Assembly: GCA_976226885.1 (NCBI GenBank)
Contig: OZ320313.1
Coordinates: forward strand, 67,642,001-67,706,000
Direction: 5' to 3'
Length of the DNA stretch: 64,000 nucleotides
From: Iphione sp. A-MEVVRFRX5
Taxonomy: Eukaryota
Part shown: positions 1 through 64,000 of the stretch, piece by piece
How positions within the stretch are numbered: position 1 is the first letter of the stretch
Layout: each line of letters begins with the position of its first letter
Notes under the pieces: model-generated
Told to the model about the DNA's origin: nothing
Database searches by the model: none
The model's input: the letters and a program-made list of their open reading frames with translations, nothing else
Made by a program: the position numbers and the translations under genes

Positions 1-3000
1 AAAAGAGACGTGTCAGTCCCTACCAGGGCGGAGGACGCACGTCACAGGGTCATCCAGTAGGTGCACAGGTGCCAGGTGGGTCATCCGGCAATGGCAGGGG
101 GTCACCGACTAAAAGGATGGACGGTGACGACCGGCCTGTCATTAGAAATGTCAGGAGGGTGCGGGTGGGAGGGGAGGGAAGGTTGCACACTCATCTCTAA
201 GGTCTTTAATCATGAACAATGGACCTGTCTTAAGGAAGTCGTGTCTGCATCCTTCCTTCTCGTTTGACATGTCTGTATGCTATGCTTGAGATAAGGATCC
301 GGAATCCGTCATAGGATTAATACTTTCTCGGTTGTATCTCAATATACATACTCTGCGTTTATGTGCGCCATACCTATCATTTCAGTCATCTATTTTCTTC
401 TCTACAGAACTTTGTAAGGAAATATTAGAATAAAGGGTAGTCGCCATCAAAGGTGATCATCCACAATTTTGCATTACATTGGTAAGGCTTCCAGCAACTG
501 TAATCTGAAGTGACATGAACAAAGTGAGTGTCTTCGGCACATCAGATACCGCAGAAATTACAGCGGAAATTGCCGTCTCTTTGAATATGTGTCACTATTG
601 TTCGGGAGTACATCTATCCATCCACTACTACTAAGCATTACCGTCCAATCACACCGCCTGTCTAATGACGTGATGAGAGTCTGAGGACCTAGCGCCTACC
701 TATGTGGAGTATGTATGAAGAGAGACGGGGGGTAGCAGAAGAGGGGGGAGTGGGGGTGCGGCCACTACAACATCCAGAGGCCGTCGACAGTCGTCTATAA
801 CACATAGCATGCCTTCGGGGAGAAGTGACAACGACAAGGAGCTCCTCGCCCGCCCGCTGCCAACAGTAGCAGAGCTCTCTGGTGCCGTCTTCTTTTACAG
901 TAGCGGCGCCGCAGACCGGGAGGTGGTCCGATTGTTGAGTTCTGATGAGGGCAATTAGCTGTCAGGGCTTCGGCTCGTCATTCCTACGAGCTCCTCTCCC
1001 TCCCGGCGTGCGACGGCGTTACACGACTGCGTTCTTCACACAATGCCAGAATGGTGTAGCCAGCACCTGAACAGACCAAGACTTCACTTTACAAACACAT
1101 ATGTGGAGGCGGTCCGCAAAAGCGTGAAAGGAACACTTGGGGCCGAGGTAAGGATAGAGGGGGTTAGTTGTCAATTCACCCAAGTAAGCCGTTGTGACGC
1201 CCATGTTTTTCTTTCCCCCAAAGACCCAGAGCACTTGTGCAGGGCTTCCTCAGCATGGGCATGCATGCGCCACTATGTGTTTTCATTAGAAACACACTTT
1301 TTGGGGTCGCTCCAGGGAGCCAAGGTTCCTATGTGTCAAAATAACATAAAGCTTTACCATAAAACAAGGTCGCCTAGCAACCCTCAGGGTGAGACTTAAG
1401 GATCCAATTCTCCTGACATTGTGAAGAGAACAACGGAATTTTTTTTCGTATACATGTACATGGAATTGTGCTAGTGAAGAGTAACCATTTTATTGATATG
1501 TTTTAGATGATATTTCTAGTCTCCAGAGAATACAGTGCTATTGCAATTATTAGGGTTTGTAACCTAAAATGGGGAATTTATTTTGACAGCAAATACCCTT
1601 AAAGGGCGAGCAATCTTCTCACAACCACAAGCAGAGGAATTCTCACCAAAAGTTGGTGACCGGGTAGCATATCCTCTTTCTGGAAGCCTTCACCGGGGGG
1701 GGGAATGGAATGGATTTCTGTACCTATATTTACAACACGCTATGAATCCATACTACAGCGCATGTTTTTGACTAGTGACCTCCTCCCACATGTACTTTCG
1801 GGCCGGCCAGGGGGGATGGGTTGGGCTGAAGACAAAGTTAAAGCGATTAGCAGGCAATCCTTTTGTAGCTTTGTGGAAGCGCGAGGTATTGAGCCGAGGC
1901 GTGAGCAGCCTGCCCTGTTCGCACAGTGCTTTGATGACGATGGGCAGGCGAGGGACGCAATGTCTGTGAAGCCATTTGGCCACCGGACCTGCCCTACATG
2001 CTGGATTACATGCTGATCAAAGCAGCGACATGGTTGGCCCATGCCGCCACCCATAGAGAAAGTCTTCAGCCTCAGGATACCCTTTGCGTTAGAGGTATAC
2101 TTACTTCAACGGTTTAACAATAACACTCAGTCTTCCAGAATCAACAGAAGAAGTGGTAATGCCTATATAGATATGATATATCCATGTACACGTGGATGAA
2201 AATATTCCATACACATAGAACGTATAATTCTGAAGTCACCTTAGCCTCGGTGCAATCATCTTGTTCTCAATCACAAGTTCACAAGTAGCACCCGTTGACA
2301 CGATCAGAAGGTGTATACATGTATGAGCAAGAGCGAAACATCCCTCTCAATAAATGTTCATGTGAGGTTAATCATGTGAATAGACATGACCAACTTGATG
2401 CAACTATTTTAAAAAAAAAAGGGGGGGGGGGAGTGGTATTTCTGGGCTTTTCCCTCATCGTCAACTGACTTGATTCAGGCCTGTTAAAACAGATGTATCC
2501 ATCTGATGGACTCGTTTAAACATGCGGCCTCGATGATGAAAGCATTGTAAGAAAAAATCTGTATTTAAGACATCTGATGATAATGTTGATACTTCAGATG
2601 AATACCTTCGCTGAAGTGGAGGTTTACAAGAAAAACTGCAAAGAAATGTCCGCTGACGTGCAGAAAGAAATGGTCCTTGTGGTCAGATTACATGAAAGAG
2701 ACTTTATCTGGAGTTGGGTTTTAACGCTTTCCTATCAGTCTGTCTGCGAAACACTTGCGACCTAAAAACAAAAACAAAAAAACTGACGCTGGCAACATGT
2801 TCCAGTGACAAGCGTTCTAAAACACGGCATTGTCAGCCGAGCAAGGGACGCCCAGTAAAAGTGTGATCAATGACAATGGCAACGGACTGATTCAGAACAG
2901 TGACGGATTGAACGCCAAGTGAGGGTGCGGCACTTCTTTCCAGCTTCCCACCACGTGATCTTCAACGAGTCCAACAAGCCCATGCTCTCGCCCCTTTTTT

Positions 3001-6000
3001 CCATTGGACTTTTCCCCAATTTGCATGCGCAGGGCCTCGTTTAACGTTCTTTAAGCGTGGGAAATAACTCTGAAGTTTCCGTGCGCATTGGTTTCAATTT
3101 GTGCCAATCTTCCTGTTCCTTGAGGAGTTCAATACCAGGAGTGGATGTTCCGTCCCTGAAACTTGAAAACTTTCGCCGGGGCCAGAGTGCATTCCAATGG
3201 CCGACAAATGAACGATGACTCACAAGCGCAGGCTGGGCGCTCTCCCTCAAGACCAGGTGGCCAAGATAAATAATTTGACTGATTTACGGGGTCAATTCTT
3301 TGAAGTGTGCTATACATATTTAACCTAGACGGAAGGCCAGCTTTGGGAGCGACCGCTCGGCAGCGCTGACGGTGTTGATGGAATCCGGGTTTCTTGGGAC
3401 ACGATATTCCCTCGGGGGCAGTGGCTACTACGCCTTGTGCCCAGCTCCAGGAGACCCCAATCCTTTGTTTCTCGCACGTCGCCGTCAACCTCAGACGTGA
3501 CAAAATTCCTCTAGCGGGGATGCAGCTATAACCCACTCGACGGCAAGCTACCGGAAGTGAACACCCGCTGCCGGCGGACCCGGGAGTAAGCGCACAAGCG
3601 CCGCCGTCACTCGCCACCATTTGCGCTGCGTGCCGAGGAGGCGGCCCACTAGCTTCTGGGTTGGTTTCTTATACTGTGTGTGCACACATACCCACGCGAC
3701 GCCCGGGGCGACTCTCATCCTTTCTAGTGTCCAGGTGATCCCTGTACAAAGACACTTTTGAAAGGAGCTGGCTCGCCGTCTGGCTGCTAGGATTTACAAT
3801 CCATTTCCGATAGAGGCTGATGGGGGTCGGTCATGTGTGCGGCCTCGTGCGAGCCAATGAAATGACACCCTCGAGCGTGGGAGCGAGTAACAAAACGATA
3901 AAACGTAAACGTAAAACGCTGATCAGAACTCGAGGCAACAAAAAAAGACAACGAAAAAAAACCTCATATTTCTATACATCGCGTAGCAAACTCAGAGGAT
4001 CTGGAAACTCTATACACACACGTGAGCTATACCTTGTGTCGACAGACTGTCATTGAAGCAAGCGCTAAGAGTAACACGAAACGGTGGTTTCATATAAGAT
4101 CAAACAGGCAAATTGCCTTCAGCCAACCTATCCCCGATGGGAGGGCAGTACAAGAGACGAAGGTCACTTGCAAGCAATCAATGAGCTCAAATGGGAGACA
4201 GAGGTCAACGTCAGAGGTGGTGCAAACAAAGGGGTTTGTATGAGGATAAGGGGCGGAAGTGGGGGTGGGGTGGGATGTTACGTTAGAAAGGTGCATACGG
4301 TGTAGACGCAAACCCCTTCTAGTGGTGTTTTCGATGTTTCACAACCTGCTGCCCGTTTTAGGGATCGTCGATAATATTGCTTTGGTATTATCCGCTCTAC
4401 TGGCGCCGCCTGCCGTCACCCACCGCGTGTGGTCGGTCTTTATTAGCCACAGCAGAGCCTCACTCTGTCCTGCGTGGGTGTGACGGGCCTCGGCCACGGA
4501 GAGCTGCTCTATATTAGATACATCAGTTATTCCTGGGCCGCTCTAGGTTAAACAAATATCCTCCGAATCCAGCCACTGCTGTGGCTGGTAATACTACAAT
4601 TAAATTTTCTCCATCACAAAGATGACATATATTTCCAATGGGAAGGGGGGGGCGGGGGGAGGGGGCGCAGGGGGAGATAATCATACAATGCTTACTCGAT
4701 TTTTGAAATGGTCTGCGCATTCTGTCATAATCCTTATGTGTAAGATCCTACTGATTCAATGAAGCATCTGAACAGCCCAGCTCGATAATCTGGTTAGATA
4801 ACAGTATTATCGGAATTCATTTTGTGCTGGAGGAACCCGTGTCGATTGATGCTAGTCATGCATTGATAATATTCTGTATGTAGCGGAGATACTCACAGCC
4901 ACCACGGCCTCCCTATTTCTGTCCGTTATAGTCGCTCCCCCAACCCCGGCTGCCCCCGCCCTCCATCTTCCCCCGCCCCCAGGCTGTACCCGGGCTGCTG
5001 GCACCCGCGGCCGTTGGTGGCAGCGGGCAGGCCTGCAGGTCTGATTAGCAGTTTCTGTGTCTGGCTTCCACCAGCAAAAGCCAGCCTGATTATGGTCCGT
5101 TCTTTTAATTCCTAAATACTGTAGGCGAACGCGGTGGCGATAAAAAGGGGAGGACCGAGCGCAGGAAGGTTACCCCTTACCCATCCCGTCCCCAATCTGA
5201 CAAGGCGAGAGGGAAAAAAACTCACTGAGCGTCGACGCCTATGTGGAGCCCTATGATCACATACTTGCGGCCGGAGGTATGATTACAAACGTTATCGACC
5301 TATTGCCAGTCGGGGGCTGTCTGGCCGTCAGAGGACCATGGCTTTTGCGTGTGATAAAAATAAATGAACTTTCGCCAGGGCATGAAAAGGTGTAAAAACC
5401 TGTCTTCCTGTTACACTGCTGGTGGATCCCACAGCAATGGCTGGATACGTACACGCTTGTGTGTGCACACATGCAAGCGCACACACTCTCACACATGGGC
5501 GGGTGCATTTTCCTGAGTTCTCTCCAAATCAAAATCAACGTATTCTTTTGAACGCTGTTCTCTTTTCGAAGGGAGGTGTAGTCTGCTCGGGTTGAGCTGC
5601 TCCGTCGCCTCTTTACATTCGCCTCGAAGTTTACCAAATTTCTTGCTGTATAACCCTTTTATTTCTAACGGTGAGCCTTGTAAATAAAACGGTGGCGCTG
5701 CGGCGACGGTTTCGAGGCCTTCCCTGCCTTTGGGTGACCGTGACGCCCATTTGCAGTTGCCTGATTTTAAGCATCACACACGTCATCGGAGCCATCAACG
5801 GCGTTAGGTACGAGAGATGGGCGACATGCAGTCAGTGGGATCAGCGTCACTGCGAAAAAATGTTTCTTCCCCTCAAATGGTCCACCTGCCAGAGAAAACA
5901 AATTAGCACATGGAAAAAAGAAGACTACCGAGAGTTAGAGCGAATTTGAAAAGGAAATTTGGGGCCATGAAAAATCTCGAAGACGAGTCATTATAACGTC

Positions 6001-7029
6001 TACCTGTTCGACATTATACGCTACGGCCTAAACTAAATGGATTTGGACTATATCTGCATATATATGCATGTACTTGATATATTGCATACAGCAAGTCAGC
6101 CTCTGAAGATTTCGTGATAAGAAGCCATTCTGTGTCGGCAACATGGATAATGCAAGTCAGGGCGCGGAGGAAAGGGTGTGAATGGATAGAGTGATGCAAA
6201 AACAAAATATTGCGACATTAGAACATGTTCACAGGCTGACGGATGTACATAATTCAAACTTCCAACAGCCTGACGCTACTGTCTCGGCCGACAAACCTAA
6301 CCATCTATTCCACTAAAGGAAAACGTTTCATTGGTCTCGACCGCTCGGCCATAATACAATCTCTCGTGTTTTCTGCGCCATTCGTCTCCAATCGAGCAGG
6401 CAGGAATCCATTAGGGGCAATGCGTAGGCCGACACAAAACAATACCTTCCGTGCTCAGACTCCACAAGTCATTATGGGTTATTAATTTCCATGGAATATT
6501 ACAAAGAACATGGCCCAAAACAACAAAACCTGGAGTCGAGTTAATAGCCATTCTGTTTCCTCCAGCTTCGAACTTTCTCTTGTTCACCATTTGTAAACAC
6601 TGGCGTTGCATGCGCAAGAACCATCCCCGGGGATATGGATTTCCTCTATCTAGTCTCAACTCCTCCTTAACGACAAAGAAGACTGTGGGCGCCAGTGATC
6701 CTAGCGCTCCTGTTGACCGTTTGCGTTTTTTTCCAGTGTTTTTCCTTTATTTTTTAATTGCTGTATCTTTTTTATCGCAAGGAGAATGAACAGTGGACTA
6801 ATGAGGCCCCAGGGCTGTGTAAAACAATGTTGGAAAGGAAATGTGCATTTTAGGATGGAAACGTGACTAGCCAACGAATTTGTTACGAGTTATCTCGGAG
6901 CAAATAACTGACGGCCATTACTTTGGCCTCTAAATTTCCTAATGTGAATGCGTACACGCGGAACAATCTAGAAATATGAGGCAATGCTTGGAGACCTGAT
7001 TTGTGTGCATGAGACGAGCAGGTACTCAT

Positions 7030-7159
7030 NNNNNNNNNNNNNNNNNNNNNNNNNNNNNNNNNNNNNNNNNNNNNNNNNNNNNNNNNNNNNNNNNNNNNNN
7101 NNNNNNNNNNNNNNNNNNNNNNNNNNNNNNNNNNNNNNNNNNNNNNNNNNNNNNNNNNN
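7030..7159. other. Assembly gap (130 N)
   Basis: Run of N in the sequence; ORFs spanning it are artefacts. Confidence 0.99.
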
Positions 7160-7346
7160 TGATAGATAACTGTAAGGGAATATACATGTATTTGGTATCA
7201 AAAAGCATTACTAAAAGAGTCCTGAGATGCCGCATACGCAAGGAACAGTTGTGCGCCTTCTAATGAATAAGATCTAGGTAGCATCCGAACCGAATCCATC
7301 GCCCTCTTTCAGACACATCAAGACGGGTGGTGTCGAGTGAAAGAGG

Positions 7347-7893
7347 TCACCTTGGAAGCAGATGGATGCATTTCTGGCCGCCGCACCATCGGTCTGCGCA
7401 GTACTGCCAGGTAATGTATAGAGCCCGCCATGTCGGACCCATGTCCCCTCCCGACTGGCTAAACACCCTACGGATACCCGCCTGATAACGCCCTCCATCG
7501 TCTGACGTGAGTCCTGGACGTAAATCAACGTCAGCCAAGCCTCCTGGCGGCCAAGTGGCGCTGCTGCATTGATGCGGCGCCCTCTGGTGGACGCGGCGTC
7601 CCCCTAGCGGAGACGTTGTAAATCCAATGCTGCGGGGATAGCGTTGTTCGCACAAGTGGAAATGCGCACGGCCTGTCTCTGCGGTCAGTGGTAACCAAGA
7701 CAGATGAACATTCGTTACGTCGATACGGCCCTGGGAACCTTGGGGAACCCAAGATTGACGCGCTGTGGCGTGCAGTCATTGGTGTTCGCCCACAGTATCC
7801 AGGAACCTCTTATAAGGGTTCGAATTTACTCGTTACTGCGGCAACAAGAAGTGCCATCACCGCCAGCCTCAGCAACAAAGGAATGTTCTCCAT
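7347..7893 (-). pseudogene. Possible degenerate secreted CUB-domain-like coding remnant
   Basis: ATG at 7893 gives MENIPLLLRLAVMALLVAAVTS (signal-peptide-like), TAA at codon 28, then in-frame YCGRTPMTARHSASILGSPRFPGPYRRNEC, loosely matching the CUB N-terminal CG..G.I.SP.YP..Y..N..C pattern. Another frame gives LTSDDGGRYQAGIRRVFSQ, resembling the CUB C-terminal F.SD....GF strand. Needs a stop and a frameshift; may be chance. Confidence 0.25.
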
Positions 7894-8099
7894 TTAGGGT
7901 GTAGGGTACTTATAATTCTGGACATGTTCTATACTCCCGAGTTCTCTACGGAAACAAAATTCGTGCTGCCAGCATTCACGTTCCACAAATGAACAAACAA
8001 AATCAGTCACATCCAGTAAAAAGAAATACATGTACGTACATTACTGGTACTTTGCACATATCTTCATTCTGGACAAATCTTTGGATACCCCATTTCCAT

Positions 8100-8460
8100 T
8101 TAAAAGGGAAAAAAACAACTTCCATAGATGCTTTAATCTAAAAAGAAAATTAAATTGAGAGGGTAAAAATACTTCAGGGTAAAGTTCTGTGGAGGAAAAG
8201 CGAATAATTCCGGACCTTTCCATATTCTGAACCCGGAGGATCCATCCCTACTGCTTTGTGCGACCTACGTGCCATGGCACGCTCCCTTCAATTACACTGC
8301 CTCAGGCAAAACCATCGCGTCTCTTTCAAGAAACCCACACGTTCCTTTCACCAATCCCATGCCAATCCCTCTGCTTCTCACCTCTGCCTCTAATCCCCGC
8401 CTCAGTTCAGGCGTGTACAGCCCCAATCTGGCTAGAGGGCCAAGAACTGCCATTACCGGG
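8100..8460 (-). mobile_element. Possible degenerate DIRS/Ngaro-type retrotransposon fragment (RNase H end / methyltransferase-like region)
   Basis: Minus-strand translations give IGAVH...RDW...RRDGFA and, about 37 codons later in another frame, SRDGSSGFRIWKGPELFAFPPQNF. Order and spacing resemble the DIRS a.H...dW...D.FA...W....yAFPP motifs. Stops and frameshifts present. Confidence 0.3.
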
Positions 8461-9079
8461 TTACTACCAATTTTTAATTCAGCGCTGTCCTGTCGATTTG
8501 ATTCATTGGTAAAGCTCAGAAGGTCCTCTTTGGGACCCCAAAGATACGCCTACGTATTTTCCATTCTCTACATATATGGATATATCTATGCGATACATAC
8601 CATCTACTCAGCGAATATTTTGTATGGTCTACATAAGACGGGGTGACTTTATCGTACGGACTGTGTCACAAACGCACGGCTCTCATAGCTGTCGGTCATA
8701 AGAAAATTCTATTTATTTCCCCCCTTTTTTCAATCAAGACCGTGCCTACCAATCCAAGAGTTTAATTCACTGTCTCTTACTATGCTATTTCTGCTATGAT
8801 TCTGTGATTCTCCCGTATAGACAGAAGAGAGTCTGGACGCGCCTCGTCCCACGATACACAACTAGGTTATCTTGTTAGTTTCAGTGGCAGACTGCGATCG
8901 TAATATATCAGCAAACCTGGCTTGGGGCCGTAATTTGTTACAGCAGGAGCCTGCGTTTCCAGGGCTACCTAATTCCACCTTATGTGCGTACTGCCTGGAT
9001 TTCAGTCCAACTAATTAGCCAGAGGATTTATGTAACACAAGGTGAGATAATTAGTGTCAATGTAATCGACAGTACTCAC

Positions 9080-9153
9080 CCACGAAAATGCTCACTACAG
9101 CTAACCCTGACGTGCATCGTGCTTACCTGGAACAGAAAAAAACAGAAACAGGT
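9080..9153 (-). other. Strong 3' splice site immediately followed by a 5' splice site (recursive-splice-site-like) plus 47-nt exon
   Basis: Minus strand: aatgac-cctgtttctgtttttttctgttc-CAG|GTAAGC, with 20 of 23 tract bases pyrimidine and the junction at 9127/9126. The next donor TGG|GTGAGTAC begins at 9079, defining exon 9126-9080. Confidence 0.5.
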
Positions 9154-9977
9154 CATTTAAATGCATCACCGATTACAATTTGTTGTGGGCAGAAGTTGCT
9201 ATAAATGTCAGGGGCAGAATATAGTCTGAAAGAATTGTTTAAAAACTATTCGGAGGGTTGTCCAGCCAGATTTGTTTCCTGCGTCTTAATTACAATCACA
9301 ATACCAAGGATCTCCACTGTCATCATCTGCCATCAAACATTAAGGTCCGAATCAAAGAAACGCCCAGAACGAAGATAATTTGGGGGATTTGGCTGAACTA
9401 ATACACTGTATGAGTCTATATTCTGATCCGTGACGCTCAGGAACGTCTGAAGACCCCGTCACGACGTGGGTTGTTCTACTACAGCTCATGTTACTTCTGC
9501 CATAACAAAACAGCATTGTTACTATCTGGAGCCGTCTGGAGCCGTCAGGTCCCCAATAACCTATTTCAGAGCAAGAAATAGAACGAACTGGGTGAGAGAA
9601 AAAAATCAACGGCAGCGACTCGCACTTCTTCGTGTAGAGTTTGAATCTTACAAATCGATACAGAAAAGGCGGTTAAAAATAAGCGCGCAACGTCTGGACA
9701 TGTTTTTTGAATCTGGACCTAAGAAACACTAAAATAAGCAGTATTCTAAAATCAAAATGTCAAATCAGAACACGTTTAAATCTGTCATTATTCAGGGAGA
9801 CGGGGGGACTCGCCGATAGGTTCATAAATATGTTTATCTCTTGGTAATGAAACCAGTCTGCTTGTGATGGGCAGTAGTCTGGTACTTGGACAGTGTTGAA
9901 GTGGTGTTTAGAATGGGCATCAACATGTAGATTTGAGGGTGAGGGCATGACCTGGCCAGGCACACGCAGAGGCTCTG

Positions 9978-9992
9978 AGGTCAGCGGGGTCA
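9978..9992 (+). promoter_or_regulatory. Nuclear-receptor direct repeat DR3 motif (AGGTCA-gcg-GGGTCA)
   Basis: Exact match to RGGTCA-N3-RGGTCA; motif match only. Confidence 0.25.
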
Positions 9993-12888
9993 CCAGCTCA
10001 GTCAGACAGACAAGACATCTTGATGAAGCTGACGAATGGACAACAAAAAGATCAGGCAACTTTTCAATTCGCAACACACGAAAGCAAAGTGACCTCTATA
10101 TTATTGACAAGATTTACTTTGCGTGAGAGAAAGCAGATCAGAGATGGTTAAAAGTACAAGGAGAATGCTTTTTAGAGTACCCCTGGTCTACCATACATCA
10201 CTGAAAGCAGGGAGCAATTAGGTTACTTTAGCAATACATCCTGGAGCTGACGAGAGGCCAAGTAGAGAGACCCTAAACTTAGAGTTATCGTGGTCATTAC
10301 GCTAGCCGGCCCTCAGTCTCCTGTTATGCCCAAATGGCTGGTTATCGATCCATCCAATGGTAGTGGCTGTCATGCCCATTGATCTGCTCCAACCCAACAG
10401 CCTCCTACTTCCTCTGCTAATCCCCACGACCGCCCACTTTGGTTATTACATATGCTTTTGTCTAGTTTCTGACCCCTACTGCTATTCATACCTACCAAAA
10501 TGTCTGCTTTTCTATATACCCACCTGCTGGACCAGACAAAGCTCTCCCTATCCTATTACGATAGAGTACATGTAGACGTACTCCTACGTGCTAGTGCTGA
10601 AAGTTACAGTTATCGTTATGTATCACGCGGACCGACGCTACACACGTTTTCGAAAGCTGCCATTCGGGTTAAAGGTCATGACGCTTCTAACGGCACATGC
10701 CTGGGACATCAAGGAAGGTGAGTGGAAGAAACCGACTCTTTCATGATTTTTATCTTGGAATGCCTCCTGTGGAACTTGCGCCAACCTGCTGCAGGAGGCC
10801 CCGCCCTGGAATCTGGTTAAGAAATTGCTCACCAGCTCGCCAACCATTTCGTAGCGTGGTGGCCACGGTCAGATGAAGGCGGCCAGTGTGAAGATAAATC
10901 TTCCTCGCCATCCGATTGATCCACATAAAAAGGACAGCATCACTATAGCTCCAACCCGAGGCTGCCGCAGAGTAAGGTGCTGCGTAAGAAATTACCATCC
11001 AAGACGAGATTACTTGTAGACGACGTGGGAGGGGCGCTCGCTGCCGGGTTCTGGGTTCCTGCCACAACTCGTCAACGCAGTGCTGACCTCCGAGGTACCG
11101 CGAGTTCTCGCGATATGACACCACCTCCCGTTCCTTATCTGCTATCCGTGACGTGCCTTACAGGCGCTGGTCACCGAGGGGATTTGATGTCCTCGCCGTC
11201 GCTGCGGTTTGACACACGCGTGAGGCTGTTGCGTAGAGGGAAGGAGAAGGGGTGGGCAGAGCGCCGCGACAGGGGTTAACAAGTCGGCCGACGCGCCGAC
11301 CGCCGCAACCAAGGCGACGGCGAGTAATAACCGCGACGCTCGCCGACGACGGCAGCGTCGGTATATAGGGGTCACAACGATCGCGCCCGCGTCGGCGCGC
11401 CCGGCGACTGGACAAATCATTGCTGATTGCCGGCAATCTGGAGGAGCTTCATTGGCCGGCGTCGGCCCGGGAGGAGGATAAGCTGCCTGATGGGCCACCT
11501 GATCCCCAACAGCGTGCGTCGCTTTCCCATTCAATTCCCCCGCCCACCAAACCTCTTTTTCGCGTCTGGTCCTAATCTGAAATTCCAGGCATGGTATTTA
11601 TTTATGTGTCTTTTTCTCAATGCAGTTACAGGGACTGCCCGATACATAGCTGTTATTTAATTTCTAGTACGGTTTTATTAGAAATATATCTCGTAGTACA
11701 TGTATTTGAAAGTCACAAAGTGATGTTTGGAATGTCAAGGGAAATGACTAATATCACGAACAGGTAATGAACTAACCCGATCCTAATGATACACGCTGTT
11801 GAATGTCCTTATATTTCCTTCATTAACTCTCCACGACAATTAATTCATTTCAGATGCATGAAAGCTGATGGAAGGTAGAACCACTACATATACGTATAGA
11901 TCTCAAGGGTACTCCCGAGTTCTGTCGGGATTGTCACTGATATTCGCGTTATACATGCACTTACCATACAGTGGCGGGTGGTAAAGAAGGTGAATCACCA
12001 GCATCAACACCGCCAGAAGAGGAGGAAGCCGGCAGGTGCACTGGGCTCGTGGTAATCCTTGACCGACAAACAATAAAACCGCGGCAAATCTCCACGTGTG
12101 GTGTTATTAGTGCAAACCGCGCGTCCGCTTTTCTTCCCCCCCCCCCCCCCCCACCGCTGAAACTCTGACATGGAGTCCAACCCGAAAAACGTGTTATTCA
12201 GACAAAGGATTTCTCGTCTGTTTAAAACAAAAAAATTCATGTACGAACGACAAACACGGGCGACAATTTCAATGTTTGGCGAGCCATGATAAACGATCTG
12301 CCATACGCCAGCCAATTAGACGTGGGAAATGTCCCACGCTATTTCCCCCACGGTTACTTAATAGCGTCGCGCAGGGAAGTATTTATCGAAGCACGAAATA
12401 GTGCGTTACATCTTTTTTATATGGCTTATCAGACAATCTATTTCTTTCCAATCCGTATATTTTACAACGAACTTGGATCTACTCCGAATTACTCCGAGTT
12501 CTGTTGCAGCTTATTTTCTCTCTGTGACGTTGACTGCTTCGCCGTCTGTATCTGTCTGATTAGTTATCTATCCGTCTGTCTATACACACAGACTCTACAC
12601 TGATCGAAACGAAACCAATCACGACAGCTAAAGTCACCTTCAAAGTCCAGTCACTAATGTACCGTCAAGGCTGAGCACCAAATACTGAGAGCATTTGGCC
12701 AGTAAGCATCTGTGCGCGTCTGAATTATTTGTCGATTCTTCACAGTTGATGGTCAAACGACCTAATCCTACCGGAAGAAATCAGCACAAGAATATACATG
12801 CATAACCCTGGGGACAGCGTACTCTTTGATCCCTTTCTATGAATGAGTGAGTGCATGATTAAGTAAGTGGGCAAGCCAAGAGGAGAAT

Positions 12889-12890
<2 letters not shown>

Positions 12891-12918
<28 letters not shown>
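12891..12918. repeat. (GACA)n microsatellite
   Basis: About 7 perfect GACA units. Confidence 0.95.
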
Positions 12919-12920
<2 letters not shown>

Positions 12921-15613
12921 GAGAGTAGGCTAAACTTAAATGCCTGTCACGATACAGAGCCGTATTCACCTACGTAAATTTTTATTTTTAAAAAATAAAC
13001 CAGGAAAAATACATTCTCTACATACATACATATCACCACACAAGACCCAAACACGGACACTGAAGCTAGGTTACATAGATATGCAGCTGTGTGTTTCCCC
13101 TAATCACTGTGCAAATGTCTCCACTGATTGGCATGGAGAACACATGTGCGAGTACATGGAAAGCGCAAGTACGGACAGCAGATACATATACGTGCACATG
13201 GAAATTTCGGCAAACAGTCAACGTGTGTATATTTTATCAGTGAACGGGTATAATACGAATCTCTGGACGTCGTTTTGTTCTCCTGCGTGAGCTCCAATCC
13301 ATACTTCTGAAGGCAAGAGGATTATTACATCAAAAGCACCAGCCATCTCACCAACAGCACCATCTCATCCAGTGAAAGGAAATCCTCCTGGGTTAGCGCG
13401 TCTGAGGGCTCTTCTTGCATTATTAACCCCGAGTCGAGTGGCAACAAAATGTGATACCTGCAACAAGACGCCCTCCGACAGAGTCGCACATTATTTCCTA
13501 AGAAACATCCCTTCGTTGAACTCACCCCCTCCCCCACCTCTCTATTTACGCATGTGCGTGCCGGATTATGACCAGCGTTCACACTTGTTTCCGGCGCTGC
13601 CAGGGTGCAGCCAGATGCTGCGGGTAGCCTTGTTATGATAAACGAGCCATGTTTCTCGACGTGTGCACGTGCTTGGCTGCAGGCGGTCTAATACCACACG
13701 GTACGATCTGTGTACACACGCCGGCTAATGAATGCGCGCGCGCCCTCTACCGTCTGACCTCCTCCCTCATCTGCATTGCTCTACAGGTGCAAGGTCCTGT
13801 CTAACGACGATATTCCCTCTTCCCTCCCCCCCCCCCTTTACCCGCCCAACGAATCCCTGAGAAAAAAAGGTGGTGTGTGTGCGCACGCCTGAAGGGTCTT
13901 TGACGATACCCAGTGATACGCCAAGCATAAGTACACAATAACATGCATATTCGATGATGAACGGGCACTACATCGGAAAGCAATGATTTGGCTGTCATCA
14001 AATCCCCCATCTTTCCTACCAAGCAGACCAACAGACACCACCCCTTCCTTTCCAGGAGGTAGCGGTGCACATCTAACTATGCTCTAACTGCGTTCTGCTT
14101 TAACAAAGTTTAAGCTTCTACTTCCAGGCGGCGATCATATTAAAAGGATGAAATGCGATTAAAACCATTTTCAGCTACAACACGCTCGCAATTAATCAGA
14201 GCCCCGGACATTGTCAAACCAGGTACATAGGCTTGGCACGAATAGCCTTCACACAGCGGATAGTAATTTGCAGCAGTTGGTCTCAACTAATTAGATCTGC
14301 GCCAATTAAGCCAGGAATGGTCTATGTTGTATGAGCATCTGCACAGAACCAGGTCTGCGCATTGCATACATAAGGGATCATCCCGCCAAAGCGAAGTAGC
14401 CAGTCCAATTATTTAAGCAACACACGCACGCACCAATAATGAATACAACATTAGACTTTTCAATTCAGTCTCCTTGACGTAGCATTTGTACTGACGATCC
14501 GCTTATCTCTAGTCTACATCTTTGGTTTCAATGGGGGGGAAAACTCTAGCTGAACCTAGTGGTTGAAGGATATATATACATGTATATGTATATCTATAAT
14601 TGTCCGGATACTATTAGAAATGTATTTTGACAAAGGCAGGCCATCAACAAGATAAAATCACAGGTATACAGCTTAACAGATTTTTTTCGCAAGGGACGGA
14701 TGGGGGCTGGGCTATGTGCGACTATATGGGATGTGAACATGTCTACCTTGGGTGATAAGGTTGCGTAAAACGGAATCCATTGCACGATGTGGTATATAAG
14801 ATTGGGCAATGAATTCATGTGACCAGTGTGTCTAGGCGAGCGTATACGTTACATACAGCGACCTGCCTTCCATCCCATTAACAATAACACCATGGTTGGG
14901 CAAACCCAACCGGATTATGGTGTGGTAATGACTGTGGAAAATAGACCCCCGCAGGACGTTAGCAATCTTTCCGCTCTCACAAGACATCCTGCACCGTAGC
15001 CGTACTGATTGCATCCAAAACACTTCACAATGTTGATCTCTCGCCTTTCATCTGGCATTGAAATCTATCCGGGATGTCATTAAGACCCTTCTTCGGTTCG
15101 CTGAGCTCTAGCCCCGGATGTTCTTTTAGCGGCGCTCACCCAAGGCTGTCTTCAACGCCTTCTCTCTCTCTCCACCAGCGCCTTTTCATCTGCATCTTCG
15201 ACCAAGCACTTCCTAAGAATAAATCTCATCAATTCCGATCAAAGGAGTTTCATTCCACACAAAAATCAGATTGAACGCCCCCCCGCCCCCCGTCGTCTGA
15301 AGCACGATCCGATCAGCGTTGTCGAAAGGAATAGATGGTATTGTACAAAATCACCAGAACACACGCGGGCGCACGCACATATACTTAAAACAATGACGTC
15401 GCTTGTTCACAGACGACAGACACTGGGGGGAGGGGGCAATATTAGCAAACTGAGAGAGCTCTTTACTCGAATTTCCGCTGGTAACATTCTTATGTACATG
15501 TATTATTAAGCATAACAGTTTTCCACTCGGTATCATTCGTACTACATGTATATATCGACAAGCTTGACACACACCACGCGTGTAGAGCTCAAGTTATTAC
15601 GCCGTAAAATTAC

Positions 15614-15716
15614 CCTTCATACATGTATACGATATGTACATACAACTGAAAATTCAAAAGCTTTCCCCATTATTAGTCTAGACGGCTACATTACCTAAGA
15701 ACAGTAAATGGAAACA
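15614..15716 (-). other. Weaker AG|GT (recursive-site-like) junction
   Basis: Minus: tgtttccatttactgttctTAG|GTAATG at 15695/15694; downstream donor AGG|GTAATT at 15613. Confidence 0.25.
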
Positions 15717-16689
15717 GCTGCTACATGGGCCACATACGAGCAAATGCTGCTTTCCCTTCTCTTCGTGCAAAATGCGTCTTTCTTAAAGCTCAACCCCTAG
15801 GCGGCCAAATTGTAAAGGACTCTTGCCTCTGGTAATTCCTAGATATTCTTCCAAATTCCCTACAGAAGATGGGAAGTGAGAATGCTTACTCGTGTCCACC
15901 TGTCTAGACAATCTTCAAGTCGACAGATGGAAATTTGGCCGAGTGAGAGGAGGCAAGCGTACAGCAGGGTACTCACGCAAAAGGAACATATGGGAGCGTA
16001 CTTAAATGTCAAGTTTTCAACTTTACAGTTCAAGCTAGACTGTTATCATAAGACAAGACAGAATACGAGTATTCCAAATATATATACATGATTGCATTCT
16101 GTTACACTCTTGTTCGTCTCACGGGAGCAATTTTTGTTTATCAGCAGCGACGAGGTAACTTTAAATTCAATTATGCGTAAATGACATTCACGTCTACAGC
16201 AATATATATTACATTCATCGCGCTAGTTCATTGGAATTTCACTCACAAAAGTGTGGACGGGGGCTAGTATTTTTCAGTTGGGCTGCCTTGAATTAACGAT
16301 GAATGCATCAGAATAGTGATGCCCGCTGCAGATCCGACGGCGTCTTCTTCGTGGGCTTCAGCAGTATGAATAGTCAATCAGCTTGTGACGGAGTCCTTTG
16401 GTTCACATCGACGGTGAAATATTTCGACGGGTAGGATTTGTTGTTGGTCCGTTCGTATTGCAGACACAGAGAGACGGGAATAGCGGTAACAAAAACGCAA
16501 AGGGTCCATCTATGGACAGCAGAGTGGATATTCTCATGTGCCGAAGGAAGAAACGTGGATTCCTTTCGTATATATATAACAAGTGGGGCAAAGAAAGCGA
16601 TATGTACGAGAGACATTTTAACGTGATGGTGTGCAGAGGAGTTTATGGCGGACTGAAAGTGTGAGAGGATGAGTGGGTTAATGATAGCG

Positions 16690-17360
16690 ACGATAAAATT
16701 CTAAAGGGAGATTAGATTCTATTTTAACAACAAAAGGTTGAATAATATTTTCTTGAAGTAAATTATGAAGGGATTCCAGCAGGACTAAGAGGTATGAGGA
16801 AAATAATGATCGTGTTCGATGATTCTCCCGGTCATAGAGTATGCTAGCATTCATGAGATTAATGGGCATACGTAAAGCTGTTATTAACTTAGCGTTTGAA
16901 TACAAGAAATTTACTAAGAAGGAAGTGACAGCAGATTTTTTTATGATAAGGGACCAAAAAATGCTTAAGATATGCTATGATGTAGTGGAACCTATAGATA
17001 GGGCCGGAGTCACTAGAGGTTGTTTAAGGAAGAGGGTACGCATAGCAAAACCGAACAAGGAAATGTTTAAGAGGACAATACGGTATGTAATGATGCAATT
17101 ATGGGAAAAATTACCAATAAATATTTCTATGTTAGCGAGGAAGGATTATATTACTAGTTTTAGGGTGACCATATGCCCTTTCGTATAAGTACAGTGAGTA
17201 AGGAGGAGGTATGGGGTAAAGCCGCTACCTTAATGTAAATCGACCTGGGGTGAAGCCGCAATCGGATATATGTGTGTTGGTCAGAAAATTTGTATGTGAT
17301 GTGAGTATACATGTAGTTAAAATTTGAGCCTAAGGGACATATGGGGTTAAGCCGCTGCGT
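16690..17360 (+). mobile_element. Old 5'-truncated LINE (L2/Crack-like) 3' fragment
   Basis: Frameshifted RT C-terminus: LKGRLDSILT (cf. YLG..LD..L.F), LRGMRKIM, MILPVIEYAS (cf. Y...ILP.lEY), then TRGCLRKRVRIAKPNKEMFKRTIRYVMMQLWEKLPINI ending at 17188 (cf. FK.S..Y....LWN.LP). Followed by a putative 3' UTR. Confidence 0.7.
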
Positions 17361-19939
17361 CGAATAATCAAATTTCAATATGTAACTGTTAACATGGTAA
17401 GCCATTTCATTAACAAAATTAGATGTTTTCATATAAAGATGTTGTTTGAGGACATGGATTCTATATGTACATACAGCTATGTATAAATTCCCAGCGTAAA
17501 TAAAGACTTTTAAACAAATGAGCAGGCTCATAATGTGTGCTTGGAACGCTGGTAAAAGGCATCTCTTGGGTCCAGTGAAATTCACGTACATGCAGATATA
17601 TATCTGTATATTTCATATCTAATTCTTATGTGCAATACTGCATGTAGTAAAGGAGTATGTATGGCCATTTAAAGTGGCTGAGGCAGCCCCCCCCCCCCGC
17701 CCTTTTTTCCAGTTCAATGCATGGAAAGTAGAACTTGCATCATTCCTGGGGTTCCCGTCCGTTTCTGGCACAGGCTCTGTTCATAACACTTCATGTACCT
17801 CCCCCACGAAATGATGAGAATCATAAGCGGTCCAAAAGAGATTGGATCCAGACAGTCTAGAACAAGGAGAAGTGATGGGTAATCAGGAGGAAGGTGGTCT
17901 TTTCTACAGGTTTTCTGACCTTTTGAAAGTTGATCTTTAGATGAAGTGTATAGGAGAGCACCTGCTCCCCGTACACATCGTCAATTCTGACTGTAAGCTA
18001 AGATGGATCATAATGGAAACCTATCAAAGAGCGAAACGAGCGATTATGCCCTGTTCTCCCGGCTGATTTCATTCAAATGCATCCTGGAGAAGGAGACATT
18101 GATACAAGTATTTGCAAAATACTAATTTCTGTAAGATACTGGTTAATTATTATTCTTTCTAAAGACATACTGATAAAGTAACATGTGGTTGAGAGTATCG
18201 AGTAGCCATCAAGTGGGAAAAAGATTACAACGGTCTAATGAATCGCACTGAAAAAGATTCATAATTGTATCTAAACGTACGCACCATAAAGAGAATGTCT
18301 ATCGATCATTCCAACCTTCTGAAAGACGGAAACGCGATGGAAAAGCCAAAAGAAGCGCCTTTGTTAGCAAATCGAATGAAAACAGATAATGACAAGGATC
18401 CCGGGAGGAAATCTTCACCACTTTGAGCGACTTTCGGGCGCGTCTCCGTCTTCGAGCAGCCTCTAATTCCTACTGCTGATAGATTTCTCGCACACAAAGA
18501 CAGTGTGGTCTCTGTGAAACGGAGCCAGGCACCGCGCTTCTCCACTACATCCCGGACACTTCAAAGCCCCCAGTCGCTTCTTCATTGTCATTTGATTTGA
18601 AGGCCGGGAGGGAAATTAATTGGGTTTGCCCCGGCGTGATCGATTGTTTTCACTGGCTCGCATTCCGAATAGGACGCGCTGACTTCCTGCTTTATTAGCA
18701 GGTGACATAGGAATGGCGCAGGGAACGATGGACCTCCAATTGTAATCGCATCGAACTGGCAGTTCGGCGACGACTTCCAGCCAAGGCGCGAGAAACCCCC
18801 TGCGTTGCCATGATAGGCCACGTTACGATGAGCCTAAAGTGTTTTTTCAATCTTTTGTTTTTTGTTCAAAACACATAAATAACATCTCTGGTTGGTTTAA
18901 TTATGAAGCGCCGTTCTACTGACGTTCAAGAAGGAAACATTGGTGTCGATGATGAGATGCATTGCAGTCGGGCTGCAAGATTATCGCGTTTTGCTCAGCT
19001 GAGAATTCCAAGAAACATGGCTTTCGTTTATCGGTTAAAACGAACCTAGGGGCAAAAAAAGTGCATACTACATGATTGTGGCATGATATTTCTCCAGCAA
19101 GCTCCTTCTAAAGATGTAAACCGAGTTCGCCATCTTCAAACTGACAGATACATCCGTATTTCCATGAACTCTCAATCAATTCAATTACCATCGGTCCTGG
19201 AATTACTGTATTATATAAACGGGGGAAAAATACACTCCCCAAATCACCCACAGGAATGTGGTGGTCACTAACATGGGATGTGGCGCCATTAGTCCCCTTG
19301 CCAACCCGTCTGAGGTTCGGCAGTGAGTGTTTGATGTGGAAATAGGGCCTCATTCACAGTCCCCGAAGCATGATTTTCCACTCGCTGCTGCGACCAGAGA
19401 AGCCCTATCTGACGCGGACAGTCAAGGCCGAGGGCCTTTCATCCTCTGGCCCTGCGGCCGACCAAGCGAATCTTTGACTACTTACCGTCGGCGCAGCACT
19501 ACTCCCTTCTCCTTTTTGGAATCTTAATCCCTAGGTGTTTTTTTTTTATTTTGCTTCCTTTTTCTCGCTTTTTTTCATTGTATTCACGTTTTGTCCACCT
19601 CTCTTCAGTTACAGGCATCGGAATCGTTCAAGTGGCGTTGTGGTGACGACTGTAGCGATGTGGTTGGAGCATAATGACTCGAGGTACCGACTAACTTCGC
19701 CCACAAAACGTCAATTCTGTTTTGTTTTTCATCAAAGTGCTCGTCTAAATAAATACACGCCATGTGATAACTGTGAGAGTTGTTTTTTTAAACATGTAAA
19801 TGTATGAATAATGTAATATTTCACATAGATCAACGAGATAGAGAAGGCTGGAAAGAGACGAGGAAAGAAACGAAAGGAAAAGAGAAAGAAACAATAGTTT
19901 GACGGTTAAGGTCCACAATTAGTTAAATTAAGGTTACAC

Positions 19940-19951
19940 AAAACACATCAG
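19940..19951 (+). repeat. Probable 5' copy of LINE target-site duplication (AAAACACATCAG)
   Basis: 11/12 identical to AAAACATATCAG at 24789-24800, which overlaps the end of the poly-A tail; about 190 bp upstream of ORF1. Confidence 0.55.
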
Positions 19952-20050
19952 AATGACAAACTAAAGGACCTAGGGGCTCGTTGGTAGCAGTGAGCCTTCC
20001 GGCAAGTGCGGCGGCCATGATTAGGCGTAACACTACGTGGGTTCAGTCCA

Positions 20051-20143
20051 ATGCGCAGAGAATACCCTGGCAGCAACTGGCTTGGTCTCATTCTTGAGAA
20101 AGTAAGAGGAAAAATACGAGCAGCAGCGCCACAGAGTGAATAA
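20051..20143 (+). CDS. 30-aa basic uORF (MRREYPGSNWLGLILEKVRGKIRAAAPQSE) whose TAA overlaps the ORF1 ATG
   Basis: ATG 20051, TAA 20141-20143, ORF1 ATG 20143-20145 (TAATG). Translation not demonstrated. Confidence 0.35.
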   Translation: MRREYPGSNWLGLILEKVRGKIRAAAPQSE

Positions 20144-20832
20144 TGTATGAAGTTGATCCAAACTCTATCCCTCTGCCGGTTCGATTTTTCACGGACTCAC
20201 ATGGAAAGAATCTACATCGTGGACTCATTCGAAATGGGCTCAATTGCCCCTTCCACATATTTCCAGGAGCAAATATAAAAAGGTTGGTTAGGGAAATAAC
20301 TTCTCTTGACTTTCATGACCGTCCGATGTATGTTGTCCTAATTGTAGGCACTAACGACTTGACACGACTTGAACGAAATGCATTACTCCCAAATGGTATG
20401 AGAGGGAGACAAATCTCAGTTACTGAAATTGATCCCTATGTAAACAGTGAAGCTTATATGAGCAAAATTCATGATGCCTATGAAATTATCTCTAAACATC
20501 TACCATATACTCATGTAATTTTCTCTCAACTTTTCGCACCTGATTTGTCGAAATACAATTCTCACATAAGTGGTGGAGTCATTTCAGATACTGGTGACCC
20601 GTCGCAGAGGGCATTGAATCGTGCTGCACACATAATAAATAGGCAAATCATCTCGTTCAATGGGCGCCATGGCCAACCTACGCCAATGACAGGATGCATT
20701 ATCCACGGCCGTTCAAATGGGCGTGATACGAACAAGATGAACAAGTACATTGATGGGTGTCACCTGAACTCACAAGGTCGGCTTGAAATGGTTACATCAT
20801 TGGTGAAGTTTATCGGACGATTGGGAATTTGA
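20143..20832 (+). CDS. LINE ORF1p, SGNH/GDSL-type esterase (229 aa)
   Basis: All four SGNH blocks present: FFTDS(19)HG, FPG(42)AN, IVGTN(71)D, D(204)GCH(207). In-frame TGA at 20137-20139 limits it upstream. Confidence 0.85.
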   Translation: MYEVDPNSIPLPVRFFTDSHGKNLHRGLIRNGLNCPFHIFPGANIKRLVREITSLDFHDRPMYVVLIVGTNDLTRLERNALLPNGMRGRQISVTEIDPYVNSEAYMSKIHDAYEIISKHLPYTHVIFSQLFAPDLSKYNSHISGGVISDTGDPSQRALNRAAHIINRQIISFNGRHGQPTPMTGCIIHGRSNGRDTNKMNKYIDGCHLNSQGRLEMVTSLVKFIGRLGI

Positions 20833-21336
20833 TACCCAATATGTGTATCATGTGATCTGCAGCATCTATTGATACCGTAACTTGCAAGACATGTGTTAAG
20901 ACTCAACTATTACCGGCAACACCAAACACATGGACAGTTAGTTAAATAACTTTTGACTGGTATCCTGGTCCAATTGTGAGTATACTCGATAACAACAAAT
21001 ATATGAACAGTTACCAGCTTATCCTTACCAAGGTATCTTATTTTTACCATTGAGATTGACGTTGTAATCAAAATGTTCACCAGCCATCATATGCCCGTTA
21101 TATTCGTAAGACTAATTGTATTACAGCAGAACGCCAATGTGAAATACTCTAATGATATCCCATTGTATTTCTCATGCCTATCAGCTGCTCACTGTCCCAC
21201 TATCATAGCATATGCCTCTCTGCTCTTTGCCGTGATATACTACTCCCGGTGACTGTACAAACTTGTCAGAAGTATGAACTGGCTGAGCAGGAACAAATGT
21301 CATAATGCCAACAATTCTCAGTAGCGACACAATAGT

Positions 21337-21562
21337 AGTGTCTCCTCTATGAGACACTCATCAATATATCCAAACTCATTCTCAATAACACCCTGGTCTC
21401 CTCTATTGAGACCGGTGACAATTATTGATTGAACTCCTCTTTGAGTTCCCGACAGTAATGTCACAAATAAAAAGAATGCTACCTACTGAGTTTTCTTCTG
21501 GTTAAATGGCAATTCCCCCTCGGCATGCTAGCATGCTAGCATATTAGCTCCTTCTGCTAGTA
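21337..21562 (+). other. Array of 3-4 stem-loops with pyrimidine loops in the LINE inter-ORF spacer
   Basis: AGTGTCTC-ctctat-GAGACACT (21337-58), CTGGTCTC-ctctatt-GAGACCGG (21393-415), GAACTC-ctcttt-GAGTTC (21431-48), and weaker TATTAGC-tccttct-GCTAGTA (21542-62). Confidence 0.6.
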
Positions 21563-21690
21563 ATACCACGTTATGTCTTACGTGGTATTGAGTTGTTGTA
21601 CAAATATTGGTGTTTGTGTTGTTTGTTTTGTTCATGATACTCATGAAAATAGTGGCCAAAACATTTCAAATAGTATCTTATTGATGAGTA

Positions 21691-24516
21691 ATGTCTACTG
21701 CTAACAAAGATGGCACCTCTCTTAGTATAATGCATTTGAATATCCGAAGTCTGAAACCTAAAATGCTTGAATGTAGCCACTTGGTAAGCACTCTAAATCC
21801 TGATATAATGATCTTCACGGAATCATGGTTGCATACTTATATTCCGAATGAACAGATAAATCTGGATGATTATAGCCTGTTGCGATATGATAGGAAATAT
21901 GGCAAAGGAGGCGGTATCATTGTTTATTTTAAATCGTTTGTACCTCTGGAAGGTGATACGTGGAAAGACCTAAATACAAGCTGTCTGGACAGTGAGATAT
22001 CAATTACTAGCATCACACCGGCATGTGGCAATAACATCATTCTAATTGCTATTTACAGACCCCCCAAAGGAAATGTTACAAAATTTATTGATCAGTTAGA
22101 CATTATACTGGAGAGAGTTTCCCAAAACGGGGAACGTATTATACTCATAGGTGATTTCAACATAAACTTTCTTGATATTGCAAACTCAAACAGATTTGCA
22201 TTATTACATCTAGCAAGAAACTTTGAACTGACTCAACTAGTTAAGATCCCAACCCGATGTAGCTCCAGTACTAATTCATGTATTGATTTGATATTAACAA
22301 ATGAAACTGAAAACAAAAGTGCCAAGGTGATCCCTACATTCATTAGTGATCATAATGCAATATCCCTGAAGATAAATTTAACCACTGCTACTCAATCAAG
22401 ATCCCCGTTCGTATACAGGACTTGGGCTAAAGCTAACAGTGATAACTTTCAAGAATTAGTAGACAGGTTTGACTGGTCTCCTCTTTATACCATTCGAGAC
22501 CCTGACCTAAAGACAAATACTTATATAAGAATTCTGATTGAGATGCTGAACATTGTCTCCCCCAAAAAGGTAAGTAAAAATATTCACAAACGGGACACTT
22601 GGTTATCTATTAGCACAAGATGTTTGATTAACCAAAAGAATCAAGCATATAAAAAGGCAATTAAACTGAAGTCCCCATCCCTATTTACCAAAGCTAAAAA
22701 ACTTAACAACCTATGCAAAGAAGCACTAAGAAAGGATAGATCGGATTATGTGAATGTTCAGATTGCTGAAAACAAACAAAGTCCCAAGAAGTATTGGAAT
22801 GTGCTAAAAGGTATCCTTGGTAAAAACAACAAGTCGTTACCCATTAGCCTAAAGGAAAATGGCAAAGTATTAACAACTGATGTTGCAGTGAATAAATTAA
22901 ACCAACACTTTGCTACAATAGGCATATCCGAATGTGACCCCGATAACAATCTAACCACTGATTTCGTCAAAAAAAGTAATACCACTTTTTCAATAAACAC
23001 GGTTAACTTAGATTGTATTGCAAAAATAGTAAAAAATCTGAATGATTCAAAACCGTCTGGAATCCCTGAAGTCTCATTGAAAATATTAAAACCGATTCTA
23101 TTTATGACTACAAAGCAACTAACTGAAGTGATCAACACATGCCTGGAACAAAACACCTTTCCTATTATTTGGAAATCAGCCTACATTACACCACTGTATA
23201 AAAACAAAGGCAGTCGTTTTGATGCTAACTCTAATCGTCCTATAAGTATTCTTCCGGCAATGAGTAAAATTCTTGAGAGAGTCATATCAGATCAGATGAC
23301 TGAATATATTGAATACAATAATATCCTAACTGACTGTCAATATGGTTTTAGAAAAGGCAAATCAACAATAGACGCAATCAATGATGTCCTACATTACATC
23401 CACGAAGGAATAAATAACAATATGGTAGTAGGAGCGGTTTTTGTCGATTACCAAAAAGCCTTCGACAGCATTAATCATGGGATATTACTGAAGAAACTTA
23501 AGACAATGGGATTTAATGCCGCCATTCCTTTATTGCATTCATATCTAAAAGACAGAACAATAAGAACAAAAATTGGATCCGAAATTTCTGATGCACTCCC
23601 TATGAGTATTGGGGTTCCTCAAGGGAGTATTTTAGGCCCCCTCTTATTCAGTCTTTTTATTAATGATGCTATCTCAATCTTAAAACATACACATAACGTC
23701 ATGTACGCTGACGACACTATCTTGCTTATAGCAGGTAAGAGTCCAGCCTTAATTGAAAAACAATTAGCGGATGACGTCAACTGTCTTTCTGAATGGTGTA
23801 AAGTTAATGGAATTTGTATAAATGCCTCAAAAACTGAAACCATGCTCTTCTGTCATAAAAGAAGCAAATACAAAGACACCATCTTAAAAATCATGATTGA
23901 CCAAACCTTAGTTAAACACACAAGACAATATAAATACTTAGGCTTCACCTTGGACCAGCATCTAGACCTAAACCTTGAGCTTTCGCATAAAGTGTCTAAG
24001 TCATATCTAATAATGAACTTAATCCGCCACACAGCCAGAATCAATAGAAAACTAGCTATTCAGGTCTTAAAAACATATTTTATTCCTCTGTTAGAGTATG
24101 GGCTTGGTTCAGTTCATACCTACAACAGTAACATGTTCAGAAAATTGGAGCGACAGTTAGAAAAGGCTGTTAGGCTTGCAACTGGAAACTTCTCACAAAG
24201 CTTCAACACTCTTTGTATCAAATTAAAAATAATGCCTCTTGAATTGAGGAGTCAATACTTCTCACTATGCACATTTCAGAAACATCTGTATCAAACATAT
24301 ATTGTACAAAAATCAAAAACTCGTTTTAGAAAATGCTTGCTGCCACTGACGATGCCAAAGAAATGCTCCTATCGTGCAGACCCTCTGTTTATGGCTACGT
24401 CCCTCTGGAATAAGTTAGACGAACATCTGAAGGTTCCAAATAAGGAACAGTTCAAAAAACACCTGAAAGAGCAAATGTTTCGAAGGTTAATGAAAGAGAA
24501 CTGGAGAGTGTCATAA
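21691..24516 (+). CDS. LINE ORF2p: apurinic-like endonuclease + reverse transcriptase (941 aa)
   Basis: APE motifs HLNIRSL, FTESWL, GGGII, IYRPP, GDFN, IDLILT, SDH. RT motifs RPISILP, QYGFRKGKST, DYQKAFD, GVPQGSILGPLLF, YADD (23704-23715), KYLG. C-terminal LWNKL..FKKHLK typical of the CR1/L2 group. Confidence 0.97.
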   Translation: MSTANKDGTSLSIMHLNIRSLKPKMLECSHLVSTLNPDIMIFTESWLHTYIPNEQINLDDYSLLRYDRKYGKGGGIIVYFKSFVPLEGDTWKDLNTSCLDSEISITSITPACGNNIILIAIYRPPKGNVTKFIDQLDIILERVSQNGERIILIGDFNINFLDIANSNRFALLHLARNFELTQLVKIPTRCSSSTNSCIDLILTNETENKSAKVIPTFISDHNAISLKINLTTATQSRSPFVYRTWAKANSDNFQELVDRFDWSPLYTIRDPDLKTNTYIRILIEMLNIVSPKKVSKNIHKRDTWLSISTRCLINQKNQAYKKAIKLKSPSLFTKAKKLNNLCKEALRKDRSDYVNVQIAENKQSPKKYWNVLKGILGKNNKSLPISLKENGKVLTTDVAVNKLNQHFATIGISECDPDNNLTTDFVKKSNTTFSINTVNLDCIAKIVKNLNDSKPSGIPEVSLKILKPILFMTTKQLTEVINTCLEQNTFPIIWKSAYITPLYKNKGSRFDANSNRPISILPAMSKILERVISDQMTEYIEYNNILTDCQYGFRKGKSTIDAINDVLHYIHEGINNNMVVGAVFVDYQKAFDSINHGILLKKLKTMGFNAAIPLLHSYLKDRTIRTKIGSEISDALPMSIGVPQGSILGPLLFSLFINDAISILKHTHNVMYADDTILLIAGKSPALIEKQLADDVNCLSEWCKVNGICINASKTETMLFCHKRSKYKDTILKIMIDQTLVKHTRQYKYLGFTLDQHLDLNLELSHKVSKSYLIMNLIRHTARINRKLAIQVLKTYFIPLLEYGLGSVHTYNSNMFRKLERQLEKAVRLATGNFSQSFNTLCIKLKIMPLELRSQYFSLCTFQKHLYQTYIVQKSKTRFRKCLLPLTMPKKCSYRADPLFMATSLWNKLDEHLKVPNKEQFKKHLKEQMFRRLMKENWRVS

Positions 24517-24738
24517 ACACATTGAATAGTATCGCCTCTAACTCACTTTGTCTCACTGTTAAACCATTTGATGAATTGTCTCTACTTATTCTGTTTTATT
24601 GCTGTAAATATTGTATATATTGTACATATAATCTCAACTACCCAAGTAAACGAGTAAAAAGACAGTTTCTTGATGTACTGTACATAGACTGTATATAGAA
24701 TTAGTTATTAAGAAGACAAACACAAAATGTATGATTTA

Positions 24739-24792
24739 ACTGGCTCCAGTGGAGACCAGTATAAATAAAAGTTGAAAAAAAAAAAAAAAAAA
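24739..24792 (+). terminator. LINE 3' end: stem-loop, poly(A) signal and A18 tail
   Basis: ACTGG-CTCC-agt-GGAG-a-CCAGT hairpin 24739-24760, AATAAA 24764-24769, 18 A at 24775-24792. Confidence 0.75.
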
Positions 24793-24800
24793 CATATCAG
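24789..24800 (+). repeat. Probable 3' copy of LINE target-site duplication (AAAACATATCAG)
   Basis: Pairs with 19940-19951 (one C/T mismatch). Confidence 0.55.
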
Positions 24801-27700
24801 CCCCGCCGGAGCCGCTCGTTCTGCCCCTCTCGGAGCTGCAGCTCATCAATACCCGACCGTGTGCTCTACACCAGGAGAAGGACGTCTGTCACCGCCAACT
24901 CTCCCTGCTGCCGACGTGCTCCTGAGTGGCGCTCGCTAGACTTCCCTACATCTCAATCAAGCCCGACCTGAGTGTCCCTTCCTACTGAAATCTATTGGGA
25001 CAATGGAGGAAAACAGTCCAGCCGTAAGGTAATTGATGTGGCGCAGCATTAGGCGCCGGTGACATTTATGGTGCTGTTCCTATCTAACAACCATAAAATT
25101 GCCCAAGTAGCTCTGGATTATCAAACATTTTCTACTTCAGTGAACATAATACCTTCAGAAGTGTCATATTATGCAAAAAGACTTTCTGTTGATAAACATA
25201 AAGATGCCTCACAAGGACATAGTATACAGCACCAATAAAATGAGCGAGGGGACCGAATACGATATGATTTTATACCCAGATATTTCCCGAGTTAGATCTT
25301 TTTCCCGATGTTTCTTGCCTTGCAACGGTTCTTTGATCGATAACTGGTATCTATGCAAACTTTATATTACTTTAGGTTGTTTCCATTTCCGAAAGTTCAA
25401 ACTGTATTCCCTGATCTCCTTGGCCTGCAACAAATATGAGCATCGCTCGATATCAGTGGCAGGTGCTTTATACATGTGCATTTTAAATCGGAATACGATT
25501 TCATTTTCGTTACACACGTATGCATGGCAGATGCGGTGGGTAGTGTAAATACATTAAATGTAAATGATGTTATTTACGAAGAACACTAATTCAAGCAGAT
25601 CTTTCAGAGCTAATACAAACACGGACTTCGGCACGCATCATGCCAAGCAAAACGCGTCCGGCTAGAATCAGCCCACATCTATAGCATCGCCTATCTTTAC
25701 AAGCCAAATAGATTCGGGGCCCCCAAGTACTCAGACATCAGCGTGAGATCACACCGCCCGGTTTATTAGCCCCGCTTGGGCCGGTGCCGAGAAGCCACCG
25801 CGAAGCCACATCGACGCCAGACTGGCTTCCGCCGTGGCTTCACCCGCTTGGCGCTGGGTCCAGTCACGCAGGGTCCCCTATCACCAGGGCGCCACACCGC
25901 CGGCACACCCAGCTACGTTGCTTGTTCGCTCATCAACAGACAAACACACACGCACATAGACTTCTTCTTGCGTTTTGAAGCAGCTGACTGAGACTGATAG
26001 AGCAGTCAAAATGACATGTCAAAATACGAATCACTCACTGGCTATTGACGCCATTGGCGTGGGTACTCTGCTTCTCAAGGCACAATGTACCCCTTGTGAG
26101 CTCCATTTAAATCATCACAGGGCGGTTCGTCAAAGCTGCCAACTACCATTCACTTGAATGCTCCGTAATACGGTGTACATTGTACACGTATTCTATTCGT
26201 TGATAGGGACAAATATTCCGCCCAAAGCAGCCCTTTCTCCGTGATTGCGGCCTTTCACTTCTTAATACATAAACAATCAGATGGCACTAATAAGTCAGGT
26301 GCAAATGACAACACTACACATAGCACTGTTGTTCTGTCTTTTCTTTGCGCACAAATGTATTACCTCTGTCCTTTACTACTTCATAAGAATAACTGCACGA
26401 GAGTTGTGCGCATGTCCCCCCGGCAAACTATTGCAGGAAAGGTTGCGTCTAGTCCAGAGAGAGCGAGACAGCATTATCGTGTTGCCTGGGTTTTATGCTG
26501 GGCTCTGCCTGTGCGTCACACCCACTCTTGGCGCTGTCTGCACATTAGAAGGCGACCCATAGATTCCTGCCACCGTAGATCATCATCATTGATGCTCTAG
26601 GGTTGCATGATCTCTGGTGCCAAAGTGAACGCACGCCTGAAAGGTTTTGTTTCTGTTCACAATCTTCGCTGCTTACGGATCAGGAATTTTTTTTAACTTT
26701 TGAATGGAACTTTCGGAGGAGTTCTATAGTATCAGTAGACTCCTGACTGATTTTCTCATCAGGGGTATATGTATGTAGTTTTAAATGTACATCACCTCAA
26801 TGGAAAACTATATAAATGCAGTAAATGCTTGTGCATTAAATTCTATTCAACAACATTCTAAGCAGTTTAAAATACTTGATATTTTTCATTTTCCTTGCTG
26901 TTCACATCGAATGTATTGGTTTCAATTTTGTAAAAGGTCTCAAATTTCGAATAAACCTATCAGCAATCAAACATGCATTCTGTTTCTTTAAACGATCTTC
27001 CTCTTAACATCATGTGATATTTTGTCAAATAATACCTTAAATGCATAATCCTTATATAAATACACGACGTCGCAGCAAACTGACCAGGTCACACAGAATT
27101 TATGCGAGCAGTTCATGCGATCAACATCGCCAATTCAACCCGCCCCGCAGACACAGGCACAGACACATAGGCGCGCACACACACATACACACACCCCAGC
27201 TGTAAACCTGTCCTGCCGAGGTAAGCAACGGACTCAGCAGTCCACAATCCCTCCAGCTATTCATTCTGCCTTCTCTGCAAAAATATTATAGCGCAAATTG
27301 CAGCGGCAGGTAAAGCAAACAATGCCCAGAGCCTCTGTGGCTGGGCGCCCACCCTCCTGCTCGGGAGTCTGGGCATGTTATACTTGTACATGGTACGCTC
27401 ATACGAGTTTGTCATCGATTAGCTTATTCAGGGCCGCACGCCCACTAAACGAGCAATCCCGCCAGAGGGAAATGAAATAGCCAGTTTCAAAGGCCATCTA
27501 CAAGACCTGTGCGCGACGGGAATGGTATAATACTCGTCTATATTCAATCTGTGATGATGTATAAGTAACAAACAACCCGGTACACGTGAATACTCGACAT
27601 GAACCCCTAGATCTCATGATGAAGAATACAATGGTAAAATGTGGAAACCAGCGTGCTGACAGTACTTCTTCCGTTATGCAGCAAATTTGAAGGACTCTGC

Positions 27701-27737
<37 letters not shown>

Positions 27738-27760
27738 ATGTCTGTCTGTCTGTCTGTCTG
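27701..27760. repeat. (TCTG)n microsatellite
   Basis: About 15 units, one mismatch. Confidence 0.95.
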
Positions 27761-30700
27761 CCTGCTGTCTCTCTTTCCCCTCCCTCCCATCTTTGTCTTT
27801 GTCTCCCCGCCCACCGCCATCCCTCACTGTCATAAAGCGGAACTTCCAGTAATTAAAGGGCATCTCCGACACTTGTGTCTGGTATTTGCCAAGCGGGAGG
27901 TCCGCAATTCCTTCTAAGAGCGCTGACGTCGATCGGAGGGGTTTGTGTTTCGGACGAGCGGCCGAGGCTAAAGAAATGTGACAGGAACTCTATCCAGCCC
28001 CCGTATAGGTCTAATTAATGCCTGCTCGACAGACAATGCTAACTGGGTATTGATCAGCACTGCCCGGTTTAGAACGTGATGAGCTCCTACCGTACACACG
28101 AGATGTTCGGATTAATATGTAGGTTTAGGCTCTAGCTAACTAGGCGATGGAAAGCGTTCCTTCTCTGTCGAACGTCAGCAATATTTAATTATGCAGGAAA
28201 CTGAAAATCTCACGGGGAATACATTTCCATAAATCATAAAGCATTGGTGCCCTGCGGATGGACTGCTGCGTGTCTTCTTGAAAGGTGACTTCTTACATAT
28301 ATGAACACGCATTAGTAGACAGATGTACATATAGGAAGTCGGCCGAACATGCAAAGGTCTGTTGCTGAATCGGCATAAAAAAACGGCGCAGAATATCATT
28401 TCTGCAGGACAGCAAGCATCTGACATAATCACTGGTTGTATGAAGTGTGATACCGCGGGTCCACTTTTGCACCCATTGTGAAAGTAACACGTAGCCCTCT
28501 TTCTTGACGCCTTATAGTGATGACAAATTACTTTTCCGGTGAGTTATCGGGGATAGGGACCGACGGTTGAAACGGTTAATTTCACGCGGTTACAGTTTTA
28601 CATGCACTTTAGACTTCGTCGCCTTTGAACACCTGTCGACCCTAAAGGCTATCTTTGCTGAATAGGAACGACCAGGCTGCATGTATCGGGTATCTTCGGT
28701 GATATTTATTCGATATCTCACTGACGACTTCAGCCTTCGATATGAATATGCCATGTTTTGACCTGTCTGAATGCACAGCTTCCATACGGTACGAAAATAT
28801 CCTTTTAAAAAAGGAAAAGAAATCAGGAAAGTTATACACGCTGCATCATGCGTGGGCCGCTTGCGTGGCGATTCACTATCTGAGGCAATACAAAGCGATT
28901 AAAGAAACACTAGAAGCAACTAGGCCAAGACAACTATATTGTTACATATATAGTATATCTACCGTTTTCCTCTCAAACGTATGGCACATATACAATGTAT
29001 GTAACAAATTGTATTTCGAGTGCAAACCTACCACATTGGCTGAAAACAGTGTCTTTTGGGTCTGGTCTAAGAGTTTACACTCGCTCCGGTTATATTCAAG
29101 CCTTTCATCGATGGGCGATAAGAAGTGAAATTTCCAAAGTAGAACCGATAATGAGAGGTAGAACAGGGCTGAAATATGGTCGTATAAATCTCACTTGGAC
29201 ATTAATGTCCTTTTGCCTGTGACGATACTGGTAATTGCGTTATGAATACCGCATTGTTCTATCAGAACTCATCGGTCCTATTAGGTTCCCTGGTACTTAA
29301 AAACCGCATCAAGTAATAATCAAGAAGATTTACGACGATGTTGCCAACACCTGGTCATCTTGCTGTGTTATTACACTTAATGCGGTCAGATACAAGAACC
29401 AGGTTATGGGTCTTACTGCTCGACAGCTGAATGCCTTTGATCAGTCCCGGAAAAGGAAAGCAATATAAAAATCAAGCTTTCTATTGGGACATTAGGCACC
29501 ACTTACTAACGTTCAAAGCAGAACATATTCCTGTTCGGCAGCGACTATCATAGTAATTATACAGTATGGCGATCTAATCATCAAGTTAATTCCTGTATTG
29601 TATACTTTGTTTCGGACCCGCATACTAAGACTAAACTTTCCCAGGTCGAATATTTTCACCTAAATCCTTCACAATGTGGGCTGGGAGAGTGAGATGTCGA
29701 TTTCGGCAGTTAGACCTCACATACCATCCACCCCTTGCCATTAACTCATAGTTTCCACTAGACTGATGGGATAATGTTGACAACAATGTGACATGAATAG
29801 GTTGCTCCAACAGTCTTTCTGACTTGGGTAAATGCATGGAGGACTGTCGAGAAGTTGTGTATGGAACCCAAGGTATGTGTCGAAAGAATTAAAGGAGTTT
29901 TTTAAAAGCACCCTTGACCGTAAAGTATTCGTTTACATACACAGTGTAATGAAGCAACTTCCTCAAAGTATAATTACGTTTCCGGGCCCGTGTCTCTGTT
30001 ATTTCTCTTTTGAAATTTAATTGTTCCCTCTCACCTTTTTAACTTTCCATTCAGGATCCTTCGTTGTACATGGTAACAGGAAGATGGACTTTCCATGTAC
30101 TTGTAGTCATGCTTTCAGAACTGCTGGTGGTTGAAATTAACATATAACGCATGCTGCTTATGAGTCTGTATGCAAGAAAACCCATCACAAGTGGATCGTC
30201 AGAACAGATATACATCCATATACAGTGTGTGCAGCGACACATGGATTGGTGCCAATAAAGTCTTATGTCCTGGTTTGTTCTGTTTACTGTGCCTACATAT
30301 CCAAAAGGGGTGAATGCATGTACATTGATAGCCGATCTATACCTCCTGTGATACAGTAGGGAGTTTAATGACTTACCTATTCTGAATCCTCCGGCCTTAC
30401 TTTACATCTCAAAGGCCAACTAACGTTCTAAAGTAAAGACAATGAACAGACACAACAATGGGATAATTCCATGTACACGCACTGAGGAGGTCGGTGGTCT
30501 TACAATATAGAGTTCCTCTTTTTCGATTTGTGTGAGTGGCCATTGTTCTACCTGTCACACTTTATCGTCATAAACACAAAACACACCGTATGGTTTCCCA
30601 CATATGATAGTCATTATCTTCTATGAAGGAGGGGCATGCATTCTGTCATCAAAAAACACGTTCACATATTGCAGCTTGGTCGATAAGTTCGGTCTCAGAG

Positions 30701-32768
30701 AGATTCTATTCACGCCACCTCCCGAGGACATCTGACCGATATTCACTGGGAACTACACGCAAAACACACACACACAAACACATACACACTCTTTCTCTCA
30801 AGATAGTAAAGTCGGTATGTCGTTAGCAGTTGACTACACTGATTTACGTGAGCCAGACCTACAAGAACCATTTCAAGTAGGGTTCAAAGCGCCGGCGGTC
30901 GCCAAATAAGCGGCGTTTAGCGTCGGGTCACCTGTGAACGATATTGACCGGTAATACCAGTAATACCAGCCGCGAGGGATCCACCGCTGGTTGACCTCCT
31001 CAGGTCGGGAATGGCGGAAGGGAAATTCACTTAGCATACGCCAATCGCACACAAAGTACATAATATGTCGGCGATTTCGCCCTATATCTTTTTTAATGGC
31101 TAAAATATTGTCGTGGGCAATGGTGTGCATAGCTTGGGGCCGTTTTGGCCCCTTGTGGTCTCGTATAAGGTCGGGATGTCGATGAAAGCAGCAGAGGAAG
31201 TGGGTGATTATACTATCCCCTTTACAAAGGCATCCCTTGGGTTGACTGGGTGCGTTTGATGATGAAAAAGACTCATAAGTCACCACTAAACACTGCCTAT
31301 ACCGCAATCTTCCGTCGGAAGGGTGTTTGAGGTTCGTTTGAGTTGGGGGGGGGGGGGAAGGGGTGTAGGAAGGGAGGATGGAAACTGGTGGGGATAGTGA
31401 TTGGCAATGGTGGTGATGGTGGTGGCAGTGGTGGTGTACTAGGGCTGAAAGCTGGTGGGTAGTTCCTGTGGGTCCTTCCAAAGCGAGTACCGGCCAGTGG
31501 TGCCACCCGGCGGGCTGGGCCTGTAAACCACCGCGCCACCAGGCAGAGGAAGAAAGGCGAGCATTGATTGCGAGTATATATATTATGCAGCTGAATGACA
31601 CGGGCGAAGGCGGCTAAGGGGTGAGGTAGGGGGGCGGATGCACCAGGGGGGTACTCGGGACAGGGGCTGATGACAGGCCTATGCTCTCCTCGTTATCCTT
31701 TGACGCCATCCATCCGCTCCTCCACACTCGGCGCCCGTAATGGCTTCTGTGTCGCTGGAATTTTTTTTATTGCACCACTTGTATTATATTGGGAGCTATT
31801 TTTCTTTAACGACTTCGGTATGTATCGATCACCATAGCGGCTGCATGAAATCGACACTGATTAACAACGACCCTTACCGTTGCTCATCTTCAAACACGAA
31901 CTGTGTTTATAAAATACAAGGTTGTCGTTTCATGAACTGGTGCTACGGCCATCACTCACAGGAAGACGTACACCACCACTGCTTGCTGAGGGGACGTTTT
32001 ACAAGAAATGACCCAGAACATTTCGCATACCCAACCTAATAAATAAGGACTCCTCCCAGCGGGGAGTCCTATTAAACTGACTTTCTTTGTTCGAGGCAGC
32101 AGGGAAGTGAAAGGCTCTGGGACACTGACACTGTGTTCCTCCATAAAACACCACTCGTTGAGGCGAAGGTGGCTTTCCTCCTTCCAAGCCACCACAACCA
32201 GCGAACGTATGTCAAGGCAATGGTCTATTAGGCTCGTGAAATTTTCCTTTGTCCGTGTGGGAGAAGACTAACAACAGAAGGTGGGAAAGGGGACGCCCGT
32301 TTATTTTTTCCAGGCTTGCTTTCTTTCAGGAGTTGACTGTACCGCCCCCCTTCACTCGCAGCCCCCCCCCCTAACAACAACACCACCACCACCCACCACC
32401 ATCACACATACACACAGACGGGGCAGATCTCGGGTCCCATTCGAGGAAACACAGGCGACAGCCACCCCCAACAGGGCATTGCGTGCCCAGCATAATCCAA
32501 CCAACAGAGGGAATATTGAGATTTTGACAGCCCACTGAGGTATATGACACCCAAACAAAACGGGACATGGTCTCATACAGGAGGTTGGGTGGGTGGGTGG
32601 GGGGGCGGCTGAAGGGGGAGGGAGGGGAGGTTGGGTCATGATAAAGACGTGAGGGCGCTAGCTGGGGATGGAGGTCAAATTGGCGTTTGGCACCTAAATG
32701 TCACCTGTGGCTACCCCCATTCCTCTCTATCCCTACCCACACCGTCGAGGAATTACGTTTCAACACAC

Positions 32769-32820
32769 CTGACCTGTCGGTAGTTTACAGCGCGATTCTC
32801 ACCTGGAGAGGGGGGACGCA
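32769..32820 (-). other. AG|GT (recursive-site-like) junction
   Basis: Minus: pyrimidine tract (C-run then tctc) ending CAG|GTGAGA at 32803/32802; downstream donors CAG|GTCAGG (32773) and CAG|GTGTGT (32768). Confidence 0.25.
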
Positions 32821-34625
32821 CCACCGGGCGGTCGGGTCATAACTCGCCACTATTGCTGGCTAATACGACATCCAGCCGCACGAGCCCTAAGGCTACAAGC
32901 TACTGACTTCCAATTTATTCCTTAATGGTCCCTCTTGTAAAAGCTAAAAACCTGAACGGGATACGTGCCCAGAACCGATAGCGACTTCTGTTGACTCTGG
33001 TGTTGTTTAAGTCCTTCAGTTAACCATGGCTTCACTGGTACATACTCCAAAGGGGCTCTCTTAGTTATTGCAGGCATGGGAAATCCTTAAAGTCACCCCC
33101 GCCCCTACTCCCTCTTTCCTCGTGGGCCAAAGGCACTTATGTGTGCTGTGAGTTCTGCAATTCAAAGGCTTTCTTCTCAGACGCCAGTATTAGTCCATGC
33201 TAACTGTTGACAAAGGACACGGCTAACAGGGCCCTGGCGCGTAATATTGTACAGAATGGGCCGGTTCAAATTGCGGCCAATGCAGAGCACTTTATCCCAC
33301 TCTATCCCTTAAGTTCACCTGAACCGTAACGACTAAGCTTAATTCGACAGCCCATTTTCAACCAGTGTGAGAAGCACAAATATTGTACCCGTTAACTAGA
33401 GTTTAACAACACTGGCGTGCATGCCCCGTTCCATTTGGCACGAGTGAATGCTATAGGTTTAAGGATAATTCTTTTAAAATGAAAGCCTTCGTGAGATCGA
33501 ACCGATTCTACTGCAATCAAGGCCAATATGGGATCGTTCAACGAAAATGATTTAAGAAAAAGAGGACACGTTCCGTCTCAACGTTTTGCCCGCGTACGTC
33601 GTGACATCTCAGTCATACTATAAAATTACAACAATTTAACTGAAAGTTGCTTAATAGGTAGTGAGGACAGTGACAGTAGAGATCTAAAAATAAAAACTAA
33701 TAATACTAAAAGAAAGAGTAGACTCATAGCAATATTTGTTATAGCTGACAGGGGGAAAAATGAGCTGAAATGAACGTGTCACAATGACGGGTCTCCTCAT
33801 AGGGGCGGTGCAGATCTATTCACTTGTCTGCTGTAATTGACCTTATTAATCACTGGGCTGTCTAGTAATGAAAGCAACACACTCATTCCCTCTCGACTAA
33901 GCCACCTTAATTAAAACCACAAATTGTTTTTAAAGGAACATATTAAACGGATTTAACCAATATACGGCGCCGCTTACTATTTAGAACAGAAACGAACTAA
34001 ATTGAAACGTCTCCTGAATCAGTGAATATTTCATTTTATCTCACATATTGCTGGGATGAGTATTTTGATTTAGTTTCCTCCGATAAAATCACGCACTAAT
34101 TAGAACGTCCATCTACGGTTCATTAGAAGGTAGAGTGTGCAGCTGAGCCGCAATCACCCACGAGTAGATAGCGACCGATTTCGGAAGGAAAACCTATAAA
34201 ATTATTGCTTTTGTCGTGAGATGTAAGAAGACAACTCTGAGCACGCCGCAAAGAGCCCCTCGTATTCTGAATACAATTCTCATATCACTAGTGCACATCT
34301 GGTAATGATTTTCCACGAAAAACGCTACATCTGGCGTAGATATGATGCTATTCATAGGTCCCGTGATTAAATGTGTCAGGAATTGAATCTAAGACGTATC
34401 GCAAGCTCTACAAGCAGGCTTGGCGTGCACAATAGGATGGAATATTTTGAAACTTTTGCTGATGGATTATCATGATCACTAGGGCGACTACAGGGATTTG
34501 CTATAGACTGCCAGATGCATTTTCCAACCCTATGACCTAAGGGGCTATTCATATGCATACATATTTGTCTGTCCCGCATCCGCACATGGGAGCGTATTTT
34601 TCCCCAGCCTATTCTAAGCAATATA

Positions 34626-35193
34626 CAGTACACTCCCTGCCTGCAGATGCGTCTCAGAAGCTCTCCAATGCGGACGATTTAACGCAGAGCGAAATGATTT
34701 CCTATAGTTTCCTATTATAAGCTGATATCTCCAATGCGGACAGCAAAATTTTAGACACGCCTCACTATGGACACCTCCCAGACCCCTCTTATAAGCCATT
34801 TTCAAAGGGTGTTTAGCAAATTTGGGGCCTCCCAGACCCCCTGACACCCTCAAAGAATAGGATTTTACACCTCTGTATATGTTTTCGCGCGAATTTGGGA
34901 CTGCAGGGAAGCCTCAGAAGTCATTCTCAAAGGTTGTTGAGCGAATTTGGGGCCTCCCAGACCCCCTGAAACCCTCAAAGAGTAGGATTTTACAACTCTG
35001 TATATGTTTTCGCGCAAATTTGGGACTGCAGGGAGGCCTCAGAAGTCATCCAGTAGTCATTTACAGAGAGAGAGGGAGAAAGCGATTTCATTTTCAAGTT
35101 TGACCCCCCCCCCCTGTACCCCCGATCTCCAATGCGGACACATCTCAAATGCAGACAGTTTGGGACAGAATGTGGAATGTAGAGAGTGTACTG
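34626..35193. mobile_element. Non-autonomous Tc1/mariner (pogo/Tigger-like) MITE, 568 bp
   Basis: TA|CAGTACACTCCCT ... AGAGAGTGTACTG|TA: 13-bp terminal inverted repeat (one mismatch) with TA on both sides. Subterminal direct repeats TCTCCAATGCGGAC near 34663, 34727 and 35126, plus a variant near 35142. No transposase ORF. Confidence 0.75.
34802..35049 (+). repeat. 125-bp tandem duplication inside the MITE
   Basis: Copies start at 34802 and 34927; about 8 substitutions by eye alignment. Confidence 0.95.
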
Positions 35194-36890
35194 TAGTCTG
35201 ATGCATCCAAACTTTTCCACGTCCACACGTGGACAAGCATATCAGACCAGAAATTCTGGGTTTTCTCCATGTCCGGAAGTGTATTCTATAGGCCTCCATA
35301 GTAGAGAAAAATCTGGTCAACAGATGGTGGTATAATACGTAAGGAAACTGCAGGGGGTTTCTCCACATCTGGACATGTAGACATACTTTTCGTATGGATA
35401 CACGTAAATAGCCCCTTAGGGGCTCCACAGTGCGAAGTGATATGGGCACATGGAAATTAAACCTTAGGATTTTAATTGTGTCTCTTTTTTCTATTTTCTT
35501 TTTTTAAATGATGCCACCCTATCAAGAGAATTTGACCACTGAGAAGCAGGTGACTGAGTCTGCGCATTTTCACTATGGGTAGGCATTATATGGAGAAAGT
35601 AAAGTACTTAAGAAAAGTCCGACCGGTCTGTGCATTTTTCTACTACCAGTGTGGTGGAAATGAACAGCTGACGGCGTGACACTGTCATAACTGCAGGAAC
35701 GAACCAGTCAAAACTATTTGTGCGTCATACTACACAACATATCAACAAAGCTCACAGCACTACAAAAGGTCAGAAGCAATGGACCTAAAATTCCTAGCAG
35801 TAAGTCGGGAAAAAAAACCCTCTGCGTTCATATGAAACGCTCCTATTCTTTGGCCCCCTACTAGCTCTGTTTTTTTTTTTATAAAGGTCGGCCGGAGACA
35901 TTGCTGATCGTGACGAGACGAGCCTCATGACATGTCTGGATGATTTCGCCCTCGTCGTTTTCACATGCATCGCTCATGTCTCACGCTGTCCTCGCCTTGT
36001 TTTCGAGACGCATGTCGCCCATGTATCATAGTTGTCAGCATGTGTGCCAGTCCTCACAGTAAGATGATTAAGGAGGTCGCAATAACAACCAAAACTTGAT
36101 GCTGCAAAGATGACGGAACGGCGACCGATTTGAATTTGAAATAAGTGGGTAAAATTTTTAAAAGTTATCCCCGTGAACGCTGTTCCCGCAGATGTTCCCA
36201 TCAAATACATAAAAATCTTGAGTTCAATAAGCCAGTGTCGTGAAATTTGAGCTGACTATTGCAGTTCCTTTCCTTGCCCATTGGCATTCATGAATAGTGC
36301 AAATACCAATGAACCTTACGGGAGCATAAACACCCGGCGGCGCACCTGCAGTCTACTTGGTAGGTTCTATGGACGTCCACTAAACGTATATTGTAGCCAA
36401 ACACTTAAGGAATGTGAGGTCTGCTTAGCTGTCAGGATAACGAAAACGAGTACAAAAACACCCTAGCCGCAGCATATTGGTTCAAAGATGTAGTTACTAA
36501 TGAGACTGTCCCTCTCCGGGCCAAAATGGTGGGGCCGGCTGCTAAATGTGCAGGGTGACCTTCTGCCTGCCCAAGCGCCACGAAAGGGGGCGCAGTTGCT
36601 TGCCAGGATGAAGACACCCGCCTACATTCCACAGGCGGTCAGGTTTAGTGGGACGGCGAAGTTTGAGACGGCGGCGACTGGGAGCGACTGCTGCGAACCA
36701 CTTGTTATATGTTCGTGCCGCCTGGGCCGTGAACCAGTGACCCAACGGTCGTCATCTCACACCCGCTCTAACGGTTTCTCTCCCAGCGCACCCCTCCGAC
36801 GGCCAACCGAGAGCGTCGGTCGTGGGCCCAGACGCCGGCCCAAGTGTGTTGTATGTGTCCCCAGCTGGAATGCATTGCTCTCCTCCTTCA

Positions 36891-36904
36891 GTCACCATGG
36901 CAAC
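36891..36904. promoter_or_regulatory. RFX X-box motif GTCACCATGGCAAC
   Basis: Matches GTYNCY-AT-RGNAAC and lies in a CpG-rich segment (about 36500-37000); motif match only. Confidence 0.35.
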
Positions 36905-39900
36905 CAGAGAGCCTCCCGACCTCCCACGGACAAGGAGGACCGGATCGCCGCAGTGGGCCGGTTTGGGGCTATCGCTGGTTTGCGCCAAGGGCGACTTTTG
37001 TAAATGCGTATCTGAGAGGTGATGTGTGTAAGGCAAACATTCCTGCCTCTGGATCAACAAAGTAGCGTACGTGTCTGCACGCAAGATGCAACTTTATTTT
37101 TAAGAAAACATCCCAGCGTCTAATACTGCAACACCGGTGTTGTGAAAGAGGGTCTAGAAGTGATCCTAAATACGCTTTGGGCATACACTATCGATGAATT
37201 CTTAATGTGAACACGACAGGATGTTAAAGAAGGTAAAGGAGGAACAAGAGCTGTTGCATTGTGCTGGTGGGCCAGGTAATGACAGCGACTTTGACAGGCC
37301 TTGTCCTACACAAAGCACACAGTAATGTTTACTTTTGAAGACGGCGGAGGAGGTAGAACTAGCAGAGGGGCCTGGGTTACAGACGAAATGCCCGCTGGCG
37401 TCAGGATGTCATTCTGATAGCAGGTCAAATTTGATGAAAGCCAGCAGCAACTGTGGTCTAGATGACTCCCCGCACGCCCGAAAAGGCACCCAGTCAATTA
37501 GAGGCCCTCCCACGCCCAATGCAACAAGTTAGAGCAATACATGGGCAACAATAGCGAGCTAATGCCAGCCTGAATTGGTCATTATACCACTCTGTCAGAC
37601 GAGGCGGTTTAAGACTTGGCCTTTCGTATTGGACAACCTCGGCAACTGAAGGAGGACTGTCGTGCAGACAGAAAGAAGATCAAAATCAAGCAAAGGCGAA
37701 TTCCTTACCAAGAGCATACGATACTTTTCCTTTTCCATATATATAGTCCTGACAATATTCAGCAGTTACCATTATAATGTCACATGCATGCCGTAAAGAG
37801 TAATAGACAATAGCGTAAATGGAAACTTACACAGTACATATCTTTACATTTAAAGCACATTTAATGACAGACACAACCCAGCGACGGGTCAAGGTGCTTG
37901 CCCGAGAGAAGTCAACTGGCAGAGGAAATGGTGCTCCCTAATTCGCCCTGAAAACCGTAGTAGCATGCATGGCTGTCAAACAGCGAGTAACAAGTATGCA
38001 AAATATTTCATGTACGCGGCTGCAGAAGAAGAAGGTTATGGTTCACTCTCAGACACAAACCAAGCACGTTATTTGTTCAATATGGATCTTACGAAGCATG
38101 AAAAACTAAACATAACAAAACCAGGGACTCAAATACCAAAAGGCGTCTTCCCATATGACCTTACTCTATTTTGCCAACCTCGCACGATGGCTCGTGAAGC
38201 CCAAAGGATTGAACATACTACTTATGTCCTTAACAAGGGAAGGCCAGCAATGAATATTTGACAGATCAACAGGAGTCCAAGAATAATTATCACAATTGTA
38301 AAATTATATCTGTCCACATTTTGTACCAAACATTCTATTACCGTGTCCTAGCTGATGTATACGCGCCGGAGCACGCATATAGGAAAAATGGAAGAAGAAC
38401 CGAATTCACTCAAACATTCTATAAAAATAACATGGAAAAGAACAGATCTAGTCCGATGTCCGCAACTAGTATGCAGCGGTCCCATGATTACAGAGTGGGA
38501 GGTGGCGGATGATGTAAATCTTCTCTGCCTCCCACGCCGAACCCCAACAAACAGTGTGTGCGGGTCGCGCGGGCTGATCATGCATGCCAGTGGTGGAATC
38601 TCAGGTGAGCTCGGATTTGCACCTGTTTTGTTTGACGTTGACATGACGCTAGCCTGGACAAAGAGTTACGTATAGGGAGCTGGGCAGGTCCATTTACTGG
38701 GTACAATAGCGACAGGCTTCAAGCGGGTCTGATCACAGCGTTGTGCAAGCTCTGCCGTCAGAGGAAGGGCAGGTGTACCCTATTAACGCACCAAATGCTG
38801 CCACGTTTACTACATTTTATTGCCTCTTTTTTGTCAGAAGCCAGAAACTAAATCGGCAGAGGATTGACGGAGACGGACGTGTTTGTTAGACCCTGGATCA
38901 TACATGAAGAGAAGCCGAGCTGTGTGTATACAGTGGACGTGTTCCTGGGTACTTCTGTTGGGCAATCCTTTGGGTACTGACAAGTCAAACCCGCCAAGCC
39001 AATTTTACGAGTGAAATATGCGGTTATTAGTCTAAAATGGGATTAAATATAAGACATCTGGCATTCTGAACTTATATGAAACAGATCTAACAGTGTCAGG
39101 GTATCAATTTCATCTCATGGAAACCACCTTGGCAACCGGTCGGCGTAGTCCATGGACATCTTGACCAATGGACCCTCAAGCAAGTGTCAATGACAGATGG
39201 AAGCACAGTGGAGCGGCAAGCATACCAAAAATAGAAAGCTTCAAGTTCATCCATTTGTATTGTCCCTAGAGTAGGAACTCGTCTCAACATATCTATCAGT
39301 AATGTGTCACTATCAATACGCCACACGTATCAGTACCAACGGGTTGTTTTATCTACGTATGTATATCATTGAAATCTGGAAACATCACAAATCATGCGAA
39401 TGTTCTGACAAGAAAGATTTACCGCTTGACAGGGATAATTTATACTATATGACGACACCACTATGAACGTGCCAAATCATGTAAATGAACGGCATGCCAG
39501 ACCTGGGGGGGGGGGGAGGGATGGAACTGGGGATTTTCCACAAGAGCGCCAAGAGACTAGAAATTCAGAGCAAATGAGACAATTTTCGCTATACCACACA
39601 CATACATTTTAGAAAATTGGTCATTCTGTGTCATGAAAATAAGAGTAATCCATCTCCCCCTAAATATTATGTATCCGAGAATGGTCATCGTAATCTGACC
39701 CGGCGTGACATGAAACACACTTTATTAGTGTGACTTGCTTGAAATTAAGTTCATCCGAAGCTATATATATTACATTTTTTCGCCTAGAGAAACGTACTAC
39801 TAAACTGACACTCTGCCTTTTATCCCATTAGACGCTGGTCCTGTCTGAAACATGGCTTTTTAAAATTCCTATTTCAGCGATGGTTGCGGATAGACCTCCG

Positions 39901-40136
39901 CTAGGGACTTCCATTTCTTTCTCCGCTTCATCTAAATTATCCAAATTAGGCCTAAGCTAGAATCCAGAGTAGATGCAATCGAGGGTAAAATGCTTTTAAC
40001 CCTGAGCGTGTGGCCGAGGCATAAGGCATCATCAATCTCCGTACTACGCCATAAAACCTTGACATGCATCCATTTATTCACGAAACAGAGTCACCCGACG
40101 TCATCCCACTCCTCAGAATGTACACACACTGTACAA

Positions 40137-40137
40137 C

Positions 40138-40178
<41 letters not shown>

Positions 40179-40193
40179 TAGACAGACAGACAG

Positions 40194-40221
<28 letters not shown>
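40137..40221. repeat. Compound (CAGA)n(CA)n microsatellite
   Basis: Direct reading of the sequence. Confidence 0.95.
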
Positions 40222-40225
<4 letters not shown>

Positions 40226-41180
40226 ACGTGCACGGTGTTGCATTTGTTTGTGAATAACAAAGTGGATCCTGCACGAAATCTTGCACTCGGAGGGGAGAGT
40301 GATTGTCCCCACGTCATCAAACTGAAAATAATGGAAAATACTACTCTTTTCCTTTTTCATCCACAGCAATCGTGCAGATGGGTGGCAGCGGTTAAGCAGC
40401 GTTGAGAGACAAATCAGGGACACCTCTGCGGAAGGAACAGATTAATATTATTAAGCTTGCAGGGGGCATCGGGTTCATTGTGCCTGTCAATGGGGCTATA
40501 GGGAAGCAAGGTTAGGGAAAAGGGTCAGGCTGGGAAGGCTGCTCTGGGGGAGTTAAGGCCGACCACAATCCCCAGTCGGGGGCCTAGCATTCAGCTGGAT
40601 TCCCAATCCAATCGCCTCCACCCAGCACATCAGCTGCGGCGAAGAATGTGGCGCAAACCGTGATCACTAACATCTCCCTTTCCTACCGAAAAAGAATCTA
40701 GTCACATAGAAACCGTTCAGTGATACTGGAGAGAATGCCACGTAACACATCAGTGTATCACCATCTTCGCTGAGTGTAAATAAGATGTATTTGTATGTAT
40801 GTGTATATATACATGTATGTGGTACAACATGTTTCAGCCAATATGACAGCACACGTTCCAAAACCTGAGTGTCTTTTCTTGTCGATTATTTTTCATTCAG
40901 TCCGGTGCAGTAATTGTATAATGGTCACGAGAAAACATAACCTGTCAGTTCGTAAGAACAGTATACATGTACTTGTATTAGCGAAATGCCTCTGAGGTCA
41001 AACTACATAGAACACTCAGGTAGCGGTGATATGTGCAAGATTGCTTGATATTAAAGAACCGATGAGGAATTACTGTACGAAATTAGCTTTTCAATGTTCA
41101 AAGCCTCTACTATTGTATAAATGTTTTCGTACGTTTGGCTCTCAATCATGCACTTCCTGCCTCATTGATATTTCTCATTG

Positions 41181-41234
41181 TTTCCTATGTTCTTACGCTT
41201 GTACAAGGACGGTTTTCCTATGTTCTTACGCTTG
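41181..41234 (+). repeat. 21-bp exact direct repeat TTTCCTATGTTCTTACGCTTG x2, 12-bp spacer
   Basis: Copies at 41181-41201 and 41214-41234. Confidence 0.9.
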
Positions 41235-44200
41235 CTTTATTGATAGTTCTCTTTACTTTTTATGGTCTTACACTGGCACGCCAGTAAAGGGTCATTATCA
41301 ACCTGCCCTCGGATATTTCCTACAAGTGTAAGCATCGAACTATATGCCAAGGCTTGATATATATGTACATGTACATGGTGTTTGTGAGATTTTTTCCCCC
41401 TTTTTTGTGAGATATGGTTCGGCTCCACAAATGCACCCTCTGTATAACAAGAATGCTACATAAGGATATCTTACATACATTTTAGTCTATAGCAGTTTAT
41501 GAAGCAGATATAGACAATATCTGCACACATAAACCCCCAGGTAGCAAATACATTGCAGAAAACATTATACCAACTACAGATGCTTCTTACCTTATCATTG
41601 GTTTGGCTCTTATTACAAGGAGAACGGCGTTGTCTTATTCCCGTTCACTGAACAAGTAAAGAGAGAGGGGCGAAAACAGTAAAAAGTCGGCGCAGCGTCA
41701 GTGATCAACACGTCTTTGTTTAACGCAGCAGCCGTCTCCACTCGTTCCATATAGCGCCTGACATGCGCCTATTTTGTTAACAGCGACGAAAAGGCACCCT
41801 CTCTGTGCGGAATCTTTTTTTTCCTTCAGAGAGAAGAGCCTATCCGTCCTGCTGATTTCTTTGCATAGCCTAGTATTAAATTTTTAATCCCTAAAGAGGT
41901 CTAGCTGCCCCATTGTGGAACATGCAAACCAAACGCTTCTTGATGTTTCTAGGAAAGATCAGTTCCTGATTTTATCTACATGTACTGACAAAACCTTCTC
42001 GAAAAAGAATTTCGCATAGAAAACTCCAAACTTGGGAGTTTCCACAAGTTATCCATATACACTCATCCAAAAACAATATGCTGAATCTGTGAGTGTGCAT
42101 GCGTGCACGTCCACATGCACGCACACACCCCCACGAACGCACCCACACGTATGCGCATATAAATGCCTTATGTATGAAACAGGGAACATAACAACAATTA
42201 CAATTACCTCATCCACCACATACATTATTTAAAGAACAAGATGGTTCAGTGTGGCTAAAGTGCATTTTATTTCTAGCGTTCAGTGTGAATATAGGTAACA
42301 GCATTTGAAATTCCTTTCCATATTAAATTAGCGCTTCGAAGACGATAACTAGTCTTCAGACGTACAATGTATTTCCTTTTCAAGTGGCCACCTTCACACT
42401 GTCGCGTTACTTAATACGCTCCCTTTCTTTATTTTCCCCCAACTACACCGGTGATAGGCAGGGTGGCAGAAAACCGATAGGTGTGTTCCGTCTTGCGGCT
42501 TATCAAGTCTCCACTGCCTGGCCAGAAACCAATATGTCAAAATCTCAGGGCGACTCTACCGCGAAACCCTCTGCATTTGGAGGGGGGGGGGGCTGTCCGG
42601 GGTGATGGTGGTGCTGGGGGATTAGACGACTTTACGCCAGTAACAAACCAATATGTGTATTTCTTACTGCTGATAAAGCGCACCTATCTCGCTGAGGAGG
42701 GAGATCATTGTCTCGCTACACAGCGATACATTGCTGTGAATTATTGCAAAAAAAATAAAAAATAATAAAAAAAAAAACTCGAGTATCGTTGATGCGACTT
42801 CGCCTATCGACATAAACCGGGTGGGAAGGCGCGTATTTATTTATGTATGTTTATGGAGGGATGGTGTCGTGCTCCGGTTACATACCATACACTCGCCAGA
42901 CATCAGCCGGTCCAGGTGGCCGCGACACGTAACAAGTAAAAGAAGAACCTCATCAGTCAATCATCACCTTTAAGAAGAACCAGGTGGACGGCTCAGCTGC
43001 TCCCTTTAAAGGTCTGCTCCGAATGAGCAAGTCAGGCTGTCAGAGCAACTTGGATGGAGCACTAACCTTGAATTATGTAGTTCAACATTTTACGGTTGGC
43101 AGTCTTCTTTAAGAAACGTATTCTTTGAGCAGTCGTTGTTTTTTTTTTATTATTATTATTTGTTTTTGTTTTTGATATTATGTTTTAGACTGTTCACCAA
43201 TGCCAAATAGAATAAGTACCAAAGTGGAATGCTCTCCTCAAACAGCGAAATATATGTAAATATCAGCACTACGGGATTTCATTGCTTTTTAAAGATGCTA
43301 AGCTTGTCGACTACATGTACCTCTATCATACGCAACTGTTTTAAAGGTAACTACATTAGTCTCTCAAGAGACTGTCTGTGTGCCTTGCTTGCCCTAGGGA
43401 AGAGAAAGGTAATGGTATAAATACTAGATTAAGGGGGAGGGTATTGCCACAGTGAACGTGTTCTATGTCAAGTCGACGTTTTTCTTGGCATGCTACCTTC
43501 CCATTAGAGGGAATCATACCCAAGGCCAGCGCCCCTGTCATGCCCACCTAGCTCTACACTGCCCATGGTGAAATCGGATAAGCTTAAGCTCTTTGATATG
43601 CTTTCTGCCTTTATCTCAGGCATACCGAGAGGAAATAATGTTTTGAGGAATCAATCAAAAGCCCCAACTACAATACTGATGTGCCTATTCAGTAGGGCAC
43701 TGGCACATGTGAAAATTTCTGGAAATAGAGGACCTCACTGAAAAGGAGAAGATCTGGCAGATTCTTTATTCCTATATCTTGTCTTGTAAATTCAACGGTG
43801 ACCAACACCATGTCTACCAACACACCAATTATTGCTTTTTCAGATATGTGGCACCAGTCCGTTTACTTTAATGGTATGAACAGTAAATAGGAATCTGTCT
43901 GGCGCCATTTCAGGTAGCTTTCTGCCTTACTTGTCAACCAATTTCAAATTCGAGCGATAAAACAATATTACTTCAATTAAATCTCGAACGTAAAACACAT
44001 GCGAGAATAGCAGGATGAACTAAACGAAACAGCGGGCATTGAAATACCTTTTGGAACACATCAGCTAAACTGACCCAAAAAAGGGTGAACAATAATATCC
44101 ATGACAAAAACGGTTTTCTAAATAACAAAACAAGTAGCTGCGCCGCTCACTGTTGGATAAACGAAGCCATTTTGATGAAATGCTGGAGGAAAGAACATTC

Positions 44201-45060
44201 ACGAAGCAGATTGTCGTCTGCAGCGATCTTCGGAACACCTGGGGGAATAAACCGTCCTGGCAGACAGCATCGACATGGCGAGCCGCTGGGGGAAGGGAGG
44301 GGGGGCGCAAGGGGGGAGGGGGGGTATGGCAAGGAGCACGATTGGAGCCGTCTTCGGCGAACACGCCCTCGGTGAGAAGTCCTTGTCCCCGAGGTTTCAA
44401 CGGCTCCTGCTGCCGCCTCCAGCCATCTACCGGCCGACCCAGACTACAACCGGTAGAGTCCTCCTGTGGCTGACTCCAGGCAATGGTCCACTGCCGCCAT
44501 GTGGGATGTTGGCCTCTCAATCTTGATAAAGCACCAGCGTTTTTTCCTTCGACTTTTCCTGCCTTTTTTTACCGCCTTTTTCAATTTTGGCATATACTAC
44601 AGCAAATTGCGCTACCTCCTAGATATACAGGATGTGTTGTATGTATGTTTGTAACCATGTTTTTGAATATACTGCTATTCATGTAACATCTTTCACTGCC
44701 GGCATGCACTGGCAGTATTCTATGTACATGCATATAAATACAAGTAAACACACGAAACTGGTACGACGGACTTCTTTGTTCTATCATTGGTAAATCTAGT
44801 CGGCTGTAAGGTATAACACGGTAAAGATCACAAATTTGCCCTTTACCGATAAATTACCGGAGAACACTAACATGGGTATTCCTTATAAGTACGTATATCA
44901 TGCGTTTACGATGGCTAGCGTACTTGTTTTCTATCTTTGTGATATATTGACGAGGGAAGCTGTAGATCTCCTCTGGAGATAGAAACACCCCACGCTACAG
45001 TAAAAAGTCAACCTTCCCTCGATGGTCTCAAAAGTCCAATCAAAGTTCCAAGAGTTCAAT

Positions 45061-45081
45061 AGAAAGAAAGAAAGAAAGAAA

Positions 45082-45145
<64 letters not shown>

Positions 45146-45146
45146 A
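45061..45146. repeat. (GAAA)n microsatellite
   Basis: About 21 units, one irregularity. Confidence 0.95.
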
Positions 45147-46141
45147 ATGCTGCGGCGAAAAAAAACTATAGTGGGTGGTCACCACGAACCCAAGAGAAAT
45201 GGGGAAGAAGAATCCATGCTGAATCCTGAGGAACAAACACCAGCTTGATCATTTCTCTTAAAACTACCATCATGACAACTAAATCTGGGACGGCATGTGG
45301 CAAACTATGACCGGGCGTCATAACGTCACCGACTCGTCCTGTCTCCGCAAAGTGTCTGTCATTATTTCAATTAAAAGTATGTCAGGGGTGGTGTGAAAAT
45401 TCAACCATGAGTTGAACTTCGCCTGACACGAAGCCCTTAAAGGCATGGCGTCTCTGGCCAACTGAGCTGTGTGATTCATGTATTCACGTCCAACTAGGAC
45501 ACATCTTCCCAGATTTGGGTGAAAATGAGGGTTGTTTAATGAGGGGTGGTGATAGTTATTGGGGGTGGGGGTAGGGTGGATGGGGAGGGTTGGGTTAGAG
45601 GGTTGGAAATCTGTCCTCAGGCTACAACTCGCTCCCCAATTATGGGGAAATAATCAAATATTCCGTTCACACAAGCGTCAAGGACGCCTCGATACCACCG
45701 ACGCGGTCATCATTGGAACAAAACTCCCAGCCGGCACGTCGAAGCCGAGTGGGACGTAATTTGGTGGGGATGGTGTTACCCAAGTGGAGTTTGCTTCCAT
45801 CTCCTTCCATCCACTCACGAGGCATATTATATTGGGAATGAGCGTGAAGTGTTGGCGAACGTAAATATTTGTATCTTGCTTGGGAACGCGGACACGATAC
45901 TACTGGAACAAGGGCAAGACCCTAAAGTAAGCATGGACCAGCTGGAGATGAGATCTCCACGTGGTGGTTTATACAGCCATATGACATTAAAAAGGTCTTG
46001 CGGAAAAAAAAGCCATCTAGTCGTTTTTACGCGATCTGCTACCTGCCCTTTCACTGGGGAGGTCCCGGTCCGCGAACCTGATTGCATAATAAATCCAACA
46101 ATCAGTAATTAGAGTAATGTTCCTGACAGCTGCCTCTTCTA

Positions 46142-46470
46142 NNNNNNNNNNNNNNNNNNNNNNNNNNNNNNNNNNNNNNNNNNNNNNNNNNNNNNNNNNN
46201 NNNNNNNNNNNNNNNNNNNNNNNNNNNNNNNNNNNNNNNNNNNNNNNNNNNNNNNNNNNNNNNNNNNNNNNNNNNNNNNNNNNNNNNNNNNNNNNNNNNN
46301 NNNNNNNNNNNNNNNNNNNNNNNNNNNNNNNNNNNNNNNNNNNNNNNNNNNNNNNNNNNNNNNNNNNNNNNNNNNNNNNNNNNNNNNNNNNNNNNNNNNN
46401 NNNNNNNNNNNNNNNNNNNNNNNNNNNNNNNNNNNNNNNNNNNNNNNNNNNNNNNNNNNNNNNNNNNNNN
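46142..46470. other. Assembly gap (329 N)
   Basis: Run of N in the sequence. Confidence 0.99.
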
Positions 46471-47322
46471 GGATGTAGTGTAATAGCTGAACCAAGCGTG
46501 TCGAATTAGATTTCACGAGTCTTCAGCAAATACTAAATGTCTATACAGTTGTCTGTCTTTTTGTAATATTTCTCCCCCCTGAATTCTGGAGAAAAAAAAT
46601 ATTGGTACCAGACAACCCCGTCGTGATCAATCTGGCGCCAGCACTAATTGCGAGTTTCCTTTTGTTTCCCGGCATGCATTCGGCGTCTTTCTTCTGGCTG
46701 ACACAATTGTCAACACAATCACACCACTGTGTTGCTGGGCAACAAAATGAACGCTGCTAACAAAGCAATTCCTGTCAACCATAACTCTCCCTAAAGCAAC
46801 AATTTCCATATTTTTATCACCGGAGTATTACCGGATTGCTGCATTAAGGGGCGACGTAAAGCATGCTTGGCCCATGACGCTGATATAGGAACGTATACGC
46901 GATGGGTCTGACGTGTTATGACTATTAATAGGGAAATAAAAGAATGGGAGGACAATGAAGAAAATAGAATCCCTGGACGCTAACCGACCCAAATGATAGT
47001 CTTAACACGTTAGGTACTGTTGTGGGGATGAATGAAGTGTCAAGAACACTGCACGCTCCACCACCGAAACAGGCCAACGGAATCTGTTCTCAGACAGCGT
47101 TTCTCCTGTCTCCATGGCGAACTATGCTGTTTTTTTTTTTTGTTTTTTTTTTGCTTCAACGTCCGCACTAGCGTCCTGCTTCATGACAGTCCTAATCACT
47201 GAATTAATATCTCCACCGCACAGACAATACGCCCGCCGTAGCCCACGCCTACCGCAGGGGGTAAGGTGAGCAGGGGCGGGGACGGGGGCTGCAGAAGGGC
47301 CCTGTCACTGCTCACTGCCCGA

Positions 47323-47338
47323 AGGTCATACGGGGTCA
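47323..47338 (+). promoter_or_regulatory. Nuclear-receptor DR4 motif (AGGTCA-tacg-GGGTCA)
   Basis: Exact match to RGGTCA-N4-RGGTCA, the TR/LXR-type spacing; motif match only. Confidence 0.3.
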
Positions 47339-48726
47339 TTCACCTTCATGTATCAGACCCGGCTTATCTTTCCACACAGGCCACGCCCAACGGCCTTCCC
47401 CCCACATTGTAGATATTAGTGCTTCTCATAAAAACCTCAAACTTCCAGATACGTGCGCGCTGGGATTGATCAAATCTAACACGTGGCGCTTGATGAATAC
47501 AAAGGGATTATTAATGGGAAGCAGGCGGTGATAAATGTGAAGTTTGATGAGAGAAAATAAAAGATGCATTCCTATAAATGTTTCCCATCAAACTATGGGG
47601 GGGGGGGGTATCAACACAGATGTTCGGTGATTCGAAAATTTGAAGCTGAATTAGTGATTTGTTGAGGGAGCGGCGACGGCCTGCGGGGCACGCGGGGGAA
47701 TCTACAACTACCGCCTGTCATATTAAGAATCAGCGCCTTTGGCCAGAAGACAAGGCCTTATCACATCCAGAATGAGACTCGGCTCAAGGGTGAGGAGGCG
47801 AGAGATGTGTGTGTCACTGCAGGACTACGACCTGTCCCCGGAAGCCATCTGTAGAGGAAGCTTGGGCGCAGACAATGCCTGACCTCAAGGTCAGACCCTA
47901 CATCCTTCCGCCCTGACCAGCCCCTCCCATCGCAACCCCAACATTGGTTTAACTCAACCAGAAACTATTCGATGTTTACAGGTCCGGGCTGTTTTCACGC
48001 CCCAATGTACAGCAGCCACAGCAACGGCCGACAAACAAATTAAAATGGAATTTAGAAAAAAAAAACGGAGACGGTGCTACACAAAGCACTTGAACTTGCC
48101 ACAAAGCCTATGTTTTCAATGTGTAATTCCTGTCATATTTGCAGATACAAGAGATAACAACTAGGATCATCTCACAGCGTCTGTCTGCTCTTCTTATCAG
48201 GAAGAAAGTGGACGCCACAGAGGTTAATTGAACAAGCCGACCTGTGCACTGTCCGCTAGAAAAGTTCCGATAGGTCAAAATGGCTGAGTGGAAGAGAGGC
48301 CGTGCCCGCTGCCATTCCAAACGCTCACCTCGACCCCCTGGCATAGGCCCATAATTCCCACCTGCAGGACTGCAAAAAACAGTGCCTTTTCCATTTGTAT
48401 CGTGTACATCCAGAAGGAACCAGTCTATTACATGTATATATTACATATCAAAAACGTGTTTTTTCCAATTTATTATGTGCAACACACAACTAAAATACGG
48501 ACGTCTCGAAGAAGGTCATCAGAAATACAATCCGAATGGGACGAATAGCTTGGCGTACAACTGTGTGCATCAATGTCTGCTCCATCTTACATTAATCATG
48601 TATGTTGTGGAAATATATCAAACATGAGATTAACATTCTCAGTTTTGTCTTTTCAAGCCGAAGGCAGTCTTAAAGTTACATGGGTATTTGCCGTCGACGG
48701 TCCTGTGATAAACATACCGTACTCAC

Positions 48727-48780
48727 CGAGTTGCCACAAAGGAATTTGGAAGTACATACCTGCAAAGATTAAAGATACCA
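48727..48780 (-). other. AG|GT (recursive-site-like) junction with 33-nt exon
   Basis: Minus: tatctttaatctttgCAG|GTATGT at 48760/48759; strong donor TCG|GTGAGTAC begins at 48726. Confidence 0.35.
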
Positions 48781-51700
48781 GGATTAATTATTATGTGGAA
48801 TTCATTACAACGCTTTGAAACTGTACAGAAAATAATACACACCAACGGCTTCCAACAGTGAATAAAGAATACACCAAAGTACACATGTATATGCATATAA
48901 TGCATATATGTACACGTACATGCCCATGCCCATGATTTTAAGAACACGCCAATATAATATGGGGAGAGGAACGGCAAAGGAACAGACAAAAGATGGATGA
49001 CTCATACAAGCATTGGAAATGTACATCCTCCATTCGCTGCAATATAGCGGGGCCTCTGATGAAACCTTGTGACTAGGGTGTGTAGGAGAGAGACCCCCAC
49101 CAGGTGGCAAACGTCGAGATGTAAGGTTCCCGCGGGCCGACTTTCAGCGGCCAAAGGGCCCGGTGACAAACGAGCCTCCCCAGGGTAGACAGATATACGC
49201 TCGATGCGTTGTATGAGCATACGAAAGCCCGGCTGCAGGTTGCAAGCAACTATGTCTATATATTAGTACATTGGGCGTGCCAGCAAATATTCTAATTGTC
49301 AACACTAAGGTATTACTATACACTATTTGGTGGTGAGCTTCTTTCGTCTGAAAGTTAGTTACATGGCGTCTGCACTGCTCTTCAATTCTTGCAGAACCTT
49401 TTGCACTGTTTCCTGGTTTTTCTTTCATGTCACGAATGAAATAAGCCTAACATGTAATGCTTTGTATTTAAAGATGTATATATTCTACTATAATTTCACA
49501 ACAAACTATTCACTATACAATGTAAACGTCGTGTATTTGGAAAATCGGAGCGTGTTTATAGATCCCTTATACAAATTTGGAAAACAAAACAGTGAAAACT
49601 TATCAAAGATATCAATGCCATACAGGGATGTAATTCAATCAGGACTTCTCCTTCACTACATATTTCAAATATACACCGGAAGAACTGCCAACCTGTTACT
49701 ATGTGAAATGTGTGCATGCCAAATACCAGTCCAAGTTACGAATTGGTCAGTCCAACTGTCCTTATTATATATCGAGAACGACTACGTTTTCCTGTATTCC
49801 AAAATTGTAGCAGTTTCCTTCCATTCTTTGGTTCTGGTGACATCAAATGTCCCAATTACCACACTATATATCCCAACAAATACAACAGCTAACCCCATGC
49901 GGTACAGCCCACAGTTTAATGCCCGAGAATCAAGACAAATTCTCTGCTGATACCGAAAAACATCCTATGGTGTAAGCTAGCCTGCAACAGCCAAGCAAGA
50001 TCCCCGTGCCCACTGAAATAAACCAATCAATGGCTGTCCCAAAGACCACAGGATTGCAATGACCTCGCTTGACTCGAGGTCATGCATAAAATGCCTGAGC
50101 AATAGAGGATAATTGGGTAACCCAAGGGACTCGCCGCGTGAGAGGACCTGCGCCGTGACACCTTCGGCGTCGAACCCCCTCCCAACGACAGGAGAAGAGC
50201 TCTACTCCCCGCCTACTTTATCGTGCGCTTTTGATGTTCGCAACAAGAAGAGACAGTGGTCAGTGGGGCGGACCAGCCGGTCTGACGACGAAAGAGGGAG
50301 GCGGCCGGTCCGAAGGTTAACAAAAGCAGCTCTTGTCTGGGCCATGAATCAAGCAGGAGGCTGGGCGGGTAAAGTGGAGCTACTGGGAGTCTTCCAACCA
50401 CACAAACACACAACCTCAACCCCCCCCCCTTCCCCCTCCTCCCGGGCACCCTCTCTGCGCCGTTTCCTCATCGATTCAACGCTTGTGTTATCTTATTGGT
50501 CAGGCCCCCTCTGAAATGGCTACTGATGCGGCGAGGTTTAGTGCAATACCGCTAATAAAAAGACAAAGGAGAATGCTCCCACCAGCATCTCTCCGGACGG
50601 CTGTGCTCAGAGCAAGCTCATCTCAAATAACTGTCAGCCTTGAGGCATTTATTGAGCGGCGTGCCTATGATATACTGGAGAAGAGATTATGGTGAAGATA
50701 CAAAGGCACTGAGCCAGACACAAAGTGCTTCCTGATCAGTCATCGGCCTCACTTCGGGAGGTGAGAGTCTAAACGTCCACTTTAACTTCATTAAGAACTA
50801 CATTCTCTTGACAAATTTCCCCTCTATGGAGGCTGACAATGCGGTGCTTGTTCGCAAACTGCAATTGGGGAAATTATAAAATAAGTGGCACGACATTCCT
50901 GACAACTCTTTTAGGAGATCTGCGTCATGTCGTTCGTGCGACCTAACATTTCTAGAAGGCGCGTGCCCCTTGACACTGGCACCGCTCAGGACGATGGAAG
51001 TTATTTCCCCTCTATCTAGCGACGTGACTATTGTGAGAATGTCAACTCTCCTCTGACGTCAGGAGAACTGTGGCCTTCCAGAAGGAGGGCCATCTGGTGA
51101 GCGCGTCGCGAACAAGGCTGCCAATGAAGGGCCTGCCGGCCTCCGGGAGTGGCCAATTAACTTGGGAAATGACTCATGCTCTGATGCCGGTTTATGGCAG
51201 CACCTCGGTAACTAAATGAAGTCTAATGCTATGCCTTGTCTTATGAACGAGAAAAAAAATGGGGGAAAAACTGCGTCTCCTGCTGTCCTTTGTGGGTCCA
51301 AAGGTCAGGCTTGGCTAAACTTCGGTGTGGTCTCTATGTTAGGTTAAACGGGGTCAGTTTTGATTGTACCAGGGCGGATGCAGACAGATATCCACCTAGG
51401 TCTCAATCTATTGGTAGCGAAAGTAATATAAAGATACAAACCGAAAAAACGAGAAACGGATAAGAAGTCGGCAAACAGCTGTGACATTTGGACAGAACGT
51501 CCAGGCCAGCCTGTATATTATAATCCGTCAAATCATACTAGATTTAGACCCAACATCACTTGTTCCCCATTAGTACCACGTGCCCTGAATATTAGCTACG
51601 ACTCATTCTTAAATATATTTTTTTAGAATTGTGTACGGCCTTCATTTCCTGCCATACTGCACCTGTGCTCGGTATTGTGGAGCATTATCCAACATCTTCT

Positions 51701-54700
51701 AAATATTATCATCAGTGGAGCAGTCTAGGTTAGCCCACCTGAACGCAACTGAACAAAAATCTTCAAACCCTGGCGATGGATGGTTCACAGGAAACTGACG
51801 GCCAATTAAGTGGCAGCGGCTCGATTGAACTGAGGTCTGGCTATCTTTTTAATCATCTTCTGCATCCTTTTCAGTTAATCTTACTCCTTTAAAAAAATTA
51901 GGCAGTTTTGAGTTGTCAAATGAGTAGCAAACACACATTTAACCGTAAAACACACATAAATTCACAGGAATATGGAACCGTGAGCTTCTTATGGACCGTC
52001 AGAAGGTCAGAAAGCAGCACTTCTAGCTTACCCTGACGGTGGGGAAACATTAACATGCAATAACGAAAAAAGGCAAATCTCTTATGATGGAGAGTGAGAG
52101 ACTTTTTTTCTATTACATTAAAATTAACAGCGGAGTCGGTCCATATATGCGGTGTTGTATTAAATGTACATGTATGTATATATATATTTGTGGAAAACGG
52201 ACGTTGTTTGGCCGGGGAATGCACGCTGACCGGCCAAATCCATTACGAGTTTAATTTCAGCGTAATTCAATCGTACCGGCCGCGGGGCAGCCACACGAAG
52301 GCCAGGCAGAAATACCTGCTCAACTATGGGCGGCCTTCGGGCATTATGCATAAATCATATTTGGTCAAGAGGTGCTTTAATTGAGTAAGGGGGGATATAG
52401 GAGGCGGATATGGACACTCTCTTAGGATCCCTGCTTGTCCAGTCTTCACTCGTAATCCATATTTCCCTGCGATAATTTCTTTCCGACAGTCTGCTTCAAT
52501 ATCAGCAGGTGACTGGGAATATACCCATCGGGGATGTGTGGCGAGCGGCTGGGGAACGCGTGCTATCGACAATCCAAGCACCAACATTTCCATAAGACCA
52601 GAAGAGCGCAATGGTGGTCTGGAATTTGACTCAGATCTCGGGAGTTTCGGGTAAGGCACTGCCATGTCAATCATCTCGGATCGAAGGTGTAAAGGTGTAG
52701 ATACACGTATACATGAACACGTCCAGTCCTCCGTACCGATGACCTCTGGATGTTACAAAGGGCGATCTGCTCCAATCGAAGGCGATGCACCCTAATGCTC
52801 AAATTCACAGAATATAATTGTTAAAAAAAAGAGAGAACAAATCAAACAGACATGTAAAATGGCACCAGTGTATGAATCCATTGTTTCGCTTCCCAGGAGA
52901 AAATGTATAAGGAAAGCGCACGTGTTTGCGTAGTTTTTTTTTTTTTTTTTTTTTTTGGGGGGGGGGTATCAAACTACATGTAGATTATTCGACCTGCCCT
53001 CCTCATATGATGCATGGGCGCGCCATCCTCTTCTCAGTGGAAATCTCTACGTCAATAGTTTATACTGTCTCCTAATGTTTGTCAGCGTCTGCAAGTCGGG
53101 AGAAGCGTGGCCTCAGGCGCCGGCGAATGCGTGCTGGGGTCGGCGAGCTCGAACGAGCAGGACATCTTTGTTAGCGAGACCAGTGCCTCGTCATCCTCAA
53201 TCTAAGTGACATTCACCTCTTCACCCCCTGAAGTCGCACTGTCTGGCAGCTGTCGCTACACCGTGAGCAGTCCCGAGCAGATGCCATTGGCTCTTCCTAC
53301 CCCTGTTCGCGCATACGGCTGCCGACGGCGGCAGCCACCGCCGCCGCCGTATAACAACGCACCCACGCGACGGCACATCTGGGTCATCACTACAGACGGA
53401 GGCGGCGCTTAGATCATGCATGGCAGTGAGTATTGACAGCTGATCCAACAGAGAGTCGCGGTAGAATCCATAACGTTGCGCATTGGGTCACACCATTCTT
53501 GACACTCCTTTAAAGCGCCATTATCGTGAGCTTTGTTCCTCCTGCCTTGCGTCGTGCGCCTTCAGAGCAGTTATTTCACCTGACCTGAGGCTAGGTTTAC
53601 TTTGCATGTACTACTTGCAAGCGCTCATTCCCCATGCCCCCTCCCCCGAAACACACACACAAGCACGCGCGCTTGATCAACTCACCCTCCCTAAGAACTG
53701 GTGAAGAAAAGTGGGCCGGCCACGCTTGCATCCTTCAGAAGGAAGAGGGGGAAACCGGTAGTTGGGGGGCAAAGTAAATAAATCCTGTACTTGAAAAAGG
53801 TGTAAGCGGATTCAGACATTACAATCATGCTGAGCCGCCAGACTGCGCCATAATCAATACGCCATCGATGACTTCTGCTTAAAAAAAGGAAGCCCCACAA
53901 AACATGGGGACACTTTCCCCTACGTTTGCCACCGACTGTTCGGAGCCATATTGATCGGCACTGACACTGCCTAACAACTGCCCCTCCCCCAAACACCCCG
54001 GGCCCCCGCCCCCGTATTCTAGTCCCTTCACTCCACCACCATGCTGCGACCTGCCCTACTTCTCGGTCTATGCATTATGACTGGCCTTGTCTACCGACGA
54101 GTATCAAACACAGACGCATTTACTCTGGGGCGTTGGGCCTTTTACCCAACGACTTGAGTCCAAACACTTAACAGATATAACGACTGGCTATTCGCGAGGG
54201 ATAAAGCCGTACGAATGGACCAATTTGCTGAGCATATTTGCCCGCCTTCTCTGCGCGTTGCCTTTGCCTTACCCGGTGGCCACTCCTCTAAGTGTCTACT
54301 GATGACTGAGCGGTAGGGGTCTCTGTGGCTCTAGTAACCTATTTCGTCCTCGTGCGCTGCCGCAGACAAAAGGCATGCTGTCAGTCGCGAGCTCACCTTC
54401 CTATTTGCCACAGCATACAATAGAACGCCGCCTATCCACAGTGTCGTCTGCTCCTCCTTGTCGGTGACAACCGGAAATGCTTAACTGCGCATGCCAGTGT
54501 GAAGCGTGCCTCTTGGACACACTGAACTTGGGGCTTAAAACACTGAGCATTAGTATCACGTTGCGAAATGATATGAGTTTTGAAGAAATCGTTCCTGCTT
54601 CGTGAAATGGGATCGAATGCAATAAGATACGATAAAGGGTATCAGTAAAAAAAACCAGAATGATGAATAAGCAATGAAGGGAGCACAGTGATAGGGACAC

Positions 54701-57700
54701 ATCTCCAACAGAGACATGCCTCTAATAGAGACATCTTGGGAAAGATTACAAATTCTATTTTCCATATACTGAAAGAAGTCTGATAGGGACGAGTCCCAGT
54801 TAGGAACAGTTCGAGAAAACAATGGTGTCACGATTAGAGGCTTTGTGTTGTAATTAATTAATGTGTGTTGATCTGAAAACTATTACGTGGCATCTATAAA
54901 GAATGTCATGTGTACATATGCATGCAAGAATACACCGTTTCTGCAACACCACAAATAAATGTACCTTCCCTGAAATAAACATGCAACCATTTTAGGACCC
55001 TGATCGCACTGCAGGAACATCGAATATCATCGGCTCTTTTGTCTCCTTTTCCAGAGGTGTACCGAATGTCAAATATTGATCGTGTGCATGTTTAGCGCCT
55101 GACAAAGGTAATCAAGGATGCCTACGCCCCCAATTCGGAGACGACATCCTTGTTTGTGGCTTGATGAAGCGATATTGGCCGTTGGGGGAAGCCACAGTGA
55201 ATGGCACGCCAGGAATCGATCTAAGTAACTGGACATATCTACTGGCCACTGGGACAGCGAAGGCTAGCCTATACCCACGGCCCCAGTAGGGGCAGAAATC
55301 CATGCATTTCTACGTTTTGTAATCACTTCGACGGCCATGTAGCATGCAGTCAATTTTGACGAAAACGATACTGGTCTATGAACCTACCTATCCAGCTGGA
55401 AAATATGTACATGTACATGTACATGCGCATTCTTTCCAAGACAGAGGGTGCTTAATAGCGCAAACAGTGAACTATGGTCAGTGTTTATTGTAGTTCGAAT
55501 GACAGAGGATATACGCTTGGGCGGGGGGGTGGGGGGAGGGGGCGCCGCAATGACCGAGTTAACCTACATTTGCCCAGACATTTTGACTCAATCTTTCAAT
55601 GACTCACTCTGACTCGAGTCGTCAAGACATGAAGTAAGTCCTCCTTGGCCTCTCGCTGCAGAAGAAATCGATCACTGGCTGCCGTCAGAAGTCAAACTAA
55701 GAAAAATCATTAATATCGACTACCGCATTCCATGCAACTGAAAACAGGCACTAAGGGACTGGGAGACGGCCTGTTCCGAGGAGCGCTGGGTATACGCTTT
55801 GTGATGATTATTTCGGTATCACGTGTTCACCAGTAGCAAAACATGAATGGGCAGCACAGAAAAAGCTTCACATAAAAACAGTCTCGATGCAGTGCGCAGT
55901 CCTATTTGCCGGTTTCTATGGAAACCCACTCTGCCTGGCCATGAATCGGGTATAGAAAGTAACTATGGTTACCAGGTAGCGACAATGGCGCCTGCGTACT
56001 AAGTCACCCCGTGCGTATTGATTGCTCCTGCTTGGCAGCAGTGGGACGGGCATCAGACGGGGGAGGGAGGCGGCGGTGGCGGGGGGGATGAGGGGGAGTG
56101 GGCAGTGAGAGGGAGCTGGGCGGGGTCCCTGCTGGCTGTTGCCATGACTGGACACTGTCCAAGCACATTTGCTACTTCATCCTCCATTGGTCATGTGGAT
56201 CTGCTGGCTGAAGCTGGTCAGCGGACGACAGCGGACCTTTGGTGCTGACCCACTGACCCTTACCTCTCTTTATGTCCTCTCACATGTCCAGTGCGTTTTG
56301 TGGCCGGTGAACTGGTCATCTTCTGGCGCTAACACAGTATGGTACCATACCAAGTAGGTTCCACGCTCGAGATAGCTCACAGAAGGTTAGAAACTTCCGA
56401 AAGCAAGACACACTGAACGGGAAGCCTGTTTCTGTCGGAATCGCAACAATGTTGATAATTTCTTGTTTATTTTTACATTAGGGAGGAAATGCTGCAATAA
56501 TTAGTCCGTATTGTTCCGAGTTTTCGACACAAGAGATAACAACTGCGAGCTTGAAAATCTTTAATCGGCACCAATTCCATTAATTACCAAGTCGCATTAG
56601 AGGTATAAATCAGAGAGCAGGCGAGTGCACGCTCCACTCATAAGGCGCGTGATGACGATGACAAATGCAGGCATTCCTCGCCCACCAGCATCTATTCCTT
56701 CACGGCTATTGAATTTCATGGGACAGACAAAGAGCCTCACGCCCTTGGTGGGGGCCATTGAGTTAGACTGCACAGAAATGTGAGCTGGAAACAAATATTG
56801 CGACCAGAATCCCCAGACACTTCGTCCGGGAATGTATCAGCTTGTCAAATAAGCTCTAAACGCGTGCAGGATCCATTATCAATGATGTGTCAACAGTTCC
56901 TGAGGCAACGTGAACCCTTGTACCCCAACTGCTCAGCAGTGTTTGAGTTTGTATTGTTTGGGGCTTTTAGGGTCCTAACACCATATTATCAACCCTGTGA
57001 GTGAAAATCACCCACTGGAAGACCCTCCAATAGGGACAACCATAAAATTGTAGTTTGGAAAAAAACAGGGCCTCTTGAGCAATTCGGGAAATTTACTTTT
57101 CAGAATTAAGAAGACACTCCGCTAATCGAATGGTACCCTCAAAATGTTTGCCAACGATGCGTCATCAGCAATTGTCTCTAGCCATGCTCAATGAAGGGAA
57201 CTTGATAGTGATTTGTACCCTTGGGCGAGATTTTGAAATCACTTTACCCGACCGAGATTTCAAAATATTAAATAGGGTGAAATGCATTAATTCTGCTCTA
57301 GAGTCCAATAATATTTTAAAAGCGTCCTTTATCATGGAACCCACTACATAACAAGCGACTTGCAATATTATTAAGGTTTCTATTTTTATTATAAATGGCT
57401 GATTTTCAAGTCGAACACTAACACGCGCATACATACTTCGGGTTAGTTAACTGAAAAAAGCTTTTAAGATGAGTAAATATAATAAAATATTTCCTATTTA
57501 ACCCCCCCCCCCCCACACACACACACACAACATGTCACGGTCCTCATAAGAGGTGTCAGAAGAAAAAATGAAAGGGAGGCTTATCGGAGACATTTCCTGT
57601 AAATCTGATTAATTTATTGGTTATTACGTGACGTGATTATGCCCATGGCTTCATCGGGGATTCCGTTTTTTTTCCTATCTTAAATTCTGCTGATTTTCTT

Positions 57701-60700
57701 TTCCCAATACCACTGGTCAGTGCATGGAGCCTGGCAGGTGGGCGCCACGGAGGGTTATAACAGCACACTCGACACTTTTCCCGTGTCATTTTAATGTGGG
57801 TCTCCGGAGACAAGGGCTGGTGACAGCAGCACCAATCACAAACAATTTCCACACCCTCTCTCCATGCTAGCGGGTAGGCCCGCTATGCGGTAACCCTTCC
57901 CAGCACCAATCCACTTCTAATGCGTACCTGCCATAAAGTAATATTTACAAATCCTGGCGTCCAGCAACTTAGCGTGTTGATGGTATTGTGTACATGAATG
58001 TTCTCTAGCTCGCTAAGCAAGGATCCTATTCTTCATCCATGGTAATATATACCACAGTGCAGTAATATACACCTTTCCTCTGCTACCACAGTACCTTAAA
58101 GCCATCCGGATTGCCTTTGAATACATTGAGTTTTGCAGCTCATTAATCTGGCCCATAAGCATGACTTCTTATACGTTCATTCATGCAGTCCTCACTACAA
58201 CAACACGAACTGGCGCACACGCAACCAAAACCAGATCCCATTTGTTCCTGCATTATGCCTAATCCTACCTAATCATATGTTTGCCCATGCACGAGTGCGC
58301 CAGCTGCGTAATGCTGTAATGAATAGCCGTGCTAATGAAAAGCAATAGGAATGACTCACCCAGCCATATGACTGGTTGAATTGCGTTTATCGTATGCTCT
58401 AATATAGGCTGCGTCCAACCTTTGTTCCTCGGTCACCACAGCGCGGTTTTTTTCCCTTCATCCCTCCACGCGCTATGCCCACAACTGTACGTTTACATGT
58501 CGGTACTAAAATAAAGCTACCATCGTGTAATTTATTAGAACAGTATTGGAAAAAGCGCCCTAAACCCGACGTACTAGAAACAAATTTATTAGTTCCCATA
58601 TATTCTTTTATCCTACGTCGTTCCAATCAATTGTGGTTACTGAATTTATTTCTTGGAGCATTCCGGAGTTTCATTTTTTATTCCGCATCCCATTCTATCA
58701 ATGTACATGCAAACACTAGCTGGACGCTGCTTCAACAAACGTCTTCGCAAGGTTTAAGAAAGAGAAAACAGTCTCTTCGGAACCTGCTGTCCTTTGGCAT
58801 ACCTGCTATAGCTTTCATTCCACGTTGAAAATACAACTGCATTTTTAGGGCGAAGTGATATCAGTGAGTCCCGGGTGGGTTGCTTAGTTGGTGGGGCTTC
58901 CCCAGAGGGAGGGAGGGGTAACAATTTGCCTAGGAAGGCACTGAGTCTACACGGAGCCTACGAGACCTTTGTGCTGTCATTACAGCGTGATGTGCATGCT
59001 GACAGCCACTAAATATGTCCACTGGCTTCTACCTACGGCCAGTGGCAAAGCCCTTGGGCTATACACCACTGGAAGCGACTCACCCTCTCACCACCGGATA
59101 CTCCCTAACCATTTGCATCTCTGCCTGGATATAACTCTATAATCTCCAAATTGCATAGGCCTACTGAAATAAAATTTATGCCTTGTGCATCCGAGGTGAA
59201 TTTTCCTACTATGAGGAAGATGGGTTCGTTCCCTAGGCGATGAGAAGCAAATTATATACTACATGCACGCAGTAAAAATGTGTTCAACGGTGTACAGATG
59301 GTAAATTATTCAATTAGGGAGTACGTGGTCTGCTGCTTTGTCTACGTAGGGGAGTGCTCGCTAAGGCAAGCCAAACGAGAAGTAATAGCGCGCCACGCAC
59401 AACAAATAGGTGCTGATGGGAAGGAGAATATATCCAAGGTCATGTAGGAACCTTCCTACTGACAAACTACCCTCCTTCCTGATGGTGTGCCACTCTTGTC
59501 TTTGGCCTGCAAAACACGAATGCGTTTCTCTTATATACCTCTGATGCCTCCTATGTTTACTGTATTCACAGGGGCTACACAACAGCAAATTTTAACATAT
59601 TATGTAATTACACGCGACTTCAGGAGTTTTGAATAGCTACATTACTATGAATGCACCCCCCCCCCAAAAAAAAGAAACCGTTCCGTTCCTAATACAACAT
59701 TTTCTGAACGTCCATAGTTTGGATGATGTATTAAAAACCTGGACTCATACTGCGCGTCATCTTCGTGTCACATCTGTTCTCTGTTCCTCCATAAATTCAG
59801 TCTACTTTACTCACTGCCTCCTGGTGCGTTTATCACGACGACAAATTGCACTTGTTGGGAGCCAAATGCGCAGTAATCACCCAAACTGCAAACCAATGCG
59901 CAGGCATTTTCCTCGAGATGCTATCGGCAGATTTATACCCACCTTTGCCTGGCCCGGTTCGGCGAGGACAGAGATCCTCTATCGAGCCGAAGTGAAAACG
60001 GATCGCCCCCGACACTGCCTTCGCCCCGCCACTGGCCAGTGATGACCCGTCCGTGGAGATCAGATAACGATGATGTATTGAAAGGTGCACTTTAACACTG
60101 ACGCTCGATCTCCGATGCACCTGCCCACAACTGACCCTTGTGACCTTATAGTAACTGAGTGGCCAGCTTTAAGGTCACCAGGTGAGGAGAGCCTACTTTC
60201 ATGTAGGGAAATCAACCAGACTAGGGGCCAGTCGGATCCTAATTTATGTACTACTTTTGAACGCTAGCCGTTAAAGTTTATTCCGAAGTTAAACAAGTTG
60301 ACTGATACAGCCAAGGTTCCCTTACCACCAGCAATAAACCAGTGTCCATGAAGTAGGTAGACCAGACTTTAGTGGCTCATATCTCAGCAAGTGGTCCTTC
60401 AAATCTTTCCTAAATAGCAGTTACGAGTGTCCACTATGAAGTACATTTGTACACCCTCTGAAAAAGTCCTTTAATAGAATGTGAGTTAGTGTGTCCAAAA
60501 GCTTTGGATAGAAGGTCGGATGGTCAGACGTTAGGACAGCTTTCCTGGGTTTCCCCATTTAAGGTTAGGGAACAATAAATGTATCGTTCCACCTGAACTT
60601 TTAACAAGTACACGTAATCAGTTGGATAATTCTATGAGCATATCTGACTGCAGACCTATGAATGTGGCCTGGTTAAGTTATTCGTAGGTATACTACTATC

Positions 60701-60968
60701 TCAGCTCTGAACACAAGTCACATTTTACTGGGAGTATATTCTAGTATTTACCAGGTTGCGTCGCACAAACAGGTGTACTCAATGGAGAACCATTGTCTAT
60801 AACTGTCAATCAATCAATAAGAAGGTAACAGCCAGTGTGCTCGGCATTCTGCACATAAACAAAGCACGACGACCAGCGGCCATGTGAATCATTTAACCGC
60901 CATCCAAAAACACTTAGCCAACATGAATATATTAAGGATGTGATGTATATACCAACAAAAATAACCAG

Positions 60969-61017
60969 AGACAGACAGACAAATAGAAAGAGACAGACAG
61001 ACAGACAGACAGACAGA
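60969..61017. repeat. Interrupted (GACA)n microsatellite
   Basis: Direct reading of the sequence. Confidence 0.9.
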
Positions 61018-61877
61018 AGGACAAAGACTGGCAGACGGACTGCCACACAAAAACATACCCACCCAGGGGCAGTGATGAAAAATGCTTCTGGTTTCCACCG
61101 GTCAAAATGTTTCCTTCATTTTAATATCAAATGCCAAAGTAATCTTCATTGCAATTTCTTGCTCGTATAACCGATTTTCAATTTCAACTTACAAACAAAA
61201 GATTAGGAACTACATGTATTTCATCAAAGTGGCTATATACTCCCACTAAATCAGCATCTGTGTCTATCGGTTTAAGAAACTGTACAACGTTCAACCATAT
61301 TTAAATACACATTTGAGTCCAGCTTAGTAAATCGTTACTACGATACGCCGCTCTAGTGTATTTAACATGCATTGTTGCGTCCAATACACCACATACGATC
61401 TAAAGACTTGATTGGCGGTGATTAGTGATCGGATTTGCTGGCAGGAAGACTCAAAACGACCATCGGGAACAATCCCCGGGTCTTAATCAGCTGCTTCCAT
61501 AGCATAAGCCGACCTTAGTTCATCATCTCCCGGGGGATTAGGCTGATGCGGGATGAGTGCGCGCCCGGGCCGTCCTAAATGAGCGTCATCGATCGCTAAA
61601 CGTGTCGAGTGGTCGCCTCTTCCTCACCTGGCCATTTGAGATGGGGTGGGGTGCTGACGAAGGGAAGCCCATTTACAGCCCTAGACGCGCGCACCTGCCC
61701 GGAGGCGACCGACCGTGGAGGCGGTGGTCCTAGCCCTGCTTAACCTCCGCAGCGAGCCATCCTTGCACTCTGTCTTCACCTGAGCACAGCGAGCACTGAC
61801 CGCTCGTACGGTGTTCAATCACATCAGGCCGACAACCACCTGAGAAAGTAATTGAATCACACCGCATGCTGGGGGAT

Positions 61878-61947
61878 TGTGTGTGTGGGGTGTGTGTGTG
61901 TGGGTGTGTGTGTGCGTGTGTGCGTGCGTGCGTGCATGTGTGCGTGT
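61878..61947. repeat. Imperfect (GT)n/(GCGT)n microsatellite
   Basis: Direct reading of the sequence. Confidence 0.9.
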
Positions 61948-64000
61948 GGGGACGGAGGGCAGGAGGCGACGGGCAGCCCTTAACTTTAGACCCAACCAAG
62001 CGGACCATTTTCCCGTGATTTAAGTTGTCATGAATGCCTTGGTATTTACTTCGATGGGGTTCCCCCTACTCAGCTTCAAGTCACCACGTGAAATGTTCAA
62101 ACAGGACACACACATCGGGGAAAGTAGGACGAAGCACCCACGTGGAAAACGCTAGTCGAACCCCCAGCGTTCCTTACCTTACGTATACATGTACATGTGT
62201 TTTTGACAGGTAGTAATTTAAACTCAGTTAAATCTGACAACGTTCAACCAAACAACACCTTATTTTCATAATCGCCTCTAATGGCCATGCAGATAAACGT
62301 CTCCTTTGCTGTATGTGTGTCTCTCATAGTTAAATTATGACCGGGGACACACCGCTAGTCCCATTCTTCCGTCGTTACTCATGCCATAATGCACCGGTGT
62401 TTCACACATCTCATTTCGGGAGGCTGCAATTTTCACTGACCCACTTCTGGCAGCGGGCATGCTGGTGTCCTCAGCGTCAGTCGAATGAGTTGTTGTTGTC
62501 CATCGAGCGGTTGCTGGTGTGACTTAACACATAACGAGCACCGGCGTGCGTATTAATGGTTGTCCGGACGACCAGCTTATAATGACCATCCCTCCCCATC
62601 CCCACCAAACACTCGCACATGTACACTCACGCACATACAGACCGAAATGCAACTGGCAGACAGTTCGGGCAGGCGGTCGTCGGGCGAAAGCGCGCTGTCT
62701 GTCTTCCTGTCTGGACCGTCCATTAAAACTCCGCCAGGGGGCGGTCATTTATCATGACGACCCCTGGCGGAGGTGACCCACAGACAGGCCAGACTGCCCA
62801 CCTCCCGCCATTGTCAACGCGCGTGGCCGAGCCGATTGCGCGGCGAGAAAATCTTCAAAGTCAATGATCAAATACACGATTCAATGACGCCCTCGCCGCT
62901 CAAACACCCGGCGGCTCTTTGATGTGAGGGCAACACTTAAAAAGCAATTGAAGGATTAATGCCTAATGTGGGAGGGGACGATTCCCCTCCTGATTTGTCT
63001 GGGTTTATTTTTGATGGGTTACTTTTTTTCATAATATGGAAGGGCAAACTGGCCATGACGCCCCTGGCCTTGTTATTCATTTGGTGAAGGGGCGAGCCAG
63101 ATGCCATGGACTCCCACGGCCAACGGCTGTTCGGGACACAGGCCACCAATGCATGAAGGGAGCAGAAGCAGGGCGTGCGCTCAAAAACATCCATTCAAAA
63201 AGTAATAAATCTGCGCGGTGACCGGCAAGCTAATTACCATAAAACACATAACGCCCTACATAGCCAGTTAAAGTTCATCGGTTATGTGAACTTTCCCTGG
63301 TTTCCAACGCAAACCCGAACGCACATCGATAGATAAATTACCTCTACTTCTACCTCAGAAAATATTGATCTAGAAATGCAATCTTTTAGCATATGTTTTC
63401 TGGCATCTAACAGAGGTTCCCTTTTTCGATCCTTCTTCTAAGTCTTTCATAAAAAGTAAAAGAAGCGTAATAAGTTAACTGTACGGGACAAAGTACATGT
63501 ATGCACATCATATCAAATTTCCAGGCTGCAGGACAGCAACCATACATTACCATCTGGCTGCCCTGCACTAAACTGTAGTCTGGGCTGATATCTCGCTTTC
63601 GAGGGAGAACCTGTCTTCTAGGAGCCTTTCCGTGACACAAGGACATGATTGCTCTAAGAACGCACGCTAGAAAAGTCATCTGCTCTACGGCTAGAACAAC
63701 TTCACATGTAACTCCTTCAAATTCACAGGGCATGGACTGGCAATGTACTGGCACAGTGACTGGTGGGGCTTTCGTAACCAGTGGGGCAGATAATGGCATC
63801 AAGGCTGGTAGGCCACTATTATTCTAATTTTCATGCTACAACTCTACGCCTCGTCATGCAATACGTTCGTATCGCTCGTAAATCGACATGACGCCATTTA
63901 TGCTGCATTTACGGACACCAATTTGTAAACAATGAGAACCGTGTGAACCACAGCCTGAAATCAGAATTGGACATTTAAAAAATTGCCGACAAAACATGAC

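Follow-up and report, generated by a model that had tools for sequence, protein, structure and literature searches.

The junction 9127|9126 on the minus strand of the 64,000-nucleotide stretch of DNA analysed here (the window) is predicted to be a recursive splice site, or ratchet point, followed by a 47-nt cryptic RS-exon, within the very long 5' intron that a transcription unit on the minus strand would have here. We assign this reading a probability of about 0.5, and the host would most likely be a type-III classical cadherin gene located downstream. Among the explanations weighed, which included a functionless chance motif and an ordinary small exon, it was the best supported; it is favored because of an excess of similar modules on one strand, a cadherin gene on that strand without detectable 5' exons, a long conserved intron ahead of the first detectable exon of that gene, and a genome-wide clustering of ratchet motifs. 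Throughout, negative positions are counted from the start of the window toward lower coordinates.

The first-pass annotation had described a branch-like ATGAC, a pyrimidine tract, a CAG joined directly to GTAAGC, and a second donor; direct reading of the minus strand together with a script count recovered all of these elements in the same places. The branch-point-like ATGAC occupies 9156-9152; the A at 9153, which is the candidate branch nucleotide, lies 26 nt 5' of the 3' splice site. The ATGAC is followed by a polypyrimidine tract of 23 nt (9152-9130, 20 of 23 positions pyrimidines) and by the 3' splice-site CAG (9129-9127), and the AG dinucleotide is absent between approximately 9192 and this CAG. 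TT is found at -5/-6 before the 3' splice site, a feature of 99.5% of fly ratchet points (bioRxiv 10.1101/006163). Splice sites were scored with approximate weight tables of our own, modeled on published metazoan frequencies and distinct from MaxEntScan. By these tables, the acceptor reached 15.8 bits; it was the strongest acceptor from a promoter-like island upstream of the site down to -5 kb, and it outscored the likely acceptors of 13 cadherin exons of the neighboring gene.

The ratchet donor GTAAGC (9126-9121) is fused directly to this acceptor. It scored 11.3 bits in combination with an upstream exon ending in CAG, 9.3 bits with CTG, and 5.6 bits with CCT, to be compared with 8.8 bits for the donor of the RS-exon, TGG|GTGAGTAC (9079-9072); the actual upstream exon end was not located. 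The cadherin exon at -103.9 kb probably uses the same GTAAGC hexamer as its donor. The candidate RS-exon between the two donors spans 9126-9080, and its length of 47 nt (2 mod 3) and the stops in two of its three frames agreed between the earlier description and the script count. No stop interrupts the third frame, in which an ATG is present at 9117-9115 with an A at -3. RS-exons are expected to break the reading frame and to have their own donor less than 100 nt downstream, and both properties were found for the 47-nt segment with its GTGAGT donor. The anatomy thus fits a ratchet point with a cryptic RS-exon, as had been proposed, and further support comes from the indirect context described below; the 5'-UTR or poison microexon that had been offered as an alternative is a serious but less probable rival.

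The strength of the site was assessed in a contiguous sequence of 324 kb (the window plus 260 kb at lower coordinates), in which every AG|GT was scored. With an acceptor of 15.8 bits and a fused donor of 11.3 bits, it ranked first of 2,451 AGGT sites on both strands. A fifth-order Markov null trained on the minus strand gave 0.022 expected fusions of such strength per 168 kb. This amounts to approximately 0.13 per Mb of strand, or about a dozen in ~90 Mb of strand. With the donor at +47 included, the composite score was 35.9, a value reached by none of the simulated sites in 30 Mb of Markov sequence. At the scale of the genome, chance would still yield some hundreds of equally strong fusions without a second donor, and complete modules in numbers below ~80; the motif on its own is therefore rare but not proof. 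The plain pattern CAGGTRAGY was unremarkable in the window (two observed versus 1.7 expected). We consider it unlikely that the site is a functionless chance motif in untranscribed or antisense DNA: the null leaves room for hundreds of bare fusions per genome, but the full module with its second donor was unreached in simulation even though the null had been trained on the same strand.

Further evidence on this point was obtained from similar modules in the surrounding sequence. In the 168 kb from -104 kb to +64 kb, a region whose limits and thresholds were picked after the data had been seen, the minus strand carried five modules with a composite score of ≥28 versus 0.57 expected (Poisson p = 3e-4) and four with a score of ≥30 versus 0.16 expected. 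The minus strand lay above the null at each threshold, although this null was trained on the minus strand itself, whereas the plus strand contained no module of ≥28 and agreed with the null at all thresholds. Likewise, when the 12 top-scoring sites of each strand were compared, downstream donors of ≥7 bits accompanied five on the minus strand and none on the plus strand. Both differences argue against a chance origin. The strand bias is nevertheless partly compositional, since acceptor-like tracts were 2.2 times more common on the minus strand of the 324 kb, and to this extent it is also compatible with chance. On the minus strand, T exceeded A in 30 of 33 10-kb bins (A over T on the plus strand). 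Long human introns are known to show such a T-over-A asymmetry on their sense strand, and replication could cause the same.

The modules with scores of ≥28 are located at 48361, 32802, 9126, -16,733, and -54,104, and weaker minus-strand modules were found at 48759 and -94,176. In the second module (32769-32802, minus strand), the fused site is CCAG|GTGAGA, the segment measures 34 nt, and its donor scored 9.9 bits (composite score 30.0); in the third (48329-48361, minus strand), the fused site is GCAG|GTGGGA, the segment measures 33 nt, and its donor scored 10.4 bits (composite score 30.1). Both are unique. In the fourth, weaker module (48727-48759, minus strand), TTGCAG|GTATGT opens a 33-nt segment that is followed by GTGAGTAC, at a composite score of 27.3. 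All modules lie in unique sequence. TT was present at -5/-6 in five of the seven, the fused donor was stronger than the donor of the short exon in six of the seven, and the short exons were 33-69 nt in length; these traits match those published for recursive sites. The spacing of the modules would give pieces of roughly 15-40 kb, a size that falls among those reported for recursive segments in flies, which measure 2.6-63.6 kb (mean 18 kb) in introns with one to six ratchet points. Close to the module at -16,733, an interspersed repeat of about 100 bp (L004:3366-3468) ends approximately 100 nt before the module without covering it; more than 1,200 first-look candidates for this repeat were counted in the genome, with copies that are 89-96% identical.

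Genome-wide, the evidence pointed in two directions. A strict motif (eight pyrimidines, N, YAG|GTRAGT) occurred 426 times versus 328 times for the reversed motif used as control, an excess of only 1.3-fold that weighs against the ratchet reading and in favor of a chance origin. The arrangement of the matches, in contrast, was coherent with respect to strand: among the 100 places listed, 19 of 19 neighbor pairs within 100 kb shared the same strand (p = 2e-6), and among the matches listed for contig 1, 12 same-strand neighbor pairs were counted versus 2.6 expected. This same-strand clustering is the pattern that functional ratchet points in giant introns would yield, and it speaks against a chance motif. 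Among the matches listed, clusters of three to six same-strand perfect motifs with a spacing of 20-100 kb were seen, on the plus strand at C1:129248029-129548902 (at least six sites) and C1:132867922-132983846 (at least four sites), and on the minus strand at C2:11388703-11519478 and C2:19098182-19171139. Such clusters make it a strong possibility that giant introns at other places in the genome are also spliced recursively.

The gene most likely to host the site was identified by domain and profile matches, which revealed cadherin-repeat exons on the minus strand from -103.7 to -132.5 kb. Beyond the repeats, DE-cadherin Ig-like, laminin G, and EGF domains were found, together with the catenin-binding cadherin cytoplasmic region (PF01049, 6e-30). 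Judged by this domain content, the architecture of the multi-exon minus-strand gene is that of an invertebrate type-III classical cadherin. Its most 5' exon found, at about -103,746 to -103,932, is located 113 kb downstream of 9127|9126 on the same strand and opens with the final strand of a cadherin repeat and the linker behind it. As the first detectable exon thus starts in the middle of a repeat, at least one coding exon must lie further upstream. The presence of a same-strand gene without its 5' exons downstream of the site also weighs against a chance motif.

Searches of the 168 kb above -103.6 kb for the missing upstream exon with a gene-specific HMM, linker and calcium-site motifs, and tblastn with upstream ORFs of relatives were negative; the place of the site within a cadherin intron is therefore, like transcription across the site and its use in splicing, one that we infer. 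An exhaustive profile search with the cadherin exon retrieved only giant Fat/Dachsous-type proteins at 30-37% identity, by which the 5' end could not be located, and in a search of PDB sequences the cadherin exons were nearest to CELSR1, without a positional match. Between the cadherin gene and the site, no other minus-strand gene was detectable with Pfam, the only match being a Crypton-like element (L004:5328-6987, minus strand) approximately 14 kb below the start of the window. This element comprises a 402-aa ORF with a DUF3504 and a phage-integrase (tyrosine recombinase) domain and a weak match to QRICH1, and a further ORF of 135 aa precedes it.

With the first detectable cadherin exon as query, matches of 67-93% identity were obtained from 24 relatives, and the exon boundary at its start was common to all of them. 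Five relative loci were compared over up to 10 kb around the called gene and proved to be orthologous, containing exons matching those at -103.8, -105.5, and -112.2 to -118.3 kb in the same order. In each of the five, the intron before the first detectable exon exceeded 9-10 kb, and no conserved exon was found in the 9-10 kb upstream of this exon. A long intron ahead of the first detectable exon therefore appears to be a conserved trait of this cadherin gene, although most of the downstream introns in two of the relatives (L031 and L032) are only about 0.1-1.3 kb in length. Exons aside, the 10-kb flanks of the relatives contained no element conserved with one another or with the DNA studied here. 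As these introns cannot be aligned with those of the present genome, a conserved ratchet island would be informative. In the flanks of all five loci, the best fused site on the sense strand scored higher than the best on the antisense strand, with acceptor plus donor sums of up to 21.5 and of ≥20.6 in three loci, a bias that lends weak support to the ratchet reading. In one relative, the orthologous cadherin exon appears to open with GTAAGA right after the acceptor (L029:10017), in which case it would represent an expressed exon with a donor-like start.

According to the proposed mechanism, the very strong acceptor and the GTGAGT donor would mark the 47-nt segment as an exon. Joining of an upstream exon to this segment would rebuild a 5' splice site from the exon end and GTAAGC, and use of the rebuilt donor would then remove the 47 nt along with the next stretch of the intron. 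The modules at 48.8, 48.4, 32.8, -16.7, -54.1, and -94.2 kb would similarly cut the intron into pieces of ~15-40 kb. At the 47-nt segment, the rebuilt donor is predicted to compete with the GTGAGT donor: after an exon end of CAG or CTG it would prevail (11.3 or 9.3 versus 8.8 bits) and the 47 nt would be removed, whereas after the CCT end of a candidate first exon at 11.2 kb it would be the weaker of the two (5.6 versus 8.8 bits) and the 47 nt would be retained. Retention would introduce an upstream ATG or, if the segment lies between coding exons, a +2 frameshift. The frame of the ATG in the 47-nt segment ends in phase 2, and the next known cadherin exon needs phase 1. As a tentative extension, the cadherin 5' intron of more than 110-150 kb might contain a chain of at least four, perhaps seven, ratchet points, and the module next to an internal promoter might act as a switch, by which the 47-nt exon with its ATG would be kept only in transcripts from that promoter.

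The promoter considered in this extension is also central to the remaining alternative, in which the 47-nt segment is an ordinary small exon, constitutive or alternative and probably exon 2 of a 5'-UTR, belonging to a transcript that starts in a CpG-rich CCAAT/TATA island ~2.2 kb upstream. Two variants of this alternative were considered, a chance GTAAGC at the start of the exon and an expressed RS-exon that is normally kept. The promoter-like island (10801-11600, GC 0.63, 62 CpG per 500 bp), with a presumed minus-strand orientation, lies about 2 kb upstream of the site in the minus-strand sense and has the highest CpG density in the 324 kb. On the minus strand, it contains a CCAAT (11455-11451) 88 nt before a TATATA (11367-11362), followed by 245 nt free of ATG (11345 to 11100) and accompanied by candidate donors at 11161, 10832, and 10523. 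TATATA is a palindrome, and the orientation of the island therefore hangs mainly on the position of CCAAT, which limits the support it gives to an ordinary exon. Weaker islands were observed at -19.3 to -18.6 kb and at -92.0 to -91.5 kb, and the CpG islands may represent alternative promoters.

Several features of this arrangement suit an ordinary exon, and the 5'-UTR or poison microexon suggested in the first-pass annotation gains some support from it. Downstream of the island, no other acceptor comes close in strength to that at 9126. The nearest candidate donor, CCT|GTAAGG at 11161, would leave the CCT end for which the competition model (5.6 versus 8.8 bits) predicts inclusion of the 47 nt. 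A start in the island would result in a first intron segment of ~2.0 kb, which would suit an ordinary second exon equally well and is below the smallest fly segment of 2.6 kb, a point against the ratchet reading. Furthermore, annotated RS-exons that are kept greatly outnumber cryptic ones in deuterostomes, according to the literature. Against these points, the fused donor is as strong as the real donors of the neighboring gene, modules of the same layout occur on the same strand both upstream and downstream of the island and are left unexplained by a single exon, and no coding homology was detected for the 47 nt or for nearby ORFs with Pfam. On balance, an ordinary exon is improbable, slightly more so than a chance motif.

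Two other candidates were rejected, a transposon-borne motif because the sequence surrounding the site (600 bp) occurs only once in the genome (1.18 Gb, 89 contigs), and a plus-strand coding exon at the site because no Pfam match was obtained for it in a search that covered plus-strand ORFs of ≥64 aa (150 of 157, plus two LINE ORFs searched separately).

The ratchet reading was compared with the systems in which recursive splicing has been documented by RNA evidence, mainly Drosophila and vertebrates. Ratchet points with cryptic RS-exons are known from the Drosophila genes Ubx, kuz, and luna (Hatton 1998, Burnette 2005, Duff 2015, Joseph 2018/2021). The present site shares with them the fused acceptor-donor, the prominent pyrimidine tract, the TT at -5/-6, and a frame-breaking cryptic exon of ~50 nt that has a donor of its own within 100 nt, and the predicted intron shares the presence of several sites per long intron and segments of tens of kb. 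It differs in that site use, constitutive recognition, and conservation have been shown in flies, whereas the site described here is a prediction from sequence, and also in the short first segment if transcription starts at the nearby island. With CpG observed/expected ratios of mostly 0.5-1.3 and a genome of 1.18 Gb, the host animal seems to belong to neither the insects nor the vertebrates and is in this respect unlike both documented systems.

In vertebrates, RS-exons occur in long first introns of the cell-adhesion genes CADM1/2, NCAM, and OPCML (Sibley 2015, Blazquez 2018). A long cell-adhesion host gene would be common to these cases and the present one, as would the position of the site in the 5' region and an outcome that is predicted to hinge on competition between the rebuilt donor and that of the RS-exon. 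Because transcripts that kept the 47 nt would gain a frameshift or an upstream ATG, the site could check transcripts from alternative promoters; unlike this putative quality-control role, the vertebrate RS-exons are supported by RNA data. A poison or 5'-UTR cassette microexon would likewise be short, not a multiple of three, with stops in two frames and good splice sites, but it does not require a start that matches the donor consensus, and a same-strand chain of similar modules would not be expected of it.

A literature search on recursive splicing in marine invertebrate taxa retrieved nothing relevant, and the recursive site proposed here is a well-supported prediction rather than a demonstration. 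Use of this site and its sister modules in splicing would mean that fly-style multi-step removal of giant introns also takes place in another animal lineage, and on a classical cadherin gene. If the prediction holds, the donor-competition model could also be tested cleanly at this locus, where a ratchet point with an ATG-bearing decoy exon would have an alternative promoter 2 kb upstream.

With regard to other features of the region, the search of stop-to-stop ORFs on both strands of the window with Pfam, which on the minus strand covered ORFs of ≥50 aa over 1-20 kb and of ≥55 aa over 20-64 kb, identified only a LINE and no coding exons near the site, and Rfam gave no matches over 1-20 kb. Within the window, masked runs of N are present at 7030-7159 and 46142-46470. 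The LINE is an intact-looking non-LTR retrotransposon on the plus strand (20143-24516), antisense to the proposed minus-strand unit, with an ORF of 229 aa that had no Pfam match, followed by an ORF of 941 aa that comprises endonuclease and reverse transcriptase (21.7-24.5 kb). An LTR-retrotransposon-like block on the plus strand (L018:8211 to L017:5337, -172 to -155 kb) has ORFs of 235-706 aa and coincides with the strongest local GC and AT skew. ORFs on the minus strand that match B-box and RanBP-type zinc fingers (L023:1374-2327 and 4738-5205), at a distance of approximately 235 kb below the window, probably belong to a separate gene. Finally, many single-frame stretches of 700-1,900 aa full of cadherin repeats were observed at C10:62.4-66.8 Mb, C10:84-92 Mb, and C2:50.8-51.9 Mb, which suggests large arrays of protocadherin-like genes.
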